This document shows, piece by piece, positions 1 through 64,000 of a stretch of DNA of 64,000 bases (positions are counted from its first letter, which is position 1; the number at the start of each line of letters is the position of its first letter). Made by a program: the position numbers and the translations under genes. The notes beneath the pieces were generated by a model, which ran no database searches, was not told where the DNA came from, and saw only the letters and a list, made by a program, of their open reading frames with translations. The DNA is from Longimicrobiales bacterium. Lineage in GTDB: Bacteria; Gemmatimonadota; Gemmatimonadetes; Longimicrobiales; Gaopeijiaceae. Location: the NCBI GenBank assembly GCA_965221265.1, contig OZ244873.1:74013-138012 (forward strand), in the 5' to 3' direction.

Positions 1-2
1 AC

Positions 3-677
3 ACCGAGATGTCGCACCGGATCATCGGAGCCGCCTGGCCACGCCACTTCAACCGGGTGGTGGCCGAGACCATGTACGAGCACATTCAGGACGTCGGGCT
101 CCCGGAGTGGACCGACGACGACCACGACTTCGCCAGCGCCGTGCAGCAATCGGTGGGCAGCGTCCCGTCGGGCATGCCCATCAGCCTCTCCCCCCTGGGC
201 GAGCCGGGGCCACGCCGCAGCGGCGGCTCCGACGACATCGGCGACATCTCGTGGAACGTGCCCACCGTCACCCTGCGCTTCCCGTCCAACGTGCCCGGGC
301 TGCCGGGCCACCACTGGTCGAGCGCCATGGCGATGGCCACGCCCATCGCGCACAAGGGCGCCGTGGCGGGCGCCCGGGTCGTGGCCCGCACCGCGCTCCA
401 GCTCTTCGCCCAACCGGAGCTGGTTGACGACGCCTGGACCTACTTCCGGGAGGAACAGACGGCGGCGGTCGAGTATACCCCCTTCATCGGCCCCGACGAC
501 CCGCCGCCCATCGATCTCAACAGGGAGATCATGGACACCTACCGCCCGCTCCTTGAGCGGTACTACTACGACGAGACCCGCTTCGACACGTACCTTGAAC
601 AATTGGGCATCACCTATCCCACGCTCTCGCGACCGGTTTCCGACGAGGACCGGCAGGGTGGCCCGCGCTCGCGTTGA
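3..677 (+). CDS. M20/amidohydrolase-family peptidase, C-terminal part (5' end lies outside the window)
   Basis: ORF 9..677 continues in frame to the window edge. The C-terminal domain resembles M20D amidohydrolases (AbgB/hippuricase-like), with typical dimerisation-domain composition. Confidence 0.55.
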   Translation, partial: TEMSHRIIGAAWPRHFNRVVAETMYEHIQDVGLPEWTDDDHDFASAVQQSVGSVPSGMPISLSPLGEPGPRRSGGSDDIGDISWNVPTVTLRFPSNVPGLPGHHWSSAMAMATPIAHKGAVAGARVVARTALQLFAQPELVDDAWTYFREEQTAAVEYTPFIGPDDPPPIDLNREIMDTYRPLLERYYYDETRFDTYLEQLGITYPTLSRPVSDEDRQGGPRSR

Positions 678-716
678 CGATTATCTTTTATCGATAACCA
701 TGATCGGAGGCTCCCG

Positions 717-1226
717 ATGATCGAAGCCAGCCGCAGGTTCCTGTCCGCCACCGCCGCCACGTTGCTGGCGGTCACGCTCACCGGCGCGGGCGGACTCCCG
801 GACGCCGTGGCCGAGCCCCCCGTGGGCGCGTCGGCGATCGAAGCGGCCAACGCCAACGATCCCATCGAGGTGGGCTGGCGGCTCCTGGCCAGCCTCAACT
901 ACAGGACCGGCGAAAAGAGCGAGGATTTGGCCGCGCTGGACGGCCAACTCGTGAAGGTCCCCGGCTTCACCGTGCCCCTCGAGGACTGGGCGTCGTCGGC
1001 GACGGAGTTCCTGCTGGTGCCGTACGTGGGCGCGTGCATCCACACGCCGCCTCCCCCACCCAACCAGCTCGTCTACATCGAGATGGAAGACGGCAAGCGG
1101 GCGACTTTGGACGGCTGGAATCCGGTGTGGGTCGAGGGCGTGCTCGAGATCGAGATGACGGAAAGCGTCTACGGCGACGTCGGGTTCACGATCACCGGCC
1201 AGCAAGTCTACCCGTACGAGTATTAG
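717..1226 (+). CDS. DUF3299-like small secreted protein (signal peptide), first gene of an ABC exporter-like operon
   Basis: 169 aa with an N-terminal signal peptide (LLAVTLTGAGG). It precedes an ABC ATPase and an FtsX permease, an arrangement typical for DUF3299-type accessory proteins. Confidence 0.55.
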   Translation: MIEASRRFLSATAATLLAVTLTGAGGLPDAVAEPPVGASAIEAANANDPIEVGWRLLASLNYRTGEKSEDLAALDGQLVKVPGFTVPLEDWASSATEFLLVPYVGACIHTPPPPPNQLVYIEMEDGKRATLDGWNPVWVEGVLEIEMTESVYGDVGFTITGQQVYPYEY

Positions 1227-1346
1227 GCGGCGCGGGCCGTAGCCCGCGTACGAGCGCGCGTTCCCGGGAGCGGGGAGCGCGTGCCGCGTGGCGGGACACA
1301 TCGTAGGGATACGCAATAGCCGACGCTCCCTGGGGAGGCGCAATCG

Positions 1347-2039
1347 ATGAGCCTTGGGAGCCTCGCGATCGACATCCGGCATCTCCGGTTCCGCTACGAC
1401 GGAGCCCCTTGGGTGCTGGACATCCCCGAGCTGACCCTCGAACGCGGCGAACGCGCGTTCCTGTTCGGGCCCAGCGGGAGCGGCAAGACCACGCTGCTCG
1501 GCGTGCTGGCGGGGGTGCTCGAGGCGGACGAAGGCGAGGTCGGGGTGCTCGGAAGGAACCTGGCCGCGCTCTCCGGCGCGCGGCGCGACGCCTTCCGGGC
1601 GGAACACGTGGGTTACGTCTTCCAGATGTTCAACCTCATCCCCTACCTCTCGGTGCTCGACAACATCGCCCTGCCCGCGCGCATGAACGCCGGACGCCGG
1701 GCCCGGCTCGACGGCGCGGGCGTGAGGGAGGCCGCCGCGCAGCTCGCGGATCATCTCCACATCGGCGATCTGCTGGAGAAACGGGTGACGGAGCTCTCCG
1801 TGGGCCAGCAACAGCGGGTGGCCGCCTGTCGGGCCCTGATCGGGGCTCCGGAGCTCATTGTGGCCGATGAGCCCACCTCCTCCCTGGACTTCGATCGCCG
1901 CGAAGCCTTCCTCAAGCTGCTCTTCCAGGAGTGCGAACGCGCCTCCTCCACGCTCGTGTTCGTGAGCCACGACCGCACGTTGGAGGGGATGTTCTCCCGC
2001 ACGATTTCGCTTCCCGACATCAACAAGGTGGCGTCCTGA
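1347..2039 (+). CDS. ABC transporter ATP-binding protein (MacB/LolD-like)
   Basis: Walker A GPSGSGKTT, ABC signature LSVGQQQRV, Walker B LIVADEPTSSLD, H-loop VSHD. Confidence 0.9.
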   Translation: MSLGSLAIDIRHLRFRYDGAPWVLDIPELTLERGERAFLFGPSGSGKTTLLGVLAGVLEADEGEVGVLGRNLAALSGARRDAFRAEHVGYVFQMFNLIPYLSVLDNIALPARMNAGRRARLDGAGVREAAAQLADHLHIGDLLEKRVTELSVGQQQRVAACRALIGAPELIVADEPTSSLDFDRREAFLKLLFQECERASSTLVFVSHDRTLEGMFSRTISLPDINKVAS

Positions 2040-3526
2040 TGCTCGTTCTCGACCTCGCACTCAAGTCGCTCCGCAACCGTGCCTTCAGCACCTCGCTCAC
2101 CGTGGGCTCCATCGCCCTCAGCGTCGCGCTCCTGATTGGCGTCGAGAACGTGCGCGAGGGCATGCGCGAGAGCTTCTCCAACACCATCAGCCAGACCGAC
2201 CTCATCGTGGGCACCAAAGGCGGCACGATTCAGCTGCTGCTGTATTCGGTCTTCGGCATGGGGGCGTCGACGGAAAACGTTTCGTGGGAGGCGTACAGGC
2301 AGTGGGCGGAGCACCCCGCGGTCGCGTGGACCATTCCGTACAGCCTGGGGGACAGCCACAGGGGATTCCGGGTCATCGGCACCAACGAGGACTTCTTTCG
2401 CCACTACCGCTACCGCGGAGGTCAGGAGATCGCGCTGGCGGAGGGACGGGCGAACGAGGAACTGTTCGACGTGACGCTGGGCGCGGACGTGGCGGTGGAG
2501 CTGGACTACGCGCTCGGCGACGAGATCTCGGTGACGCACGGGCTCGGCGAGGTGGGCTTCGTGCAGCACGACCACATGCCCTTCACGGTGGTCGGCGTGC
2601 TCGCCAAGACGTTCACCCCCGTGGACCGCGCCATCTACGTGACCCTGGAGGGCATGGAGGCCATCCACTGGGAGGACGGCGCGCCACCCGCGTCGGGCGA
2701 GACCCACGACCACGACCATGAGGCGGCGGCCGCGGACGACGACCACGCCCACGAAGCGGACGACGACGACGACCACGACCACGAGGCGGACGACGACGAC
2801 GCCCACGACCACGAAGCGGACGACGACGACGCCCACGACCATGAGGCGGACGACGACGACGCCCACGAAGTGGACGACGACCACGCTCACGACGACGAGG
2901 CGGAGGCGGCCGCGGCCCCCGCGGACGACGACCACGCCCACCAAGCGGATCTCTCCATCGAAGACGTCGAGGTTACCCAGGTGACCTCCTTCTTCGTGGG
3001 GACCACCAACCGGCGGGACGTGCTCCGGCTGCAGCGCGAAGTCAACGACTTCGAGGACGAGCCCATGATGGCGGTCATCCCCGGGGTGGCCCTCAACGAG
3101 ATGTGGCAGGGGATCGGCTACGCCGAGACCGGGCTCCGACTGGTCACCGTCTTCGTCGTGATGGTGGGGCTGCTGGGCATGCTCGTGTCGCTCTACACCT
3201 CGCTCGACGAACGCCGCCGCGAGATGGCGATCCTGCGCGCCGTCGGAGCCGGACCCGGACGCATCGTCGGGCTGTTGGTGCTCGAGTCGCTGTGCCTGGC
3301 CGGAGCGGGCGCCATCGCGGGATTGGGCTTGGTGTACGCGCTACTCTCGATCGCGCAGCCCATCGTCGAGGCCCAGGTGGGGCTCTTCATCCCCATCCGG
3401 GCCCCCGGATCCATCGAGCTCCTCTTCCTGGGCGCCGTGGTGACGGCCGGCTTCCTGATGGGCTTCGTGCCCGCCCTCAAGGCCTATCGCACGGCGCTGC
3501 ACGACGGGCTGGCGGTGCGGGTGTAG
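2039..3526 (+). CDS. ABC transporter permease, FtsX/MacB-like, with a His/Asp-rich insertion in the extracytoplasmic loop
   Basis: ATG overlaps the ATPase stop (TGATG). It has an N-terminal TM helix, a large periplasmic domain and C-terminal FtsX-type TM helices (LGMLVSLYTSLDERRREMAILRAVGA). Confidence 0.85.
   Translation: MLVLDLALKSLRNRAFSTSLTVGSIALSVALLIGVENVREGMRESFSNTISQTDLIVGTKGGTIQLLLYSVFGMGASTENVSWEAYRQWAEHPAVAWTIPYSLGDSHRGFRVIGTNEDFFRHYRYRGGQEIALAEGRANEELFDVTLGADVAVELDYALGDEISVTHGLGEVGFVQHDHMPFTVVGVLAKTFTPVDRAIYVTLEGMEAIHWEDGAPPASGETHDHDHEAAAADDDHAHEADDDDDHDHEADDDDAHDHEADDDDAHDHEADDDDAHEVDDDHAHDDEAEAAAAPADDDHAHQADLSIEDVEVTQVTSFFVGTTNRRDVLRLQREVNDFEDEPMMAVIPGVALNEMWQGIGYAETGLRLVTVFVVMVGLLGMLVSLYTSLDERRREMAILRAVGAGPGRIVGLLVLESLCLAGAGAIAGLGLVYALLSIAQPIVEAQVGLFIPIRAPGSIELLFLGAVVTAGFLMGFVPALKAYRTALHDGLAVRV
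2704..2950 (+). repeat. 30-bp in-frame tandem repeat (about 5 copies) encoding (H-D-H-E-A-D-D-D-D-A)n inside the permease gene
   Basis: Repeated unit gacgacgacgacgcccacgaccacgaagcggac. Translation: HDHDHEAAAADDDHAHEADDDDDHDHEADDDDAHDHEADDDDAHDHEADDDDAHEVDDDHAHDDEAEA. Confidence 0.85.
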
Positions 3527-3554
3527 GGGGAGGGTCGTTCGGCGGCCGCCGTCC

Positions 3555-4451
3555 TCAGCGCCCCGCCAGCCAGCGGTAGACCGCGCCCACATTGAGGGGG
3601 AACCACGCCTCGTACTGGCCCCAGTGGGCGTAGTCGTCGAGCCGCACGCCCGCCATGGCCTCCTCCTCCGACATCCCTTCGTCGAGCGCCGCCTGGACGG
3701 CGTCCCGCAGATCGCCGTAGTAGGCCAGCTGGCGCTCGATGGTGGCCCGGTCGCCCACGTCTCCGTGCCCGAAGACCACGGTCTCGAAGGGAATCTCCAT
3801 GAGCCGGTCGAGCGCCACGTAGAACTCGTCGAAGTGCCAACCCGGCAGATCCTGGTAGCCGACCCGGTCGTTGCTGACGAAATCGACCGCGAAGGCGACG
3901 CGCTCCTCGGGGAGGAAGGCCACCAGCAGGTTGTCGGTGTGGCTTCGTCCGAGGTACCGCAGCTCGATCGCGCGCCCGCCGAACCGGAGCGTCATCTGGT
4001 CGGAGAAGGTCAGGTCCGGGGGCGGAAGGTCCGGGTCGGCCCGCTCAAGGAGGATGGGCAGCGCGTTCTCCTGAGCGATGATCGGAACGTCGCCGCCGAA
4101 TTCGGCCCACAGCGCGGGCGCTCCGGTGGCGTGGTCGGCGTCGCTATGGCTGTAGACGATGGCCGCGAGGGGTTGGTTGGGCGCGGCACCGCGAATGGCG
4201 GCCCCTAGCCCGGCCGCCGCCTCCATCGAAATGGGGTCGAAGGCCACCACGCCGTCGTCGGTGTCCACGAAGAAGGCGTTGTGCGTGCCCGCGTTGTACC
4301 AGAAGACGCCGTCGGCGACCTGGCGGGTGGCGGCGTCCACCTCGGGAGCCTGCTCCGCCGTGTCGGCGCAGGCGCCCAAGGTCAGGGCGAGGGCGGTCGC
4401 GACCGCGAGCCCGGGCAGCGAGGTCGGGGGGGATGGGGTGGGTCGGGTCAT
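3555..4451 (-). CDS. MBL-fold metallo-hydrolase (metallo-beta-lactamase superfamily), secreted/lipoprotein
   Basis: HSDADH (HxHxDH) motif. Start chosen at MTRPTP with an AAGGAGGA RBS 7 nt upstream. The signal peptide LALTLGACAD looks like a lipobox. Confidence 0.8.
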   Translation of the reverse strand: MTRPTPSPPTSLPGLAVATALALTLGACADTAEQAPEVDAATRQVADGVFWYNAGTHNAFFVDTDDGVVAFDPISMEAAAGLGAAIRGAAPNQPLAAIVYSHSDADHATGAPALWAEFGGDVPIIAQENALPILLERADPDLPPPDLTFSDQMTLRFGGRAIELRYLGRSHTDNLLVAFLPEERVAFAVDFVSNDRVGYQDLPGWHFDEFYVALDRLMEIPFETVVFGHGDVGDRATIERQLAYYGDLRDAVQAALDEGMSEEEAMAGVRLDDYAHWGQYEAWFPLNVGAVYRWLAGR

Positions 4452-4545
4452 GCGGTCGTCCTCCTTCGGGGGGGCGGGAGGGGGCGGGTGCGGGATGGGG
4501 GTTCCAACCAACGCGACGCCCGCCGAGCTCTCGTCACTCGTGCGT

Positions 4546-4589
4546 GGGATGCCCGGCAATATTCCGGGGTGGGCGCGGCCGGTGCAACC
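4546..4589. repeat. 44-bp repeated motif, copy 1 (GGGATGCCCGGCAATATTCCGGGGTGGGCGCGGCCGGTGCAACC) containing a CCCGG-N7-CCGGG hairpin
   Basis: Near-identical (42/44) copy at 6914..6957. Internal inverted repeat CCCGGcaatattCCGGG. Lies in the divergent intergenic region between the MBL gene and NHL paralog A. Confidence 0.7.
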
Positions 4590-4611
4590 GTGAATCGGTG
4601 CGGCGCTCAAG

Positions 4612-5666
4612 TGGTCGCAATTGGACTTCTGTTGGCGGGTCTGGTCGTGGCGTGTGCGGGTGCGGAAACGGCCGGCGACATTGCTCTGGTGCCATTCGCT
4701 GAGACCACCGTACCGTTGAGCGAAGACTCCGCTATTCGCCTAGTGGACGAGGGGACCGTCTGCACGACGGAGTCGTATGAGTTCCGCGTTCACTGCACGG
4801 ACGCGAGTGGCTCCCAAGTCTCGTCCTTCGGTCGCCAAGGCGAGGGACCGGGGGAGTTTCGGACGGGCGGCACCCTCGTGCGCGGACCTGACGAGACAAT
4901 CGGTGTCGTCGACATGGATCGGATGTCCGTGTTCGGCCGCGCGGGCACGCTCTTGTCGGAAGTACGTCTTCCACCAGGCTTCGTGAACGGCTCCGCAACG
5001 TTTTCGTCGACGCTGACCGGTGGATGGATGGACTTCATCCAAGGCGGGATGTCCTTCCGTCATGCGGAACTGGACGTGGCATCGGGGGAGGCCGTGTGGG
5101 ACAGGGTCTACCCCCGGCGATATGAGACCGACGCGGAATGCGAGGAGTTGGGAGATTGGCGAGGACTTATTGGAGGGCGATTCTCTCCGGCGCGAGGCGT
5201 GGTTTTTTCGCTATGCCGAGGGCAGCTGTTGTTCTTCGCCAACCGCGACACCCCAACCGGTACGCTTGTCCGTGCCCCGGCGTATGTCCCCGAGCTCCCG
5301 AACGAGGAGGAGGTGCGGGCCTACTTGGAGGAAGCGGGCCCGTTCGCGATGGAGGACTGGTATCGGCGCCAACCCAAGGGGTACTTGCGCGGCGGTCAAC
5401 TGGCGTTCGATGATGGGAGCAGGCTGTGGGCGCTCACGGACCGCGACCCGGGCGATGGCTTCTCCTACTTGGATGTGTACGAGGATTCGGCATTCCGAGG
5501 TACGATCCGCGTGCGTCACCACGCGCGGGGGATCGACCTGCTTGGTTCGACGCTCGTGGTACTCGTCGACCGCCCGGTCGGGCCCCGCGACGCCGACGGC
5601 TTCCCGGACCGTGGAGTGGACTGGTACGACATCGGCGAACTCGGTTTCGGGGTGGACGGACTCTGA
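4612..5666 (+). CDS. NHL-repeat / 6-bladed beta-propeller lipoprotein, paralog A
   Basis: Lipoprotein signal (LLAGLVVACAG). NHL-like motifs FGRQGEGPGEF...IGVVD. Start uncertain (GTG 4591 or 4612). The long ORF 4281..5666 is an upstream read-through artefact. Confidence 0.7.
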
Positions 5667-5688
5667 CACCCGTTCGCCAAGTGGTCCG

Positions 5689-6852
5689 GTGTCGGTGGCG
5701 GGGACAGCTGCGGGCGGCACCCGCCCGACCGCCTCATCGCTGGCGCCACTCCTCTTGGTTGCGATGGCCTGCACAACCCCGGACGATGCGACGGAGCCAA
5801 GGGAAATGGCGATTCCCTTGGCTCCGGTCGCGTCGTCCGAAGCACCCCTGAGCCGCAACACGCGCATCGCCCTCCCGACCGAGGAGACCGCATGCGTTAT
5901 TGACGACTACGAGGTGCGGGTCCATTGCATCCACCGCGACCAACGGACCTCCGCGATCTTCGGGCGACGGGGCGAGGGCCCCGGTGAGTTTCCCGAGTCG
6001 GGCAGCAGGAGGATCGTCCGGGGCCGCAACGCCACCATCGGTGTCGTCACGTCGAGCCGCTTGTCGGTATTCGACGTGTCCGGAGAATTGTTGTCCGACA
6101 TTGGATTGCCGCGGCGCCTAATGCCATCGGCACCGTTCGATTCCATTCTGTCGGGATACTATCTTCAGTTGGATTATCGGCCACCGTACAAGAGGGAATA
6201 TCGGGCAGTCGACTTGGATATCCGAAGTGGGGCGATTCTGTGGGAACGGGTCTACCCGCGCGACATGGCTGCCGGGGCCCGCTGTCCGGGCCCACCCCTG
6301 CCGGAGGGCGTCGCGCCTCCGCGAGGCTTGGCCACTGCAAGGTTCCTCTCCATCGGCGCATTCTTCATTCTGTGCCGTGGGCAATTGCTCTTTCTGGAGG
6401 ATCGAAGAGATGAGGGCGGGACGCTCATCCAAGCCCCCCTGTACGCCGACGTATTCCCCAGCCCGGAGGACGTGGAGCGATACGTGGAACTCTGCGATGC
6501 TCCGGCTCGCCGGCTCCTCGAAATACCCTGCGAGCCCGAGGAATACGCCCGCACGCCCGAGAACTACAGCGCCCAAACCTGGGTGGACGACCAAGACCGC
6601 CTTTGGGCACTCACCAATCGGGATCGCGAGTCGTTCTCTCATCTAGACGTCTTCATCGGCCTGGAGTTTGCGGGATCGGTTCGAGTGCGCCACCGCGCCG
6701 TGGGATTCGACGTGCTCGGTACGACGCTCGTCATCTTGGTGGACCACCCAGTGGGAACAAATGATCCCGACGGAATCCCGGACCGAGGCATCGACTGGTA
6801 CGACATCGGCGAATTGGAGTTGGGGGTGGGCGACCCAGGCCCTCATCGATAG
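5689..6852 (+). CDS. NHL-repeat lipoprotein, paralog B (about 45% identical to A)
   Basis: Same motif pattern (FGRRGEGPGEF, CRGQLLF, DWYDIGEL). Putative GTG start at 5689. The first ~220 aa of the listed ORF 5020.. are out-of-frame read-through of paralog A. Confidence 0.6.
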   Translation: MSVAGTAAGGTRPTASSLAPLLLVAMACTTPDDATEPREMAIPLAPVASSEAPLSRNTRIALPTEETACVIDDYEVRVHCIHRDQRTSAIFGRRGEGPGEFPESGSRRIVRGRNATIGVVTSSRLSVFDVSGELLSDIGLPRRLMPSAPFDSILSGYYLQLDYRPPYKREYRAVDLDIRSGAILWERVYPRDMAAGARCPGPPLPEGVAPPRGLATARFLSIGAFFILCRGQLLFLEDRRDEGGTLIQAPLYADVFPSPEDVERYVELCDAPARRLLEIPCEPEEYARTPENYSAQTWVDDQDRLWALTNRDRESFSHLDVFIGLEFAGSVRVRHRAVGFDVLGTTLVILVDHPVGTNDPDGIPDRGIDWYDIGELELGVGDPGPHR

Positions 6853-6913
6853 AGCGCGCCCAACGACGACACCCGAGGATGCCTTGGGCGTGGACGACCT
6901 CGCCTCGGAACAG

Positions 6914-6957
6914 GGGATGCCCGGCAATATTCCGGGGTGGGCGCGGCTGGTGCAACT
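6914..6957. repeat. 44-bp repeated motif, copy 2
   Basis: GGGATGCCCGGCAATATTCCGGGGTGGGCGCGGCTGGTGCAACT. Lies 60 bp downstream of paralog B and ~300 bp before the IS256 left end. Confidence 0.7.
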
Positions 6958-7253
6958 GAGGGTCGGTGGAATCCTCGCGGGTCCGTCGCGTGATCAAGGC
7001 GGCGCCGGGTCCCGGCGTGGCCGCTAGGTGGACTTGGAGACAGCGTGGCGGCGGCGGCTGTTGACAGGCTCGCCTTGGGTTCCTACGGTGACACGGATCC
7101 TCCGGTTGACAGGGTCTTCCGGTGAGACGAGCATCCACATCACGCGGGAGGCAACATGTCCGAGGCAACCCGCAGGTCCCTTCCCCTGAAGGCGTTCGCC
7201 TGCGCGACCCTATTCGCGATAGTTCGAGGTGGGACCAAGATCCCACCCGGCTT

Positions 7254-7261
7254 CTGATTGG
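7254..7261. repeat. 8-bp target-site duplication CTGATTGG (left)
   Basis: The identical octamer directly abuts both IS ends (7254-7261 and 8716-8723). 8 bp is the characteristic TSD length of IS256-family elements. Confidence 0.75.
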
Positions 7262-8715
7262 AGGCTGTCCCAACCGTAGTTGGAGGTTGCGGTGGCTCCC
7301 GTGAGTTTCATGCTACGGATGCGGCCTCGTTCTCGGCAACCGGGGCCGTGAGTTCGTCCAAGTGCGCCTTGAGGATCCACAGATCCCGGTAGCCCATGAT
7401 CCTGCGGTAGCTCCGCTCCGCGTCCATGAACGAGGCGGCCGCCCAACGGACCACCATCGACCCGTCCCGCCAGCGCGTGACGCGCCGCATCCGCTGGCGC
7501 ATGCCGGAGTGGGCGTTGTCGATCAGGTTCGTCGTGCCCAGGCAGCGGCGCAGCGGAGCCGTGAGCCCGAGCTCGCTTACGGTGAAGAGTTCGTCCAGCC
7601 CCTCGCGCAGGCTCCGCGCGGCCGCCGGATGCTCCCTGTCGACCCATGACGCGAATTGCTCGATCCTCGCCCTCCCATCCGTTCCGTCCAGCTTCCAAGC
7701 CGCCCGCAGCACCGCGCGCGCCTGGTCGTGCAGCGTCTTCGGCAAGTGCCCCAGCACATTGCGCATCTTGTGGTTCCGGCAGCGCTGCACCTTGCAGGCC
7801 TTCCCGAAGACCTGGTCGACCGCCTTACGCAGCGCCCTCGAGCCGTCGATGACGAACAACCGCCCCCGCCTCGGGTCCAAGCCGCGCTCGACGAGCTCCT
7901 CGAGCAGGGCCAGCGCGACCGCCGCGTTCTCGCTCGCACCCTCCCGGATGCCGAGAATCCGCTTGTTCCCCTCCGCGTCCACGCCAAGCGCCACCAGCAC
8001 GTGGTGGCCCGCGAACTGGACGCCGTCGAGGTACACGACCACAACGTCCCGGTCGTCCAGCCGCCGCTCGGCCAGCTCCCTCAACCGCTCGCCCGCCGCC
8101 TCGGCCGCCCGCCGGCTCACCGACGACCTGCTCACCCCCGCCGTCTCCGCCATCTCCCCGATCGCCTTCCCGTACGCCCGCGTGCTCACCCCGCGCATCA
8201 GCAGCTCCAGCATCCGGTCCCCGAGCCCCTCCGGACGCCGCAGCATCTCATAGGCCGGGATCGCGACCTCGCCCCCGCCCTTGCGCCTCAGCCGCGGCTT
8301 CTCGACCCGGACGGCTCTGTCGGACAGGTACACACGGCCCTTCTGCCGGCCGTGGTAGGCCACCCCGCCGCCGCGCCGCCTGCCCGGCTGCTTCGGCCCG
8401 GCCACGTCCGACGCGCCAATCTCCAGCACCGCCTCGATCGCCGCCCGCCCGATGACGTCGATGATCGTGTCCAGCGCGTCTCCCGCCCGCACGAACACAT
8501 CCGCCAGCGGCAGCAGATGCCGCCCTTCCCTCGCCAGCAGCTCCCGGGCCGCCCGCTTGTCGGCCCCGCCCCTTCCTTCGTACCTTTTCCTCATCGTGGT
8601 GGTCTCCCGTTGGGGTTGATTGCTCGCCTGATTCTAACCGGAATCAGGCCCCCGGGAGCCACCACGACCTCTTTTCCCCTTCGGAGAACCTCCAACTATT
8701 CCTGGGACACCCTCT
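7262..8715 (-). mobile_element. IS256-family insertion sequence, 1454 bp, apparently intact
   Basis: Imperfect terminal inverted repeats AGGCTGTCCCAACCGTAGTTGGAGGTT (left) versus the reverse complement of the right end AGAGGGTGTCCCAGGAATAGTTGGAGGTT. Single full-length transposase ORF, flanked by the 8-bp TSD. Confidence 0.85.
7308..8594 (-). CDS. IS256-family (Mutator-type) transposase
   Basis: 428 aa. Characteristic IS256 transposase motifs (YLDGVQFAGHHVLVALGVDAEGNKRILG; CRNHKMRNVL; TTNLIDNAHSGMRQRMRRV). Confidence 0.9.
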   Translation of the reverse strand: MRKRYEGRGGADKRAARELLAREGRHLLPLADVFVRAGDALDTIIDVIGRAAIEAVLEIGASDVAGPKQPGRRRGGGVAYHGRQKGRVYLSDRAVRVEKPRLRRKGGGEVAIPAYEMLRRPEGLGDRMLELLMRGVSTRAYGKAIGEMAETAGVSRSSVSRRAAEAAGERLRELAERRLDDRDVVVVYLDGVQFAGHHVLVALGVDAEGNKRILGIREGASENAAVALALLEELVERGLDPRRGRLFVIDGSRALRKAVDQVFGKACKVQRCRNHKMRNVLGHLPKTLHDQARAVLRAAWKLDGTDGRARIEQFASWVDREHPAAARSLREGLDELFTVSELGLTAPLRRCLGTTNLIDNAHSGMRQRMRRVTRWRDGSMVVRWAAASFMDAERSYRRIMGYRDLWILKAHLDELTAPVAENEAASVA

Positions 8716-8723
8716 CTGATTGG
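8716..8723. repeat. 8-bp target-site duplication CTGATTGG (right)
   Basis: See left copy. Confidence 0.75.
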
Positions 8724-8730
8724 ATTGGTT

Positions 8731-10008
8731 GTGCGAGTCGTTCAGCCCTTCGCCATCTGTCTCTCCCTCTCCATCTTGTCGACAGGTGACGTACGGGCGC
8801 AGATCGGCCAACGCGTATACGCGTGTGAACTGGATCGACGCCCCATTGAGGGCCTGCTCCTAGCTCACCGATCCGCCATGACCGATGCGGAGGCGCCCGT
8901 GGTGTCGTCGGCCCGTTTTGCCCCTGACGGCACCATCGTCGCAGTGGATCAATCGGCCAAACGCGTTTTGATACTTGATTCAGATCTCGACATTGTACGT
9001 GATGTCGGTCGCGCTGGACCTGGGCCTGGCGAATACGACGATCCGGTCGCAGCCGTCATGGATGATCAGGGACGAATATTTGTGGCCGACGGCGCCGGCG
9101 GCGTAACCACCGTGATCGTCTACGATCCAGACGGTTCGTTTGTTAGGCAGGATCAGCTGCCGCTGTATTTGTCCCCGCGCGCGTTGGCCACAGATGGCCA
9201 GTTGGTCTACGTTGCGGGTCAAGCTCTGTTCTTCACCGATCCCCCTCCTGACAACCGACCCTTGCTCGCCGCGTATGATCCCACAACCGGCGAAACTCAA
9301 GTCATGCTTGAACAGGATCCTGATTGGTTTGGCGAGCCGCCAGTGTACCGAAACTCGTTTGTCAACCTCATTCCAAGAGTTGATGCGCTCGGCAATATAT
9401 GTGTGGGATTTGTGGAAGGATACGAGATATGGAAAATCACGGGACCAAATGAATATGACGTGATCCTGCGCGGTTGCGTACCCGAAGGAGCCCTTGCCGT
9501 TTATGAAGCCGATGACGATGACCTGCTAATGGGCCAAGGGTCATCCAGTTTCCCTCCAGGACTTGATCTGAACTTTCGGCCTCCCCGACCTTCATATCAA
9601 ATATTGTCCGATTTCGCCGTGCTCTCGGATGGGTACATTGTTACCCGATCCGTGCTCTATGTTGATGAAGCCGGTAAGCGGAGTATGGAGTTGTTTTCTG
9701 GAGAAGGCACTCTTGAGCGAGCGTGGTCGCTGGGTCCCGGACGGCTGCTGACCGGATGGGGTGTCATGGACGGCAACGATCCATCGCGCCAATTCTCTTG
9801 GAACGCGAACAACGGCACATCCGTACTTGGCCAGTTTCCGTTCATTGACGCCGAAGCGGAAGCAGATCCGGATGCTGCCCCCTCACGGGAACGTGGCGGA
9901 TCCGATGGCAGAGGTAGGGTGATTGGTCTTTGGATCTCGGTCTTGCTTGGAGCGTTGGTCATTCTCGTTGCCGCGGGGGGCGCCCTCCACCGGCGTCGGC
10001 GGCTGTGA
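8731..10008 (+). CDS. NHL-like 6-bladed beta-propeller protein with signal peptide and C-terminal TM anchor; lower-GC (~55%) gene
   Basis: GTG 8731 (or TTG 8725) gives the signal peptide MRVVQPFAICLSLSILSTGDVRA. NHL-like GPGPGEYDDPVAAVMDDQGRIFVAD. C-terminal LWISVLLGALVILVAAGGALHRRRRL. GC is clearly below neighbours. Starts 9-15 bp after the IS256 right end. Confidence 0.65.
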   Translation: MRVVQPFAICLSLSILSTGDVRAQIGQRVYACELDRRPIEGLLLAHRSAMTDAEAPVVSSARFAPDGTIVAVDQSAKRVLILDSDLDIVRDVGRAGPGPGEYDDPVAAVMDDQGRIFVADGAGGVTTVIVYDPDGSFVRQDQLPLYLSPRALATDGQLVYVAGQALFFTDPPPDNRPLLAAYDPTTGETQVMLEQDPDWFGEPPVYRNSFVNLIPRVDALGNICVGFVEGYEIWKITGPNEYDVILRGCVPEGALAVYEADDDDLLMGQGSSSFPPGLDLNFRPPRPSYQILSDFAVLSDGYIVTRSVLYVDEAGKRSMELFSGEGTLERAWSLGPGRLLTGWGVMDGNDPSRQFSWNANNGTSVLGQFPFIDAEAEADPDAAPSRERGGSDGRGRVIGLWISVLLGALVILVAAGGALHRRRRL

Positions 10009-10018
10009 GGAGAGACGG

Positions 10019-11101
10019 ATGGTGAAAGGGGCGACCCCGGCCGTAACCGGACTCGCCATGGCGGGTCTGGTCGTGGCGTGCGCGGATGCGGGAACGGGCG
10101 GCGACATTGCTCTGGTGCCATTCGCCGAGACCACCGTGCCGTTGAGCGAGGGCTCCGCTATTCGCTTGGTGGACGAGCGGACCGTCTGCACAACGGAGTC
10201 GTACGAGTTCCGCGTCCACTGCACGGACGCGCGAGGGTTTCGGATTTCGTCCTTCGGGCGCCAAGGCGAGGGACCGGGGGAGTTTCGTAGTGGCGGCACC
10301 CTCCTTCGCGGACCCGACGGAACAATCGGTGTCGTCGACAGAGATCGAATGTCCATGTTCAGCGTAGCGGGCGCGCTCCTGTCGGAAGTACTTTTACCGG
10401 CAAGGCTAATCAACGGCTCCGCAACGTTTTCGTCGACGCTGACCGGTGGGTGGATGGATCCCGCTCAGGACGGGATGACGTTCCGTCATGCGGAACTGGA
10501 TGTGGCATCGGGGGAGGCCGTGTGGGACAGGGTCTACTCCCGGCGATACGAAACCGACGCTGGGTGCGAGGAGCTGGGCGATTGGCGAGGACTCATTGGA
10601 GGGCGATTCTCCCCGGCGCGAGGCGTGGTTTTTTCGCTATGCCGAGGGCAGCTGTTGTTCTTCGACCATCGCGACACCCCAACCGGTACGCTTGTCCGTG
10701 CCCCGGCGTATGTCCCCGAGCTCCCGAACGAGGAGGAGGTGCGGGCCTACGTGGAGGAAGCGGGCCCGTTCGCGATGGAGGACTGGTATCGGCGCCAACC
10801 CAAGGGGTACTTGCGCGGCGGTCAACTGGCGTTCGATGATGGGAGCAGGCTGTGGGCGCTCACGGACCGCGACCCGGGCGATGGCTTCTCCTACTTGGAT
10901 GTATACGAGGATTCGGCATTCCGAGGTACGATCCGCGTGCGTCACCACGCGCGGGGGATCGACCTGCTCGATTCGACGCTCGTGGTACTCGTCGACCGCC
11001 CGGTCGGGCCCCGCGACGCCGACGGAATCCCGGACCGCGGCATCGACTGGTACGACATCGGCGAACTGGAGTTCGGGGCCTCGCGCATTCCGACTCCGTA
11101 G
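10019..11101 (+). CDS. NHL-repeat lipoprotein, paralog A' (near-identical to paralog A)
   Basis: ATG at 10019 with lipoprotein signal MVKGATPAVTGLAMAGLVVACAD. The 3' ~550 nt are ~98% identical to paralog A; the 5' ~400 nt are ~88% identical. Confidence 0.75.
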   Translation: MVKGATPAVTGLAMAGLVVACADAGTGGDIALVPFAETTVPLSEGSAIRLVDERTVCTTESYEFRVHCTDARGFRISSFGRQGEGPGEFRSGGTLLRGPDGTIGVVDRDRMSMFSVAGALLSEVLLPARLINGSATFSSTLTGGWMDPAQDGMTFRHAELDVASGEAVWDRVYSRRYETDAGCEELGDWRGLIGGRFSPARGVVFSLCRGQLLFFDHRDTPTGTLVRAPAYVPELPNEEEVRAYVEEAGPFAMEDWYRRQPKGYLRGGQLAFDDGSRLWALTDRDPGDGFSYLDVYEDSAFRGTIRVRHHARGIDLLDSTLVVLVDRPVGPRDADGIPDRGIDWYDIGELEFGASRIPTP

Positions 11102-11312
11102 TCGGCGGTGCGTTGGCCAGCCACGCCGGCTCGCGCGGCCCGAGGCGCGAAGTGCCCCCCCAGCATCACCCGATGACCGCTTTGCCCACTCCCCCCGGCC
11201 GGCTTAACCTGTTCCGCACAGCCCGACGGTCGCCCTCGCCCGAGGAACGACCGACACGGCGCAATACCAAGGCCCCGGCTTGCAGCCCCCGGGCCTCCAG
11301 CGACGACGTCAC

Positions 11313-12614
11313 ATGCGGAAATCCATGACCCCAACAGGATCGAGACCACCAGCGTCCGCCCGGCCCGCGCGCTTCGGATCGGGCGCGCGCCTCCACGCCT
11401 CGGCCGCCTGCCTCCTCCTCGCGGCGTGCGCGGCCCCCGACGCCGTCGTCTCCGAGCTCGCTCTGGAGGAAGTGGCCGTGGAGGCCGCCGCCGGGGCACG
11501 CTTCCCCTCCCTCGAGGGCCACGGCGAGGCGGTCGTGCTGAGTTGGCTCGAACCGCACATGGAGGACGGCGAGGAAGTGTGGGCGCTGAAGGGCGCCCGC
11601 TATGACGACGGCGCGCTGGACAAGCCCTTCGAGGTGACCCGCTCGGGCGGCGACGTCTCGTTTTTCGTGAACTGGGCCGACTTCGCGGTGGTGTGGCCCG
11701 TGGGCGAGGGACGGCTGGCCGCGCACTGGCTCCGGCGGGGCGGGTCGTCCACCTACGACTACGGGGTGCGGGTCGCCTTCTCGGACGACGGCGGGCACTC
11801 GTGGAGCGAACCGTGGACGCCGCACGAGGACGCCACGCCCTCCGAGCACGGGTTCGTGTCGATGTTCGGGCTGGGAGGCGGGAAAGCGGGGATGGTGTGG
11901 CTGGATGGCCGCCGCTTCTTCGAGGCGGATGGCTCGCGCGCGGCCCACCCCCGCATGACCCTGCGCTATCGGACGGCCGGCGCGGATGGGACCGTGACCG
12001 CCGAGGTCGAGCTCGACGACCGCATCTGCGACTGCTGCCAGACCGACGCGGCCATGACCTCCGGCGGGCCCATCGTGGTCTACCGCGACCGCACCGCGGA
12101 CGAGGTGCGCGACATCTCGGCGGGGCGTTTCGTGGACGGGAAGTGGACGGGCGGGGCCCCCGTGCACGACGACGGCTGGGTGATCCCGGGCTGCCCGGTG
12201 AACGGTCCTTCCGTGGCGGCCGTCGGCGATGCGGTGGTGGTGGCGTGGTTCACCGGCGCCAACGACACGCCCAAGGTGCGGGCCGCCTTCTCCCGGGACG
12301 CGGGCGCGACCTTCGGCCCGCCCGTCACGCTCGACCTGGGCAGCCCGGTGGGGCGGGTCGCGGCGGTGATGCCCGAACCCGAGACGGCGCTGGTGACGTG
12401 GCTGGAGGACGGACGCCTGCTCGTGCGCGCCGTCACATCCGACGGGCACCTCGGTCGGGTGCGCCAGGTGGCCACCTCGTCCGACGCGCGCGCCAGCGGC
12501 TTCCCGGCCATGATCGTGGACGCCGCGGACCGCGTGGTCTTCGCGCAAACGGTGGTCGACGAGGGCATCCGCGTGCTGCGGTCGCGGGAACCGTGGACGG
12601 CTTTGCGCGATTGA
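11313..12614 (+). CDS. BNR/Asp-box repeat (sialidase-like, exo-alpha-sialidase fold) lipoprotein
   Basis: Asp-box SDDGGHSW. Signal/lipobox ACLLLAACAAP. Start ATG 11313 (alternative 11325). Confidence 0.7.
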   Translation: MRKSMTPTGSRPPASARPARFGSGARLHASAACLLLAACAAPDAVVSELALEEVAVEAAAGARFPSLEGHGEAVVLSWLEPHMEDGEEVWALKGARYDDGALDKPFEVTRSGGDVSFFVNWADFAVVWPVGEGRLAAHWLRRGGSSTYDYGVRVAFSDDGGHSWSEPWTPHEDATPSEHGFVSMFGLGGGKAGMVWLDGRRFFEADGSRAAHPRMTLRYRTAGADGTVTAEVELDDRICDCCQTDAAMTSGGPIVVYRDRTADEVRDISAGRFVDGKWTGGAPVHDDGWVIPGCPVNGPSVAAVGDAVVVAWFTGANDTPKVRAAFSRDAGATFGPPVTLDLGSPVGRVAAVMPEPETALVTWLEDGRLLVRAVTSDGHLGRVRQVATSSDARASGFPAMIVDAADRVVFAQTVVDEGIRVLRSREPWTALRD

Positions 12615-12647
12615 TGACGCGCGACCCCGCAAGGGTGCGGGCCAGCA

Positions 12648-12762
12648 GTCCGTGGACGAATCCGCCCGAGCACCGAGAGCGGCGGTGCGCCGGGCTGGCA
12701 GGGCGCCTTGAAGGCTCGGGTGCAGCGTTACCGGAACGAAGGGCAACGCCGAGCTTAGCGAA
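12648..12762 (+). repeat. REP/MITE-like intergenic repeat, full copy (~115 bp)
   Basis: gtccgtggacgaatccgcccgagcaccgagagcggcggtgcgccgggctggcagggcgccttgaaggctcgggtgcagcg... The same element occurs in inverse orientation at 17878-17990, and partially at the other sites listed below. Confidence 0.7.
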
Positions 12763-12821
12763 CCAGCGCGGATGCCACACCGCTCGAGTGCCGGGGGGAG
12801 TTCGTCCGCGGGCGGCTCCAA

Positions 12822-12882
12822 GTCCGTGGACGACTCCGCCCGAACACCGAGAGCGGCGGTGCGCCGGGCTGGCAGGGCGCCT
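12822..12882 (+). repeat. REP-like repeat, partial second copy (5' half)
   Basis: gtccgtggacgactccgcccgaacaccgagagcggcggtgcgccgggctggcagggcgcct, about 93% identical to 12648-12708. Confidence 0.7.
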
Positions 12883-12966
12883 CACGCCCTCGCGCAACCC
12901 TACCGGAAGACCATCCTGACCAACCAGCCATTCGGTTCGGCGGGGGCGTTCTGGGCGCTGGCGCTC

Positions 12967-13302
12967 GTGTGGCTGCCGGCGGGCATCGTGGCCGTCTCGC
13001 TCGCCCGCGGCGTGGCCCCCCCGATCACGCCGGAGACGGTGGCGATGCTCCCCGAGGCGCTCCGGTCGCTGGCGGTCACCGCCCCCTTCGGGCTGCCGCT
13101 GGCCCTGGCCTTCCGCGCGATCCGGCGCACGGGCTCCACGCGCGCGGCGTGGACGACGTTCGCGATCCTCGCACCCCTCACATCGTTGGGGGCGCTGGTG
13201 GCCGGCCTGCTTGGTCCGATCGCGATCGCGGTGTGCGCGGCCGTTCTGAGCGCGCCCGCGTGGATCGTGTACGCGGTCGTGCGACGGAACCCGCGATCAT
13301 GA
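12967..13302 (+). CDS. hypothetical small membrane protein
   Basis: Three predicted TM helices in the C-terminal part of ORF 12772..13302. Start is a guess (GTG 12967 or ATG 13045). No recognisable family. Confidence 0.3.
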   Translation: MWLPAGIVAVSLARGVAPPITPETVAMLPEALRSLAVTAPFGLPLALAFRAIRRTGSTRAAWTTFAILAPLTSLGALVAGLLGPIAIAVCAAVLSAPAWIVYAVVRRNPRS

Positions 13303-13548
13303 CCCGGGCTCGCGCCGGCGCGGCGGCGCTTCGTCGCGCGGCGCTTCGATGGTCCCCGCGCAGTAGCTGACGATGCCCGGGAGCCCGCGGCATCGGATGT
13401 CCTCCGTGCGCTCGCGAGCCTCGACGGTATCGAGGTAGACCGTCTTCGTCCGGCTGTACCCGAAGGCCGCCGGGAAATGGAACAAGCCGCTGAGACCGAC
13501 AAAGAGGTAGAACAGTACGCCGAGCGCGATCATCCCCTTCATTTTCAT
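13297..13548 (-). CDS. hypothetical small membrane-anchored protein
   Basis: ATG start with N-terminal TM helix MKMKGMIALGVLFYLFVGLSGLF. Convergent with the previous gene. No family recognised. Confidence 0.3.
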   Translation of the reverse strand: MKMKGMIALGVLFYLFVGLSGLFHFPAAFGYSRTKTVYLDTVEARERTEDIRCRGLPGIVSYCAGTIEAPRDEAPPRRREPGS

Positions 13549-13577
13549 CGGGTGCCGTCCTCGTCCGGAGCTCGCTG

Positions 13578-13630
13578 TCGTGGATGAATCCGCCCGGGCA
13601 CCGGGGCGGGATGCGCCGGGATTGCAGTGG
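13578..13630 (+). repeat. REP-like repeat, partial copy
   Basis: gtggatgaatccgcccgggcaccggggcggg matches the repeat core. Confidence 0.5.
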
Positions 13631-13688
13631 GCACGTCCTCGTTCGGAAACCGGGCGCTACCGGGAGCGCGTGCCGTGGAGCGGCCCGG

Positions 13689-15122
13689 CTATCGACCCGC
13701 CCAACTCATGACAACGCGCCGCAACTCCCCCAAAGTGGGCGGAATTCGGGTGACGCGCGAGGACCGGGTCGCTCCCGCGGCCAGTCGCACGGGCACGGGA
13801 ACGGGTCCCCCGATGGCCTCCTCCACGACGTCGCCGAACTTGGCCGGATGGGCCGTGGCCAGCACCACGCCACGGGCATCCGGATCCTTGGCCAGAGCCC
13901 GCTCCAACGCCAGCCATCCGACCGCGGTGTGGGGATCCATGATGTAGCCATGCTCTTCGAAAGCTCGCCGCATCGCCCCCCGGGTGTCCGCGTCGCTCCA
14001 CGCCGAGCCCGACAGGCACCCGCGCAACCGGGCCAGGTCGCCATCGAAGAGGGCGAGGATGCGCGCGAGGTTCGACGGCGCCCCCACGTCCATCGCACTT
14101 GAGAGCGTGCGCACCGAGGCGCGCGGGGCGTAGTGGCCGGTACGCAGGTACTCCGGCACGACGTCGTTGGCGTTGGTGGCCGTGACGAACCGCACCGCGG
14201 GCAGACCCAGCGCGCGGGCCATGAGGCCGGCCGCCAAGTTGCCGAAGTTGCCGGACGGCACCGAGAAGATGAGCGGCGCGCGAGCGTTGGGGCGCTCCAC
14301 GGGACTCGGGGGCGCGCCGGGATCCGGCCGGGACGCGACACCGGCGGCGGCACCCGCGGGATTGCCGGCCACGGGACTCGGCGGCGCGCCACGGTCCGGC
14401 CGGGTGGGCGTTTGGCCGGCAAGGTGCGCCCAGGCGTGAACGTAGTAGAAGATCTGCGGCAGCAGGCGCCCGATGTTGATCGAGTTCGCGGACGTCAGCG
14501 CGAGGGCCTCCCGCGCGTCCGCATCGCGGAACATCGCCTTCACGAGCCGTTGGCAGTCGTCGAACGCGCCCGCCACCGACACCGCGAGCACCTGGTCGCC
14601 CAGCGTCGTGAACTGCCGTCGCTGGCGCTCACTCACCTGGCCCTCCGGAAAGAGCACCACGACGCGCGTGCCGGGCAGACCCAGAAAGGCGTGCGCCACC
14701 GCCCCGCCGGTGTCGCCCGAGGTGGCCACCATGACCGTGAGCGCGGGCCCGGAGCGACGCAGCCCCGACATGAGGCGGGCCATGAAGCGCGCCCCCACAT
14801 CCTTGAACGCGAGCGTGGGACCGTGGAAGAGCTCCAGCACGCGCGCGCGCGCGCCTAGCGGAACCAACGGCAGCGGGAATCCGAGCGCCTCCCGCACCGC
14901 GGACTCAAGCAGCGAGTCATCCAGCTCGTCGCCGAGAAGATGACGGGCCACGGCCAGCCCGCAACGGACGGGGTCGGCGCCCCGCAGCGCATCGATTTCG
15001 GTCGCGGAAAGAGGCGTGAGACGCTCCGGCGTGAAGAGGCCGCCATCGGGCGCGAGCCCGCTGAAGAGCGCTTCGCGGAAGGAGACGGGCCCGGCGCGCC
15101 CCTCCGTGCTGACGAGTCTCAC
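13689..15122 (-). CDS. thrC: threonine synthase
   Basis: PLP-binding region FKDVGARFMA and SGNFGNLAAG. GTG start overlaps the thrB stop (GTGA). Contains an unusual Pro-rich insertion with an internal direct repeat. Confidence 0.9.
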   Translation of the reverse strand: MRLVSTEGRAGPVSFREALFSGLAPDGGLFTPERLTPLSATEIDALRGADPVRCGLAVARHLLGDELDDSLLESAVREALGFPLPLVPLGARARVLELFHGPTLAFKDVGARFMARLMSGLRRSGPALTVMVATSGDTGGAVAHAFLGLPGTRVVVLFPEGQVSERQRRQFTTLGDQVLAVSVAGAFDDCQRLVKAMFRDADAREALALTSANSINIGRLLPQIFYYVHAWAHLAGQTPTRPDRGAPPSPVAGNPAGAAAGVASRPDPGAPPSPVERPNARAPLIFSVPSGNFGNLAAGLMARALGLPAVRFVTATNANDVVPEYLRTGHYAPRASVRTLSSAMDVGAPSNLARILALFDGDLARLRGCLSGSAWSDADTRGAMRRAFEEHGYIMDPHTAVGWLALERALAKDPDARGVVLATAHPAKFGDVVEEAIGGPVPVPVRLAAGATRSSRVTRIPPTLGELRRVVMSWAGR

Positions 15123-16102
15123 GCCCCCTCCCCTCCGACGTCCTCGACGCGCGCGCCCCTGCGGTTGACGGGCGAGACGAAGGCGTCGCACTCGAGCGCG
15201 GCGGTCTCCTCGAATACCTGGCGGATGCCCGCGGCGACGGCTTCGGCCACGGCGCGTCCCCGGCACAGCGCGAAGACGGAGGGCCCGGACCCGGAGATGG
15301 AGAGCCCGAGCGCGCCGCGCGCGAGCGCCTCCTCCCGGGCTTGCGCGAACCCGGGGATGCGCCCGGCGCGCACCGGCTCCGCGACGACATCGTGGAGGGA
15401 GCGCGAAATGAGGTCCCAGTCGGACGCGTGCAGTCCGGCGACGAAGGCGGCGGTGTTGGCCCACTGGGTGACGGCGGCCTTCAGGGGCACGTGTTCGCCC
15501 AAGGCGCGACGGGCGTCCTCGGTGCGGATGCGCAGGTGCGGGCGGACCACTACCGCCCACAGTCCCGCCGGAATGGGAAGCTCCACCACGTGCGGCGACC
15601 GTCCCGGCAGGACCAGCACGATGCCGCCGTACAGGGCCGGGGCGACGTTGTCGGCGGCGGGCGATCCCGACCCCGCCAGCTCGCCGGCGACCGCGCACCG
15701 GAGTAGTTGGCTCCGCGAGAGACCCGCCCCGGTCACCCGGTCGGCCGCGACCGCTCCCGCCACCGCGCTCGACGCGCTGCCACCCATCCCACCGGCCAAC
15801 GGGATGGCCTTGTGAAGTTCGAGCGCCACCCCGGCGGAATGGGCGTCCGCCACCTCCAGCACGGCCCGGGCGGCCGCCCCGGCGCTGTTGCGGGCGGCGT
15901 CCGTCGGGATGGGCCCCACGTCGCCGGTGACGCGCGTGATGGTCACGCCCGGGTGGGAGGCCGCGCGCGCGACCACCACGTCGCGGGGCCGCTCGATGGC
16001 CATGCCGAAGACGTCGAACCCGCACGCGATGTTGCCGATGGTGGCCGGCGCGGAGACGCGCACGGCGGCCGGGCCGCCGGGACGGCGCGTCTCCCCGGTC
16101 AT
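15119..16102 (-). CDS. thrB: homoserine kinase
   Basis: GHMP-kinase motif PLAGGMGGSASSAVAG; N-terminal NIACGFDVFG. Immediately upstream of thrC. Confidence 0.9.
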   Translation of the reverse strand: MTGETRRPGGPAAVRVSAPATIGNIACGFDVFGMAIERPRDVVVARAASHPGVTITRVTGDVGPIPTDAARNSAGAAARAVLEVADAHSAGVALELHKAIPLAGGMGGSASSAVAGAVAADRVTGAGLSRSQLLRCAVAGELAGSGSPAADNVAPALYGGIVLVLPGRSPHVVELPIPAGLWAVVVRPHLRIRTEDARRALGEHVPLKAAVTQWANTAAFVAGLHASDWDLISRSLHDVVAEPVRAGRIPGFAQAREEALARGALGLSISGSGPSVFALCRGRAVAEAVAAGIRQVFEETAALECDAFVSPVNRRGARVEDVGGEGA

Positions 16103-16240
16103 TCTTCCACCTCGCCGGTCATTTTTCCACCGCCGGTCATCCCTCCGCCTCGCCGGTCACTTTTCCGCCGCCGGTCATCCTGCCGCCTCGCCGGTCATCC
16201 TGCCGCCTCGCCCATCACCCTTCCGCCTCGCCCGTCATCC
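16096..16240. repeat. 20-bp tandem repeat (7-8 units; consensus CCGGTCATCCTGCCGCCTCG on the + strand) between the oxidoreductase stop and the thrB start
   Basis: On the coding (minus) strand each unit is ATGACCGGCGAGGCGGCAGG and ends in ...GGATGA. This gives serial overlapping 7-aa mini-ORFs (MTGEAAG*), the last of which is the thrB start MTGETRR. Confidence 0.85.
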
Positions 16241-16242
16241 AT

Positions 16243-17799
16243 CTACCTGAACACGCGGAGGAAGATTTCGAAGACCCGCCGAACCGCGGGCGTCAGCTTC
16301 CTCTTCTGCCACGCCGTGGACGCGCGCGCGAACGCGTCGCTGCGCGTGGGATAGGGGTGAATGGTGCTTCCGAGCTTGGCCAGACCGATGCCCGCCGTCA
16401 TGGCCAGCGTGATCTCGCCGATCATGTCGCCCGCGTGCGCCGACACCAGCGTCGCCCCCAGGATGCGGTCGCTCCCCTTCTTGAGATGGACGCGCAGGAA
16501 GCCTTCCTCCTCGCCTTCGAGGATGGCTCGGTCGATGTCGTCGATGGACACGGTGATGGTGTCGACCTCGTGGCCGGCCGCGATGGCCTCGTCGCGATGG
16601 AGGCCGACGTGGGCCACCTCCGGGTCGGTGTAGGTCGCCCACGGGATGACGAGGCGGCTGGCGCGGGCGCGCCCGAAAAAGAGGGCGTTTCGGACGGCGA
16701 TGCGGGCCTGGTGGTCGGCGGCGTGGGTGAACTGGTGGCGGGAGGCCACGTCGCCCACCGCGTAGATGGCCCTCGCGGTGGTGCGCAGCCGGTCGTCGAC
16801 CCGGATGCCGGTGCGGTCGTGGGCCACGCCGGCCGCCTCGAGCCCCATGCCGGCGACGTTGGGGGCCCGGCCGGCGGCGACCAGCACCGCCTCGGCCGCG
16901 AGCTCCTCAAGCGCGCCGCCATGCTCGACCTCCAGAATGGTGGCGCCGCCCTCCCGGCGGGCGCGTCGGATCGTGGCCGAGTTGAGGACGCGCACGCCGT
17001 CCGCCTCGATGGCGCGGGTCACGATGGCGGCCGCGTCGGGGTCTTCGCGCGGGAGCGGGTGGGGGTCGGCGTGCGCCACGGTGACTTGGGCGCCGAAGCG
17101 CGCGAAGGTTTGGGAGAGCTCCATCCCGATGGGTCCCGCCCCGATCACGACCACGCGGGGCGGCAGCTCGGTGAGCGAGAAGATGGTCTCGTTGGTGTGG
17201 ACGCCCGGACCCTCCAGACCGGGCACCGGAATGGGGGCCGCGCGCGCGCCGGTGGCGATGATGGCTCGCCGGAAGCGCAGGTCCCGGCCGTTCACGCGAA
17301 GGCGGTCGGGCGCGGTGAATTCGCCGTGGCCTAGGAAGACGTCCACCCCCAGCCCGGCGAACCGGGCCGCCCCGTCGACCGGGCTGATGCGGGCGCGCAA
17401 CCGGCGCATGCGCTCCATGGCGGCGGCGAAGTCGCGCCCGCCGGCGGCGTCCGCCCCCTCCCCCGCCCCACCCGGGCGGCCGTCTCCGGCGACGGCGCGC
17501 GCCCGCCGGGCCGAACCGATGACCGCCTTGGAGGGAACGCACCCGAAGTTGAGGCAGTCGCCGCCCATGAGGTGGCGCTCCACCAGGGCGACCTTCGCGC
17601 CCAGCCCGGCCCCGATGGCTGCGCTCACCAGCCCCCCCGTCCCCGCCCCGACCACCACCAAGTGGTAGCGGTCGCGGGGTTCGGGGTTGCGCCAGTCCGG
17701 CGGGTGCACATGGTCCACCAGCTGGCGGTTGTGCGCGTCATCGGGAGCCACCACCACTCTGTCCGCCGACACGGTCCGTCCCTCCGTTGGTGATCTCAT
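16243..17799 (-). CDS. pyridine nucleotide-disulfide oxidoreductase (mercuric reductase / dihydrolipoamide dehydrogenase-like, class I)
   Basis: FAD-binding GAGTGG, redox-active CLNFGCVPSK, NAD-binding GAGPIGME, C-terminal dimerisation domain. Start ambiguous (ATG 17799 or 17874). Confidence 0.8.
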   Translation of the reverse strand: MRSPTEGRTVSADRVVVAPDDAHNRQLVDHVHPPDWRNPEPRDRYHLVVVGAGTGGLVSAAIGAGLGAKVALVERHLMGGDCLNFGCVPSKAVIGSARRARAVAGDGRPGGAGEGADAAGGRDFAAAMERMRRLRARISPVDGAARFAGLGVDVFLGHGEFTAPDRLRVNGRDLRFRRAIIATGARAAPIPVPGLEGPGVHTNETIFSLTELPPRVVVIGAGPIGMELSQTFARFGAQVTVAHADPHPLPREDPDAAAIVTRAIEADGVRVLNSATIRRARREGGATILEVEHGGALEELAAEAVLVAAGRAPNVAGMGLEAAGVAHDRTGIRVDDRLRTTARAIYAVGDVASRHQFTHAADHQARIAVRNALFFGRARASRLVIPWATYTDPEVAHVGLHRDEAIAAGHEVDTITVSIDDIDRAILEGEEEGFLRVHLKKGSDRILGATLVSAHAGDMIGEITLAMTAGIGLAKLGSTIHPYPTRSDAFARASTAWQKRKLTPAVRRVFEIFLRVFR

Positions 17800-17877
17800 T
17801 CGGTCATGCCCGCGCCCACGCGGCGCCATGATCGCATCCACGCGCCCGGCATTCGAGCGGCTTGGCGTCCGCACTGG

Positions 17878-17990
17878 GCCGCTTCGCTCCGCGTTGCCTC
17901 TCGTCCCGGTGGCACCGCACCCGGGCCTTCAAGGCGCCTTGCCAGCCCGGCAGCGCCGCTCTCGGTGCTCGGGCGGATTCAGCCACGGCC
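17878..17990 (-). repeat. REP/MITE-like repeat, full copy in inverse orientation
   Basis: ccgcttcgctccgcgttgcctctcgtcccggtggcaccgcacccgggccttcaaggcgccttgccagcccggcagcgccgctctcggtgctcgggcggattcagccacggcc is the reverse complement of the 12648-12762 element. Confidence 0.7.
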
Positions 17991-18086
17991 TCGATAACGG
18001 CCCGTGATCGCATCCTCGCGCCCGGCGACCTCCTCCCACCCCGCGTCCACGCGGCCCTCCATCGCTTCAAGCCGGTCACGCCGGGG

Positions 18087-18213
18087 CTCGCGTGTCCGAC
18101 AATCGCATTCGTCGGTCATGTCGGGGCCCACGTGTCCGGCAATCACACTTGGCGGTCATGCGCGCGCCCGCGTGACCCACAATCGCATTCCGACGCCCGG
18201 CCATCCTCGCGTA
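18087..18213. repeat. about 40-bp imperfect tandem repeat x3 in a 520-bp intergenic region
   Basis: cgcgtgtccgacaatcgcattcgtcggtcatg / cacgtgtccggcaatcacacttggcggtcatg / cgcgtgacccacaatcgcattccgacg. A second short repeat gatcgcatcc(a/t)cgcgcccggc occurs at 17831 and 18006. Confidence 0.5.
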
Positions 18214-18398
18214 TCCAACCGCCCGGCGCCTTCCCCACATCGCGGTCCCCGGACGCGCATCGCGCCCGCGCGACCCAAACCCACGTACCCGCGCCCGCCC
18301 CACGGGCCGTTCCCGCGACCTCCCACGCCCGCGAACCGCCCCTCCGGCGACGCCCAGCGACGCCCCTCCCACGCCCGACCCATTCTCCCAGGCACGCA

Positions 18399-19142
18399 TC
18401 ACGCCGCCCCTCCCCCTCCATCCCCCGCGATGTCCCCGAGCGCCCGCCGGGCCAAGCGCGTCACCAAGGTCGTGACCACCACGGTCGCCACCAACCCGAT
18501 CCCCAGCACGGCGTAATACCCCACTCCCCGCGCCACCCGCGCCCCGCTCGCCAGCGCCGCCACGTCGCCGATGGCCTGGCCGTAGTACACGTACAGAAGC
18601 GTCCCCGGGATCATCCCCACCGACGCCACCACGTAGTCCGCGAAGCGCACCTTGGTGAGACCCAGGGCATAGTTGAGCAGGTTGAAGGGGAAGACGGGCG
18701 ACAACCGCAGCAGGAAGACGATCCTGCCGCCCTGTTCGCCTATGGCCCGGTCGATGGCCGCGAAGCGCGGATGGCGGGCCACCTTGTTCTCGATGGCGGA
18801 CCGGGCCAGATGGCGCGCCACCAGAAAGGCGAGGGCGGCACCCGTCGTGGCGCCCGCGAACACGATCACCGTGCCGCGCGCGATCCCGAAGATCGCCCCC
18901 GCCAGCAACGTGAGGATCGAGCCGGGCGCGAAGGCCACCGTGGCGGCCGCGTAGACGCACGCGAACGCGACCGGACCCCACGCCCCAAGCCCGTCGATGC
19001 GCTCCGCGAGCGCGGGAATGGCACCGGCCAGCGACCGTCCCGCGACCACGAGCACGGCGACCAGCACCACCGCCGCGAGCGCCAACGCCAACGGGCGCCG
19101 CCCGCGCGCGGCCCGGGGTTCCGAATTCGCCTGGGACGCCAT
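18399..19142 (-). CDS. DedA/TVP38/TMEM64-family membrane protein
   Basis: Typical DedA-family segments (LLRLSPVFPFNLLNYALGLTKVRFADYVVASVGMIPGTLLYVYYG). Start at MASQANSE. Confidence 0.8.
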   Translation of the reverse strand: MASQANSEPRAARGRRPLALALAAVVLVAVLVVAGRSLAGAIPALAERIDGLGAWGPVAFACVYAAATVAFAPGSILTLLAGAIFGIARGTVIVFAGATTGAALAFLVARHLARSAIENKVARHPRFAAIDRAIGEQGGRIVFLLRLSPVFPFNLLNYALGLTKVRFADYVVASVGMIPGTLLYVYYGQAIGDVAALASGARVARGVGYYAVLGIGLVATVVVTTLVTRLARRALGDIAGDGGGGAA

Positions 19143-19363
19143 GTCTCCTCCCCTCGTCGGGTCTCGCGCGGCCCGCGTGCGGCCCCTTCGTGGATTCCGC
19201 CGGCACGATAGGCCAATGGCGCGGGTGAAGGAAGGTCCCGCATGAACCTCCGCCACTTGCCGGACACCCGCGGTTAGGGTATTGAGAGGGTTCGTCCGGC
19301 CCAACCGCCGACCCCGAACCCGCCCCCGCGGCCCCGACCCAACCATCACGGAGGGAACCCCAA

Positions 19364-19735
19364 ATGAGCTCCGCACCGAGCGTTCGCCACTTTCGCTGGG
19401 ACGACATGCCGATCGAACAGGTCAAGGAGGGACTGGGGAGGCGCCTGGTCACGGGTGAACGCATGATGCTCGCGCACATCTATCTGGACAAGGGCTCCGT
19501 GGTGCCCCTGCACGCGCACGACAACGAGCAGCTCACGTACGTGCTGGAGGGCGCGCTGCACTTCTGGCTCGGGGACGACGAGAGCGAGGAGGTGGTCGTG
19601 CGCGCGGGCGAGGTGCTGCACATCCCGTCGGGCGTGCCGCACAAGGCGGTCGCGCTCGAGGACACCCTGGACGTCGACGTCTTCTGCCCGCCCCGGGAGG
19701 ATTGGCTTGACGGCAGCGACGCCTACCTGCGTTGA
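19364..19735 (+). CDS. cupin-domain protein
   Basis: Cupin motifs PLHAHDNEQLTYVLEG ... GEVLHIPSGVPH. Confidence 0.8.
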   Translation: MSSAPSVRHFRWDDMPIEQVKEGLGRRLVTGERMMLAHIYLDKGSVVPLHAHDNEQLTYVLEGALHFWLGDDESEEVVVRAGEVLHIPSGVPHKAVALEDTLDVDVFCPPREDWLDGSDAYLR

Positions 19736-19939
19736 GCGCCCGTCCCGCGCCGGCGGTGCTCTCCGCGCTCCGAGGCCGCCCGCCCGCCTCCGCCTCCGCC
19801 GATGACCGCTCCCGCCAGTCGATGTGGCGGGACGGCGATGGCGGGTCGGCACGGTGGATCGGCGACCACCACTTTGGCCCCGAGGCGCGCCCATGGCGGA
19901 ACGCGCGGCGCGGCCCCCGCCCCGTCCCGGTGAGCTGAC

Positions 19940-20731
19940 GTGGACCTCGGGCTGACCGGCAAGGTCGCGCTGGTGGCCGCCTCCAGCCGCGGCTTGGGAC
20001 GGGCGGTGGCGGAGGAGCTCGCGCGCGAGGGGGCCCGGCTGGTTATGTGCGCCCGCGGCGCCGACGACCTCCGGCGCGCCCGCGACCGCATCGCGCGCGA
20101 CTCCGGCTCCGAACCGGTGACTGTGGCCGCCGACCTCACCGACCCCGAGGGCGCGCGCCGGGTCACCGACGCGGCCACCCATGCGTTCGGGCGGGTCGAC
20201 GTGCTGGTCACCAACACCGGCGGCCCTCCCTCCGGCCCCTTCGAGGCGCACGGCCCGGAGGCGTGGCGCGACGCCGTCGCCCGCAACCTGGAGAGCGTCC
20301 TCAACCTGACGCGCGCCGTGCTCCCGGGCATGCGCGAGCGCGGCTGGGGCCGGATCGTCAACGTCACCTCGATCGCGGTCAAGCAGCCCGTCGACGGTCT
20401 CATCCTCTCCAACAGCGTGCGCGCCGCCGTGACCGGGTTCGCCCGCACCCTGGCCAACGAGGTCGCGCGCGACGGCGTCACCGTCAACAACGTGATGCCC
20501 GGCTACACCCGCACCGCGCGCCTGGACTGGCTGGCCGGCCAGATCGCCGAGCGCGATGGGATCGACCGGGAGGCCGCGTTCGACCGCTGGGCCGACGAGA
20601 TTCCCGCGGGCCGGGTGGGCACTCCCGCAGAGTTCGCGGCCTTGGTTACATTTCTCGCTTCGGAGCGTGCGAGCTACATCACCGGAACCTCCATCCCGGT
20701 GGACGGCGGATGGATTCGCGCCCTGATTTGA
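19940..20731 (+). CDS. SDR-family oxidoreductase (3-oxoacyl-ACP reductase-like)
   Basis: VALVAASSRGLGRAV (TGxxxGxG-like); NTGGP; catalytic region SIAVKQP...YxxxK-like; PG motif MPGYTRT. Confidence 0.85.
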   Translation: MDLGLTGKVALVAASSRGLGRAVAEELAREGARLVMCARGADDLRRARDRIARDSGSEPVTVAADLTDPEGARRVTDAATHAFGRVDVLVTNTGGPPSGPFEAHGPEAWRDAVARNLESVLNLTRAVLPGMRERGWGRIVNVTSIAVKQPVDGLILSNSVRAAVTGFARTLANEVARDGVTVNNVMPGYTRTARLDWLAGQIAERDGIDREAAFDRWADEIPAGRVGTPAEFAALVTFLASERASYITGTSIPVDGGWIRALI

Positions 20732-20815
20732 CGCGCGAGCCGCCCGCCACGCTCCGGCCACCACAACGCGCACCCCATCCCACCCCCACCCCAACCCTTC
20801 GACCGGAAGACCTCC

Positions 20816-21751
20816 ATGGCACTTGAGCTACAGCAATCCGAATACATTTGGAAGGACGGGTCCTTCGTCCGCTGGAAGGATGCCAACGTGCACCTCCTCT
20901 CGCTGGCCGTGCAGTTCGGCGTTTCGGTCTTCGAGGGCGTCCGCTGCTACGGGGCCGAGGGGTCCGGAGGGCGGCGGGCCATCTTCCGTCTCAACGCGCA
21001 CATCCGCCGGCTGTACAACTCCTGCATCGTCTACCGCATGGTGCCGTCGCACACGCGCGAGGCGCTGGCGGCGGCGTGCGCGGAGGTCGTGGCGAAGAAC
21101 GAGCTCGAGAGCTGCTACATCCGCCCCATGGTGCTGCGCGGCTACGGCGCGGCCGCCCTCGACCCCCGCGCCAGCCCCGTCGAGTCGTACGTCGCGGCGT
21201 GGCCGCTGGAGACCTATCTGGGCGAGGGAGCGCTCGAGCGGGGCGTCGGGGTGTGCGTGTCGTCCTGGCAGCGCGCCGAGCCCAACACCTTCCCCATGCG
21301 CGCCAAGGCGGCCGGCCACTACAACTCGGCCATGCTCATGAAGATGGAGGCCCACGCCAACGGCTACGCGGACGCCATCGCGCTGGGCCCCAACGGTCTG
21401 GTGAGCGAGGGCAGCGGGCAGAACCTCTTCCTGGTGGTGGACGGCGAGCTCGTCACCCCCATCCTCGACGGCACCTCCCTGCAGGGCATCACCCGCGACA
21501 CGGTACTCAAGCTGGCCGCCGACATGGGCATTCCCGCGAGCGAGCAGCTGGTCGCGCGCGAGACCCTCTACACCTGCGACGAGCTCTTCTTCTCGGGCAC
21601 CGCCACCGAGGTCACGCCCATCACCAGCGTCGACAAGATCCCGGTCGGCTCGGGCAAGGCGGGCGAGATCACCCTACGCATCCAACGCCGCTTCATGGAC
21701 ATCGTCAAGCAGCGGACGGATGACCCACATGGGTGGCTGACGCACGTGTAG
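20816..21751 (+). CDS. ilvE: branched-chain amino acid aminotransferase (fold type IV PLP enzyme)
   Basis: Strong class-IV aminotransferase similarity (VFEGVRCY, PLP-Lys region RAKAAGHYNSAM, EVFFSGTATEVTPI). Confidence 0.9.
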   Translation: MALELQQSEYIWKDGSFVRWKDANVHLLSLAVQFGVSVFEGVRCYGAEGSGGRRAIFRLNAHIRRLYNSCIVYRMVPSHTREALAAACAEVVAKNELESCYIRPMVLRGYGAAALDPRASPVESYVAAWPLETYLGEGALERGVGVCVSSWQRAEPNTFPMRAKAAGHYNSAMLMKMEAHANGYADAIALGPNGLVSEGSGQNLFLVVDGELVTPILDGTSLQGITRDTVLKLAADMGIPASEQLVARETLYTCDELFFSGTATEVTPITSVDKIPVGSGKAGEITLRIQRRFMDIVKQRTDDPHGWLTHV

Positions 21752-21862
21752 GGGGGCTTATCGTTCGGGGATGAACCCGCTCGAGCACTGGGAGCGGTGC
21801 CGGGCCGCCGGGAGCATGATCGGCGTCTGGTCCGATCAACTCCGCAGCCCAAGGAGCTGGAG

Positions 21863-22069
21863 ATGAGTGGTGAAGTCGACGAGAAGTCTTTCGATGTGAT
21901 GACGTGGCTGCGAGCGACCCGAGACGAGATTAACGAGCAGATCGCGGACATGTCCGGCGAGGAGCTCCGGGAGTGGCTTGCCCGAGGTCCCTCGGACGTG
22001 TCACGCGGGAGATTGTACGACCGTGCGGGCACGGATCCAGAGGCGGATGACGCTCGCTCCACGGGCTGA
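21863..22069 (+). CDS. hypothetical small acidic protein
   Basis: ATG with an AAGGAG RBS. 68 aa, no recognisable family. Lies at the left margin of the low-GC island. Confidence 0.35.
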   Translation: MSGEVDEKSFDVMTWLRATRDEINEQIADMSGEELREWLARGPSDVSRGRLYDRAGTDPEADDARSTG

Positions 22070-22142
22070 TCCGCCATCAGCGGCTTGCCCACCTTCATTT
22101 TCGCGTTCAAGAACAATAACGCAGCGTTCGACGATGAAATAG

Positions 22143-23882
22143 TCACACTGCCTGCGACAATTGCTCCAGCGCATCGTTGACAGCGACCAGCTCGTTCGCA
22201 ATTCTTTCACACATGTCTTCGAAATGCTTTGAGAAGGTCCCGAATTCCTCCAATGCGTTGCGTTTCAGCGTTTCCGCTTCACTTCCGCCCGCGTGGGCGG
22301 CCACCTTGTTCCTGATTTTGTGCGCCACCTCCAAACCCTCAAGTCGACTTGACTCACCATCGGTGAACGTCACGTCAGATGCGCTGATCGCCTTCTTCAG
22401 CAACATGATGCTCTGGTCTTTCTTTCCACACTCTACACGACAGCTCTCAAGAAGCCGTCGAATGGGGCGAGCACAGAACCCTTCGACAACTGCCTTATCC
22501 AACGCCTGGAACGCGCTGGCCCACTCGTGGCGACTGTCGCTCCGCGGAACTCGCAGGGCATCCAACACCATTTGATCGCGAACCTTCCACCAGCGCGGCC
22601 CTTCCCGATTCCATCTACGTAAAATATGTCTTATTCGTGACAGCGGCGGATCCTTGGATGGATATTCTCCGTGGAAGTCGGGCTTGACCACGTCATCCGG
22701 TAGACCTGCTTTCGGCTTCTCATTGAAACCCTTCCAGTAATACTGTTCCGAATCGGGTAAATTACGAAGGTCGCAAATGTATGCGAACACTTGGTCCGCC
22801 TCATTCACACCATATCGAAGCGACCATGTTGCCCGACAGCTGATGTCTCTATCTTTCACGGTGTATTTGTCGGGGTCAGCCGTGTATCTGTGCAATACTT
22901 CCGGCCTAAAGAACGCTGGAGATGTCTCAAATGGCCGTGTCGTTCCTTTAGAATTGAAGTAGTTTACAGTAGCATCGGGGCGAGTCGAGATCTCTGCAAC
23001 CATTCCATTGCGGAAGTCGTCTGCCCAAAATGCCACGCCCTCTTCAGTACCTCCCCTCTTCCACCTCTTTCGCTGACGCGCCCAAGTCTTTGCACGTGGC
23101 GATTCGTACACAAACTGATAGCCGCGCGCATGGGAACCGCACCCAGGGAAAACGCTCTGCTCGAACACTAAATCTGGGTTCGAATCGTTAACAATACGCG
23201 GGGCGGAGCCACGCCACATGCCGGAGACGCGATCCGGATGCACCAACGTAAAGTCGAACAACCGCACAAGTCGTGAGTCCGAGGCGGCCAAGTACTCTTC
23301 AAGATCCCTCCGCGCGAAGGACACCAGCGTGACGCCTTGATCTCGAACCGACACGGAGATGATCGGGTCGAAATCACCGTTCTCGTCAAAGCGACAGTAA
23401 GCGCGACGCTCCGGACGCCAATGACAATCCGACAAGTGAATGTATGCTTGCGAAGCTTCCATATAGTAGGAGTCGTCCGTCTTCAAGCCCACAAAGTCGC
23501 GTGGATAAACCAAGCGGGTAGCAGTCCGAAGCAATTTGGATCCACCAAATGTAGAGCCACACTCGATGGTAATGGGACCATCGTCATCGGAAATCGAGTA
23601 GCCAACGCCGTAACCGAGACTGGAGCGCCACTGTAGCAGATCGGTCTGGTCAACCTCCGCGAGTTGGGGACGAGCAACAATGGCCGTGTCGACCCAGAAA
23701 CTGTTGGCGTACGCGCAGACTATCAGCTCACTCTCCGTGGAATTCTGGGCAATCACGTCTATGTGCGACCGTGCCGTGAGCCATTCGTCAAAGGAAGCGT
23801 CGTCTGTTGGGCGCGCGACAGCCGACCGGATTCGATTCAGCAAATCCTGATGGGATGGGGTCGGGTGGTGGCGCTTGGCCAT
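22143..23882 (-). CDS. uncharacterised 579-aa protein in the low-GC island; C-terminal helical segment carries an RNKVAAH (R-x5-H) HEPN-like motif
   Basis: Clean 1.74-kb ORF with GC ~50% against a ~70% background. No Walker motifs or other recognisable catalytic signatures except ...LEVAHKIRNKVAAHAGGSEAETLKRN near the C-terminus. Confidence 0.7.
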   Translation of the reverse strand: MAKRHHPTPSHQDLLNRIRSAVARPTDDASFDEWLTARSHIDVIAQNSTESELIVCAYANSFWVDTAIVARPQLAEVDQTDLLQWRSSLGYGVGYSISDDDGPITIECGSTFGGSKLLRTATRLVYPRDFVGLKTDDSYYMEASQAYIHLSDCHWRPERRAYCRFDENGDFDPIISVSVRDQGVTLVSFARRDLEEYLAASDSRLVRLFDFTLVHPDRVSGMWRGSAPRIVNDSNPDLVFEQSVFPGCGSHARGYQFVYESPRAKTWARQRKRWKRGGTEEGVAFWADDFRNGMVAEISTRPDATVNYFNSKGTTRPFETSPAFFRPEVLHRYTADPDKYTVKDRDISCRATWSLRYGVNEADQVFAYICDLRNLPDSEQYYWKGFNEKPKAGLPDDVVKPDFHGEYPSKDPPLSRIRHILRRWNREGPRWWKVRDQMVLDALRVPRSDSRHEWASAFQALDKAVVEGFCARPIRRLLESCRVECGKKDQSIMLLKKAISASDVTFTDGESSRLEGLEVAHKIRNKVAAHAGGSEAETLKRNALEEFGTFSKHFEDMCERIANELVAVNDALEQLSQAV

Positions 23883-24230
23883 CGTCTCGATCTCCTTGAG
23901 AGCGGGGTGGCAGTGGACTTGGCACGGATCGGCAAGGGAGGCTCGCGGGATCAGGAGAATGGCATCTTACCTCATTTCCAGTTCTCATGCCATCCCGTGG
24001 CCTGTTCGCCGGAATTGATTGGCGAACGAGGCATTGGCCCAGCTTGGGTAATCGGCGACCAGTTTCCATCCGCGACGCTCGGGGAGAACGGCATATCCCC
24101 TCGCGGGCACGCGAGCTCGTCTTGAAGGGGATTCGGCCGACTTCCGGCAGGCCAAACGCGGAGTCACGCGCCGGCGCTTCAGGAAAGGGCGACGAGGCGG
24201 GACGCCGGCGCCGAACCCGCTCCGAACCTG

Positions 24231-24690
24231 GTGGGGCGGGATTTCTCGGCCGGAGGCCCCGACTGGCTGTGGGTCGCCGACATCGCGCAGGGTCACACCG
24301 GTGCGGGCTGGCTGTACCTCGCCGTGGTGCTCGATTCGTGGAGCCGGCGGATCGTCGGCTGGGCGATGGCGTCCCGGATGCCGGCCAAGCTGGTCGCGGA
24401 CGCGCTCGCGATGGCGGTCTCCAACCGCCAGCCGACGGGTTCGGTGATCCATCATTCCGACTAAGGCTCGCAGTACACGTCGCTGGCCTTCGGGGAGCGC
24501 TGTCCCACGGCGGGAATCGTGCGGTCGATGGGCTCGGTGGGCGACGCGTACGACAACTTGATGTGCGAGAGCTTCTTCGCGACGCTGGAGTGTGAACTCC
24601 TGAACCGGCGTCGGTTCGCCACGGTGGCCGGTGCGCGCCGCGGGAGGCGGCGGCCAAGCCACCGGATGCGGGTGAGCTCGCAGCGGACCG
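24231..24690 (+). pseudogene. IS3-family transposase (OrfB/rve integrase core) remnant with an in-frame TAA
   Basis: DWLWVADIAQGHTGAGWLYLAVVLDSWSRRIVGWA...HSD*GSQYTS...SVGDAYDNLMCESFFATLECELL. Truncated at the 5' end with a stop codon inside the HSDxGSQY motif. No terminal inverted repeats recognised. Confidence 0.7.
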
Positions 24691-24906
24691 CGCCCGAGCC
24701 GACGCACTCCACAACCGAACCGAGCCCGCATCCGGCCGAATTCGAGAGGGCGAGGGAGTCGGTACGATGACGTTCGGGCACGAGCGTCAGGCCATCGAGC
24801 ACGCGGAACCCCTTCCTACCTCCTGCTCACACTATCTGCGGGGGGGATTCGTCCTTACCTTGGGTCGAGGATCAGCCATCCATCGCGACAACACGGGTAG
24901 CCCATC

Positions 24907-26460
24907 ATGATCGAGAGGCGCCTCGAGCCCCTATGGCTTCGGCTCCAAGGCAAGAAGCCGCACATGCCGCATTTCCTGGACGAGATCCACCTTCACGGCA
25001 TCCGTGGGCTGTCCGATCTTCGGGTCGGACTCGACTACCCCGTCAGCGTGATCGCCGGAGGGAATGCGACCGGCAAATCCACCGTTCTCTTCGCGGCGGC
25101 CTGCGCATACGATGTACCGGGCGCTGGCGTGCGGGACTTTCGTCCGTCCAGCCTGTTCCCCGACTTCAGGCCGAAGCGGGGTAGGCATCGAGACGGAAGA
25201 GAGGAAGTCATCCTACTTCTGGAGTACTCCACGCCCCGCGGGAAGCGGTCGATGCAGTGGAAGCGGGGCAAGGCTTGGTCGAAGAGCTTCTTGAACCGCA
25301 AGAACGCCGCACAGCCCACACGGCAAGTCTATCTGCGCACCATGAGCAATCTCAGCAACCCGTCGGAGGTGCGCGGCGTGCTGAGCATGTCGCGCGTGTC
25401 AACGGAACTGGAGGAGCGCCCGCTGACTCCCTCCCAGATCAGGTTCGCTCATCAAGTGCTGCCGTTTCGCTACTCGGAGGTGGTGCAGCTGTCGAGCGGA
25501 AACAAGAATCTTCTGTTCGCCACTCAGGACGAGGGTGGACCGGAGTACTCGGAACTGCACATGGCGGCGGGAGAGAGGGCCGTCCTGCGCCTTTCGCAGG
25601 AAATCGCCCGCCTCAACGGCGCGCTGGTGCTTATTGACGAGGTGGAAGCCGGCCTACACCCTTGGGTTCAGCAGCTTCTTATGCTGCACATTCAGGAGCT
25701 GGCGCTGCGCCGAGACCTCCAGGTCATCGTCACGTCGCACAGCCCGGTAGTTCTCGACTCGGTGCCTCCCCATGGGCGTGTGCTGCTCGATCGCGATTCA
25801 GACGGTCGCGTGACCGTCCAGCCGCCTCATCGCGACTTGGTGCAGGATGCTCTGTACGGTCGCGCGAGCCGAGTGCTCAACTGCCTATGCGAGGACGAAG
25901 CGGCTGAAGCCATCCTGCAGGGCGTGTTCGACACTCTGCTACCCCGCTTGATGATCCGTCGCGAGTCTGTGCGGATCGGACGCGACACCGGTGCGTCGGA
26001 ATTCCCCACCCACGCGGCCGCTTTTCGGAAGTTCGGCCAGATCGACGGCTTCGTGTTCGTGCTCGACGGCGACGCCGTGGGCAAAGGGATCGATGACAAG
26101 ATCCGCATGAACGCCGGCATGGACGTCCCCATTGTGTTCCTGCCCGGCAGCGAGGCCCCGGAGGCTTGGGTATGGGGGGTGTTGCATCGGCGTGCGGGCG
26201 AGATCGGACCACTGCTCGGCGCCAACACCGGAGAGTTCGTCAAGTGGCTCAACCACGCCGACGCCGTGTTTGCTGCAGCTCAGGCATCGTCGTCCGAGAT
26301 CGCCAAGGAGAAGCTCCTCGAGCTCTCGGGCGTGCTCGGGCGCGACGTCTCCCAGGTCTGTAGAGTGGCCGGGCGACTCGAGGCGGAACGGCCCGAGAGC
26401 GACATCCAGCCCATGGTTGAGGCTCTGGAGGAGGTGCTGAACCGGCGGCGGGCGGACTGA
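24907..26460 (+). CDS. OLD/AAA15-family ABC-type ATPase with a C-terminal TOPRIM/DUF4435-like (DxD) nuclease-like domain
   Basis: Walker A GGNATGKST, ABC signature-like LSSGNKNL, Walker B LVLIDEVEAGLHP, H-loop VIVTSHSP. C-terminal LCEDEAAEAIL ... FVFVLDGDAVGKG is consistent with a TOPRIM Glu ... DxD. GC is lower than the flanks. Confidence 0.75.
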   Translation: MIERRLEPLWLRLQGKKPHMPHFLDEIHLHGIRGLSDLRVGLDYPVSVIAGGNATGKSTVLFAAACAYDVPGAGVRDFRPSSLFPDFRPKRGRHRDGREEVILLLEYSTPRGKRSMQWKRGKAWSKSFLNRKNAAQPTRQVYLRTMSNLSNPSEVRGVLSMSRVSTELEERPLTPSQIRFAHQVLPFRYSEVVQLSSGNKNLLFATQDEGGPEYSELHMAAGERAVLRLSQEIARLNGALVLIDEVEAGLHPWVQQLLMLHIQELALRRDLQVIVTSHSPVVLDSVPPHGRVLLDRDSDGRVTVQPPHRDLVQDALYGRASRVLNCLCEDEAAEAILQGVFDTLLPRLMIRRESVRIGRDTGASEFPTHAAAFRKFGQIDGFVFVLDGDAVGKGIDDKIRMNAGMDVPIVFLPGSEAPEAWVWGVLHRRAGEIGPLLGANTGEFVKWLNHADAVFAAAQASSSEIAKEKLLELSGVLGRDVSQVCRVAGRLEAERPESDIQPMVEALEEVLNRRRAD

Positions 26461-26573
26461 CCAACGGCTCGCCGATACTGTACGACCGTTCGGTCAGGGA
26501 TCTGGGGGCGGGTGACCCTCGCGCCACCCCATCAACGAGCTGATCGCACCAAGTGCCTCGTCGACAGGTGGTT

Positions 26574-26594
26574 GGGATGGGCGGCCGCCCGTCC
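26574..26594. terminator. GC-rich near-palindrome (GGGATGGGCGGCCGCCCGTCC) between convergent genes; possible bidirectional terminator
   Basis: Contains the perfect 12-bp palindrome GGGCGGCCGCCC. No U-tract. Confidence 0.3.
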
Positions 26595-26652
26595 GCCGAC
26601 CCGCCGTCGTGGCGGATGGCGGTGGGGACGGCCGCCCACTCCCTTCTCGCGG

Positions 26653-29600
26653 CTACCGCACCCTCATGGCCCACACCGCGATGTGACCGGGCATGGAGCT
26701 TCCGCCCGGCGTTGTGACCTTGATGCTGGTCGGGCTGAGCGCGCCGGCCGGCGTCCAGTGGAAGTACAGGGACGAACCCGCCCGCACCCGCCGGCCCGTC
26801 AGGCGCGGGACGGTCGCGGACGAGGTGTAGGGCCGGAGGCGGGCGTTTTCGGGGAGATTGCCGAAGATGTCAGCAAGATCCCAGGTGCTCATGCCGTACG
26901 CCTGCCCGCCCCGTAGGTCGAGCCACAGGGACAGGTAGAAGTCGGCCAGAATCTGTTCGGCGTTCCATGCCTTGCCGGGGCTGACGTCGACCAGGGAGGC
27001 GAATCCCGTCGCCGACGACTGTGTCAGGCGCCGCATCATCGCGCGCTCTCCTCCCGGGTAGTCTCCGCCCCAACGGTCCAAGGCGTAGCGGTAGACCATG
27101 GAGGGGACGCCGTAGATCGCGCGATCCCCGAGCAAGCACGGACCCGAATTGCCATCATCCGGCTGACCGATCCAGCTACACTCCTCGGGGGCGCCAGTAA
27201 TCCTCCCGGCGCCGTCGCCACGCCAATCCCATCCGAAGAACTCGGCCAGATCGACGATCCAGTCCTGGTACCACGCTTGACTCTCAGCCGACTGCTTGAA
27301 CTCGGCCCAGCCCATCTCCCCACCTGATCCGTGCCCGAAGAGCCGGTAAGCGACGAGCTGTTCGGCCAGCGTGGCGCCACCCTCCCACTCCCAGGTAGCC
27401 TTGCCTCCGCCACCGCCGGCACTGCCGTAGATGTGGGCATCGGCCTGAATCAAGTGCGTCACTTCGTGGGCGACCAGCGACGGGTAATACTCCAGCAACG
27501 TCTGCTTGCCGACTGGATCGCCCACCACGCCTTGCGGATCCGGCACCTGCCCATAGAAGATCTCTGCCTGGTTGCTCGTCGCGCACCGCGCGCTCGGATA
27601 GAGATCCGCCGGCCAAACCCATCCGCCCACATTGTTCGCCCGATTCACTTCCTTGGTCATCAGCACCAGAAACCGGCCGTTGCCGTCCACGTCCGACAAT
27701 CCGCCGAAGTAGTCGTCGTGCACCTCCTTGCCGTTGGTCGAGTAGAACGCGTCCAAGCCCGCCAACTCCGCATCGGAGAACGTCTCCGACGGGTTGTCGA
27801 GGTCATCCAGCCAGATCGACGGGCCTCCGACGTGCCGCACCACCGCCCGCACCTGCCGCGCACTTGTGCACGTTGCCTCGAAGTCCGCATAGAGCGTCAA
27901 CGTGTCGCCCACCTGGAGCTCGCGCCGTGCGAACGCCGCCGCCACTCGAGCCGAGCGTCCCAACGTGCGCAGCAGGGCCTGGTTGCGCGCCATCATCTCG
28001 TTGTGCGCCCGTGCCCGCGCTTGGCGCAGCGTGTCGTCGACAAGCGGCCATTCCTGCGCACCGGCGCCGGATGGGACTGCGGTCCGCATGCCTCCTCCGG
28101 CGAACGGCGCCATGGGCCTGAACGGCCCATCCGCGAACGCGGCCATCGCTTCCCCGCCCTGCGATGACGCCATCCCCGAACCCACGTCCCCGGCTCCATC
28201 CGCGACCACGACGCGCCCGCGCTCCGCCCCGACCACCGTCGCGTCTCCGGGCGTGCCCGCCAACGTGACGCCCGTGAGCGACGCGGCGTTCTCCGAGACG
28301 GAAACCACGCCGATCATGAACTCGCCCCCGGAGGCGCTCGCCGGGAGGTGCAGGCACCCGTTCCCCTTGGACGTCGAGCGATACCAGCCCGGATCCAGCT
28401 CCAGATCCTCCCGGGTGCCCGGGGTCACGCCCACGGTGCGCGCTTCGGCGCTGGCGCCCACCGACACCCGCAGCTCCTCTCTGCGCGGCGGCAGGCAGTC
28501 CGCCAGGGGCACGATGATGGACAGGCTGGTCGCACTAGCCGACACGACCCGGGCGCCACGCCCGCCAACGGTGACTTGGTTCTGGGAAGCCGTCGTCGAG
28601 AACCCGGAGCCGAAGACGGTCGCGGGCGCCCCCTCCAGCAGCACGGCCGGGTCGGTTCCGGTGATCGTGACCCCTCCTTGGCTCCCCCGGGTCACCGTGA
28701 CGGCGAACACGATGCGCGCGCTCAGGCCGTCCGCGTCGGTGGCGGTGAAGGTCACCGTCGCCGCGCCCGGTGACACACCAACCACTCCCAACACCTCGTT
28801 CTCGACGACGGCCGTCAGGGCGACCGCCGTGTTCGAGCTGGTCGCGGCGAAGGTGAGCGAATCACCGTCCGGGTCGCTGAAATGGTCCAATCCGCGCCAA
28901 TTGGCGGATGCACCGGCCGCGAGCGTGAGGGCCCGGATGGTGTCCGCAACCTCCGGCGCCCGGTTGGGCACGGTCACCTCGAAGCTCTGCTCGGCGCTCA
29001 GGCCACCGGGGTCGTTGGCGGTCACGGTCACGGTCGTGGTCCCGCGTCCCTCGCCGGTCACGGTCACAACGCGGTCCGCCACGGCTACGCTCGCCACGCG
29101 AACGTTCGCGCTCGCCACCGCGTAGCGGAGGTCGTCCCCGTCGGCGTCCTCGAAGTAGGGCGACACGTCGATGGCCACCTCCTGTCCGGCCGCCAGCGTC
29201 TGGTCGGGCAGGGATCCAACGGGGCCGGGCGCCCGGTTGGGCACGGTCACCGGGAAGCCCTGCTGAGCCGCCAAGCCACCGGGGTCGGTCGCCGTCACCG
29301 TGACGGTGGCCTCGCCGGCCGCCACCGCCTCGATGGTCACGACGCCGCCCTCAACCGACACCCTCGCCACGCCCGCATTGGAGCTGGCCGCCGTGAAGGC
29401 GAGCGTGTCCCCGTCGGGGTCGCTGAAGTAGCCCGCCAGCTCCACCTCGGCGCTCTCGGCCACGAAAACCGTCTGCGTCGGCACTTCGCCCACCGCCTCC
29501 GGCGCCCGGTTGGGCACGGTCACCTCGAAGCTCTGCTCGGCGCTCAGGCCGCCGGGGTCGGTCGCGTTAACCGTGACGGTCGCCTCGCCCGAGCCGACCC

Positions 29601-30126
29601 CCTGAATGGCGAGCACACCGCCCGCCACCGACACGCTGGCCACCCCCGCGTCCGAGCTCTCCGTCGTGTAGGTGAGCACATCCCCGTCGGGGTCGCTGAA
29701 GTAGCCCGCCAGCTCCACCTCGGCGTTTCCACCCACGAAGACCGTCTGAGGCGACATGGTGCCGACCGCCTCCGGCGCCCGGTTGGGCACGGTCACCTGA
29801 AAGCTCTGCTGCGCCGACAGGCCACCGGGATCGCGCGCGGTCACCGTCACGGTTGCCGTCCCTTGGGCCACCGCCGTCACCGTTACCACGCCGCCGGACA
29901 CCGCGACCGAAGCCACGCCCGCGTTCGAGCTGCCCGCCGTGAAGGTCAGGACTCCCCCGTCCGGGTCGCTGAAATTGGCCGACACGTCGACGGTCGCCGT
30001 TTGCCCGACCGGAACCGTCTGGGCCGGAATCGACCCGGTCGCCAAGGGCGCCTGGTTCGGCGGAGGGGCGGTGGGCGCGCTGTCGCCGCATGCCGCAACC
30101 CATGTGACCGCCCCCAGCAGCACCAT
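26653..30126 (-). CDS. large secreted zinc metalloprotease-like protein (HExxH) with about six N-terminal cadherin/Ig-like tandem domains; lipoprotein
   Basis: Lipobox VTWVAACGD. Six ~95-aa repeats (FSDPDGDxLTYTAxSSxAGVASVxVxGGVxTxxxVxxGxATVTVTATDPGGLSAxQSFxVTVPNRAPE). C-terminal domain carries LVAHEVTHLIQ. Start ATG 30126 with an AAGAAGG RBS. Confidence 0.8.
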   Translation of the reverse strand: MVLLGAVTWVAACGDSAPTAPPPNQAPLATGSIPAQTVPVGQTATVDVSANFSDPDGGVLTFTAGSSNAGVASVAVSGGVVTVTAVAQGTATVTVTARDPGGLSAQQSFQVTVPNRAPEAVGTMSPQTVFVGGNAEVELAGYFSDPDGDVLTYTTESSDAGVASVSVAGGVLAIQGVGSGEATVTVNATDPGGLSAEQSFEVTVPNRAPEAVGEVPTQTVFVAESAEVELAGYFSDPDGDTLAFTAASSNAGVARVSVEGGVVTIEAVAAGEATVTVTATDPGGLAAQQGFPVTVPNRAPGPVGSLPDQTLAAGQEVAIDVSPYFEDADGDDLRYAVASANVRVASVAVADRVVTVTGEGRGTTTVTVTANDPGGLSAEQSFEVTVPNRAPEVADTIRALTLAAGASANWRGLDHFSDPDGDSLTFAATSSNTAVALTAVVENEVLGVVGVSPGAATVTFTATDADGLSARIVFAVTVTRGSQGGVTITGTDPAVLLEGAPATVFGSGFSTTASQNQVTVGGRGARVVSASATSLSIIVPLADCLPPRREELRVSVGASAEARTVGVTPGTREDLELDPGWYRSTSKGNGCLHLPASASGGEFMIGVVSVSENAASLTGVTLAGTPGDATVVGAERGRVVVADGAGDVGSGMASSQGGEAMAAFADGPFRPMAPFAGGGMRTAVPSGAGAQEWPLVDDTLRQARARAHNEMMARNQALLRTLGRSARVAAAFARRELQVGDTLTLYADFEATCTSARQVRAVVRHVGGPSIWLDDLDNPSETFSDAELAGLDAFYSTNGKEVHDDYFGGLSDVDGNGRFLVLMTKEVNRANNVGGWVWPADLYPSARCATSNQAEIFYGQVPDPQGVVGDPVGKQTLLEYYPSLVAHEVTHLIQADAHIYGSAGGGGGKATWEWEGGATLAEQLVAYRLFGHGSGGEMGWAEFKQSAESQAWYQDWIVDLAEFFGWDWRGDGAGRITGAPEECSWIGQPDDGNSGPCLLGDRAIYGVPSMVYRYALDRWGGDYPGGERAMMRRLTQSSATGFASLVDVSPGKAWNAEQILADFYLSLWLDLRGGQAYGMSTWDLADIFGNLPENARLRPYTSSATVPRLTGRRVRAGSSLYFHWTPAGALSPTSIKVTTPGGSSMPGHIAVWAMRVR

Positions 30127-30464
30127 AACGCGGGACAATGCCCTTCTTATTTGCCGACACCGCAACGGTACATTAATCACCCTACTCCTCCTTTCCAGGA
30201 TTGATGGATTCCATATACGACTTACACAATGTAAAGCCACGACTATTCGATGATCGCTGTCAGGGTTCGAGCCCCGCCGCGATCACGACGTCCAATCAGG
30301 CGCGCCGTCTCCCCAAGGCAGCAATTGTAACGCGCTCGTCAAATCGGTGTGGAAAAACGCCGAATTGGGCCTGCCTCGCGATCCGGGCGTTGAAGGCCTC
30401 AAGGCCCACCAAGACCGACTTCGCCTGACGCCGGTGGGGCCGCGAGCCGCCCCCCCCTCCCCTC

Positions 30465-30977
30465 CTACCTAAGCTGCTTCGGCCGAACGTAGTACTCCAA
30501 AGTCCCACTGGCTCCCGGCAGATCGGCCCAGCGGTCGATGTCGAACGAGAGGACGGCCAGCGCGCCGGTGGGGTACTTGCGCCGCATGCGGACGATCTTC
30601 CGTTCGTCGCCGAACGTGGAATGGCGACAGGCGAACTCCGCGATGCCGGGGTTGTGCGCCACCACCGCCACCGTGCCCGCCTCGTCGTCCAGCCCCACCA
30701 GCTGATCGAGGATCGTCCGCGTTGACGCGTGGTAGAGCGCCCTGCGACGCACCACCGGTATCGCGCCCAGCTCCGCGACCATGAGCTCCCAGGTCTCGGT
30801 GGTGCGGCGGGCGGCGGAGCACAGGACCCGGTCCGGAACCAAGTTGTGCTCCCGGATCCAGGCCGCGACGCGGGGCGCGTCCGCCCGCCCGCGCGGCGCG
30901 AGTGGCCGGTCGAAGTCGGCGAGCGTGTAGTCCTTCCAGTCGGACTTGGCGTGCCGAAGCAGAAGGATCCTCTTCAA
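30465..30977 (-). CDS. histidine phosphatase-family protein (SixA-like phosphohistidine phosphatase)
   Basis: N-terminal catalytic RHAKS (RHG-type) motif LLLRHAKSDW; C-terminal AVVAHNP. Confidence 0.85.
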   Translation of the reverse strand: MKRILLLRHAKSDWKDYTLADFDRPLAPRGRADAPRVAAWIREHNLVPDRVLCSAARRTTETWELMVAELGAIPVVRRRALYHASTRTILDQLVGLDDEAGTVAVVAHNPGIAEFACRHSTFGDERKIVRMRRKYPTGALAVLSFDIDRWADLPGASGTLEYYVRPKQLR

Positions 30978-30988
30978 GGGCGGCGCTC

Positions 30989-31156
30989 AGCGATCCTTCC
31001 GGCGCCGCCACTGGAACCCCGGCGGGGCGGGCGGCTTGGGAAGGCGGAATGGGTTGTCGGGCTTGGTGGCCGTGGGCGGCTTCGGCTTGCTCGGCCGCGG
31101 GACGCGCGGCGTGTCGAAGACACCGCCCTTCTTCGTGATCAGCTTCCAGATCATGA
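30989..31156 (-). CDS. hypothetical small Pro/Lys-rich protein (55 aa)
   Basis: ATG with an AAGGAG RBS 7 nt upstream (MIWKLITKKGGVFDTPRVPRPSKPKPP...). Not in the ORF track (<60 aa). Composition only. Confidence 0.3.
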
Positions 31157-31346
31157 CCCGAGCTCCTTGGCAATGGGAAGGGACGCGACGCGTACCCGTA
31201 TCGCTACGACGGGGTTCGGCCGGTCGTTTCGGCTGGCGCGCTTCCCTCCAAGGGCCCGCGGGGGACGGTGGGGATGGCGCGGCCGCGGTCCCCGGAACGG
31301 ACCCGCCACGACTTGGCGGGTCGCTCCCCGCGCGGAATCCGTCGCG

Positions 31347-32654
31347 CTACGCATCGCCCGAGGACAGCTCGCGTGGAACCTCCTCCGTCGCCGCCCCCGC
31401 CGCCCGGCGCAATACCTCCTGGATGTCCAGACCGAGCACCGACGACAGCCCCTCGAGCGTCCCGTAGGCGCTCCGGACCCGCTGGTTGAGCGCGTTGGAG
31501 ACCCCTTCGCCCTGCCCTCCGTCCATGACCACGACGCGGTCGATGTCGACGCCCTCCACCGCGCCCACCGCGATCTCCAGAAGCTCGGGCAGCTTTTCGG
31601 CCATGAAGACGGCGAAGGCCGCGTCGCCGCCGGTCCGGACCTCGGCGTAGAGTCGCTTGAGCACCTCCACCTGGGCCTTGCCGCGCTCCAGAATCGGCGC
31701 CGCCTCCGCTTGGGCGCGGGCGAACGCGGCCATCTTCTCGGCCTTGGCCGGCTCGACCACATCCGCGCGCAGGCGCTGTTCCTCCCGCTCCACGCGCTTC
31801 ATCTCAAGCACCTTTTCGGCCTCCACCTCGGCCTCGCGCGCCTTGACGCGGGCGATCTTCTCGGCGGTGTCGCCCTCGCGGTCGAGTTCCGCCCTGCGCA
31901 CGCGCAGCTCGTTCTGCGCCTCGGCCACCTTGATGGAGGCGGCGGCCTCGCGCACCTGGGCGCGGCGGCGGGCCTCGGCGCGGGCCTCGCGGGTGTCGGC
32001 CTCGGCCTGCGCCTCCGCGATCTCGGCCGCCCGGATGGCCTCCGCCGACTTCTCGCGCCCGATGGCCTCCAGATAGCCGCGCTCGTCGCTCACGTTCTGG
32101 ATCTTGAGGACGTCCAAGTGGAAGCCCAGGGAGGCCAGGTCCTCGCCGGCGTCGTCGGCCAGCGCCTTGGCGAAGCCCAGGCGGTCCTCGTTGACGGCCT
32201 CCGGCGTGAGGGTCGCCAGAACGCCGCGCAGGTTTCCGGTCAGCGTGTCCTGCGCCAGCGCGCGCACCTCCTCCTCCGTCTTCCCCAGGAGTCGTTCGAC
32301 CGCGTTGTTGAACACCCACTCGGGTTCGGAGGCGATTTTGACGTTGGCGATGGCCTCCACGCTGAGCGGGATGTTCCCCTTCGAGAAGGCGTTGCTGACG
32401 GACACCTCGATGGGGATGGTCTCGAGGTTCATGTGCTGAACCGTCTCGATGATGGGCACCCGCAGGGTCCGACCCCCGGAAATGGAGCGATACCCGACCG
32501 TCTGCCCATCGGATGATGTGCGATTCCGTCCGGTGAGCACCGCCGCCTGGTTGGGAGGGACGATCACGATCAGGCTCTTGATGGCCATCACGAACACGAT
32601 CAACGCCACCAGGATCACGACGGCCACCGTCAGCGGTGCGGCGAGAACCTCCAT
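31347..32654 (-). CDS. flotillin / SPFH (band 7) domain protein
   Basis: N-terminal TM followed by an SPFH domain and a long Ala/Glu-rich coiled-coil region (EAQAEADTREARAEARRRAQ...). Confidence 0.9.
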   Translation of the reverse strand: MEVLAAPLTVAVVILVALIVFVMAIKSLIVIVPPNQAAVLTGRNRTSSDGQTVGYRSISGGRTLRVPIIETVQHMNLETIPIEVSVSNAFSKGNIPLSVEAIANVKIASEPEWVFNNAVERLLGKTEEEVRALAQDTLTGNLRGVLATLTPEAVNEDRLGFAKALADDAGEDLASLGFHLDVLKIQNVSDERGYLEAIGREKSAEAIRAAEIAEAQAEADTREARAEARRRAQVREAAASIKVAEAQNELRVRRAELDREGDTAEKIARVKAREAEVEAEKVLEMKRVEREEQRLRADVVEPAKAEKMAAFARAQAEAAPILERGKAQVEVLKRLYAEVRTGGDAAFAVFMAEKLPELLEIAVGAVEGVDIDRVVVMDGGQGEGVSNALNQRVRSAYGTLEGLSSVLGLDIQEVLRRAAGAATEEVPRELSSGDA

Positions 32655-32795
32655 TGTCCCTCCTCCGTTTGCTTGACTCGCTTATGGCCCTCGGCGTCCG
32701 ACCTCAAGCGGCGCGGCCCGGCGCTCCGAGTTACGCGGACCGGGACGCGCGACCCCCCTGCCGCCCCCGACCCGGCGCGCGCCCGGCTACCCACA

Positions 32796-33365
32796 TCATC
32801 CATCCACTTCCATTTCAACGGGAACCACGTTGGCGACGCCCGACGCCATGGTCACCACCACGACCGACTGACCCGGCGTCAACGCCTGGTCCGGCGGGCA
32901 GCTCGCGTCCAGACGGGCGCGGATGCCGTGGCGCCGGTCGCCCCGCAGCACCCGAATCGCACCCGGGCTCGCGGAATTGATTTCGAGCGACACCTCCGCG
33001 GTCAAACCCACGAAGGACTGCTCCCCGAGCATGGCCCCCGAGTTCCCCCGCTTCAGGAACCGGAACGCGGCTCCGATGAGCGCGCCCGTGGCCAGACCGG
33101 TGACGCCCGCGACGACGGCGGTCATCCCGGGGCGGGCGCCTCCCCAGAGCAGGTGCAGGAGGGTGCCGGCCGCGCCGAACCCGAAGAGGGCGTACACCAT
33201 CGAGCGCAGCGAGAACAGCTTGCCGACCTCGCCGGCGTCGCCAAGGGCGAGATCCGCGTCGGTGCCGAGGTCGGCGTCGGCGTCCGCCTCCAGGAAGTCG
33301 CCCACCAGCGACAGAAGCAGGAAGCCACCCCCCACGACAAGGCAGAAGATGTACGCTGCGAGCAT
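32796..33365 (-). CDS. NfeD-like membrane protein (flotillin-associated)
   Basis: N-terminal TM helices plus a C-terminal OB-fold-like segment. Located upstream of the flotillin gene, as in canonical NfeD-flotillin operons. Confidence 0.75.
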   Translation of the reverse strand: MLAAYIFCLVVGGGFLLLSLVGDFLEADADADLGTDADLALGDAGEVGKLFSLRSMVYALFGFGAAGTLLHLLWGGARPGMTAVVAGVTGLATGALIGAAFRFLKRGNSGAMLGEQSFVGLTAEVSLEINSASPGAIRVLRGDRRHGIRARLDASCPPDQALTPGQSVVVVTMASGVANVVPVEMEVDG

Positions 33366-33543
33366 GGGCGGGCCTCGTTGGGCGGATGTGGGAGCGGGAA
33401 TCTACCGGATCGCGGGCCGGCGGGAAAACCCCGGTCCGGTGGAGCCTCGCGGCGCGCGGACGAGCGCCCCCTCGGCACTCGGGTGGATTCGCCCCCGATC
33501 GCCCGGAACCCACGTCCCCGGCGTCGGCTCCGATCGCGGCGTC

Positions 33544-35688
33544 CTACATCGCCGGCCGCGCCTTCAGCCACTGCGCCCACCAGTCCAGCTGAACCCAGGC
33601 GCGGTGCACGGTGCGCCAGGGCGTCCACCCGCCGTGGTAGGACTCGGGATAGCGCACGAACTTGGCCGGCACGCCCTGTTTGTGCAGCGCGACGTACATC
33701 TGTTCGGCCTCCTCGATGGGCACCCGATGGTCGGATTCGCCGTGCACGAACAGGGTCGGCGTGGTCACCCCGTCGGCGTGGATGATGGGCGAGGAGCGCA
33801 GCAGGTTGGCGAGCCCGCGCTCCTCCCACGGGGGTCCGAAGAACTCGCTCTCCTTGGTGCGCGGGATGTCGGCGACGCCGTAGTCGCTGACCCAGTTGGA
33901 GATGGAGGCCCCCGCGACGGCGGCCGCGAAGCGGTCGGTTTGGGTGATAACCCAGTTGGTCAGGTAGCCGCCGTAGGAGTAGCCGGTCACGCCCATGCGC
34001 CCGGTGTCGATGCGGTACTCGTCGATGGCGTGGTCGACGCCGGCCATCACGTCCTCGTAGTCGTTGAACCCCCATCCGCCCCACGTGCCCCAGCGGAAGT
34101 CCTCGCCGTAGCCGGTGGAGGCGCGCGGGTTGGTGTAGAGCACCATGTACCCCTGGGCCGCCAGCAGCTGGCGGTCGAAGGAGAAGTCGTTTCCGTACAT
34201 CCCGTGCGGCCCCCCGTGCATCGCGAGGATCATCGGGAAGTCGCCGCCACCCGCCTCGTAGCCCCGCGCCGGGAGCATCCATCCCTCGACCCGGGTGCCG
34301 TCGGGGCTGTGGAAGACGAGGTGCTCGGGCTCGGAGAGATGGAGCTCGGCCAGCAGCGCCGCGTTCACCTCGCTCAGCCGGGTCTCGCCGGCGCCCGACG
34401 CGGACGCGACGTGGATGTCGCCCGGCTCGGTGGGCGTCGTGGCCCGGTAGGCCATGCGCGAGAAGTCCGACGAGAACGAGAAGCCCGCGAGGCGCCGGTC
34501 GCCCTGGGTGACCTGTTCGACCGCCCCGCCCGACACGGGCACGCGGAAGAGGTGGGTGTTGCCGCGCACCCCGGCGGAGAAGTGGACGTGGCCGTCCGGC
34601 GAGGTGGTGGGCGCGCCGGGGATCAGGTCCCACTCGGCCGTGAGGTTGGCGCGGCCACTCCCGTCGGGGTCGAAGGCGAACAGGTCGTTGGGGGCGCCGC
34701 GGTCCCGCCCCTCGCGGATCACCACGTCCAGCCCCTCGTTGCCGCGCACCACGATGCGGCGGCCGTCCGCCGACCAGGCGGGCGAGGAGTAGTTGTACTC
34801 GTCGTCGGTGAGGCGGGTGACCGTGCCACCCAGGTCGACGGTCCAGAGGTCCGCCCGTTCGTAGGTCCGTTCGTCGCGCTGGTGCGCGTCGGCGGTGAAG
34901 GCGAGGCGGCGGCCGTCGGGACTCCACGCCAGCCCGGCGGCGTCGACGTTCAGGCCGGTCAGGCGGCGGGGCTCGCCCCCGGCGGCCGGGAGCACGTACA
35001 CCTCCCGGGGCGGGGTGGCGGCGGGGTCGCGGGGGTCGGGCAGGTAGCCGCGCCGGTCGAAGCGGTAGTTCATCCAGTCGTACATGCGCCCGTCGAACCG
35101 TTCCGCCACGCGGCGCTCGAAGTCGGACTCGTACGCCGGTTCGGGACTCGGCGGCGGCGGGGTGGGCCGGGTGAACGCGATCCAGGCGCCGTCCGGGCTG
35201 AACACGGGCGACCCCCCCAACCCCTCGATTTGGAAGGCCTCGCCGGCGGGCCGGTCCATGCGCAGGAACCAGGTGCCGCCCGCGCTCTGGCCGTCCCCGG
35301 CCGGCCGGTCCGACGTGAAGACGAGCAGACGCCCGTCCGGCGACCAGCGCGGCCCGGAGGCGCCGAAGCTCGGGCTGGTGAGGCGCACCGGCTCCCCGCT
35401 TCCATCGGAGTCCACAAGCCAGATCCCGCTGTGGCTCCGGTTCTCCTCCTCGAGGACGGAGGTGACCACGAACGCCACCCGCGAGCCATCCGGCGAAATG
35501 GCCGGAGCGGCGGCGTTCCTCAGCCGGTAGTAGTCCTCCAGCTCGATGGGCCTGCCCTGCTGGGCGTCAAGGTCGGGCGCGGCCGGAAACGCGCCGACTA
35601 GGACGGCGACCAGGAGCGGGACGGCGAGGGAACGTCCAGGCGGGGCGGCGAGGGAACGCTCGAGCGGGGCGGCGGATCGCGGAATCAT
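33544..35688 (-). CDS. S9-family serine peptidase (prolyl oligopeptidase / acylaminoacyl-peptidase-like) with N-terminal TolB-like beta-propeller
   Basis: Nucleophile elbow GYSYGG, signal peptide, propeller repeats (SPDGxxxAF). Alternative start 35721. Confidence 0.85.
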   Translation of the reverse strand: MIPRSAAPLERSLAAPPGRSLAVPLLVAVLVGAFPAAPDLDAQQGRPIELEDYYRLRNAAAPAISPDGSRVAFVVTSVLEEENRSHSGIWLVDSDGSGEPVRLTSPSFGASGPRWSPDGRLLVFTSDRPAGDGQSAGGTWFLRMDRPAGEAFQIEGLGGSPVFSPDGAWIAFTRPTPPPPSPEPAYESDFERRVAERFDGRMYDWMNYRFDRRGYLPDPRDPAATPPREVYVLPAAGGEPRRLTGLNVDAAGLAWSPDGRRLAFTADAHQRDERTYERADLWTVDLGGTVTRLTDDEYNYSSPAWSADGRRIVVRGNEGLDVVIREGRDRGAPNDLFAFDPDGSGRANLTAEWDLIPGAPTTSPDGHVHFSAGVRGNTHLFRVPVSGGAVEQVTQGDRRLAGFSFSSDFSRMAYRATTPTEPGDIHVASASGAGETRLSEVNAALLAELHLSEPEHLVFHSPDGTRVEGWMLPARGYEAGGGDFPMILAMHGGPHGMYGNDFSFDRQLLAAQGYMVLYTNPRASTGYGEDFRWGTWGGWGFNDYEDVMAGVDHAIDEYRIDTGRMGVTGYSYGGYLTNWVITQTDRFAAAVAGASISNWVSDYGVADIPRTKESEFFGPPWEERGLANLLRSSPIIHADGVTTPTLFVHGESDHRVPIEEAEQMYVALHKQGVPAKFVRYPESYHGGWTPWRTVHRAWVQLDWWAQWLKARPAM

Positions 35689-35811
35689 GGCGTGCTCCGG
35701 GCGCGGGGGATCTTCGTGCAATGTGGGACGCCGGCAGCCGAGCGTCCACGGGCCGTCAAGCGGTTTCGTTGGAGCGGCCCGGCGCCCCGCCCCTCTCGGT
35801 GCGCCGCGGAC

Positions 35812-36237
35812 TCATCCCCGGGCCGCCAATTCCTCCCGGAAGGCTTCCGGGGTCAGGATGGGGACGGCGAGCCCCGTTGCGAGCTCCAACAGACCCGAGT
35901 CGCCGGTGACGAGCGCGTGGGCCCGGCCCGACAACGCGAGTTCGAGGAAGGGCACGTCATGGGGATCGCGACACTCGGGGAGTGCGGGCGACCCCTCGGC
36001 GATGATCGTCTCGCAGTGGGGCAGGTAGTCCGCCAAGAGGTCCTCGCGCTCTCGATGGGTGAGGCCGAATTTGGGATACGCCAAGACACGGATGAGCTCC
36101 GACGCCGTCCGCCGGCTCACCAGGGGAAGCACCGTCCCCGATTGCCACGCGCCCCGCAGCCAACTCACCCGCCCCGACGGGAATAGGAGCGCCGACACCA
36201 GCACGTTGGTGTCGAACACCACCCGGGGCGGCTTCAT
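35812..36237 (-). CDS. PIN-domain toxin of a type II toxin-antitoxin pair
   Basis: VVFDTNVLVSALL ... PHDVPFLELALSGRAHALVTGD (PIN acidic residues). ATG overlaps the antitoxin stop (ATGA). Confidence 0.8.
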   Translation of the reverse strand: MKPPRVVFDTNVLVSALLFPSGRVSWLRGAWQSGTVLPLVSRRTASELIRVLAYPKFGLTHREREDLLADYLPHCETIIAEGSPALPECRDPHDVPFLELALSGRAHALVTGDSGLLELATGLAVPILTPEAFREELAARG

Positions 36238-36458
36238 TCGGGGCGACGAGCCCAGTCCACGGCGCGAGCCACGTCGGTCTCGGAGAGACCCAGCTCCGCG
36301 AGCTTGGCGCGTACCGCGTCGGATCGGGTCAGTCGGACGGGCGTCAGCACGATTCGGCCGCGCTCCCGGGTCACATCGAAGTACTCGGTTTCCGGGAAGG
36401 TGGAGATGACGGCCTTGGGCAGGGTGAGCTGATTCTTGGATGTCAGCTTCGCGAGCAC
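36234..36458 (-). CDS. AbrB/MazE/SpoVT-family antitoxin
   Basis: MLAKLTSKNQLTLPKAVISTF: swapped-hairpin DNA-binding N-terminus typical of AbrB/MazE antitoxins. 74 aa. Confidence 0.8.
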   Translation of the reverse strand: MLAKLTSKNQLTLPKAVISTFPETEYFDVTRERGRIVLTPVRLTRSDAVRAKLAELGLSETDVARAVDWARRPE

Positions 36459-36644
36459 GATCTCCTCCCGCGTTGACCTCCTCCCGCGTTGACGGACCTC
36501 GGGGAGGCTGGATTCCTGTTTGCATGGACTCCTTTATTCCTTATTATCGCGAGAGAGCTCCGCTCCATCAAGTGGACGTGCCCCCCGGGGAGCACGCCGG
36601 ACACCTCGGCTTGACCGGGGGCGACCGCGCCCGAATGGTATCCC

Positions 36645-37943
36645 ATGACCCCGACCCGACCCCACGGACCGGACGCCCCCGCCATGACGCATCTCCGCCG
36701 ACTCCGCCAAGCGCGCCTCCCCGCGGCCCCCTCCGAGGCCCGCCCCACCCCCGCCCACCACGCCGCGCACCGCCGTTCCGCGGCCTTGCTCGCCGCGTGG
36801 GCCCTCGCCTCGGCGGCGGCCGCCACCGCCCAGGGGACCGTCGTCACGCGCGCCGCCCCCGCCGACGTCGGCATGTCGGCCGGCGTCCTCGCCGGGGGCG
36901 TCGCGCTCTACGAGGAGGCCATCGAGCGCGGCGACCTGGTCGGCGCGGTGCTGCTGGTGGCCAAGGACGGCCACGTCGTGTTGCACGAGGCGCTCGGGTG
37001 GCGCGACAAGGCGCGCGGCATCCCCATGGAGCGCAACACCATGTTCCGCATGGCCTCCAACACCAAGCCGCCGGTGGCCACGGCCATCGCCATGCTGGTG
37101 GAGGACGGCAGGCTCGCGTACGACGACCTGGTGCGGGAGCACATGCCCGCGTGGGACACCTACCGCGCCGGCTTCATCAACATCGGCCACCTGCTCTCGC
37201 ACGCGAGCGGGCTCCGCATCCCCACCCTCTTCCTGCGTCCGTACATGGAGCCGTCCCCCGAACACCCGGACGCCCCCACCCTGCAACTGGAGGCGGCGCG
37301 CTTCGGCGCCGTGGGCGCGGAGGCCATCCCCGGCACCACCTACAGCTACAACAACCCCGGCTACAACACCTTGGGCGCCCTCGTCGAGATCGCTTCCGGC
37401 ATGCCGCTGGAGGAGTACCTCGACCGCGAGATCTACACCCCCCTGGGCATGGACGACAGCTACCACCACGAAGTGGCGGAGAAAATGGACGGCAAGCTGG
37501 ACCGCATGGGCGTGGTGTACTACGAGCGCGGCGGCGAGGGCGGGTGGATGCCCGGATGGACCCCCGGCGACCCACCCCAAGTCCCGTTCGTGCGGGCCTC
37601 GGGGGGCATGATTTCGACCGCCGACGACTACGTGGTCTTCTGTCAGATGTTCCTGAACGGCGGCACCTACGACGGCGCGCGCCTCATCTCCGAGGAGACG
37701 GTGGCGCTGATGACCTCGCCCAAGATCCGCACCAACCCCGGCTCGGAGGGACCGGCGGGGTATTACGGATACGGATGGTCGGTGTCGGAGGACGGCGTGT
37801 ACGCGCATACCGGATCCGACGGCACGGGCGCCTGGGTGGACCCCTCGACCAACTTGATCGTGCTGGTGTTCACGCAGACGCCGCGGGGCCGCAACCCGGT
37901 CGAACGTTTCCGCGAGATCGTCAACCTGGCGATGGAGGGATGA
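36645..37943 (+). CDS. serine hydrolase, beta-lactamase/PBP (class C-like) family, secreted
   Basis: SxxK motif MASNTKP, YxN-like segment, HASG. Long Arg-rich signal. Alternative start 36686. Confidence 0.85.
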   Translation: MTPTRPHGPDAPAMTHLRRLRQARLPAAPSEARPTPAHHAAHRRSAALLAAWALASAAAATAQGTVVTRAAPADVGMSAGVLAGGVALYEEAIERGDLVGAVLLVAKDGHVVLHEALGWRDKARGIPMERNTMFRMASNTKPPVATAIAMLVEDGRLAYDDLVREHMPAWDTYRAGFINIGHLLSHASGLRIPTLFLRPYMEPSPEHPDAPTLQLEAARFGAVGAEAIPGTTYSYNNPGYNTLGALVEIASGMPLEEYLDREIYTPLGMDDSYHHEVAEKMDGKLDRMGVVYYERGGEGGWMPGWTPGDPPQVPFVRASGGMISTADDYVVFCQMFLNGGTYDGARLISEETVALMTSPKIRTNPGSEGPAGYYGYGWSVSEDGVYAHTGSDGTGAWVDPSTNLIVLVFTQTPRGRNPVERFREIVNLAMEG

Positions 37944-38186
37944 CGCATTGAGGGGGTGGCGGGCGTGGGTGCTTGGTGGCTGAACGGCGATGGCCCGAAC
38001 GCGTGGGCCACGTGACGTATCGTGGTCGTGCGCGCGTCGCGGGGTGGACCGCGCGGCGGCGGGCGCGCGGCCCATGCGCCGGCGGCCTCGGCGATCCGGA
38101 GGACTTCGTGGTAGATTGATGGAATGGCCCCACCCGCCCACGCCGCCGGGCCGGCCCCGGCCCGCGCCCTGATACCGAGGATCCCC

Positions 38187-38822
38187 ATGAATCGGCTTCG
38201 CCCCCTCGTCGGCATCCCCGTCCTGCTCCTCCTCTCCTCCTGTGGGACGGGCGAGGCGGGCAACGTCAATGGCGCCCGAACGTCGGAGGGCGCTCCGGAG
38301 ACCGGCGCCGTCCTTGGCGCTCCGGCGACCGACCGCGCCTCGGGTCCCGAAGTGGCCGGGGAAGTCGCATCCGGCGGGGTCGGCGGGGAAGCCGCGACCT
38401 TGGCGACGTCGCCCGCGCGGCCCGACGCAGACGCCAACGCCCTGCCGAAGGCTCTCGTCTACAAGACGCCGAGCTGCGGCTGCTGCAGCCTGTGGGTCGA
38501 TCACATGCGGGAGGCCGGCTTCGAGGTCGACGCGCGCGACCTGAACGACATCATCCCGGTGAAGATGGACGCGGGCGTGCCGCTCGGGATGACGACCTGT
38601 CACACGACGCTCATCGATGGCTATGTGGTCGAGGGCCACGTCCCGGCCGAGCAGGTCAAGCGTCTGCTCGACGAGCGACCCGACATCGTGGGCATCGCGG
38701 TGCCGGGCATGCCCATCGGCTCCCCGGGCATGGAGGGCATCGGCGCGCGACCGTACCGGGTGCTCTCGTGGGATCGCCAGGGCAGGGTGGAGGTCTTCGC
38801 GGAGGTGGATCCACGCCGGTGA
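38187..38822 (+). CDS. DUF411-family periplasmic metal-binding lipoprotein (CopG-like, copper-resistance associated)
   Basis: Lipobox LLLSSCG. CGCC motif YKTPSCGCCSLWVDHM, and MTTCHTT. Confidence 0.75.
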   Translation: MNRLRPLVGIPVLLLLSSCGTGEAGNVNGARTSEGAPETGAVLGAPATDRASGPEVAGEVASGGVGGEAATLATSPARPDADANALPKALVYKTPSCGCCSLWVDHMREAGFEVDARDLNDIIPVKMDAGVPLGMTTCHTTLIDGYVVEGHVPAEQVKRLLDERPDIVGIAVPGMPIGSPGMEGIGARPYRVLSWDRQGRVEVFAEVDPRR

Positions 38823-38908
38823 ACGCCCGGGCGGGGTGAGCCCGGACCGTCCCTCCTTCGACGGGGACGCCGCGCGCCCCCCGCCTCCCGCCCCCGCCTC
38901 GCGTCCCC

Positions 38909-38938
38909 TTGACATCCCCGGAAGGGGAAGCATACTTC
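38909..38938 (+). promoter_or_regulatory. sigma70-like promoter (TTGACA - 16/18 nt - CATACT/TACTTC) upstream of the riboswitch
   Basis: ttgacatccccggaaggggaagcatacttcca. Confidence 0.4.
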
Positions 38939-38943
38939 CACGC

Positions 38944-39066
38944 AACTCATCGAGACCGGCTGAGGGACTGGCCCTGTGAAGCCGGGGCAACCGGATCGTT
39001 CTCCCTGGAGAGCGATCAGCGGTGCCAACTCCCGCGGGTTCCGGAAATGGAATCCGAGAGATGAGT
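38944..39066 (+). promoter_or_regulatory. SAM-I (S-box) riboswitch
   Basis: cTCATCgAGAccggcTGAGGGAcTGGCCCtgTGAaGCCggGGCAACC ... GGTGCCAAcTCC ... GAGAGATGAG. The P1 halves CUCAUC/GAUGAG, the GGGA...GGCCC pseudoknot/P2 elements, and the GCAACC and GGUGCCAA consensus blocks are all present. Confidence 0.8.
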
Positions 39067-39274
39067 GCCTCGGTCGGCTCCTCGCCGCCCGGCGGTTCCA
39101 GGGGTTGGCATCGCGTCCAACCCGTGGAGAGCCAGCATGCGAGCGACCACCGCCCCACCCCGCCCGACCCCCGCGCCGCCGTTCCTTCCCGCCGCCAACG
39201 CGCGCGCTTCCAATGACGGTCGGCCTCCGGCCGCCCCCGCGCTGCCACCCACCGCCCGTCGCGGGACCGTCTCC

Positions 39275-41518
39275 ATGCCCCGGGGGTGGAGGCCGGAGCT
39301 CGAGCCCGGGCTGAACGCGCGCTTCCGGGTTCCCTTCGAGTTGACCGGGGCGGAGGGTGCCCCGCTGCTCGTGCTTCTGGGTGGCATTTCGGCGGACCGC
39401 CACGTCTGCGCGAACCTCGCCGACCCGTCCGCGGGCTGGTGGCGTCGGATCGTCGGACCGGGGCTGGCCATCGATCCAAGCCGGTGGCGGGTGCTGGGCA
39501 TCGACTTCATCGGAGCGCCCGGCACCATCGATCCGCTGGGCGACCACGGGGGCCGGGCGCGGTTCAACGTCACCCCCGGCGACCAGGCCGACGCGGTGGC
39601 GGCCGTGCTCGACCACCTCGGCGAGGAGCGCGCGCACCGCGTGGTGGGGGCGTCCTACGGGGGCAACGTGGCGCTGGCGTTGGGCATCCGGCACGCCGAG
39701 CGCGCGGACGGCGTGGTGCTGGTGGCGGCGGCGCACCGCCCGCACCCCCTGGCCACCGGCGTGCGCGGCGCGCAGCGCGCGATCATGGAGCTCGGGCGCG
39801 ACCACGGCCGGGAGGCCGACGCCGTCGCCATCGCGCGCGCGCTGGCCTTCACGACCTACAAGACGGCCGCCGGGCTGGACGCGCGCTTCGACTTCGCCGC
39901 CGACGTGTCGGAGGGCCGCCCGGCACACCCCGTCGACGGGTATCTGCTCAGCCGCGGGCGCGCGTTCGCCGAGCGCTTCGACGCGCGGGCGTACCTCACG
40001 CTCTCCGGGTCCATCGACCTGTGCGACCTCCGACCCGAGGAGCTGACCCTGCCCAGCTGGCTGATCTCCTGGGAGGAGGACGGGCTGGTGCCGCTCTGGC
40101 TGGTGGAGGAGGCGCATCGTCGGGCCGGAGCGCGGTCCACCTTGCGCGTCTTGCGGTCGGCGGCCGGACACGACGCCTTCCTGCTCGCGGATCCCGCGTA
40201 CGCCGAGGCGCTGCGGGAAGCCTGCGCGCCCGCGGCCAACGGGCCGGGCGACGCGACGCGCGACGAGGGCGGGGAGGGCCACATCGGCGTGGGCGGCGCC
40301 CCCGGGACCGCGCGACGACGCGAACCCGCGCGCCCGACCCGGACGCGGGGAACCGAGTTGGTTCGGGCCGGGGTGGGCGACGACCCCGCCCACGGGGCGG
40401 TCATGCCCCCCGTCCATCTCTCCAGCAACTTCCGATTCCGGGCCTTGGGAGACGCGCCCAAGTACGACTACACCCGCTCGGGCAACCCCACCCGCGACCA
40501 TCTCGCCTCCGCGCTGGCGCGCCTGGAGGGCGGCGCGGGGGCGGTGGCGACCTCCTCGGGGATGTCCGCGGTGGCCGTCGTCCTCAACCTGCTCCGGGCC
40601 GACGATCTGGTGCTGGCCCCGCACGACTGCTATGGCGGCACCCACCGCCTGCTGACGGGCCTTCGGCGCCAGGGACGGCTGCGCGTGCGCTTCGTGGACT
40701 TCACCAACCCGGCCTCGCTCGCGGCCGGGCTTGAGGCCGCCCCGCGCATGATCTGGGTCGAGACCCCCAGCAACCCGCTCCTGCGCATCACCGACCTGGC
40801 CACCGTGGCGCGCGAGGCCCGACGCGTGGGAGCGATCGCGGTCGCCGACAACACCTTCCTCTCGCCGGCGCTCCAGCGGCCCCTGGACTTCGGCTTCGAC
40901 GTGGTGGTGCACTCCACCACCAAGTTCATCAACGGCCACAGCGACGTGGTGGGCGGGGCCGTGGTGGCGGCCGACGACGCGCTCGTCGAGGAGATCGCGT
41001 GGTGGACCAACGCCGCGGGCACGGCCCAGAGTCCCTTCGACAGCTACCTGGCGCTGCGCGGCGCGCGCACCCTCTTCGCCCGCACCCGCGTCCACGAGGA
41101 GAACGCGCGCGCGGTCGTCAACCTGCTGGCCTCGCATCCCGCCGTCGCGCGGGTGTGCCACCCGGGGCTAGCGACGCACCCCGGGCACCGCATCGCCCGC
41201 CGCCAGCAGTCCGGGTACGGCAGCCTCCTGAGCGTCGAGCTGGAGGGCGGTCGTCCCGCGGCCGAGGCGCTCCTCTCCCGGCTGCGCCTGTTCACCCTGG
41301 CCGAGTCGCTGGGCGGGGTGGAGAGCCTGGTCTGTCACCCGGCCACCATGACCCACGCGGCCATGGACGCGGCGGCCCAGGCGGTCGCGGGGATCGGCGA
41401 GGGTCTGCTTCGAATCTCCGTCGGCATCGAGTCGGCGGACGACCTGGTCGCCGACCTGGAGCAGGCGTTGCCGGGCGGCCGCGCGAAGGCCCACCTCGGC
41501 GCCGCGGGCCGTGGATGA
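39275..41518 (+). CDS. bifunctional fusion: N-terminal homoserine O-acetyltransferase-like alpha/beta hydrolase (MetX-like) + C-terminal Cys/Met-metabolism PLP enzyme (cystathionine gamma-synthase / O-acetylhomoserine sulfhydrylase-like)
   Basis: N-terminal half has GASYGG (GxSxG) and a C-terminal His. An ~45-aa Gly/Arg-rich linker follows. C-terminal half has STTKFINGHSDVVGG (PLP-Lys), same frame with no stop between. Start ambiguous (ATG 39275 or 39129). Confidence 0.65.
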   Translation: MPRGWRPELEPGLNARFRVPFELTGAEGAPLLVLLGGISADRHVCANLADPSAGWWRRIVGPGLAIDPSRWRVLGIDFIGAPGTIDPLGDHGGRARFNVTPGDQADAVAAVLDHLGEERAHRVVGASYGGNVALALGIRHAERADGVVLVAAAHRPHPLATGVRGAQRAIMELGRDHGREADAVAIARALAFTTYKTAAGLDARFDFAADVSEGRPAHPVDGYLLSRGRAFAERFDARAYLTLSGSIDLCDLRPEELTLPSWLISWEEDGLVPLWLVEEAHRRAGARSTLRVLRSAAGHDAFLLADPAYAEALREACAPAANGPGDATRDEGGEGHIGVGGAPGTARRREPARPTRTRGTELVRAGVGDDPAHGAVMPPVHLSSNFRFRALGDAPKYDYTRSGNPTRDHLASALARLEGGAGAVATSSGMSAVAVVLNLLRADDLVLAPHDCYGGTHRLLTGLRRQGRLRVRFVDFTNPASLAAGLEAAPRMIWVETPSNPLLRITDLATVAREARRVGAIAVADNTFLSPALQRPLDFGFDVVVHSTTKFINGHSDVVGGAVVAADDALVEEIAWWTNAAGTAQSPFDSYLALRGARTLFARTRVHEENARAVVNLLASHPAVARVCHPGLATHPGHRIARRQQSGYGSLLSVELEGGRPAAEALLSRLRLFTLAESLGGVESLVCHPATMTHAAMDAAAQAVAGIGEGLLRISVGIESADDLVADLEQALPGGRAKAHLGAAGRG

Positions 41519-41555
41519 ATCCGCCCGAGCGGCGAGAGCCGCGTGGCCCCACAGC
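41509..41555 (+). repeat. REP-like repeat, partial copy
   Basis: gtggatgaatccgcccgagcggcgagagccgcgtgg. Confidence 0.55.
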
Positions 41556-41569
41556 TACGAAATCCCTCG

Positions 41570-41598
41570 TTGACATCGCGGCGACTTTGGACTACACT
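41570..41598 (+). promoter_or_regulatory. promoter-like TTGACA - 17 nt - TACACT upstream of blaI
   Basis: ttgacatcgcggcgactttggactacact. Confidence 0.4.
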
Positions 41599-41604
41599 CT
41601 GGCT

Positions 41605-41618
41605 ACGAAGTTCTTCGT
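41605..41618 (+). promoter_or_regulatory. 14-bp dyad ACGAAG-TT-CTTCGT, candidate operator
   Basis: Sits between the -10 and the blaI start. BlaI/MecI repressors bind dyads overlapping their own promoters. Confidence 0.35.
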
Positions 41619-41679
41619 GAGCATGGAGTCCGCGCGGAGCGGACCCCGATAACGAGGAACGCCACGACAACCGGAAGGG

Positions 41680-42132
41680 GTGCGTCACATGGCCGAAACC
41701 GCTCGGGTGGAGGAGGCGCGGTCCGACGCGCGCGACTCGCGCGAGCCAACGCGGGAACCGGATCGCTTCACCCGCCGCGAGCTCGACATCATGAGCGTGC
41801 TGTGGCGTCGGGGTTCGGGGACGGTGGCCGAGGTGCGCGACGCGCTTGGCGAGGGCGTCGGCTACACCACCATCCTCAAGATGCTTCAGATTCTCGAGCG
41901 CAAGAACGCGGTTCGCCACGAGAAGGAAGGCCGCGCCCACCGCTACTTTCCCCTGGTCGAATCGGCGGATGCGGGTGGCAGCGCCCTCCGGCGGGTCATG
42001 AACAAGATCTTCCACGGCTCCGCCGAGCTGCTCCTCGCGACGTTGGTGGAGAACCGGGAGTTCGACGCCGAGGAGATCGCCCGCATGCGCGCGATCCTGG
42101 ACCGTGCCCGGGAAAAGGAGGATGACCGATGA
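41680..42132 (+). CDS. BlaI/MecI/CopY-family transcriptional repressor
   Basis: Winged-helix N-terminus ELDIMSVLWRRGSGTVAEVRDAL...GYTTILKMLQILERKNAV. ~140 aa followed by an M56 peptidase gene. Confidence 0.85.
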   Translation: MRHMAETARVEEARSDARDSREPTREPDRFTRRELDIMSVLWRRGSGTVAEVRDALGEGVGYTTILKMLQILERKNAVRHEKEGRAHRYFPLVESADAGGSALRRVMNKIFHGSAELLLATLVENREFDAEEIARMRAILDRAREKEDDR

Positions 42133-43580
42133 TCCTCGCGTGGATGGGCTACGCGGCGGGTGTCGGGCTGCTGCTGGCGGCCGGAGCCTGGGCCGGCGAG
42201 CGATGCTGCCAAGCGATGGGTTGGCCCGTTCGGTTTCCGTGGATGGGGGCCCTCGCGCTCGTGGTCCTGATTCCCCTGGCCGCGCGGGCGCCGGCGCCCG
42301 AGACGCCCGCCAACCCACCGTCGGCGATGACGGCGCCGGAGCGGGAGGTGGAAGCGGCGGCCCCGGTCGCCGCCGGGCCGGAGTGGGAGCGGGCCGCGAT
42401 CATCGCCTGGGCCGCCGCCTCGCTGGCCACGCTGGTGGTCTTCGGCGTGATCGTGGGCGCCATGGCCCACTCGAGCCGTCGCTGGCCCCGTCGGTCGGTG
42501 GACGGTGGAGACGTGCACGTCTCCGAACGCTTCGGGCCGGCGCTGGTCGGCGTCGCCCGACCCAAGGTGGTCATCCCGGAGTGGCTGCTCCGGGCGAGCC
42601 CGCGCATCGGCCAGGTCGCGATCCTCCACGAGCGCGAGCACGCCCGCGCGCGCGACCATCTGATCCTCCTCGCGGGCGCCCTGATCGCCGCGCTCTTCCC
42701 TTGGAGTCCGGCGATCTGGTGGATGGTCCGCAATCTGCGGGGCGCGGTAGAGATCGACTGCGACCGGCGCGTCATCGCCTCCGGCATCCCGACCACCGAG
42801 TATGGGACGCTACTGCTCGCCATTGGAGCGGGACGGCGCGGACGATGGGCGTTCGCGCCCACCTTCGCCGAACCCAGACATTCCCTCGAACGGAGACTGA
42901 AGATGATGGCCGACGGAACACGCGGATGGAGTCCCTTCAAGGCCGGAGCGCTGGGCATCCTGTCCATCGCCGCGCTCGTGGCCGCGTGCGACACCGAAGC
43001 CCCCACCGCCCTCGACGACGCGCTTCTCGACGTGCTGGCCAGCCCGGAGGCGGACGGGTCCGACGCCCCGGTCAACGACGCGCTCCGAATCGGGAGCACG
43101 CTCGACGGCAGTCCGCCGCTCATCTTCCTCAACGGGGTCGAGCTCGATGGGGGCATCGCGTCGCTCGGCTCCCTGGACCCCGACGACATCGAGCGCATCG
43201 AGGTCATCAAGGGCCCGGCCGCGGCCGCGCTCTACGGCGACCGCGCCGAGGTGGGCGTGATTCAGATCTTCACCCACGGAGCCTCGGACCCGCCCGGGGA
43301 CGAGACACCCCCCGGAGACGACGCCGCGGCCGACGAGACCGAGCACCCGCGAACCTCGATGGGCCGGCGGGAACGCGCGCCGAGCCCCCTTTTTCCTGCC
43401 GCCATCGCAAGACAACTCATGACGCTCCGGGGAGACCTCGAAATGGAGGTGGACGCGACGGAACCGAACAGCGTCCACGTCCGACACTCGGGGCACCCGG
43501 CGGACTGGCCGATCGTCTGGCGGATCGCCACCCAACTACTGGCCGGCACCCCGGGCGCCTCGACCCCTCAGCCGTCCTAG
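42129..43580 (+). CDS. BlaR1/M56-family membrane metallopeptidase (signal transducer) with a C-terminal plug-like beta domain
   Basis: HExxH motif ILHEREHARARDH between TM helices. Start overlaps the blaI stop (ATGA). The C-terminus carries IERIEVIKGPAAAALYGDRAEVGVIQIFT, a TonB-receptor-plug/carboxypeptidase-regulatory-like motif. Confidence 0.8.
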   Translation: MILAWMGYAAGVGLLLAAGAWAGERCCQAMGWPVRFPWMGALALVVLIPLAARAPAPETPANPPSAMTAPEREVEAAAPVAAGPEWERAAIIAWAAASLATLVVFGVIVGAMAHSSRRWPRRSVDGGDVHVSERFGPALVGVARPKVVIPEWLLRASPRIGQVAILHEREHARARDHLILLAGALIAALFPWSPAIWWMVRNLRGAVEIDCDRRVIASGIPTTEYGTLLLAIGAGRRGRWAFAPTFAEPRHSLERRLKMMADGTRGWSPFKAGALGILSIAALVAACDTEAPTALDDALLDVLASPEADGSDAPVNDALRIGSTLDGSPPLIFLNGVELDGGIASLGSLDPDDIERIEVIKGPAAAALYGDRAEVGVIQIFTHGASDPPGDETPPGDDAAADETEHPRTSMGRRERAPSPLFPAAIARQLMTLRGDLEMEVDATEPNSVHVRHSGHPADWPIVWRIATQLLAGTPGASTPQPS

Positions 43581-43587
43581 GAGTCCG

Positions 43588-43626
43588 CGCCGCTCTCGGT
43601 GCTCGGGCGGATTCGTCCACGGCCCG
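43588..43626 (-). repeat. REP-like repeat, partial inverse copy
   Basis: gccgctctcggtgctcgggcggattcgtccacggcc. Confidence 0.6.
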
Positions 43627-45663
43627 CTAGGTCACCGGCGCCTTGTGCGTCCCCCACTTCTCGAACCACTTGCGCAGGTAGAGCTGGGTGCGCATGAAGT
43701 TCGAGGGGCGGGAGCCGGTGCCGTGCCACTCCTCCTGGAAGCGGATCATGACGGTGGGCACGCCCACGTACCGCAGCGCCTGGTAGAACTCCTCGGTCTG
43801 GCCCATGGGCGTGCGCAGGTCCATCTCCCCGGTCAGGAGCATGGTCGGCGTGGTCACGTTGCCCACGTAGAAGATCGATGAGCGGTCGATCCACTCCGTC
43901 GGATCCTCCCAGAAGGGCTTCTCGAAGGTGCGCGTGTAGCTGATCGCGTCCGATGTGCCCATCGCCGACATCCAGTTGACGATGGGGCAGTTGGCCGACG
44001 CCGCCGTGAAGCGGTCGGTGTTGCCCACGATGTAGCTCGTCAGGATGCCACCCCCCGAGCAGCCGTAGACGAACAGGTTGTCCTCGTCCACGTAGCCGCG
44101 CGCCAGCATTTCGTCCACCCCGGCCATGAGGTCGGGGAAGTCGGCGCCCGGGTAGTCGTGGTTGATGGCGTTGGCGAACGCGGTGCCGTAGCCGGTGCTG
44201 CCGCGCGGGTTGGTGTAGAGCACCACGTAGTCGTTGGCGGCGTGCTCCTGGAAGGCGAAGTTGAAGCCGCCGTGGTACATGCTGTGCGGTCCGCCGTGGA
44301 TGACCAGCATCATGGGATAGCGGCGCGACGGGTCGAAGTCGGGAGGCTTGACGATCCACCCCTGGATGCGGAAGTCGTCCTCGGAGTCGTACCAGATCTC
44401 CTCGACCTCGCCCAGCCCGACGTGCTCCAGCACGTCCGCGTTCACCTCGGTGAGGCGGCGCACTTGGTTGGGGCGATCGAGGTCGAAGCTGTGAATGTCG
44501 CCCGGTTCGTGGGCGCTGGAGATCACCCCGACCCCCACCCCGTCGTCCGAAAACGATGACAGGCCGAAGAGGTGCTCCCCGGAGGTCAGCTGGGTCACCC
44601 CTCCCTCCACCGAAACGAAGTGGAGCTGCGCGTATCCGTCGCGGCGCACGTTGAAGTAGAGCCCACTTCCGTCGCGCGCCCAGGTCATGGGCCCGATCTG
44701 GCGGTCGTGGTCCCCCGAGATCACGCGCGAGCCCGACCCGTCCCGGTTCATCAGGTGGATCTTCTGGTTGCGGTAGGTGTCGCGGTGGGCGTCGATCCCG
44801 GTGTGGGCGATGAGCGAGCCGTCGGGCGACGGAACCGGGCCGCCGTCGGGGCCCCGCCTGTGGGTCAGCCGCCGGATGTCGCCGCTCGCGACGGAGACGG
44901 CGTAGATTTCCGACTCCTGCCAATGCTCCGGCCGGTCCCAGTCCTCCTCCCGGTACGAGGTGAAGTAGATCTCGTCGCCGTCCGGGCTCCACTGGATGCC
45001 GGAGTGGTTCCAGTCGCCGTCGGTCAACCGGCGGGGGGTGCCGCCCTCGGCCGGAACCACGAAGACGTGGGTCCAGCCGGTGTCGACGTATCCCTGGCGG
45101 TCGCGCTTGTAGCCCGCCCGCTCCACCACCTTGGGCTCGCGCGTCCACTCGGCGCCGTCGGGACGCCCGGGCAGCTGAACGCCCGCGAAGTCCGCCCGGT
45201 CGGGAACCCGGCTGGTGAACGCGATCCACTCTCCGTCGGGCGACCAGCGCGGCTCCGAAGGCCCATCCTCCAAGCGCGTGATCTGGCTCACGGCGCCCTC
45301 GTCGTCCATCCACCGCACGAAGAGCTGCGAGCCCTCGGGCTGACCCCGCGCGGTGAAGAGGATGCGGGTGCCGTCCGGCGACCAGCGCGCTCCGCCCCCC
45401 TCCGCGAGGTGTCGGGCGCGGGTGCCGTCGGCGTTCATGATCCAAAGCGACGACTCCCGCCGGTCGGCCCGCTTGTCGATCCAGCCGCGCGTGTAGACGA
45501 TGCGCGCTCCATCCGGCGAGATGCGCGGGTCGGACACGGTCTCCATGTCCAGGTAGTGGGTGAGCGAGAGCCGGTCCTGGGCGGCGGACGGCGCCGCGTG
45601 GGCCCCGAGAACGGCGAGCAGAAGGGCGACGAACGGGATGATGGCGCGGGGACGGGTCATCGG
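43627..45663 (-). CDS. S9-family serine peptidase (prolyl oligopeptidase/dipeptidyl-peptidase-like) with N-terminal beta-propeller
   Basis: Nucleophile elbow GCSGGG. Catalytic Asp/His region. Signal peptide MTRPRAIIPFVALLLAVLGAHA. Alternative start 45723. Confidence 0.85.
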   Translation of the reverse strand, partial: PMTRPRAIIPFVALLLAVLGAHAAPSAAQDRLSLTHYLDMETVSDPRISPDGARIVYTRGWIDKRADRRESSLWIMNADGTRARHLAEGGGARWSPDGTRILFTARGQPEGSQLFVRWMDDEGAVSQITRLEDGPSEPRWSPDGEWIAFTSRVPDRADFAGVQLPGRPDGAEWTREPKVVERAGYKRDRQGYVDTGWTHVFVVPAEGGTPRRLTDGDWNHSGIQWSPDGDEIYFTSYREEDWDRPEHWQESEIYAVSVASGDIRRLTHRRGPDGGPVPSPDGSLIAHTGIDAHRDTYRNQKIHLMNRDGSGSRVISGDHDRQIGPMTWARDGSGLYFNVRRDGYAQLHFVSVEGGVTQLTSGEHLFGLSSFSDDGVGVGVISSAHEPGDIHSFDLDRPNQVRRLTEVNADVLEHVGLGEVEEIWYDSEDDFRIQGWIVKPPDFDPSRRYPMMLVIHGGPHSMYHGGFNFAFQEHAANDYVVLYTNPRGSTGYGTAFANAINHDYPGADFPDLMAGVDEMLARGYVDEDNLFVYGCSGGGILTSYIVGNTDRFTAASANCPIVNWMSAMGTSDAISYTRTFEKPFWEDPTEWIDRSSIFYVGNVTTPTMLLTGEMDLRTPMGQTEEFYQALRYVGVPTVMIRFQEEWHGTGSRPSNFMRTQLYLRKWFEKWGTHKAPVT

Positions 45664-45757
45664 GTGCTCCTCTTCGCGAGTGCCAGGGAACCTACGTTGC
45701 GTGGGCAGCCGCGAATCGCGCAACGGGAGACATGGATCGGGCGTCCGCGTCCGGGAC

Positions 45758-46906
45758 TCACTCCCGCCGGCCCGGCTTGGGCAGCGCCTGCCCGGACTCC
45801 CCGTGAATGATCAGCTCCCGCTTCGGATACGGGATCTCCACGCCCGCGTCCGCGAAGGCCGCCACCGCCTTGCCGGTGATCTCGTCGGCGATGCGGCGGC
45901 GGTTGCGGGCCTCCAGAATCCACACGCGCAGCTGAAGCTGGACGTCGGAGGGCCCGAAGCCGCGCACGATGACGATGGGCTCCGGGTCCGCCTTGACCCC
46001 CCCCACCTGCTTCGCGGCCTCGATCAGGAGCGTCTTGGCGCGCTCGATGTCGGATTCGTAGGACACGGAGAAGGGGATGCGCAGCCGAATGTCCTGACCC
46101 GACATGGTGTAGTTCACGATGTCGCGCACCATGATCAGGCTGTTGGGCACGATGACCACCAGGTTGTCCGGGTTGCGGATCTTGGTGGCGCGCAGGCCGA
46201 TCTCGATGACGTCGCCCCAGGTGCCGGTCTCGTTGGGCGCGGTCCAGAGCTCGATGCGGTCGCCGACCTTGAACGGCCGGTCCATGATGAGCAGGACGCC
46301 CGCGATCAGGTTGGACAGCGTGTCCTTCGCCGCGAGCGAGAGCGCCAGCCCCATGACGCCGGCGCCGGCAAGCAACGGAGCGATGTTCAGCCCCAGCAGA
46401 TCCAGCGCGAGTATGGCGCCCAGCGCGACGACGAGGAAGCGAACGGTGCGGTTGACGAGCGGGAACGCGGTCTCGTCGAAGGGCGTGTCGCCCCGCGCGA
46501 TGATCCGCGATTCGAGCAGGTTGAGCACGTCGCCGATGAAGCGGCTCAGCGGCAGGAAGAGGAGCCCGACCCAGATGGCCAGGACCCAGCTCGCCGCCAG
46601 GGGTGGGGCGCCGTCCGGATTCGGAACTGCCCAGACGAGGACGAGCCGCCACGCCGCCCAGGCGATGATGGAGAACGATCCCGCGCTGAGCAGGAACTCC
46701 ACGAAGTGATCGTCCAAGCGGGTGTCGGTGCGCTTCACCCAGCGCTTCTTGGCGCGATCGAGCACCCAGCGGACGAGGAAGTACGCGACCACCGCCACGA
46801 GAATCGTCGCCAGGCTGGGGATCCAGCGCGGGGCCGCGAAGGCCAGCGCGGCCCGCCACAGCGCGCCGATGTCGATGGAGTCGAAGGTGAATCCCAGGAA
46901 TTCCAA
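45758..46906 (-). CDS. mechanosensitive ion channel, MscS family
   Basis: TM3-beta domain signature (LLAGAGVMGLALSLAAKDTLSNLIAGVLLIMDRPFKVGDRIE). Confidence 0.9.
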   Translation of the reverse strand: MEFLGFTFDSIDIGALWRAALAFAAPRWIPSLATILVAVVAYFLVRWVLDRAKKRWVKRTDTRLDDHFVEFLLSAGSFSIIAWAAWRLVLVWAVPNPDGAPPLAASWVLAIWVGLLFLPLSRFIGDVLNLLESRIIARGDTPFDETAFPLVNRTVRFLVVALGAILALDLLGLNIAPLLAGAGVMGLALSLAAKDTLSNLIAGVLLIMDRPFKVGDRIELWTAPNETGTWGDVIEIGLRATKIRNPDNLVVIVPNSLIMVRDIVNYTMSGQDIRLRIPFSVSYESDIERAKTLLIEAAKQVGGVKADPEPIVIVRGFGPSDVQLQLRVWILEARNRRRIADEITGKAVAAFADAGVEIPYPKRELIIHGESGQALPKPGRRE

Positions 46907-47146
46907 ATCGCCTCGCCGCGTGTGGTTTTCTCGTCCGACCGGCGCCGCGCGGAGCCACCCGCGCGGGCGTGCTCCTCCAAGGCCGTCGGCATGGTAGGCT
47001 AGCCTAATGGTTCAGCGGTTCGTATATCAACCGGAACCGCTCGATGCCGGTGCCGGTCCCGGGTTCCGCCAGCCGCTCGAGTTCGTGGAACCCGGTCGGC
47101 GAGCCCGGGCGGGACACTGCGGTAATGGGTCTTCCCACCGGAGAAC

Positions 47147-47968
47147 ATGCCGATGAAGGGAGGCGCGTTGGCGGCCCCCGAGCGCGAGGGGCGCGAGGTC
47201 CTCGCGTCCCGCGACGGCGTGGTGCTGACGCTCACCCTCCATCGCCCGCATCGCCTCAACGCGGTGAACCTGCCCCTGTACGAGAAGCTCGTCGCGGAGC
47301 TGGAGGCGGCGCGCGCGGATCGGGGCGTGCGCTGCGTCATCCTGACGGGGAGCGGACGGGCGTTCTGCGCCGGAGCCGACCTGAAGGCGCACGCCGAGAC
47401 CCCCATGACGGAGGCGGAACGGGGTCGCTACGTCCGAACCGCCCAGCACGCCAACCACTTGATTCAGACGATGGGCACCCCGGTGGTGGCGGCCGTCAAC
47501 GGGCACGCCATCGGCGCGGGCCTCGAGCTGGCGTTGTCGGCGGACTTCGCGCTGGTCGCGGAGGAGGCGAGGCTCCGGCTGCCGGAGGTGGCCCTGGGCA
47601 CCTTCGTGGGCGGCGGCGCGGTGTACACGCTGGCGGAGCGCGTGGGCGTGCTGAAGGCGCGCGAGCTCGTGTACCTGGGGGACTTCCTCTCCGGGGCGGA
47701 GGCGGCCCGCGCGGGGGTGTTCAACCGGGCTCTGCCGGCGGACGAGGTGCTCCCGGCGGCGCGCGAACTGGCGACCCGCCTGGCCCGTCGCGCCCCGATT
47801 CCGCTCGCGGCGGCCAAGCGCCTCATTGGGCCGGCCGGCGGCCTTTCGCGCGAACAGGCGCTCGAACGGGAGCGCGCCGCGTTGGAGGAGATCTTTCGCA
47901 CGGCGGACTGGGCCGAGGGCGTGGCCGCGTTCCGGGAGGGACGCGCGCCCGACTTTCGGGGGCGGTAG
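47147..47968 (+). CDS. enoyl-CoA hydratase/isomerase (crotonase) family protein
   Basis: Crotonase-fold motifs RAFCAGADLK and VAAVNGHAIGAGLELAL. Confidence 0.9.
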   Translation: MPMKGGALAAPEREGREVLASRDGVVLTLTLHRPHRLNAVNLPLYEKLVAELEAARADRGVRCVILTGSGRAFCAGADLKAHAETPMTEAERGRYVRTAQHANHLIQTMGTPVVAAVNGHAIGAGLELALSADFALVAEEARLRLPEVALGTFVGGGAVYTLAERVGVLKARELVYLGDFLSGAEAARAGVFNRALPADEVLPAARELATRLARRAPIPLAAAKRLIGPAGGLSREQALERERAALEEIFRTADWAEGVAAFREGRAPDFRGR

Positions 47969-48075
47969 GGAGGGGCCGTGCGCGGACCGGGACCGTGCGC
48001 GCTTCCGACCATCGACGCCGCGGCCGAAGGCGGTCGCCCCCGCGTGGCGGCGCCGCTCCGCTCAAGGGCGGCGAC

Positions 48076-50433
48076 ATGACCCTGCGCCGCATCTTCGAAC
48101 CTCGGTCCATCGCCGTGGTCGGGGCCAGCGCCGATCCGACCAAGCGGGGCCACCAGATCCTGCGCGGGCTGGAGCGGTCGGGCTTCCCCGGCCCGGTCCA
48201 CGCGGTGAACCCGCGCGGCGGACGTCTCCTGGGGCAGGAGCTGCTCCCATCGGTGGAGGGGCTGCCGCGCGGCGTGGATCTGGCCGTCCTGTGCACCCCC
48301 GCGGATACCGCGCCCGATCTGGTGCGCGCCTGCGGTGAGCGGGGGGTGGGCGGGGTGGTGGTGCTCGCGGTGGGCTTCGGGGAATCGGGCGGCCGGGGAG
48401 CCGAGCTGGAGAGGCGCCTGGGCGAGGCGGCGCGCGCGCGCGGCGTGCGCGTGATCGGCCCCAACACCTCGGGGCTCATGAACCTGCACCGGCGCGTGAA
48501 CCTGATCGGCGTGCGCGACGTGCGGCCGGGCGGCATCGCGCTGCTGGTTCAGTCCGGCAACATCGCGCTCGGCCTCATGAACGAAGTCGTCGCGCGCACG
48601 CGGGAGGGGATCTCGGTCTGCTGCGGGCTCGGCAACCAAGTGGACGTCGGCTTCGACGAGGTGCTGGAGTACCTGGGCGGGGACGCCCGCACCAAGGCGG
48701 TGATCGCGCACGTGGAGGGCCTGAGGCGCGCGCGCGCCTTCCTGCGCGTGGCCGCCCGGGTCACGCGGCGGAAGCCCGTGGTGGCCGTCAAGTCGGGACG
48801 GACGGCCGGGGGGGCCCGGAGCGCCCTGTCGCACACCGGGGCGGTGGCGGGTCCGTACGACCGGCTGCGGGCGGGGTTGGCGCAGGCCGGGGTGGCGGAG
48901 GTGCGCCGCACCGACCAGCTCGTGGCGGTCGCCCAGGCGCTGGCGTCGGGGCCCGCCGCGCGGCCCGGCGGCGGGATCGCCATCCTCTCCGACGGCGGCG
49001 GGCAGAACACGCTGGCGGTGGACGCGCTCACCGAGTCGGGGGCGCGGCTGGCGACCCTCGCGCGCGACACCCGCGACCGCCTGCGGGCCGTGTTGGGCCC
49101 GGCGGCGGCGGTCGCCAACCCCGTGGACGTGGCGGGCGCGGCGGATGCCGACCCGGGCGCCTTCGCGCGCGCCCTGGACGTGCTCGCCCCCGACCCGGGG
49201 GTGGGGATCGTTCTGGTGGTGGGGCTGTTCGGCGGCTACGGGATCCGCTTTTCCGACCGACTCACGGCGTCCGAGACCGAGGCCGCCCGGGCGATGGCGG
49301 CCCGGATGCGCTCCCTCGGGAAGGCCATGGTGGCGCACTCCATGTACGCGAGCCACGCAAGCCGGCCCCTGGAGGTCTTCCGGGACGCCGGCATCCCCGT
49401 GATCGAGTCGCTGGAGGTGGCGTGCCGCGCCGCGGTCGCGGTCGAGCGCCGGTCGCGGCGGATGCGCGCGCCCCGGTGGGACCCCGACGGCCCCGCGCCC
49501 GCGCCGGTCCACGACGCTGCGGCGGAGCCCGCCTCGGTCGCCGAGGCCCGGCGCCCCGACCCGCACGGCGGCCCTTCACCAACCGCCACCCCACCGCCCC
49601 AACCGGCGACCGGGCGGACCCCGGACGCCTCCACCTCTCCCGCCTCGCGGCCCCAATCGGCCGCGGACCACCCACGCCGTCCACCCCCATCACCCGCGTG
49701 GGGTCGGACCACCGCCTCCCCGCCTCCCCACCCCACGATCCGCGCCGCCCGCGCGGCGGGGTCAACGACCCTGACCGAAGTGGAGGCGCGCGCCCTGCTG
49801 GACGCGGCCGGGCTGGCCTTCCCCGCCGCCGAAGCGGCCGACTCGGCGGAGGCGGCGGCCCGGGCGGCGGAGCGGCTGGGGTACCCGGTGGCGGTCAAGC
49901 TGCTCTCCCGCCGAATCACCCACAAATCGGACGCCGGCGGGGTCGCGCTCAACGTGACCAACGCCGCCGCCGCCGCGCGCGCCTTCGAGGTGATCGTCGC
50001 GAACGCCCGCGTCCACGCCCGCGCCGAGGGCATCGCTCCCGAGGCGGGGTCCGTGCTGGTCACCCCCATGCTTCCCGCGCCCGCGGCCGAGCTGCTCGTG
50101 GGCGCCTACCGCGACCCCCACCTCGGTCCCACGCTCACCCTGGGCGGCGGCGGCACCCGGGTGGAGCTGCTGCGCGACGTCAGCCACCGCGTGCTTCCCA
50201 TCCGGGCGCGGGAGGTGGAGGCGATGATCGGGGAGCTGCGCGTCGGCAGGTTGCTCACGGGTGGCGACGGAGCCCCGCCCGCCTCCGTCACCGGGATCGT
50301 TCGCGCGGCCGAGGCGGTGGCCGCCTGCGTCATGGCGTGGAGCGACGTCGCCGAAGTCGAGGTCAACCCGCTCTTCGCGTATCGCGGCCACGCCGTCCCC
50401 GCGGACGCGCGCGTGGTGCTTGCTCCCGCATAG
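48076..50433 (+). CDS. acyl-CoA synthetase (NDP-forming), acetate-CoA ligase (ADP-forming)-like, fused alpha/beta domains with a long Pro/Ala-rich linker
   Basis: CoA-binding VVGAS...; catalytic-His region LSHTGAVAG; succinyl-CoA-synthetase-like flavodoxin domain; C-terminal ATP-grasp (YPVAVKLLSRRITHKSDAGGVALNV). ~100-aa low-complexity linker at nt ~49500-49760. Confidence 0.85.
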   Translation: MTLRRIFEPRSIAVVGASADPTKRGHQILRGLERSGFPGPVHAVNPRGGRLLGQELLPSVEGLPRGVDLAVLCTPADTAPDLVRACGERGVGGVVVLAVGFGESGGRGAELERRLGEAARARGVRVIGPNTSGLMNLHRRVNLIGVRDVRPGGIALLVQSGNIALGLMNEVVARTREGISVCCGLGNQVDVGFDEVLEYLGGDARTKAVIAHVEGLRRARAFLRVAARVTRRKPVVAVKSGRTAGGARSALSHTGAVAGPYDRLRAGLAQAGVAEVRRTDQLVAVAQALASGPAARPGGGIAILSDGGGQNTLAVDALTESGARLATLARDTRDRLRAVLGPAAAVANPVDVAGAADADPGAFARALDVLAPDPGVGIVLVVGLFGGYGIRFSDRLTASETEAARAMAARMRSLGKAMVAHSMYASHASRPLEVFRDAGIPVIESLEVACRAAVAVERRSRRMRAPRWDPDGPAPAPVHDAAAEPASVAEARRPDPHGGPSPTATPPPQPATGRTPDASTSPASRPQSAADHPRRPPPSPAWGRTTASPPPHPTIRAARAAGSTTLTEVEARALLDAAGLAFPAAEAADSAEAAARAAERLGYPVAVKLLSRRITHKSDAGGVALNVTNAAAAARAFEVIVANARVHARAEGIAPEAGSVLVTPMLPAPAAELLVGAYRDPHLGPTLTLGGGGTRVELLRDVSHRVLPIRAREVEAMIGELRVGRLLTGGDGAPPASVTGIVRAAEAVAACVMAWSDVAEVEVNPLFAYRGHAVPADARVVLAPA

Positions 50434-50444
50434 GGATCCGCCTG

Positions 50445-50852
50445 CTATTCGTCCCCGCACGCCGAGCAGCGACCGGTCCGGCAGGCGCGGGCGCTCCCCA
50501 CCAGCGCGCCCGCGAGGACCAGGCTGCCGGCGGCCGACGTCAGGTTCTCGGGCATCGGCTCGAGCCAGCCGGCGAGCGAGGCCGCCCAGAGCACGGCCCC
50601 TCCCGCGAAGGTGAGGATCAGCGACGCGTTCGTGCGGGCCGGGCCCATAAGGAGGATCGCCGCACCGATGAGGACGGTCCCGAACCACACCCCTCGCTCG
50701 ACGCCTTCGGAGAGCGCGAGCGCGGGTGCCGCCACGACCAGCAAGGGCGTGATCGCGCAGTGCACGCCACACCAGATCGCGGCGCACGCCGCGAACCGCG
50801 ATCCGGAAGCCAAGTACTCTCTTGACGGCGTGAATGGGAAGGAAGCATGCAT
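50445..50852 (-). CDS. small polytopic membrane protein, MerC-like (tentative)
   Basis: Four predicted TM helices, Cys pairs (ACAAIWCGVHC; C-terminal CRTGRCSACG). Start at MHAS. Family assignment is weak. Confidence 0.45.
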   Translation of the reverse strand: MHASFPFTPSREYLASGSRFAACAAIWCGVHCAITPLLVVAAPALALSEGVERGVWFGTVLIGAAILLMGPARTNASLILTFAGGAVLWAASLAGWLEPMPENLTSAAGSLVLAGALVGSARACRTGRCSACGDE

Positions 50853-51030
50853 GGTGTGTTGGACTCCTGCCCAGAGGCTGGAGGAACGCCGACGGACTAC
50901 GCCTCCATGGACCCCTAATAGATAACATATTCTCAACACGCACGGAAGCTAGCGCCTCCAACCGGCGCTCCACAAGGACACGGGGAGCGCGACAGGTGGT
51001 TGCGTCGTCCGCCAACCCCCTCCGCAGCGT

Positions 51031-51080
51031 GTTGCAAATCAAGAAACGCAACAATTTGTTGCAATCTTGCGTTTGCAACG
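51031..51080. promoter_or_regulatory. AT-rich multi-dyad element (GTTGCAA..AACGCAA..TTGTTGCAA..TTGCGTT..TTGCAAC) in a divergent promoter region
   Basis: gttgcaaatcaagaaacgcaacaatttgttgcaatcttgcgtttgcaacg: three TTGCAA palindromes plus an AACGCAA/TTGCGTT inverted repeat. About 40% GC in a 70% GC genome. Confidence 0.35.
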
Positions 51081-51257
51081 CTCCACAGAGGTGCCGCGCA
51101 CCCCATGCACGGGCGGAGTGCCGCCCTCGCTCCCGCCGCGGGCCGCTCGTCCGCTCCGCGGAGCCCACGTTGCGCGCCGCCGAGCCGGGCCCGCATCTTG
51201 AGCCGTGCCACCATCCGCTCGCGGTCCATTTCCCGGGCCGCGACGCTCGCCGGCCCG

Positions 51258-51292
51258 CCGCTCCCGGTGCCCGGGCGGATTAATCCACGGAC
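51258..51292 (-). repeat. REP-like repeat, partial inverse copy
   Basis: ccgctcccggtgcccgggcggattaatccacggac. Confidence 0.5.
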
Positions 51293-51306
51293 TGCTGGAG
51301 GCTCGG

Positions 51307-51708
51307 ATGAACAAGAACTTCCTCATGGCCACGATCGCGGGAGGCGTCACCCTGTTCGTGCTGGGCTTCCTCGTCTACGGCGTGCTGCTGGCGGACTTCT
51401 TCGCCAACGACGCGATCAACCCCGAGCCCATCATGTGGGCGGTCACCCTGGGTCAGCTGCTCTCCGCCGCCTTCCTCGCCATCGTTCTCGGCTGGAAGGG
51501 CGTCGCGAGCGCGAAGGAGGGCTTTGGGGCCGGGGCAACCATCGGTGCCGTAATGGGCCTGGCCTTCGGGTTGATGATGTACGGGACCATGGTGGGCATG
51601 CACACCATGGCGACCCTCCTGGGGGACACCGTGGTCTCGGCGGTCGTCTACGGGGTCGCCGGCGCGGTGATCGCGATGGCGCTCAACCGGGGCACCGCGG
51701 CCGCCTGA
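51307..51708 (+). CDS. hypothetical small membrane protein (four TM helices)
   Basis: ATG with a GGAGG RBS. MNKNFLMATIAGGVTLFVLGFLVYGVLLADFF... No family recognised. Confidence 0.6.
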   Translation: MNKNFLMATIAGGVTLFVLGFLVYGVLLADFFANDAINPEPIMWAVTLGQLLSAAFLAIVLGWKGVASAKEGFGAGATIGAVMGLAFGLMMYGTMVGMHTMATLLGDTVVSAVVYGVAGAVIAMALNRGTAAA

Positions 51709-51909
51709 TCCCGGCCGCCGGAGCGGACACGGCGCCTAGCCGACGCGGACACCCCCCTGCGGGTTCAAGGACGCCGGAGCCGACCCGGCCGATGAGATCC
51801 TTTACATCGGCGGACGCGAGCGCCCCCCTCGGCCATCTGGCTGCGCCCCGAGTTGGCCACGCATGGGAAGAGGATGCGCCGGAATCCCGAGTCGCGGATG
51901 GCGCGCGCG

Positions 51910-54612
51910 TCAGCCAGACGGATCCGGGATGCGCGCCACGATCACGCGGACGCCGAAGCGCTCCTCCTCGATGTCGACCAGGAAGGTCGCGCCGCCGCCC
52001 GCCTCGGCGGCCCGGAAGTCGTGGAAGCGCACGCCGCTGGCCGCCAGCTCGCCCCGGAAGGACCGGCTCGTCGCGAGGTCCGCCCACGGCACCACGGCGT
52101 CATCCGTCGCCCCCGTCGCCGTCACCGGCCACGGATAGCGCCCGGGCGGGTTGAGGGTCGCGGCGAACTCTCCAACCTCCGGAAAGTCGAATGCGGAGAA
52201 GCGCGGCACGCCGTCCGCCAGAACGTCCTCGGCTCCCGCCACGGTCATCGCCACCGCGTGCTGGGTCAGCAGCTCCCCGGGCGCCATGCCGCTCACGCTC
52301 CGCATGCCCGACAGACCGGGAGCGGTGAGGGAGTCGTTCAACGCGGCGACGAAGGCCTCGTCGTCGGCGATCGAGGTGCCCGCCCCGCCCAGCCAGTCGC
52401 GCAGGAAGCGGTGATAGTGCCAGCCGCTCCCGTAGATGTTGCCGCGCCCCCCGGGACTGAACGCGACCGCGTTGGGCCGATCGGTGAACGAGGCGAAAGC
52501 CGACGCCGTGCGCCCGATGAGGCTGACGAGCCCGTACACCTGGGGGTACGCCTGGTCGATCCCCGCGCGAAGCAACCCGCCGGTGACCCGCGCTGTGGCA
52601 TCCGGTCCGCCCGCCGCCTCCCACGCCCGTCGCGAGCTCATCTCCTTGGCGATCTCGGCCCTGCCCTCCTCGATCCAGATCGGATTGAAGGCGGGCTCGG
52701 TCGCGCCCGCCACCCCCAGGGAATGCCGCACCCGCTTGTACAGCGAGCTGACGTGCTTCACCTCGTGCACGAGGCCGCCGAAGGCCCAGTACTTGTCGTT
52801 GTCGAGCTGGGCGAAGGCGCCGGCGCTCATGCGCACCAGCTCCATCTCGTTGGATGAGCCGCAGATGGACCGGGGGAGCGTGTGGTCGCCCGCCCATACG
52901 AACGCCCGGATGCCGGAGAGCGTCGGGTCGACCACCACGACCACGCGGCCGTCGCCGTTGACGTCGCTCACGCCCCCGAAGTAGCGCTCGATCACGGGAG
53001 CCCCGTGGGCCGCGTAGAACGCGAGAATGCGGTCTGCGTTGGTCTTGGAGATCCCGCCCGTCTCCTCCGCGTCCTCGTAGATGGCGATGTGTGGGTTCTC
53101 GGTGACCAGGCGGGCGTTCAGGGTGGCGAAGGCCCCACAGCGAGCCGCGGGCTCGGCGGTGGGGTTGTACAGGCGAAAGGTCCGCGTCGGGGGACTCGGG
53201 CGCCCATCGGCGGCCACGACCGCCCGAACCTCGCGGGACCGGTCGGGAAGGGTCGCCAGGCGCCCCTGCGCGGCCAAGCGCGAGAACAGCTCGCGCTCCT
53301 GTCGGCGCATCTCCCCATGGAGGGCCGCGTTGGCGCGCTCGATCTCCCGGATCTCCCGCAGCTCGCGGTCCGGAGCGCCCTGGCGCCACGTCCGCGCGGT
53401 GGCGACGCCGTCCACACGCGGTCGCGTCGCCGCCGCGGTCACCCGGCCGGGGGCGGCCGAATCGGCCTCGACGCGCAGCGCGACCGGAACGACGCCCTCC
53501 GTCCCCGCCTCGCGCCCGTCGTACTCGGTCGGGTCGGTTCCCACCAGCGTCACGCGGTAGTACGCGCCCGCCTCGGGAACGCGCACGTGGAACCCGCATC
53601 CCCGGATGGCGCCCGCTTCGAAAACGCGCACCTCCCCGAGCCGCAACCCCAGCGGCGCGTCGCATGCGCGCAAGGTGAACCCGCGAACCGCCTCCGTCCC
53701 CTCCGAGTCCACCAGCCGCACCTCCACGGCGACCGTGGCCGTGTCCTCCGGAACGCCTTGAATGGTCCCGCCGGAATCCAACCGCAGCCCCGCCGGCAGG
53801 CTGCCTCCCTCCCCCAAGCTCCACGCGTACCCCTCCGTGGAACCACCCCGCGCGCGCAGCGTGAGCGCGTAGGGAAGCGTGAGCCGCGCCCGCGGCAGGG
53901 AGTCGGTCTCGATCGTCAGGGGCAACCGCTCGCCGGTGGCGCGGAACTCGGTGGTGACGCTCCCGGAGGTGACGGTCAACGTGTGCTCGGCGGCGGTGCC
54001 CAGAGTCCACGCGGTCTGCGCGAGGCCGGCCGCGTTGGTCTGGGTGGACGCGAGCGTCACGGAACCGCCCCCCGACGTGACCGCGAAGCGCACGGACGCC
54101 AAGCCGGCGGGGTGGCCGCCCGCATCCGTTACGCGAACGATGGCCGCGAGCGGGAGTCGCTCGCCGATGAAGCCCACCTGAAGGTCTCCGGCCACCTTCT
54201 CGATCGCGTGCGGCTCCTGGATCACGATGACCGGGACCTGCGCGGCGAGCGCCCCGGAGGTGGCCGTCACGGTGGCCGATCCGGTCGCGACCGCCGTGAC
54301 CACCCCGGTGTCCCAGTCGACCATGGCCGTGCCCGGCCGGTCGCTCGTCCACGCCACCCTTTGGCCCGCCACCACGTCGGCGTGATGGTCCAGCACCTCC
54401 GCCCGCAGACGCCCGGTCTGGCCGATGGCGGTGAGCGTCATGTCCCGCGGCGTGATCACCAGGGTCGCCGGGATCCCCGGGGGCGGGGCGGCCGGGCCGT
54501 CGTCGCACGAGAGCAGCAGGGCCGCGCACAGGCACGCGCGCAGGGGGCGGGGCAGCGCGGGGAAGGGTCGGTCCGGGCCGCGACGCGGCGGGGATGCGGG
54601 GTGGGGCGGCAT
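51910..54612 (-). CDS. large secreted lipoprotein with N-terminal Ig-like (Big_2-type) domains and a C-terminal HExxH metalloprotease-like domain; paralog of 26653..30126
   Basis: Lipobox LLLSCDDG. Big-like VITPRDMTLTAIGQTGRLRAEVLD...VTAVATGSATVTATSG. C-terminal YFGGVSDVNGDGR...GLVHEVKHVS aligns with YFGGLSDVDGNGR...LVAHEVTHLIQ of the other protein. Confidence 0.8.
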   Translation of the reverse strand: MPPHPASPPRRGPDRPFPALPRPLRACLCAALLLSCDDGPAAPPPGIPATLVITPRDMTLTAIGQTGRLRAEVLDHHADVVAGQRVAWTSDRPGTAMVDWDTGVVTAVATGSATVTATSGALAAQVPVIVIQEPHAIEKVAGDLQVGFIGERLPLAAIVRVTDAGGHPAGLASVRFAVTSGGGSVTLASTQTNAAGLAQTAWTLGTAAEHTLTVTSGSVTTEFRATGERLPLTIETDSLPRARLTLPYALTLRARGGSTEGYAWSLGEGGSLPAGLRLDSGGTIQGVPEDTATVAVEVRLVDSEGTEAVRGFTLRACDAPLGLRLGEVRVFEAGAIRGCGFHVRVPEAGAYYRVTLVGTDPTEYDGREAGTEGVVPVALRVEADSAAPGRVTAAATRPRVDGVATARTWRQGAPDRELREIREIERANAALHGEMRRQERELFSRLAAQGRLATLPDRSREVRAVVAADGRPSPPTRTFRLYNPTAEPAARCGAFATLNARLVTENPHIAIYEDAEETGGISKTNADRILAFYAAHGAPVIERYFGGVSDVNGDGRVVVVVDPTLSGIRAFVWAGDHTLPRSICGSSNEMELVRMSAGAFAQLDNDKYWAFGGLVHEVKHVSSLYKRVRHSLGVAGATEPAFNPIWIEEGRAEIAKEMSSRRAWEAAGGPDATARVTGGLLRAGIDQAYPQVYGLVSLIGRTASAFASFTDRPNAVAFSPGGRGNIYGSGWHYHRFLRDWLGGAGTSIADDEAFVAALNDSLTAPGLSGMRSVSGMAPGELLTQHAVAMTVAGAEDVLADGVPRFSAFDFPEVGEFAATLNPPGRYPWPVTATGATDDAVVPWADLATSRSFRGELAASGVRFHDFRAAEAGGGATFLVDIEEERFGVRVIVARIPDPSG

Positions 54613-54668
54613 GGTCGGGAGGCGATGGGGGTGCGACGCGCAAGCGACAGGCGTGCAAGATAGGAGAC

Positions 54669-55433
54669 CTACCCCGCGAGCACCGCCCCCCCGTTCACGT
54701 TCAGGATCTCGCCGGTGACGTGCCGACCCAGCTCGGAGCACAGGAAGACCACGGGGCCCGCCACGTCCTCGGCGGTCGCGATGCGCCCGATGGGAATGGA
54801 GGCCGCGATGCGCTCCCGGCCGCCGTTGTCGTAGGCGGTGGCCGACATCTCGGTGTCCACCCACCCCGGCGCGACGCAGTTGACGGTGACGCCCCGGGGC
54901 GCGAGCTCGATGCAGAAGCTCTTCACGAACGAACCCAGCGCGCCCTTGGCCGCCGCGTAGTCGGCGTGGTACGCCTCCCCCCGCTGCCCCGCCGTGCTGC
55001 CGATCAGCACGATCCGGCCATCCCGGCGAAGCGTGCGCGCGGCGCTCCGGCAGCTGTAGAACATCGAGTGCAGGTCGGCCGCCATGGTCCGGTGCCAGCG
55101 CTCGTCGCCGAGGTCCGCCACGGGGGTGTCGGCCGCCGGCCAGATGCCGTGGTTGCCCACGAAGATGTCCAAACCGTCGAACTCGCTCGCCGCGCGCGCG
55201 AACAGGTCGTCGACGGCCTCCCGGCGGGACAGGTCGCCGCCCGCCGTCCACGCCGTCGCGCCAAGGCGGCGCGCCTCCTCCGCCACCTCCTCCGCCTCGT
55301 CGCGGCGGCTGCGGTAGGCGATGCCCACCGACGCCCCCGCCCGCGCCAGCTGCAGCGCGACCGCCCTTCCCACGCCGCGGGAGGCTCCCGTCACCAAGGC
55401 GTTCCGTCCACGAAGGTCAATGAGATCGTTCAT
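54669..55433 (-). CDS. SDR-family oxidoreductase
   Basis: ALVTGASRGVGRAV; NHG; catalytic YxxxK (YAAAKGAL); PG motif APGWVDT. Confidence 0.85.
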   Translation of the reverse strand: MNDLIDLRGRNALVTGASRGVGRAVALQLARAGASVGIAYRSRRDEAEEVAEEARRLGATAWTAGGDLSRREAVDDLFARAASEFDGLDIFVGNHGIWPAADTPVADLGDERWHRTMAADLHSMFYSCRSAARTLRRDGRIVLIGSTAGQRGEAYHADYAAAKGALGSFVKSFCIELAPRGVTVNCVAPGWVDTEMSATAYDNGGRERIAASIPIGRIATAEDVAGPVVFLCSELGRHVTGEILNVNGGAVLAG

Positions 55434-55494
55434 CCCACCCAGTCTCCAATATGTGTCTCGAGTTTCCACCGGCGGGCGCGGGACGCCCGGGCCG

Positions 55495-58248
55495 TCACTC
55501 CCACCGATACCCGAGTCTGAGGTAATAGAAGCCGCCGTTCGACCCGAACGGGGCGTTGGGACCATACCGATTCCCCGAAAAGACCGCGTTCGGGTTTTCC
55601 CGCGGGTAGCTGTTGAGCGCGTTCTGCCCCCCGACCGTCGCGGTCGCCGCGTCGTTCAACGCAACCGACACCTCCAGGTCGAGGAGGTACGCTCCGGGGT
55701 AGGAGACGTCGTCCCGCGAATCGAACCACCCGGCGTGACGGCTGATCCGACCCATCAGGCGCGCGGCGCCGAGGGCGCGCTTGCCGGTGAGCAGCCAGCG
55801 GTACGCGGGGAGGCCCTCCTGCAGCTGTCGAAGGCGGGTGGCGTCCACGACCTCCGGGTCGTACCCGGTCACGCGCGTGTCGGTGCGATTGAAGGCGAGG
55901 CTCAGCTCGGTCGCGCCGGTGGCGCGTGGGACCCAGGTGGCGACGATGTCGACACCCTGGGTTCGGGTCCGGAAGTCGTTGGTGAAGAAGCGGAAGTTCC
56001 TCAGGTTGGTCGCGCTCGAGATGCCCTCCGCAACCAGCTGGGCCTTTTCCGCCGGCGTCAGCGCGAACGTCTGGGTGAGCGCCAAGCGGTCGGAGACGCG
56101 GACGCGAAAGTAGTCCGCGGTCAGCTGGAAGCGACCCGCTCCCACCACCGCGCCCAGCGCCAGGTTGCGCGACTTCTCCGCGTCGAGGGGTTCCCCGCCC
56201 CGCAGCTGGGCGACCCTCGAGGTCGAGGGAATGGTGCCGTTGTTTACCAGATCGCCGAGCTCGCGGTTGAACTGGGTCGACACGTTGAAGGCGTTCTGCT
56301 GGCCGGGCGTCGGGGCGCGGAAGCCCGTGCTCAGGCCACCCCGCACGGCAAACCCCTCCAAGAGCGCGTAGCGGGCCGCGAGCTTCCCGTTCAGGGTCGC
56401 TCCGAAGTCCTCGAAGTTCTCGAAGCGGAGCGCGCCCCCCAGACTCCAGCGCCCATCCTCCGGGTCCGACACCTCGGCGTCGCCGTAGAAGGCGTGGTTG
56501 GCGCGGCGCCAGCTTCCGGCCGCGATCGGGCTGAAGCCGGGAAAACCGTTGGACCCCGCGCTGAAGCCCTGGGCCGCGAACGGCCCGATGACCCACGACT
56601 CCTCCTGGCCCAGCCCGATGGTGAAGCGCTCTTCGCGCCACTCGGCCCCGCCGGCGAGGTTGACCATGTCGCCGGGGGCGTATCCCAAGTCGACGTTGAC
56701 GTTGACCTCCTCCTGCCGGTACAGGCCCGGGTCGAACGCGTCGGGCGTCGCGGGCCCCAGCGAGGCGTTGACGGTGTTGAAGATGAAGAAGTCCACCTCG
56801 CTGGCGCCGTAGCCGGCGCTGGCGTCCCAGAGCAGGCCGTCGGCCGTCTGGCCCTTCACTCCGGCGACAAGGGACGCGTCGGTCACGTCGCCCCCGAACT
56901 GGGGCGTGAACCCGCCCGGGAACATCTCCTGGAAGGTGAAGCAGTTGGGGTCGGCCATCACCCGGGCGAGCGCCGCCTGGTCGGGCAACCCGTTGCTCAC
57001 CCGGACCACGGGACATCCCGCCGACCCGTCCGCCACTCCGTCCCGGGCATCGAGCGCGTCGCCGATGAGCAGGGTTTCGCCGCCGTCGATGCTGTAGACC
57101 GCCGCGCGCGTGTTGGGGTTGCGGAAGAAGAAACCACCCGTGACCCGTTCGCCGGCGTAGTTGGCGTGGGCGTACAGCTGCGTGCCCCCGGGCAGCAGGT
57201 GGCCGAAGTTGCCCCAGAGCTTCACGTCGTCCTCGATTCGGGGTGAACCCCACACCTGGGCGGGATCGCGCACGTGGGTGTTCCCCACCGAGGTCAACAG
57301 GGCGGCGTCCGAGCGCTGCACGCTGCGGCTGGTGGCGGCGGAGTTTCCGTACTCCGCGCTCAGGTTGGCGAACCCGAACGCGCCCAGCGGCAACCCGACG
57401 TTGCCCGCCACCGTGTACGACTCGCCCCCGCCGTCCGCGAACCCTCCGCCGCGCACCTCGAGGGCGCCCCCCGAACGGTCGTTCCTGAGCTCCAGGTTCA
57501 TGACCCCGGCGATGGCGTCGGAGCCGTACTGCGCGGAGGCGCCGTCGCGCAGCACCTCCGCCTGGCGCAGGGCGATGGCGGGGATGCTCGACAGGTCGGG
57601 TCCCTGAGCGCCATCGGAGGTGCCGTTGCCGATCCACAGGATGGCGGCCGCGCGATGGCGCCGCTTCCCGTTGACCAGCACCAAGGTGTGGTCGGGCGCG
57701 AGACCGCGCAGGTTGGCCGGACGAATGATCTTGGCCGCGTCGCCGGTGGCTTGCGGGTTGATGTTGAAGGAGGGCACCACGGTCCGTAGCAGGTCGCCCA
57801 CGTCGGTGTCGCCCTGGTCGACCAGGTCCGAGGAGGGGATGGCGTCGATGGGCACCATGGATTCGGCGACGGTGCGCGGGCGGGCGCGGCTGCCGACCGC
57901 GACCACGCCCTCCAGGGCGATGGCCTCCGGTGTCAGGAGGACGTCGAGGCGGGTCGTCCCGCCGGCGGCGATGGTCGCGTCGCGGCGCTCGGTGCGATAC
58001 CCGACGAGGCGAACCTCGACGCCATGGGCGCCGCTCGGGACGCCCGCCAACCGGTAGTGGCCATCCGGATCGGTGATGCCGCCCGACCCGAGCTCCGGCA
58101 GGACGATCTGGACCCCGGCCAGGGGCCGTCCCGACGCCGCGTCGCGCACATGTCCCTCCAACGCACCCTGGCCCCAGAGCGCACCATGGGTCGGGAGCGC
58201 GCCCGCGAGCCAAGCGAGGAGGACCGGGGCTCGGAGAAGGGACCTCAC
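55495..58248 (-). CDS. TonB-dependent receptor with N-terminal carboxypeptidase-regulatory-like domain
   Basis: Signal peptide. CarbopepD_reg-like GHVRDAASGRPLAGVQIVLPELGSGGITDPDGHYRLAGVPSG. Plug domain (IEDVKVxxG). Long beta-barrel with a terminal aromatic-rich strand. The overlapping ORF 55430..58213 in another frame is spurious. Confidence 0.9.
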   Translation of the reverse strand: MRSLLRAPVLLAWLAGALPTHGALWGQGALEGHVRDAASGRPLAGVQIVLPELGSGGITDPDGHYRLAGVPSGAHGVEVRLVGYRTERRDATIAAGGTTRLDVLLTPEAIALEGVVAVGSRARPRTVAESMVPIDAIPSSDLVDQGDTDVGDLLRTVVPSFNINPQATGDAAKIIRPANLRGLAPDHTLVLVNGKRRHRAAAILWIGNGTSDGAQGPDLSSIPAIALRQAEVLRDGASAQYGSDAIAGVMNLELRNDRSGGALEVRGGGFADGGGESYTVAGNVGLPLGAFGFANLSAEYGNSAATSRSVQRSDAALLTSVGNTHVRDPAQVWGSPRIEDDVKLWGNFGHLLPGGTQLYAHANYAGERVTGGFFFRNPNTRAAVYSIDGGETLLIGDALDARDGVADGSAGCPVVRVSNGLPDQAALARVMADPNCFTFQEMFPGGFTPQFGGDVTDASLVAGVKGQTADGLLWDASAGYGASEVDFFIFNTVNASLGPATPDAFDPGLYRQEEVNVNVDLGYAPGDMVNLAGGAEWREERFTIGLGQEESWVIGPFAAQGFSAGSNGFPGFSPIAAGSWRRANHAFYGDAEVSDPEDGRWSLGGALRFENFEDFGATLNGKLAARYALLEGFAVRGGLSTGFRAPTPGQQNAFNVSTQFNRELGDLVNNGTIPSTSRVAQLRGGEPLDAEKSRNLALGAVVGAGRFQLTADYFRVRVSDRLALTQTFALTPAEKAQLVAEGISSATNLRNFRFFTNDFRTRTQGVDIVATWVPRATGATELSLAFNRTDTRVTGYDPEVVDATRLRQLQEGLPAYRWLLTGKRALGAARLMGRISRHAGWFDSRDDVSYPGAYLLDLEVSVALNDAATATVGGQNALNSYPRENPNAVFSGNRYGPNAPFGSNGGFYYLRLGYRWE

Positions 58249-58250
58249 CG

Positions 58251-58961
58251 TTACAACCCGCCGTCGACGAGCAGGCTCTCGCCGGTGACGTAGGACGACG
58301 CGTCCGAGATCAGGAAGGCCACCATCTCCGCCACCTCGCGGGTGCGCGCGGGTCGGCCGGCCGGGATGGTGGCGCGCGCGGCCTCATCGACCGGATAGCT
58401 GTCGACGTAGCCGGGCAGCACGTCGTTCATGCGGATGCCGTCGGCGGCGTGGCGCGCGGCGTACATGCGCGTGAAGGCCCCCAACCCCGCCCGGATGGCC
58501 GACGAGATGGGAAAGGCGGCGGTGGGTCGCTTCGCCCCGAAGGTCGAGATGTTCACGATGGAGCCTCCACCCCCGGCCTTCAGGACGGGGGTCACCAGAC
58601 GGCTCATGCGCACCACGTTGAGGAGCAGCAGGTCCAGGCCGTCGTGCCACGCGCGGTCGTCCAGCTCGAGCAGGTCGCCGCGCGCCGCGTGCCCGGTGTT
58701 GTTGACCACCCCGTCCACCCGACCGAAGCGGTCGAGCGCGCCCGCCACCAGCCGGGCCAGGTCGTCCGGCTCGGTCACCGAACCCCGGATGCCCCATCCC
58801 CCCAGCCGCTCCGCCAGCGCGCGCGCCTCGTCCGAGCGGGACATGAGGGCCACCCGGTACCCGCGCTCGGCCAGCAGGCGGGCGCACGCCGCCCCCATGC
58901 CCCGCCCCGCCGCCGTGACCAGGGCGACGGGCGCGCCGGAACCCCCGCCGGGAGCGCTCAC
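58251..58961 (-). CDS. SDR-family oxidoreductase
   Basis: GTG start VSAPGGGSGAPVALVTAAGRGMGAA; NNTG; catalytic Tyr/Lys region; LPGYVDS. Confidence 0.8.
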   Translation of the reverse strand: MSAPGGGSGAPVALVTAAGRGMGAACARLLAERGYRVALMSRSDEARALAERLGGWGIRGSVTEPDDLARLVAGALDRFGRVDGVVNNTGHAARGDLLELDDRAWHDGLDLLLLNVVRMSRLVTPVLKAGGGGSIVNISTFGAKRPTAAFPISSAIRAGLGAFTRMYAARHAADGIRMNDVLPGYVDSYPVDEAARATIPAGRPARTREVAEMVAFLISDASSYVTGESLLVDGGL

Positions 58962-59066
58962 GGGACGCGCACCCCGGGTGAACGCGGGGATCCCCCGCCG
59001 GGTAGGAGCGGAACGGGCAGGGCGCCCGCACCCCGCCAACCACCACCGGACCGAACCCTGCGCAGA

Positions 59067-59417
59067 CTCCTCCTCGCCCTCGGCATCAACGCGGCCGCGC
59101 TCTGGGTCGCGGCCCGACTCGTGGCCGGCATCCGGCTCGGCGACCGGTTCGAGGAGGTCGTGGTGGTCGCGGCCATCTTCGGGCTGGTCAACGCGCTCAT
59201 CAAACCCGTGGTGCGGTTCTTCGCCTTTCCCGTCATCCTCATCACCCTGGGGCTGTTCACCCTCGTCATCAACGCCGGCATGCTCATGCTCGCCGGGTGG
59301 CTGGCGGACGGCTTGGTCGTGGCCGGCTTCACGTCGGCCCTCCTCGGCAGCCTGGTCATCTCGTTCGCGAGCCTCGTGCTGGGGTCCATTCTGGACGTGA
59401 GGGGCAAACGGGAGTAG
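59067..59417 (+). CDS. phage-holin-4_2 / YvlD-like small membrane protein
   Basis: LRRLLLALGINAAALWVAARLVAGIRLGD...VVRFFAFPVILITLGLFTLVINAGMLMLAGWL, typical of the YvlD/holin-4_2 family. No canonical ATG/GTG start found (CTG 59067?), so the 5' boundary is uncertain. Confidence 0.45.
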   Translation, partial: LLLALGINAAALWVAARLVAGIRLGDRFEEVVVVAAIFGLVNALIKPVVRFFAFPVILITLGLFTLVINAGMLMLAGWLADGLVVAGFTSALLGSLVISFASLVLGSILDVRGKRE

Positions 59418-59586
59418 CGGGGTTCAGGGCCTCTCCGGCGGCCCATGGCGCGCGTTCCGGCCCGTCCGCGGGTCACGTGAGGGGCGTCTGGTATCATGGG
59501 GATCTCCCGCGTAGTATCATGACGTTGCCTTCATGGTATCACGCGCGATGGCGGGATGACTCGCTCGACGCGACCGGACATCCCGG

Positions 59587-60189
59587 TCACGGCACCACCG
59601 GATAGTACCACACCCGCTGGATGAGGCCGTCGCGCACCTGATAGACCGCGAGCGAAGCCTGCGAGCGGTCCTCCCCGTCGGGCGCCGTCCAGGAGGCCCG
59701 TTCACGCACCGCCACGAAGTCGCCGGTGACGACCGCGTCCTCGATCTCGGACCGAACCGTGGGCTGGGCCTCGAAGTAGGTGGCCATGTAGTCGCGCAGC
59801 AACTCGCGGCCCCTCACCTCGACCGAGACGACGCTTCCGCGCACGTTCACCCACTCGACGGCGGGCGACACCCAGGCCAGCAGATCCTCCGCGTCGTGCC
59901 GGTTGAAGGCGTCGACGTGCCCCCGCACCACCGCCAACGGCCCGGCGACCTCCGCGTCCGGCGCAGCGTCGGAGGACGGGGCACAGGCGAATCCGACCGC
60001 GGCCGCCACGAAGACCAACGCGCCGGCCACGAGCCACGTCCCGGGCCACCATCCGCCCGCGCGAGGCGCGAGGTCGTGCGCGCAAGCCGTTGCCGCGATC
60101 GTGGACCACCATCCGCCCGCGCGAGGGGCGAGGTCGTGCGCGCACCGGCCGGGATCCGCGGTGGCGTGTTTGGGCCGCTCGGGTACCAT
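59587..60189 (-). CDS. SnoaL/NTF2-like domain protein with N-terminal membrane anchor
   Basis: VRGHVDAFNRHDAEDLLAWVSPAVEWV is typical of the SnoaL-like fold. An internal 39-bp direct repeat encodes duplicated CAHDLAPRAGGWW. Confidence 0.6.
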   Translation of the reverse strand: MVPERPKHATADPGRCAHDLAPRAGGWWSTIAATACAHDLAPRAGGWWPGTWLVAGALVFVAAAVGFACAPSSDAAPDAEVAGPLAVVRGHVDAFNRHDAEDLLAWVSPAVEWVNVRGSVVSVEVRGRELLRDYMATYFEAQPTVRSEIEDAVVTGDFVAVRERASWTAPDGEDRSQASLAVYQVRDGLIQRVWYYPVVP

Positions 60190-60293
60190 CTCCTCCCTCC
60201 TCATCCCTCACTCATGGCGTTCCATGGACGCATCCGCCCCGCGCACCGGGAGCGGCCAGGCCTCGAGCCGGCACGACGCACGGCGTGGCACCT

Positions 60294-60986
60294 CTACCCC
60301 GAAACCATCCGCGCCAGGGTCGCCAGATCCGGCACTTCCAGATCGGGCCGGGCGCTCACCGGCATGGTGGCGCCCGATCCGCCGTGGGGCGAAACGCGGT
60401 TCACGTGCACCGTGGCCCATCCGAGCCGCTTGGCCGGGACGACGTCGTGGAAGAGGCTCTGGGCGACGTGCAGGATGGCGTTGACGGGCAGACCCAGGCG
60501 TTCCACCGCCAGCTCGAAGTTGCGCTGGTCGGGTTTGTAGGCGCCCACCTGCTGGGCCGTGACGACCTCGTCGAATTCAACCCCCAGGCGGCGGCGGGAG
60601 AAGGCGAACAGGTCGTCGTCCACGTTGGAGATCACCGCCAGCCGATGGCGCGACGCGAGCGTGCGCAGGGCGTCGATGGTGTCGTCGAAGGGAGTCCAGT
60701 CGGCGATGGACTCGGGGAGCGAGGCCCGTTCCGCCGGGCTGGGGGCGAAGCCGAGCTCGCGTCCGAACTCGTCCACGACCCGGGACAGCACCTCCCGGTA
60801 GGCGAGGTAGGGGCCGGCCTGGATGGACGACTCGAAGCGCGCGAAGTGCTCGAGGATCCGCGCCGGAGGGAGCTCGCGACCGTGCGCGCCCAATACGCCC
60901 TGGACGGCGCGCACAATCCCGGTCTCCCAGTCGATGAGCGTGCCGTAGCAGTCGAAGGTGAGGACCTTGAAGGATGAGAGGTTCAT
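60294..60986 (-). CDS. HAD-family hydrolase, L-2-haloacid dehalogenase-like (type II)
   Basis: Motif I FDCYGTLID, motif II ISN, motif III region K...DDD-like, C-terminal AQSLFHDVVPAKRLGWATVHVNR. Confidence 0.85.
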   Translation of the reverse strand: MNLSSFKVLTFDCYGTLIDWETGIVRAVQGVLGAHGRELPPARILEHFARFESSIQAGPYLAYREVLSRVVDEFGRELGFAPSPAERASLPESIADWTPFDDTIDALRTLASRHRLAVISNVDDDLFAFSRRRLGVEFDEVVTAQQVGAYKPDQRNFELAVERLGLPVNAILHVAQSLFHDVVPAKRLGWATVHVNRVSPHGGSGATMPVSARPDLEVPDLATLARMVSG

Positions 60987-61225
60987 CGCTCGCCCCCGCT
61001 CATCGCCTTCTCGGCGCGTCGCCGCCGCGCGCGCGCCACCGCCTCGCCCACCAGCGGCCCGGCCAGCCCGCCGATGGTGCCGCCCAACACCATCATGAAC
61101 CCCAGCGGACCGAGGGTCGCCACCAGCCCCACCCCCGAGGCGACGGCCTGGTAGACGCTCGCCACCCCGAAGGCGAGCGCGCCCGCCACGAATCCGATCA
61201 GGGTACGTCGCACGATCCGGTTCAT
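60983..61225 (-). CDS. hypothetical small membrane protein (80 aa)
   Basis: Two TM helices. Stop overlaps the HAD start (ATGA) and start overlaps the cytochrome c stop (ATGA). Appears only as the tail of a long spurious ORF in the track. Confidence 0.4.
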   Translation of the reverse strand: MNRIVRRTLIGFVAGALAFGVASVYQAVASGVGLVATLGPLGFMMVLGGTIGGLAGPLVGEAVARARRRRAEKAMSGGER

Positions 61226-61659
61226 CGACCCACTCCGTTTGTGGTTGCCTCGCGGTTCGCGTCGACCCCGCCCGGCCCGTCCGCGAGCCCGCGCGTCTCC
61301 AGCAGGTAGCGCGCGGTTGCCCGGTATTCCGCGTCGGTCATGGTTCCCGGGGCCTCGTAGGGCATCGCCAGACGCAGGTAACGGGTCAGGGCCTCCTCGT
61401 CGCCGCGCGAGGCCAGCGTGGACGCGGTGATCTCGGCTCCGACCGCGCCCTCGACGTCGTGGCAGAAGGCGCACCGGCGGGCATACACCACCGCCCCGTC
61501 GACGGGCGGGTCGCTCCGGCCACCCAGCAGGACCCCGGCCGCGGTCAATCCCACCGCGACCAGCGAGAGCGCGACGGACACCCGCGCGAGCCCGGCGGCC
61601 CGTGGACGAACCCTCCCGGGCGTCACCGTCGGACCGGGCCCCGGCGGGTCGCCGACCAT
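61222..61659 (-). CDS. monohaem c-type cytochrome
   Basis: CxxCH motif CAFCHD. N-terminal signal/anchor. Downstream of a sulfite-oxidase-family Mo enzyme (SorB-like position). Confidence 0.8.
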   Translation of the reverse strand: MVGDPPGPGPTVTPGRVRPRAAGLARVSVALSLVAVGLTAAGVLLGGRSDPPVDGAVVYARRCAFCHDVEGAVGAEITASTLASRGDEEALTRYLRLAMPYEAPGTMTDAEYRATARYLLETRGLADGPGGVDANREATTNGVGR

Positions 61660-61704
61660 TCCTCAACGACGGGCGGGTGGGAGCGACCGCCGCACGCGTC
61701 CACC

Positions 61705-62862
61705 TCAGACCACCTTCACGGGGTGCGGAAGCGCGAGGTTGAGCAGGTAGCCCTTCTGGTTCCAAGTGTTCGCCAAGGGCTGGGTGTTGCCCGCGGAGTC
61801 GGTGGCGCGGGTGCGCAGCGTGCGGGTGCCCGGCGTCGCCCGCCACTCGAACTCGAAACGCGTCCAGGCGTGGCGCAGGCGCGGTCCGACCAGGCGCGCG
61901 CGGGCCCAGTTGGCCCCGTCGTCCGCGCTCCACTCCACCGACTCGACGGGACCGTGCCCGGAGTGGGCGAACCCGCGCATCAGGTTGGGCCCCGCCCGCA
62001 CCGTGGCCGGCCAGGGGAGGGACAGCGCGCTCTTCACCGGGAGCGCCGTCACGGGAGCGCCCTCGGCGGGCGCGTACCGTTCGGCCGGCCAGTCCGGGCC
62101 GACCAGGACGTACGAGCTGGTGTTGGCGCGCACCCAGATCGGCTCGGTGGACACTTGGATCTCCCCCACCCACTTGATGCTGTTGCTGCCCGCCCAGCCC
62201 GGCACCACGCCGCGCACCGGGAAGCCGTGGTCGGGGGGCAGCGGCGCGCCGTTCATGGTCAGGGCGAGCAGGGTGTCCGGGTCCATGGCCTTGTCCAGCG
62301 GCATGGGCCGGCTGAAGCCTCCGTCGTCGAGACCCACGAGGTTCACCGCCACCGCGTCCGGCCGCGGTCCGGCCGCCGCGAGCACGGCGGCCAGGGACGG
62401 TCCCGACCACTCCGCGCATCCCACCGCGCCCGTGCCCCACTGCGTGCCCTCGGCCGCCCGCCCCGTCACCCGCGCGAAGAAGCCGCGCCAGTTGCCGGCG
62501 CACTCCAGGTACGCGATCACCGACTGGTTCGGCAGGGCGCGCAGCTCGTCGAGCCCGAGTTCGACGCTCCGCTCCACGCCGTCGCCGGTGACCCGCAGGC
62601 GGTAGTCCGCCGCCGCGATGCGCGGGGTCGGGGCGTGGTTGCGCACGAAGAACAGGTCGTTGGGGGTGATGAGGCCGTCCAGCAGCTCGAGCCGGCTCTC
62701 CAGGTTGGTGGCGTGGCGGATGAAGGGACCCGGGTCCTTGACCCACGCGGTTTCGGGTCCGGAATCCATCGCGTCGGCTCCGGAGCGGCAGCCGGGCAGA
62801 AGGGCCGATGCCCCGCCCGCGGCCAGCACCCCCGCGAACCGGCGGCGTGAGAGCGGGCTCAC
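61705..62862 (-). CDS. sulfite oxidase-family molybdopterin oxidoreductase (SorA/YedY-like), Tat-secreted
   Basis: Tat signal SRRRFAGVLAAGG. Moco-binding Cys region YLECAGNWRG. Dimerisation domain. Confidence 0.9.
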   Translation of the reverse strand: MSPLSRRRFAGVLAAGGASALLPGCRSGADAMDSGPETAWVKDPGPFIRHATNLESRLELLDGLITPNDLFFVRNHAPTPRIAAADYRLRVTGDGVERSVELGLDELRALPNQSVIAYLECAGNWRGFFARVTGRAAEGTQWGTGAVGCAEWSGPSLAAVLAAAGPRPDAVAVNLVGLDDGGFSRPMPLDKAMDPDTLLALTMNGAPLPPDHGFPVRGVVPGWAGSNSIKWVGEIQVSTEPIWVRANTSSYVLVGPDWPAERYAPAEGAPVTALPVKSALSLPWPATVRAGPNLMRGFAHSGHGPVESVEWSADDGANWARARLVGPRLRHAWTRFEFEWRATPGTRTLRTRATDSAGNTQPLANTWNQKGYLLNLALPHPVKVV

Positions 62863-63317
62863 GAGAGCACCTCGATGTCAAGTTCGGTGGAGAACTCGAC
62901 GCACCCCGCCAAGGTGCGGTAAACCGGGCAGAACGGATGATGGATCTCGTGCGCCCGCCGCGCCCGCTCCTCCCCGCCGGCCTCCATGCGCAGCGTGTAG
63001 CGCACATGAATCGTGCGGATCACGAGCACGCCGTCGTCCTTGTCGATGCCTCCCTCGACCTCGGCCGTCAAACGGTCCTGTCCCGCCGGTATCCCGCGCG
63101 CCTCCAGCGCGCCGCCAAGGGTTCCCGCGAGTCAGCCGCCCGCCGCCGCCACGATGTAGTCGAGGGTGGTGGCCACCGGGGTCTCGGGCTCGACCCCGTA
63201 GTGCTTGGCGATGCCGCCGTGCACCCCGAAGAGAACGGGGTCGGGCGTGACCGGCAGATGGGCGTGGCGCAGGGGTCCCGCCTTGCGCTCGATGCGAACC
63301 CTGGAGGTGTGGACCAT
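62859..63317 (-). CDS. OsmC/Ohr-family peroxiredoxin-like protein interrupted by an in-frame TGA at the conserved peroxidatic Cys position (candidate selenoprotein, or pseudogene)
   Basis: ATG 63317 with a GGAAGGAGA RBS. ...TLDYIVAAAGG-TGA(63131..63129)-LAGTLGGAL... aligns with the OsmC PEELIGAAHAAC-FSMAL motif. The second conserved Cys motif HPFCPVYRTL is intact downstream. A GC hairpin GGCGCGCuggagGCGCGCG starts ~20 nt after the TGA. Confidence 0.5.
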
Positions 63318-63464
63318 GGTGCGTCTCCTTCCCGTGGCGGCGGCATGGGCGCCACCCGGAGGTGGTGGCGGCAACGTTGGGGGCGGGACCACGAGCCGGG
63401 CCTCCCCGCCCCTCTCGGCCCATGGACACCCCCCGGCATTCGAGGGGCGCGGCATCCGCGCGGG

Positions 63465-63505
63465 GCCGCTCTCGGTGCTCGGGCGGACTCATCCGCGGAC
63501 TCCCG
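63465..63505 (-). repeat. REP-like repeat, partial inverse copy
   Basis: gccgctctcggtgctcgggcggactcatccgcggac. Confidence 0.6.
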
Positions 63506-63595
63506 CCCGACGGGGCCGAAGCTAACCCATTCGGCGGATCGCGGGAAAGCCGGGCGCCACCCCGCGGGCGAGGTGGCTCGCGCGCCCGGTCGGAA

Positions 63596-63650
63596 GCGCC
63601 TTGCCAGCCCGGCGCCTCGCCGTTCCCGGTCTTCGGCGGATTCATCCACG
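63596..63650 (-). repeat. REP-like repeat, partial inverse copy (other half)
   Basis: gcgccttgccagcccggcgcctcgccgttcccggtcttcggcggattcatccacgaac. Confidence 0.5.
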
Positions 63651-63746
63651 AACTCCTCGAACCCCACCGCCCCGGACTTTCTGTTCTCCCCCGCGGTTCC
63701 CATTATGCCCGACGCGCGCATTCCCTCACGTCAGCGGAGCGAACCA

Positions 63747-64000
63747 TGGTCCAGAACCCCGTCCACGCCCCGGTGGAGTCCTCCGAATTCGACGAGCTCG
63801 AGCTTCCGGACCGCTCGGCGCGCGGGCTGCTCCGGCACTTCGGGCCGGGGATCATCCTCATGATGACCGGGATCGGCACCAGCCACCTGGTTACGGCGCC
63901 CACGGCGGGGGGTCGGTTCGCCTACGCGCTGCTGTGGTGCCTCCCGGTGGCGTACATCTTCAAGTACTATGGCTTCGAGATGGCCTTCCGCTTCACCAAC
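63747..64000 (+). CDS. Nramp-like divalent metal transporter, N-terminal part (3' end outside window)
   Basis: GPGIILMMTGIGTSHL...GGRFAYALLWCLPVAYIFKYYGFEMAFRFT resembles the Nramp/MntH N-terminus, though the DPGN motif is replaced. Confidence 0.5.

Follow-up and report, generated by a model that had tools for sequence, protein, structure and literature searches.

The window analysed here (the whole stretch of DNA, 64,000 nucleotides long) carries a small islet at 21.8-26.5 kb. It holds two protein-coding genes, one for a 579-aa protein which we refer to as X579 and one for an ABC ATPase-TOPRIM protein, together with an insertion sequence remnant and a small ORF:

21797..22069, plus strand: small ORF (from the ORF list), 90 aa from a GTG or about 68 aa from the ATG at 21863
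22143..23882, minus strand: X579 gene, 579 aa, full length and intact, as judged from the ORF and its homologues
22146..22697, minus strand: C-terminal all-helical HEPN-like domain of X579, aa ~396-579
22293..22313, minus strand: RNKVAAH (aa 524-530), R-x5-H, putative HEPN catalytic Arg/His
22698..23042, minus strand: middle domain of X579, aa ~281-395, its best-conserved part
23043..23882, minus strand: N-terminal helical cap and beta-rich domain of X579, aa 1-280, its more variable part
24225..24641, plus strand: decayed IS3-family transposase fragment (Pfam rve 4.1e-22, rve_3 1.4e-4)
24907..26460, plus strand: ABC ATPase-TOPRIM gene, 517 aa, HEC-04/IbfA type by its PADLOC match, OLD-like, stand-alone
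25054..25083, plus strand: Walker A AGGNATGKST with K57 (G51-T59 invariant in 30 homologues)
25561..25644, plus strand: ABC signature-like MAAGERAVLRL (aa 219-229) and Walker B ALVLIDEV (aa 239-246)
25864..26196, plus strand: TOPRIM-like domain, aa ~320-430, with E329 (25891-25893) and D387-G-D389 (26065-26073)

A first-pass annotation, made from the sequence alone, had already called the two larger ORFs. Both are real, with hundreds to thousands of full-length homologues each, and the motifs quoted for them are found in the translations (GGNATGKST, LVLIDEVEAGLHP, VIVTSHSP, LCEDEAAEAIL, FVFVLDGDAVGKG, RNKVAAH). The same annotation described a low-GC island of about 50-58%. The dip is real but not uniform: values of 52-58% are restricted to 22.0-24.0 kb (window mean 70.1%), while the ATPase gene has 62-66% and the IS remnant 69-70%. 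The X579 gene has a GC content of 54.9% and a GC3 of 0.61, compared to 0.79 for the ATPase gene and 0.85-0.94 for the native flanking genes. The IS3 transposase fragment, correctly recognised as decayed, consists of the C-terminal rve core only, is truncated at its 5' end and contains an in-frame TAA at 24462-24464. Concerning the flanks, ilvE is confirmed upstream by its match to the branched-chain aminotransferase of E. coli (1i1k, E 5e-89), whereas no search confirmed the "secreted metalloprotease" downstream, which has no PDB sequence match and shows only an HExxH motif. The small ORF is convergent with the X579 gene and intermediate in composition (GC 64.5%, GC3 0.725). It has no Pfam match, and none of the X579 or ATPase loci contains a homologue; the ORF probably belongs to the acquired segment and is not a conserved partner. 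It is reasonable to regard the islet as horizontally acquired and to read it as a defence islet.

Judged by its sequence, the ATPase-TOPRIM protein is of an already described single-gene type, HEC-04/IbfA-like; the earlier annotation could name no described system for the combination of the two proteins. Its best PADLOC match is HEC-04 (E 3.9e-35, aa 19-433 against positions 22-411 of 494 in the model), which is as good as that of an enterobacterial plasmid homologue (3.9e-32). Secondary PADLOC matches are to the retron ATPase-Toprim_I-B (1.6e-18, aa 188-397), PtuA, AriA, and GajA; PADLOC's "Old" model does not rank with the top matches. Further matches are to AAA_21, AAA_15, and, weakly, DUF2813 in Pfam, where no TOPRIM model matches, and to PHROG 3940 (2e-35). 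By BLASTP, the tested E. coli HEC-04 is 26% identical over 326 columns (E 8e-26). The best Foldseek match is the Thermus scotoductus OLD protein (6p74, E 1.3e-12), followed by GajA, PtuA, and retron Eco8, which agrees with the proposed OLD kind; TM-scores against OLD are low (0.31), in part because the AF2 model is mediocre (pLDDT 70). The full-length homologues of this gene include a tight clade of 64-70% identity from environmental MAGs, to which the window protein belongs. One homologue with 70% identity shares a defence island with genes of DISARM-like type, ThsB-TIR, Schlafen, and nSTAND.

HEC-04 is an experimentally validated single-gene ABC-ATPase-TOPRIM defence, which is lost in the mutants K62A and E319A/D375A/D377A (Payne et al. 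2024 bioRxiv 10.1101/2024.01.29.577857), and IbfA of IncI1 plasmids is a HEC-04 homologue (PMC12111858). K57 of the window protein aligns with K62 of HEC-04, E329 aligns with E319, and the DGD corresponds to D375-G-D377. Residues E329, D330, D387, G388, and D389 are invariant in the homologue alignment, as are A220-R224 and D244/E247. LSSGNKNL had been taken for the ABC signature; MAAGERAVLRL is the likelier candidate, as the signature/Walker B segment aligns with HFGAGESSIIRM...LVLIEEIE of HEC-04 and is spanned by the PDB profile matches to PtuA, AriA, and OLD. Because the protein corresponds to the single-gene HEC-04, no partner is required.

X579 is a member of a large, uniform, uncharacterised family of proteins of about 570 aa. 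At least 919 homologues were found, nearly all of 550-590 aa and with 96-100% coverage; at the cluster level, there are about 2,025 relatives at E<=1e-3 and 560 at E<=1e-30. Searches against Pfam, PADLOC, NCBIfam, and PHROG gave no match, and PDB sequences gave nothing at E<=10, so that "no detectable family", as stated previously, is true for curated libraries only. The family is rare (245 matches in 185,579 species genomes), is distributed patchily across more than 10 phyla, and was not found in 50,697 phage genomes. In 64 of 71 loci the gene has a lower GC content than its flanks (median -8.1 points, p 2e-11). It is plausible that this is a candidate new single-gene defence family.

The C-terminal helical domain of X579 matches HEPN structures and carries a conserved R-x5-H, which bears out the HEPN motif noted at first reading. 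Across 28 diverse members, R524, K526, and H530 do not vary. A divergent actinobacterial subfamily likewise keeps the R, S, A, and H of the motif without exception, and its profile aligns over the full length with 99.9% probability despite only 20% identity. HEPN Pfam families match none of the 28 members, and hhalign against the HEC-08 HEPN domain gave nothing. The middle domain, without solved-structure or Pfam relative, has the motif SPAFFRPEVL..KY..D.DKY...C..W.L..VN.AGQV.AYIC.LR.LP..EQ.YW..FNE.PK. and a per-window conservation of 0.72-0.87, compared to 0.59 in the HEPN-like region. The N-terminal region (aa 1-280) is a candidate sensor region.

Since the middle domain is better conserved than the HEPN region, the key activity may lie there: X579 could be a defence or abortive-infection protein with an enzymatic or nucleic-acid-binding middle domain as effector, and the HEPN-like bundle would then be a regulatory or oligomerisation scaffold, or its R..H would bind a ligand. 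In support of this, residues 281-400 are the best conserved, their motifs persist in the actinobacterial branch, and HEPN sequence profiles fail to match. However, most of the conserved residues have an aromatic or structural character (W, Y, F, P, L, C) and they form no recognisable catalytic constellation, while the Arg and His of R-x5-H are among the few polar residues invariant in both subfamilies. We consider this alternative a possible but not a likely one. Most likely, X579 serves in defence or abortive infection as a one-protein sensor-effector, in which the HEPN-like bundle would be the effector.

The genomic contexts of X579 relatives bear on this role. In three loci (L029, L043, and L072) a relative is embedded as HmaA-X579-HmaB; in five (L011, L018, L025, L037, and L127) it is co-directional at the 3' end of a type I RM operon; and in six (L010, L015, L064, L126, L128, and L129) it adjoins a type IIG enzyme. 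Several RM-linked loci have RM genes with 50-90% identity and may thus represent one island lineage rather than independent events. One relative adjoins CBASS genes on a P. aeruginosa megaplasmid, and toxin-antitoxin or defence genes occur within about 4 kb in all nine loci annotated in detail. The copy in the window has no RM or Hma neighbour. Among the nearest neighbours are also integrases (4/76) and transposases, and many others are ordinary metabolic genes. Such neighbours, as well as the rarity of the family, would fit a toxin of the selfish or addiction type, or some other accessory function of mobile islands, which merely hitch-hikes in RM- and TA-rich variable regions and is not anti-phage. 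X579 is, however, large and multidomain, unlike classical toxin-antitoxin toxins; its loci have neither a conserved neighbour resembling an antitoxin nor a flanking repeat array; and placement inside Hma or behind RM genes is a "guilt-by-embedding" signature with a high validation rate. This explanation is therefore rather improbable, and a one-protein defence factor is preferred.

The first-pass annotation had proposed that the OLD-like protein (sensor/nuclease) and X579 (RNase partner) form one novel two-gene system, and had named a failure to co-occur elsewhere as evidence to the contrary. Such a failure is what we found. The ATPase is absent from the 80 X579-relative loci in species genomes, except for one weak generic match (E 9e-4), and from 12 further loci (0 of ~92); an X579 relative is absent from all 39 ATPase loci (35+4). 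This includes the closest homologues of each, with 67-70% identity. Neither family has a conserved neighbour, as no neighbour family occurs in more than about 8% of the loci. The two genes are only 1 kb apart, divergent, and in the same low-GC islet, and a separate effector is common in ABC-ATPase defence (Gabija, Septu, PARIS, and HEC-01 to HEC-03); at locus L126, a relative of X579 adjoins an unrelated AAA_15/21 ATPase + DUF3226 pair matching PADLOC PDC-M38A/B. But the IS3 remnant lies between the genes, their GC3 values differ, and the ATPase family, a validated single-gene system, has its effector fused. A joint system is thus very improbable; the islet more likely holds two unrelated stand-alone genes.

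Also very improbable is an orphaned effector of Gabija (GajA), Septu (PtuA), PARIS (AriAB), or retron I-B with its partner lost at the IS insertion: the secondary PADLOC matches and the decayed IS immediately upstream of the ATPase gene would fit, but the E-value of HEC-04 is more than 16 orders of magnitude better than that of any other model, the 516-aa ATPase-TOPRIM architecture is stand-alone in 39/39 loci, the surroundings contain no ORF for a reverse transcriptase, a helicase, or an HNH protein, and the Rfam search gave no retron RNA.

We thus consider it fairly likely that 21.8-26.5 kb is a small composite acquired islet with two functionally independent single-gene modules, a HEC-04/IbfA-like ATPase-TOPRIM and X579 as a likely one-protein defence or abortive-infection factor. 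The data show directly that the genes are intact, which families they belong to and how large these are, that the motifs are conserved, that the two genes are not paired elsewhere, and in which genomic contexts they occur; the biochemical activities and the defence phenotype are inferred for both proteins. By analogy with HEC-04, the ATPase head would sense an infection cue and license a metal-dependent TOPRIM nuclease, with an abortive or protective outcome. In X579, the N-terminal beta-rich region and the conserved middle domain may recognise a trigger, and the C-terminal bundle with its invariant Arg/His would act as RNase, probably as a dimer like other HEPN enzymes.

Among known systems, HEC-04/IbfA is closest to the window ATPase. 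In both, a single polypeptide of ~490-520 aa combines an ABC ATPase at the N-terminus with an OLD-type TOPRIM at the C-terminus, with Walker A Lys, TOPRIM Glu, and DxD at matching positions, and both families lack a partner gene and occur in defence islands. They differ in that the tested E. coli protein is only ~26% identical and the enterobacterial plasmid homologue 23%, in the ATPase part, and in that the window protein, with a predicted role in phage defence, is not Hma-embedded here. Class 1 OLD nucleases (P2 Old; Thermus scotoductus OLD, PDB 6P74) are likewise stand-alone ATPase + TOPRIM proteins of similar length, but sequence similarity is restricted to the ABC motifs (6p74, E 3e-4, aa 239-304). 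In OLD-like YbjD proteins, the N-terminal region is DUF2813, the Pfam family matched weakly by the window ATPase. Gabija GajA, Septu PtuA, PARIS AriA/AriB, and retron I-B share the ABC ATPase clade, and GajA, AriAB, and retron I-B also the TOPRIM nuclease. Yet Gabija needs GajB (UvrD helicase), Septu PtuB (HNH), PARIS a separate or fused DUF4435 AriB, and retron I-B an RT and ncRNA, and neither the window nor the homologous loci contain any of these. The STAND-type terminase sensor SeAvs3 (PDB 8DGC) is also among the closest known systems.

X579 was compared to single-protein HEPN defence/Abi factors (HEC-08, AbiD/F, AbiJ, AbiU2, AbiV, HepS) and to HEPN toxins such as SO_3166 (5YEP). Its HEPN-like domain is C-terminal and follows novel domains of ~390 aa in total, whereas in HEC-08 a DUF3644 HEPN is N-terminal and Zn-ribbons are present. 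X579 matches no PADLOC or Pfam HEPN model and has no hhalign similarity to HEC-08, and no MNT antitoxin is conserved alongside. PrrC and RloC are HEPN-type anticodon nucleases within type I RM loci, which are freed when a phage inhibits the RM enzyme. X579 differs from them in that it lacks an ABC ATPase or P-loop domain and is not detectably related to them in sequence, and the window copy adjoins no RM system. The logic may nevertheless be shared, as in several loci relatives of X579 are co-directional with type I RM, type IIG, or Hma operons and lie within these or at their end, where they may provide a second line of defence in a PrrC-like manner.

The open reading frames of the islet, and all peptide motifs quoted for them in the first-pass annotation, were recovered by ORF calling and translation. 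L-numbers below denote loci from other genomes or metagenomes which carry relatives of one of its two main genes. The features of the islet are:

21797-22069, plus strand: orf90, a small ORF between ilvE and the 3' end of the X579 gene, 90 aa from a GTG or 68 aa from the ATG at 21863
22143-23882, minus strand: gene for X579, a 579-aa protein with a HEPN-like C-terminal domain
Between the X579 and ATPase genes: remnant of an IS3-family transposase; its one-frame translation is the C-terminal half, the 5' half being lost; in-frame TAA at 24462-24464
24907-26460, plus strand: gene for the window ATPase, a 517-aa ABC ATPase-TOPRIM protein
26653-30240, minus strand: gene for a 1195-aa protein with a HEVTH (HExxH) region, convergent with the ATPase gene

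The annotation had described one continuous low-GC islet. The dip, the IS3 remnant, and the ilvE flank are real, but the dip is not uniform. In the composition profile (window mean 70.1% GC), GC falls sharply to 52-58% at 22.0-24.0 kb and less so, to 62-66%, at 24.75-26.5 kb; the stretch between these troughs has 69-70% GC. GC3 is 0.85-0.94 in the flanking native genes (SDR, ilvE, and the gene for the 1195-aa HExxH protein), compared to 0.61 for the X579 gene, 0.79 for the ATPase gene, and 0.725 for orf90. The acquired segment gives the impression of at least two pieces that ameliorated separately. Because the ORFs, the motifs, the IS3 remnant, ilvE, and the dips in GC and GC3 were all found, the observation of an islet holds with these corrections.

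The remnant translation (DWLWVADI...GWLYLAVVLD...HHSD*GSQYTS...GDAYDNLMCESFFATLECELL) matches Pfam rve at 4.1e-22, and the ilvE product matches E. coli BCAT at E 5e-89. The label "secreted metalloprotease" for the 1195-aa protein has no support from searches, a PDB sequence search returning no match at E<=1e-3; about six tandem repeats of ~95 aa (NRAPE.VG...YFSDPDGD...ATDPGGLSA.QSF.VTVP) precede its HEVTH region. For orf90, neither a Pfam match nor a homologue among the fetched loci was obtained, and this ORF may be left over from the acquired segment.

Elsewhere in the 64-kb window, the only Rfam family at gathering threshold is a SAM riboswitch at 38944-39067 on the plus strand (RF00162, 81.7 bits, E 1e-17), and there are no tRNA genes. 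A 428-aa ORF at 7308-8594 on the minus strand resembles IS256-family transposases by motif only (...QRCRNHKMRNV...). It is adjoined at 8725-11101 on the plus strand by two paralogous ORFs of ~400 aa with predicted signal or transmembrane segments, which lie under a GC dip (57% at 9-10 kb). This is probably another accessory insertion.

It had been proposed that the OLD-like ATPase-TOPRIM protein and the HEPN-like X579 form a novel two-gene defence system. Such an OLD-plus-HEPN pair, if real, would be a new defence architecture, but it is unsupported. With the window ATPase as tblastn query, 80 genome loci with X579 relatives gave one weak generic match only (E 9e-4) and 12 further X579 loci gave nothing; with X579 as query, nothing was found in 35 metagenome and 4 genome loci carrying ATPase relatives. 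The loci searched include those with the nearest relatives of either gene (67-70% identity). When neighbouring ORFs were clustered all-vs-all, no family was present in more than 6 of the 80 X579 loci. Since neither tblastn nor neighbour clustering shows any pairing, the two genes do not co-occur in these other loci, an outcome which the first-pass annotation itself had named as refuting the pair. X579 and the ATPase are two stand-alone units, not one system. That they lie side by side in the window is best put down to accessory genes having accumulated at one hotspot, a traffic that also left the IS3 remnant. Being neighbours in a low-GC islet does not make two genes a system, and reciprocal co-occurrence decided the question fast.

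That the product of 24907-26460 combines an ABC ATPase with an OLD-type TOPRIM region was confirmed. Its AlphaFold model (pLDDT 70) has as best Foldseek match in PDB the full-length Class 1 OLD nuclease from Thermus scotoductus (6p74, E 1.3e-12), followed by GajA, retron PtuA, and Eco8. Pfam assigns AAA_21, AAA_15, and, weakly, DUF2813, and no Pfam TOPRIM family at E<=1; PADLOC ATPase-Toprim models span aa 188-397. The family has at least 1,913 matches; the 120 closest all have 64-70% identity and a length of 515-518 aa.

The further claim, that the ATPase and its partner correspond to no described system, does not hold for the ATPase in the light of HEC-04, which Payne et al. (bioRxiv 10.1101/2024.01.29.577857) list among their "Hma-embedded candidates". 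HEC-04 is a single gene whose product joins an ABC ATPase to an OLD-like TOPRIM in one chain; it gives E. coli protection from T4, T5, and other phages, and defence is abolished by K62A and by E319A/D375A/D377A (bioRxiv 10.1101/2024.01.29.577857). The plasmid gene ibfA is a HEC-04 homologue (PMC12111858). HEC-04 is the best PADLOC model for the window ATPase (E 3.9e-35, 119 bits; aa 19-433 against profile positions 22-411 of 494, which is 79% of the profile); an E. coli plasmid homologue scores 3.9e-32 for comparison. The runner-up is the retron model ATPase-Toprim_I-B (1.6e-18), followed by the PtuA, AriA, and GajA models, and PHROG 3940 matches at 2e-35. In BLASTP against the tested HEC-04 protein (sequence from Table S2 of bioRxiv 10.1101/2024.01.29.577857), identity is 26% over 326 columns (E 8e-26). 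The Walker A residue K57 (GNATGKST) aligns with HEC-04 K62 (GPNGSGKSS) and the TOPRIM residue E329 with E319, and D387-G-D389 is the counterpart of D375-G-D377, judged by the motif itself and its distance from the Glu (58 vs. 56 residues). All of these are invariant in 30 homologues.

Judged by these homologies, the window ATPase is a newly found, divergent, OLD-like protein of the already described single-gene HEC-04/IbfA type, rather than the orphaned component of a system without a name. Its ABC head is predicted from HEC-04 and OLD to sense in an ATP-dependent manner and to be coupled to a two-metal TOPRIM nuclease. With the window ATPase, the experimentally validated HEC-04 family now reaches high-GC environmental phyla.

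The surroundings of the ATPase homologues are variable. There is no conserved neighbour among 39 loci, shared neighbours being confined to five near-identical contigs, and the contexts of L120, L131, and L132 are wholly different from one another. One copy with 70% identity lies among DISARM-like genes, ThsB-TIR, Schlafen, and nSTAND genes, a second near a Type ISP enzyme, and a third amid unremarkable genes. Some metagenome contigs carry two paralogous ATPase-TOPRIM copies within a few kb (e.g., L100:1131-2714 and 4494-5414; also L086 and L111, which are the same contig, JGI24795J26692_1000973), one of which is sometimes frameshifted or truncated (L110-L113). A GajB UvrD-like helicase is absent beside the window ATPase, the only neighbours being the IS3 remnant, X579 (which has no helicase or other Pfam match), and the 1195-aa HExxH protein, and GajA models score the ATPase at only 1.5e-14. 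An ORF for a PtuB HNH nuclease is found neither in the islet nor in the 39 homologous loci, no RT-sized ORF adjoins the ATPase, and the window has no Rfam retron RNA at gathering threshold. Because partner genes and ncRNA are absent, an identity as retron, Gabija, Septu, or PARIS is unsupported and was rejected.

X579 had been described as having no detectable family. This is correct for curated libraries (no Pfam, PADLOC, NCBIfam, or PHROG model matches the window protein, and Pfam is also empty for 28 relatives), but the protein has numerous homologues: at least 919 in a 90%-clustered database and, at 50%-identity clustering, 2,025 clusters at E<=1e-3 and 560 at E<=1e-30. Nearly all have 550-590 aa and align end to end. 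Among 185,579 species-representative genomes there are 245 matches; the family occurs in Gemmatimonadota, Acidobacteriota, Chloroflexota, Nitrospirota, Planctomycetota, Alpha-, Gamma-, and Deltaproteobacteria, Melainabacteria, Latescibacterota, Acidimicrobiia, and others. The searched portion of the Payne et al. supplements (bioRxiv 10.1101/2024.01.29.577857) contains no X579-like peptides or accessions, and a literature search with the X579 accession gave nothing.

The predicted structure of X579 (pLDDT 79) consists of a helical cap (aa 1-50), a beta-rich part (aa ~51-395), and an all-helical C-terminal domain (aa 396-578). The family profile retrieved nothing from PDB sequences at E<=10, and Foldseek found nothing for the model at E<=1e-3; the best match is Avs3 at E 0.05, and the likeness to SeAvs3 is confined to one domain-sized segment.

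The HEPN-type motif noticed in the C-terminal domain, RNKVAAH, proved to be a conserved feature. With a polar residue following the Arg, as is usual, R524-N-K-V-A-A-H530 conforms to Rx4-6H, and R524, K526, and H530 are invariant in an alignment of 28 sequences. A small actinobacterial subfamily has an invariant R-S-x-x-x-A-H. Its homology to X579 extends over 515 columns (hhalign 99.9%, 20% identity); since profile comparison thus shows full-length homology, no domain has been swapped and the subfamily is a divergent branch. An "alternative architecture" in Rhodococcus plasmids, based on a tblastn match to aa 321-570 only, is thereby rejected. No HEPN model from Pfam, NCBIfam, or PADLOC matches X579, and no Pfam HEPN match occurs in the 28 relatives. 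A likeness to the HEPN domain of HEC-08 was rejected, as hhalign gave the C-terminal profile a probability of 0.1%. As for an antitoxin or type III RNA partner, no conserved small ORF and no recurrent flanking repeat arrays (TRF) were found.

In 64 of 71 loci, the GC content of the X579 gene is below that of its flanks (median -8.1 points; Wilcoxon p 2e-11). A phage origin is unsupported, with no match in 50,697 phage genomes and only two IMG/VR contigs; occurrence on plasmids is rare. Four loci show its placement in or behind defence operons (Hma is a defence system with HmaA helicase, HmaB, and HmaC):

L029:3990-16900: X579 relative between HmaA and HmaB, co-directional; HmaC then follows
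L043:3228-14387: X579 relative between HmaA and HmaB, co-directional
L072:1321-12954: X579 relative between HmaA and HmaB, co-directional
L127:4392-12656: X579 relative with its start codon 5 nt past the stop of a fused HsdM-S gene; HsdR upstream

In the first three, Hma is complete or near-complete (HmaA helicase, E 1e-164 to 1e-168; HmaB DUF1156 methylase, E 1e-70 to 1e-118). HmaB of L043 is apparently split into two ORFs, and the HmaA-HmaB gap of L072 also holds a 566-aa gene (AAA_22/AAA_35 NTPase, no PADLOC match) and a 178-aa ORF. Embedding in Hma was the route by which Payne et al. found the HEC systems (bioRxiv 10.1101/2024.01.29.577857).

In L127, a TIR/SEFIR gene overlaps the 3' end of the X579 relative, and several HigBA/HicB modules flank. 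The order HsdR, HsdM(S), X579, all on one strand, recurs in L011, L018, L025, and L037. A gene for a type IIG/Eco57I-like enzyme lies just upstream of the X579 relative in L010, L015, L064, L128, and L129; in L126, such a gene lies immediately downstream and on the opposite strand. At L126:7785-9539 (minus strand), a pair of an AAA_15/21 ATPase and a DUF3226 protein adjoins the X579 relative (PADLOC candidate system PDC-M38A/B, 5.6e-78 and 1.2e-39); this ATPase has no tblastn relationship to the window ATPase. On the P. aeruginosa megaplasmid pWTJH6, the X579 relative lies beside the CBASS genes SAVED, CD-NTase, Cap2, and Cap3. Large RM or Hma genes are present in the fetched flanks of at least 20 of 80 X579 loci, other nearest neighbours being DrmMI- and mad2-type methylases, S subunits, integrases, Schlafen, and AbiV. 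Each of the nine loci annotated in detail has toxin-antitoxin or defence genes within ~4 kb. Ordinary metabolic genes make up many of the other neighbours, and the window copy has no RM neighbour. Some RM-linked loci share RM genes with 50-90% identity and may represent one island lineage.

We consider it rather likely that X579 is a defence gene. In the model we find most likely, it would be a sensor-effector protein. Its variable N-terminal region, together with the conserved middle domain, would respond to a cue, which could be a nucleic acid, a phage protein, or the state that an RM or Hma complex encoded next to it is in; this would unleash the HEPN RNase and lead to growth arrest or abortive infection. 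A catalytic effector role of the HEPN Arg/His is plausible, if a little short of probable. The main rival places the key activity in the middle domain rather than in the HEPN region, and conservation argues for it, being highest at residues 281-400 (0.72-0.87) compared to a mean of 0.59 in the HEPN region. Carried to its full extent, the sensor-effector model makes X579 an undescribed, widespread single-gene anti-phage family (~2,000 clusters, more than 10 phyla, none in current Pfam or PADLOC v2.0.0), in which a C-terminal HEPN RNase is controlled by a novel sensor region that has a fold element in common with the terminase sensor Avs3, the protein often serving as a back-up of the PrrC kind integrated into type I/IIG RM and Hma operons; this we put forward tentatively. 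Effector type and logic would then be familiar and the sensor domains candidates for novelty.

The family deserves attention as a uniform set of ~570-aa proteins without annotation, repeatedly located inside Hma/RM operons and with an invariant HEPN-type Arg/His. If validated, X579 would give the immune repertoire of bacteria one further abortive-infection system of the single-protein RNase type, together with a new sensor fold. The same "guilt-by-embedding" signal yielded HEC-01 to HEC-09 (bioRxiv 10.1101/2024.01.29.577857).

Among known systems, the window ATPase resembles HEC-04 in its Walker A Lys, its TOPRIM Glu and DxD, the fused effector, and the lack of an obligatory partner, and OLD nucleases in general in having an N-terminal ABC ATPase and a C-terminal TOPRIM fold. 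It differs from Gabija, Septu, and retron type I-B, as it has no adjacent GajB, PtuB, and reverse transcriptase or msr/msd ncRNA, respectively. X579 differs from Avs/STAND proteins in that neither it nor its 28 relatives have a P-loop or NACHT/AAA Pfam match, so that no central STAND NTPase domain was found. From HEPN-MNT toxin-antitoxin systems it differs by having no conserved MNT neighbour in 80 loci and none in the window; MNT genes near the copies in L117, L118, L126, and L128 belong to separate HepT/MNT modules or fragments. In two unrelated loci (L118:9494-9908 and L128:7409-7901), an MNT gene (NTP_transf_2) followed by an ORF stub of 31-55 aa, which may be a truncated HepT, lies directly upstream of the X579 relative, reflecting either insertion of X579 beside HepT/MNT modules or coincidence in MNT-rich genomes. 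The parallel in placement is PrrC, which sits in type I RM loci: the position of the X579 relative behind HsdM-S in L127, and likewise in L018, L011, L037, and L025, resembles that of PrrC.

Follow-up and report, generated by a model that had tools for sequence, protein, structure and literature searches.

An in-frame UGA, predicted to encode selenocysteine, at the peroxidatic position of an OsmC-family gene from a Longimicrobiales bacterium

An OsmC-family gene on the minus strand of a 64-kb stretch of Longimicrobiales DNA (64,000 nt; the window hereafter) is interrupted by a TGA exactly where a catalytic cysteine is expected. Does this codon specify selenocysteine (Sec), or does it mark a broken, split or misread gene? 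The original prediction, made from the window alone, favored Sec and kept a one-hit pseudogene as the alternative. The present study addresses the question by comparing the gene, its TGA, and the hairpin that follows with those of relatives across several phyla.

Results

The gene and its in-frame TGA

The original prediction had described a single in-frame TGA in a 152-codon minus-strand gene, whose readthrough would yield an OsmC-family protein. This arrangement is present. The features of the gene are as follows:

62859..63317, minus strand: OsmC-family gene with 152 sense codons, UGA-62 among them (from its translation)
63325..63333, minus strand: Shine-Dalgarno-like GGGAAGGAG, with a 7-nt spacer to the ATG (read from the sequence)
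63317..63315, minus strand: start ATG
63132..63134, minus strand: in-frame UGA at the peroxidatic position (codon 62), with selenocysteine as the predicted residue
62928..62930, minus strand: TGC, Cys130, predicted resolving cysteine in the motif HHPFCPVYR
62861..62859, minus strand: terminal TGA

The TGA had been placed at 63129-63131. Its actual position is 63134..63132, a shift of 3 nt that arose because the end coordinate in the ORF list includes the stop codon. It is the sole TGA within the 64-kb window with a coding signature (GC1>GC2, GC3 about 0.9) on both sides. Neither the window nor the flanks of close relatives contained a further in-frame-TGA gene; the other scan matches there were gene boundaries. 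TGA is also the commonest stop codon in the window, ending 19 of 32 confident ORFs as well as the OsmC-family gene itself; therefore, the genetic code is not reassigned. A promoter and terminator scan around the gene found nothing.

Family, fold, and catalytic positions

Pfam OsmC (PF02566) matched residues 52-144 of the protein with 52.6 bits (gathering cutoff 27.5), and TIGR03562 (OsmC subfamily peroxiredoxin) scored 19.2 bits, below its curated cutoff of 85.8. The fold was assessed on P0002, which at 58% identity is the closest Cys-form homologue of the window's protein, as a stand-in for the Sec-form protein. The AlphaFold model of P0002 (pLDDT 90.5, pTM 0.82) matched exclusively OsmC/Ohr crystal structures among its top PDB matches, with a probability of 1.00 and TM values of 0.65-0.8; i.e., the protein as modeled has the three-dimensional OsmC/Ohr fold.

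OsmC/Ohr proteins use their N-terminal Cys as the peroxidatic residue and their C-terminal Cys as the resolving one. UGA-62 aligns with the N-terminal catalytic Cys of Thermus thermophilus OsmC (1ukk), and its column is an invariant Cys in the Cys-form homologues, which agrees with the peroxidatic position originally assigned to the TGA. The motif of the predicted resolving Cys, said to be intact, indeed is: Cys130 is invariant in both alignments (A2 and A4) and aligns with the C-terminal Cys of 1ukk. The N-terminal region gave no reliable alignment with solved OsmC/Ohr sequences. OsmC (E. coli 1qwi/1nye; T. thermophilus 1ukk) and Ohr (X. fastidiosa 1zb9) thus have the same fold and both catalytic positions in register with the window's protein. 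In contrast, their sequences have very little in common with it (phmmer E=0.005 to 1ukk), and the window's gene is predicted to carry Sec in place of Cys.

Conservation of the UGA among relatives

The aligned codon is TGA in 79 of 80 species-level genomes and TGT in the other one (L068). The TGA carriers belong to Gemmatimonadota, Chloroflexota, Methylomirabilota, Acidobacteriota, Nitrospinota, Nitrospirota, KSB1, and Desulfobacterales, i.e., to at least eight phyla. Seventeen Longimicrobiales-type genomes have relatives with 86-89% amino acid identity and the same architecture. The alignment with OsmC homologues, proposed as a check at the outset, gave TGC or TGT at this codon in the Cys-type genes (67 unique DNA sequences). 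At the protein level, 76 of 120 homologues have Cys in the UGA-62 column, and 25 are fragments of about 85-90 aa that begin just past it. Cys occupies the position in one close homologue and in many distant ones. In all, there were 414 genome hits and 506 metagenome hits.

The dN/dS ratio was 0.10-0.26 upstream of the TGA and 0.13-0.22 downstream, and on these estimates both halves of the gene are under purifying selection. The locus combines, at the sequence level, the hallmarks of a predicted selenoprotein gene: an in-frame UGA, conserved coding sequence on both sides of it, and Cys homologues.

The possibility that every 'W' or 'G' recorded in databases at the Sec column represents TGA read under codes 4/25 was rejected as a general rule. 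The 'W' in L165 and L166 is a TGA read under code 4. L161 has a genuine TGG, and P0003/L167 has a genuine TCA (the Ser form). The OsmC gene of L070 has an extra TAA.

A hairpin downstream of the UGA

A 6-bp GC stem with a UGGAG loop had been reported shortly downstream of the UGA, and it is exactly as described:

63096..63112, minus strand: bSECIS-like hairpin, the sole consensus structure predicted by alifold from 74 unique sequences
63112..63107, minus strand: hairpin 5' arm, GCGCGC
63106..63102, minus strand: hairpin loop, UGGAG
63101..63096, minus strand: hairpin 3' arm, GCGCGC

Published rules for bSECIS elements (PMC13188914) ask for a 3-9-nt loop with G in the first two loop positions, a 4-16-bp stem, a spacing of 16-37 nt, and an MFE of <= -7.5 kcal/mol. 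The window hairpin conforms to these rules, with a 5-nt loop of the pattern N1-G-[G/U]-N-N2, a stem of 6-7 bp, and -11.2 kcal/mol; the distance from the UGA is 19 nt to the start of the stem and 25 nt to the loop. As in the E. coli fdhF-type SECIS and the bSECISearch consensus, the stem-loop lies just 3' of the UGA inside the ORF, with G at loop position 2 and another G after it, and its spacing of 25 nt and its MFE are within the stated limits. In contrast to the fdhF-type SECIS, the window hairpin is a minimal, 6-7-bp, all-GC putative SelB element in which the upper stem alone is conserved, without a conserved lower stem or bulged U. An Rfam scan of the window returned no SECIS or tRNA-Sec family, a SAM riboswitch being its sole match.

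By itself, the hairpin is not exceptional in sequence of 70% GC, and its significance rests on the comparative data. The 45-nt hairpin context of the window folds no better than shuffles (z=0.11), and the 18-nt core (-11.2 kcal/mol) has a z of -2.65. Within the same genes, wobble entropy is 0-0.3 bits in the stem versus 1.3-1.9 bits in the flanking codons. Five codons are practically frozen in the Sec-type genes (GGC/T in 71/72, GCG in 72/72, CTG in 72/72, GCG in 71/72, and CGC/T in 72/72), as against 35, 33, 23, 60, and 52 of 67, in the same order, in the Cys-type genes. Although the encoded peptide, GALEAR, is the same, all six pairs can form in 70 of 72 Sec-type but only 18 of 67 Cys-type sequences (Fisher p=7e-20, with phylogeny ignored). 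Across the stem alignment, 98.8% of the pairing cells pair, and the hairpin, with its frozen synonymous sites, persists even in AT-rich genomes, in genes with GC3 down to 0.36. Changes in the stem are limited to GC/GU and CG/UG, with no double compensatory changes; conservation of structure is inseparable from that of sequence in these changes because the amino acid fixes one side of each pair. The hairpin also occurs in the lone Cys form (L068) and in the Ser form (L167), where it carries a compensatory change. TGA-bearing relatives that lack the conserved hairpin had been named as evidence against the prediction; instead, the 17 related species keep it. On this comparative evidence, the SECIS-like element is under a constraint at the RNA level that is specific to the Sec form.

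Selenocysteine machinery

Searches of the 64-kb window, of 6 kb more in L164, and of the flanks (+/-10 kb) in the 17 close relatives found no selA, selB, selD, or tRNA-Sec gene. An ARAGORN 'tRNA-SeC' in L017 was discarded as a false positive (70 nt long, matching neither tRNA nor tRNA-Sec in Rfam at E<=1), and a tblastn 'selB' match in L023 turned out to be IF-2. L070 is the sole locus with an adjacent selA, a bona fide gene located 1.7 kb upstream of its Sec-OsmC gene. In L166, a Prx-like UxxC gene with an in-frame TGA adjoins the Sec-OsmC gene. Besides, Slaby et al. (2017; PMC5649159 Table S4) report SelA, SelB, and SelD for both of their Gemmatimonadetes bins from sponges.

Neighboring genes

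Two genes downstream give the operon context only:

61705..62862, minus strand: molybdopterin oxidoreductase of the sulfite-oxidase family with a Tat signal (SRRRF)
61222..61659, minus strand: c-type cytochrome (CAFCH; Pfam Cytochrome_CBB3, 37.8 bits)

The molybdopterin oxidoreductase matched Pfam Oxidored_molyb (176.5 bits) and Mo-co_dimer (41.7 bits). Translational coupling through an ATGA had been proposed. The overlap exists, but it reads GTGA (GTG start at 62862) and is unconserved even in close relatives. Likewise, the sulfite-oxidase/cytochrome c neighborhood is present at the locus but does not extend beyond Longimicrobiales (synteny in L001-L018 only). No operon partner conserved across phyla was found; the top neighborhood cluster consisted of the ORF antisense to the OsmC gene, and the remainder reflected synteny of the Palauibacter clade. 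Any functional tie between the OsmC-family gene and these sulfite-oxidase/cytochrome c genes is putative.

Discussion

The near-universal TGA, the purifying selection on both halves of the gene, the Sec-specific constraint on the hairpin, and the peroxidatic position of the codon together support the selenocysteine reading. We put the probability at about 90% that the product is a cytoplasmic hydroperoxide reductase of the thiol type with the OsmC/Ohr fold, with Sec62 predicted in place of the peroxidatic cysteine.

The alternatives differ in what they ask of the data. One mutation in a TGC/TGT Cys codon would suffice to give this stop, as in a recent nonsense change that inactivated an ordinary Cys-OsmC gene. 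However, the same TGA in 79 of 80 species from at least eight phyla, the purifying selection downstream of the stop, and an RNA-level constraint specific to TGA-bearing genes make such a pseudogene very unlikely, and we reject it on these comparative data. An error of sequencing or assembly that hides a true TGC is extremely unlikely, as the identical 459-nt gene is present on a public ENA contig and the TGA recurs in 79 other assemblies, which come from different technologies and include closed long-read chromosomes. Hardly any weight can be given, either, to two small genes, one for an N-terminal peptide of 61 aa and one for a C-terminal 'OsmC family protein' of 70-90 aa, although gene callers split L164 into 61 aa and 70 aa and RefSeq/GenBank hold 90-aa proteins for relatives. 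In the window, CTC follows the TGA directly, and a start becomes possible only 20 codons on (TTG 63071); its use would delete conserved helix residues. Furthermore, the Cys-form homologues are single polypeptides of 150-175 aa, and both halves are needed for the OsmC fold.

The gene could also be evolutionarily intact while its UGA is not read as Sec in this genome, the machinery having been lost, which would leave the gene silent or truncated, or the codon being suppressed at a low level with Trp or Cys. The lack of Sec machinery in the window and in the flanks of relatives is compatible with this, and the TGG (L161) and TCA (L167) variants suggest that the position can drift; of these, L161 looks decayed rather than functional because its C-terminus is frameshifted. 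On the other hand, the window and 17 related species retain the TGA, the hairpin, and a low dN/dS past the TGA, and therefore translation is unlikely to stop at codon 62. The SelA, SelB, and SelD reported in the sponge bins also speak against a non-Sec UGA, which we consider unlikely.

If UGA-62 is read as Sec, we infer the following course for Sec insertion, SelB binding, peroxidase chemistry, and reduction. The hairpin GCGCGC-UGGAG-GCGCGC, 19 nt past UGA-62, would serve as a bacterial SECIS that brings SelB-GTP-Sec-tRNA(Sec) to the ribosome, so that UGA-62 alone is decoded as Sec while the remaining UGAs, including the gene's own terminator, function as stops. The selenolate of Sec62, located where the long central helix begins, would attack the hydroperoxide and become a selenenic acid, which Cys130 in the second helix would convert to a selenenylsulfide. 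A dithiol reductant would then regenerate the enzyme. The reductants of characterized OsmC/Ohr enzymes are lipoyl proteins.

OsmC-like selenoproteins have been known since 2005 from the Sargasso Sea/GOS surveys (Zhang, Fomenko & Gladyshev 2005). The original prediction was thus right that metagenomic surveys had reported such proteins, but the published ones belong to a different subfamily. Against NF041052 ('OsmC-related (seleno)protein', OsmC_like_Se), the window's protein scores 13.3 bits, below the cutoff of 95, and the Sargasso sequence AACY01145085 scores 157.4 bits. BLASTP of the window's protein against the Sargasso family gave a 25-residue local match alone (E=0.016). The two groups share the OsmC superfamily, Sec where the central helix begins, in place of the N-terminal catalytic Cys, a retained C-terminal Cys, and a small hairpin about 15-20 nt past the UGA within the coding sequence. 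They differ in motif (GG-U-L(A/T)GT in the window's subfamily versus GF-U-LLT, or UxxT, in NF041052/Sargasso) and in hairpin (GCGCGC-UGGAR-GCGCGY versus AGCG-GUA-CGCU), and the window's subfamily adds an N-terminal region of roughly 50 residues (VRIER..GPLR..LP..PV.FGVHG). A cluster look-up found no link between the window's subfamily and MCS5647933.1, the representative in a 2026 review. Peroxiredoxin, Prx-like, and AhpD-like selenoproteins are also peroxide or redox enzymes with Sec for a catalytic Cys and an in-ORF bSECIS; however, their thioredoxin and AhpD folds are unrelated to that of OsmC. We give even odds to a second OsmC-superfamily selenoprotein subfamily that lies outside current catalogues, is predominantly of the Sec type among its closest members, and spans at least eight phyla.

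Judged on its sequence, the window's gene is almost certainly a real selenoprotein gene of an established type. The general understanding of selenoproteins is unchanged, since both the replacement of a peroxidase Cys by Sec and OsmC-like selenoproteins were already established. The practical consequences are more tangible. Annotation splits or truncates the gene, as well as its relatives in no fewer than 79 species, because pipelines miss UGA as Sec; RefSeq/GenBank give the relatives as ~90-aa fragments, including WP_ records for Ca. Palauibacter. The sole NCBIfam selenoprotein model for OsmC-like proteins leaves the window's subfamily uncovered. If the reading is true, selenoproteome surveys and maps of the Sec trait would undercount this subfamily in Gemmatimonadota, Chloroflexota, Methylomirabilota, and Acidobacteriota.

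The near-invariant 17-nt core, which also fixes the peptide GALEAR, would be a handy natural minimal SECIS for studies of SelB recognition across phyla. A short GC hairpin kept across phyla and GC contents would likewise offer a natural example of joint protein and SECIS constraint on a coding sequence. For the Longimicrobiales-type lineage, many relatives of which come from sponges and corals, the finding implies that selenium may be used for peroxide defense.

Gene structure and catalytic position

The candidate selenocysteine (Sec) gene lies on the minus strand, with the following features.

63333-63325, minus: ribosome-binding-like stretch GGGAAGGAG, with a 7-nt spacer before the ATG
63317-62859, minus: OsmC-family gene, with ATG at 63317, one internal stop, and terminal TGA at 62861-62859
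63134-63132, minus: in-frame TGA, the sole internal stop of the OsmC-family frame
63112-63096, minus: hairpin starting 19 nt after the UGA (GCGCGC 63112-63107, loop UGGAG 63106-63102, GCGCGC 63101-63096)

Read through, the frame yields a product of 152 residues that scores 52.6 bits with the Pfam OsmC model (PF02566; gathering score 27.5). The original prediction recognized the single TGA inside an OsmC-like frame but placed it at 63129-63131, 3 nt from its true site, because the end coordinate in the ORF list includes the stop codon. An interrupted-gene scan of the 64-kb window (TGA with at least 40 stop-free codons on each side and a coding signature of GC1>GC2 with GC3 about 0.9) returned 63134-63132 as the only credible TGA site; the remaining matches were boundaries between adjacent genes.

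In OsmC and Ohr proteins, the peroxidatic cysteine is the N-terminal one and the resolving cysteine the C-terminal one. The TGA, codon 62 of the frame (UGA-62), aligns with the N-terminal catalytic cysteine of Thermus thermophilus OsmC 1ukk (AAAGG-U-LAGTL versus AAHAGC-FSMAL). Cys130 (HHPFCPVYR), invariant across the family alignments, aligns with the C-terminal cysteine of 1ukk, bearing out the proposal of a TGA at the peroxidatic position with an intact resolving motif. A structure model of P0002, the closest Cys-form homologue (58% identical to the window's protein), had a pLDDT of 90.5 and a pTM of 0.82. Its Sec-column residue sits within a long helix, in the first half, and the second cysteine at a helix junction; the best 50 PDB matches all belong to the OsmC or Ohr families (probability 1.00, TM 0.6-0.8).

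Predicted decoding of UGA-62 as selenocysteine

We put the probability that UGA-62 encodes Sec in a predicted OsmC-fold peroxidase at about 0.9. A one-hit pseudogene had been proposed as the other reading of the TGA. Scanning a single genome for each GTDB species gave 414 relatives, and among the best 80 the aligned codon was TGA in 79 and TGT in one (L068, Pyrinomonadaceae). Going by record titles, these 80 cover Gemmatimonadota (Longimicrobiales, Ca. Palauibacter), Chloroflexota, NC10/Methylomirabilota, Acidobacteriota, Nitrospinota, Nitrospirota (Ca. Sulfobium), KSB1, Desulfobacterales, and others. When the window's gene was compared with those of eight relatives, dN/dS was 0.10-0.26 over the 61 upstream codons and 0.13-0.22 over the 90 downstream codons; low values on both sides indicate that the part after the TGA is translated in the same frame. 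The pseudogene reading is therefore rejected, and these data, together with the constraint on the Sec-type hairpin, favor Sec.

A sequencing error was likewise rejected as the source of the TGA. A public ENA contig (L164) carries the 459-nt gene without any difference, split there by the gene caller into ORFs of 61 and 70 aa. The reading as two separate genes is rejected too. RefSeq and GenBank entries for relatives are 90-aa 'OsmC family protein' records. The comparison with homologues bearing TGC or TGT, suggested alongside the original prediction, gave Cys at the column in 76 of 120 database proteins, besides the TGT of L068. Another 25 of the 120 are fragments of ~85-90 residues whose first codon is the one right behind the Sec column or lies a little further on, which are the gene-caller product of an unrecognized selenoprotein gene. 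Reassignment of TGA in the source genome is ruled out by stop usage in the window: 32 confidently coding ORFs end in TGA (19), TAG (13), or TAA (0), and the OsmC-family gene itself ends in TGA. With 0 of the 32 confident window ORFs ending in TAA, this 70% GC genome seems to avoid that stop. Trp at the Sec column in two called proteins (L165, L166) reflects TGA translated under genetic code 4.

A few copies vary. The locus L161 (1376-1894) has a genuine TGG (Trp) at the Sec column and a frameshifted C-terminus, and is probably a decaying copy. L167 (254-823) carries TCA (Ser), with the stem preserved by a compensatory pair change (GCGCUC/GAGCGC) at the cost of an Ala-to-Glu substitution. L068, the single Cys form inside the Sec clade, retains the hairpin, a recent switch from Sec to Cys being the simplest explanation. 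The OsmC gene of the Chloroflexota locus L070 (about 5761-6219) has an extra TAA at codon 89 (GAA to TAA), either an assembly error or a sign of a degraded gene.

A conserved SECIS-like hairpin

The perfect 6-bp GC stem with a UGGAG loop described shortly 3′ of the UGA is present as GCGCGC-UGGAG-GCGCGC. The published bacterial SECIS consensus, restated in a 2026 review (PMC13188914), specifies a 3-9-nt loop that follows the pattern N1-G-[G|U]-N-N2 and has a G in its first two positions, a 4-16-bp stem, 16-37 nt from UGA to loop, and an MFE of ≤-7.5 kcal/mol. The window hairpin agrees with every one of these rules, its UGA-to-loop spacing being 25 nt. In the window sequence alone, the 45-nt hairpin context is no more stably folded than its dinucleotide shuffles (z=0.11), as 70% GC would lead one to expect; the 18-nt core reaches -11.2 kcal/mol (z=-2.65).

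Across 78 unique Sec-type sequences, third-codon-position entropy was 0-0.3 bits in the stem codons against 1.3-1.9 bits in most codons flanking the stem within those genes; the CGC/CGT wobble of the stem (0.7 bits) pairs either way. The control clade comprised 67 unique Cys-type genes from a metagenome scan that encode the identical G-A-L-E-A-R peptide.

Codon counts at the stem in Sec-type and Cys-type genes
Sec-type: GGC/GGT 71/72, GCG 72/72, CTG 72/72, GCG 71/72, CGC/CGT 72/72
Cys-type: GGC 35/67, GCG 33/67, CTG 23/67, GCG 60/67, CGC 52/67

All six pairs are possible in 70/72 Sec-type versus 18/67 Cys-type genes (Fisher p=7e-20, not phylogenetically corrected), and mean core energies are -10.8 and -6.7 kcal/mol, respectively. 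The counted Sec-type genes span GC3 from 0.36 to 0.97, and in the AT-rich genomes L071, L073, L080, L165, and L166 a GC-perfect stem is maintained amid A/T-rich surroundings. RNAalifold on all Sec-type sequences gave the GCGCGC stem as the sole consensus structure. In the stem, 98.8% of cells are paired, and GC/GU and CG/UG switches are the only changes. No double compensatory changes were found in the Sec-type stem; conservation of structure and of sequence are indistinguishable here because the encoded amino acid fixes one side of each pair. The comparative evidence for this putative SECIS is strong, the window sequence alone being unremarkable.

Selenocysteine machinery

The 64-kb window holds no tRNA of any kind, and neither a tRNA-Sec nor a SECIS family of Rfam matches it. 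Tblastn searches using SelA, SelB, and SelD of E. coli gave no match in the window or the flanks of 17 close relatives, and the extra 6 kb of L164 carry Nramp, CoA transferase, TPP enzyme, and other genes and no sel genes. An ARAGORN 'tRNA-SeC' in the relative L017 (70 nt, without Rfam support) is a false positive, and a 'selB' match in L023 is IF-2. The positive evidence is indirect. At L070, and at no other locus, a bona fide selA (PF03841, 461 bits; 2485-4071) accompanies a Sec-OsmC gene, 1.7 kb upstream on the same strand. On L166 (a JGI 3300077723 contig), a Prx-like (AhpC-TSA/Redoxin) gene at 248-895 (+) directly upstream of Sec-OsmC has an in-frame TGA at 'GSW-U-PYC' (UxxC) and its own downstream hairpin (CUCCGUG-AGUUG-CACGGAG). 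The two genes are neighboring selenoprotein candidates, and the source pipeline used genetic code 4 to call both. Isolate names indicate that several MAGs among the closest relatives of the window come from sponges or corals. Slaby et al. 2017 (PMC5649159) report SelA together with SelB in most bins of sponge symbionts, and Table S4 of that report lists SelA=1, SelB=1, and SelD=1 in both Gemmatimonadetes bins.

Genomic context

The genes downstream of the OsmC gene are as follows.

minus: molybdopterin oxidoreductase of the sulfite-oxidase family, Tat-signal (Oxidored_molyb 176 bits, Mo-co_dimer 42 bits)
minus: c-type cytochrome gene
minus: HAD hydrolase gene

The overlap with the next gene had been given as ATGA; it is GTGA, a GTG start sharing the terminal TGA. 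The proposed translational coupling to a sulfite-oxidase/cytochrome c operon holds for the window to the extent of this overlap. In close relatives, a gap of some tens of nt separates the OsmC stop from the start of the sulfite-oxidase gene, and conservation of the sulfite-oxidase/cytochrome c/HAD arrangement is limited to L001-L018, the Longimicrobiales-type relatives. No gene partner recurring beside Sec-OsmC genes across phyla was found. Because the arrangement is lineage-limited, lacks a cross-phylum partner, and lacks the overlap in relatives, a functional tie of the OsmC protein to sulfite oxidation is speculative.

Relative to the window, L001-L017 have ~1.1 kb extra between the divergent Nramp and OsmC genes. 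A class-V aminotransferase-like gene occupies this place in those relatives, in L006 at 8762-9964 on the OsmC strand (Aminotran_5, 60 bits); the window lacks it and has a 430-nt intergenic region (63318-63745) in its place. By eye, the Palauibacter clade (L031-L067) shows SufD- and SufS-like (cysteine desulfurase) ORFs 3.5-4.5 kb upstream of Sec-OsmC; this context resembles an Fe-S assembly cluster and is lineage-specific synteny, unlike the window's sulfite-oxidase context. Four contigs (L002, L003, L004, L008) from MAGs labelled 'Gammaproteobacteria bacterium' encode a syntenic OsmC protein 87-88% identical to those of Longimicrobiales/Gemmatimonadetes, and the bins are probably mislabelled or contaminated. 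Elsewhere in the window, a SAM riboswitch at 38944-39067 (+) (Rfam RF00162, 81.7 bits versus gathering score 44.4) lies directly upstream of a long + strand ORF (39065..41518).

A distinct subfamily of predicted OsmC selenoproteins

The first report of OsmC-like selenoproteins came from the Sargasso Sea metagenome and described three sequences with the motif UxxT, assigned to COG1765 (PMC1088965); they are still listed as a prokaryotic selenoprotein family in 2026 (PMC13188914). The original prediction was right that such proteins occur in metagenomic surveys. The NCBIfam model of the published family (NF041052 'OsmC-related (seleno)protein', cutoff 95 bits) gives 157 bits for the Sargasso protein and 13 bits for that of the window; judged by these scores, the predicted selenoprotein is outside the family in NCBI's definition. 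With TIGR03562, the OsmC subfamily model, it reaches 19 bits, below the cutoff of 85.8, and BLASTP of the published sequences against the window's protein aligned a single stretch of 25 residues around the active site (E=0.016). The Sargasso sequences (GIGF-U-LLTQ/N) have an AGCG-GUA-CGCU hairpin, unlike that of the window; superfamily, catalytic position, and in-ORF SECIS type are shared. Within the literature library searched, no description of a second OsmC selenoprotein subfamily was found, and the main texts on deep-Sep and BSepDB do not mention OsmC; their databases may list the subfamily, so it is possibly already catalogued.

Sec in place of a catalytic cysteine is a textbook principle, and selenoproteins of the OsmC-like kind are already established. 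The subfamily of the window's gene is nevertheless distinct and widespread; its closest members are predominantly Sec-type, and its annotation is systematically wrong.
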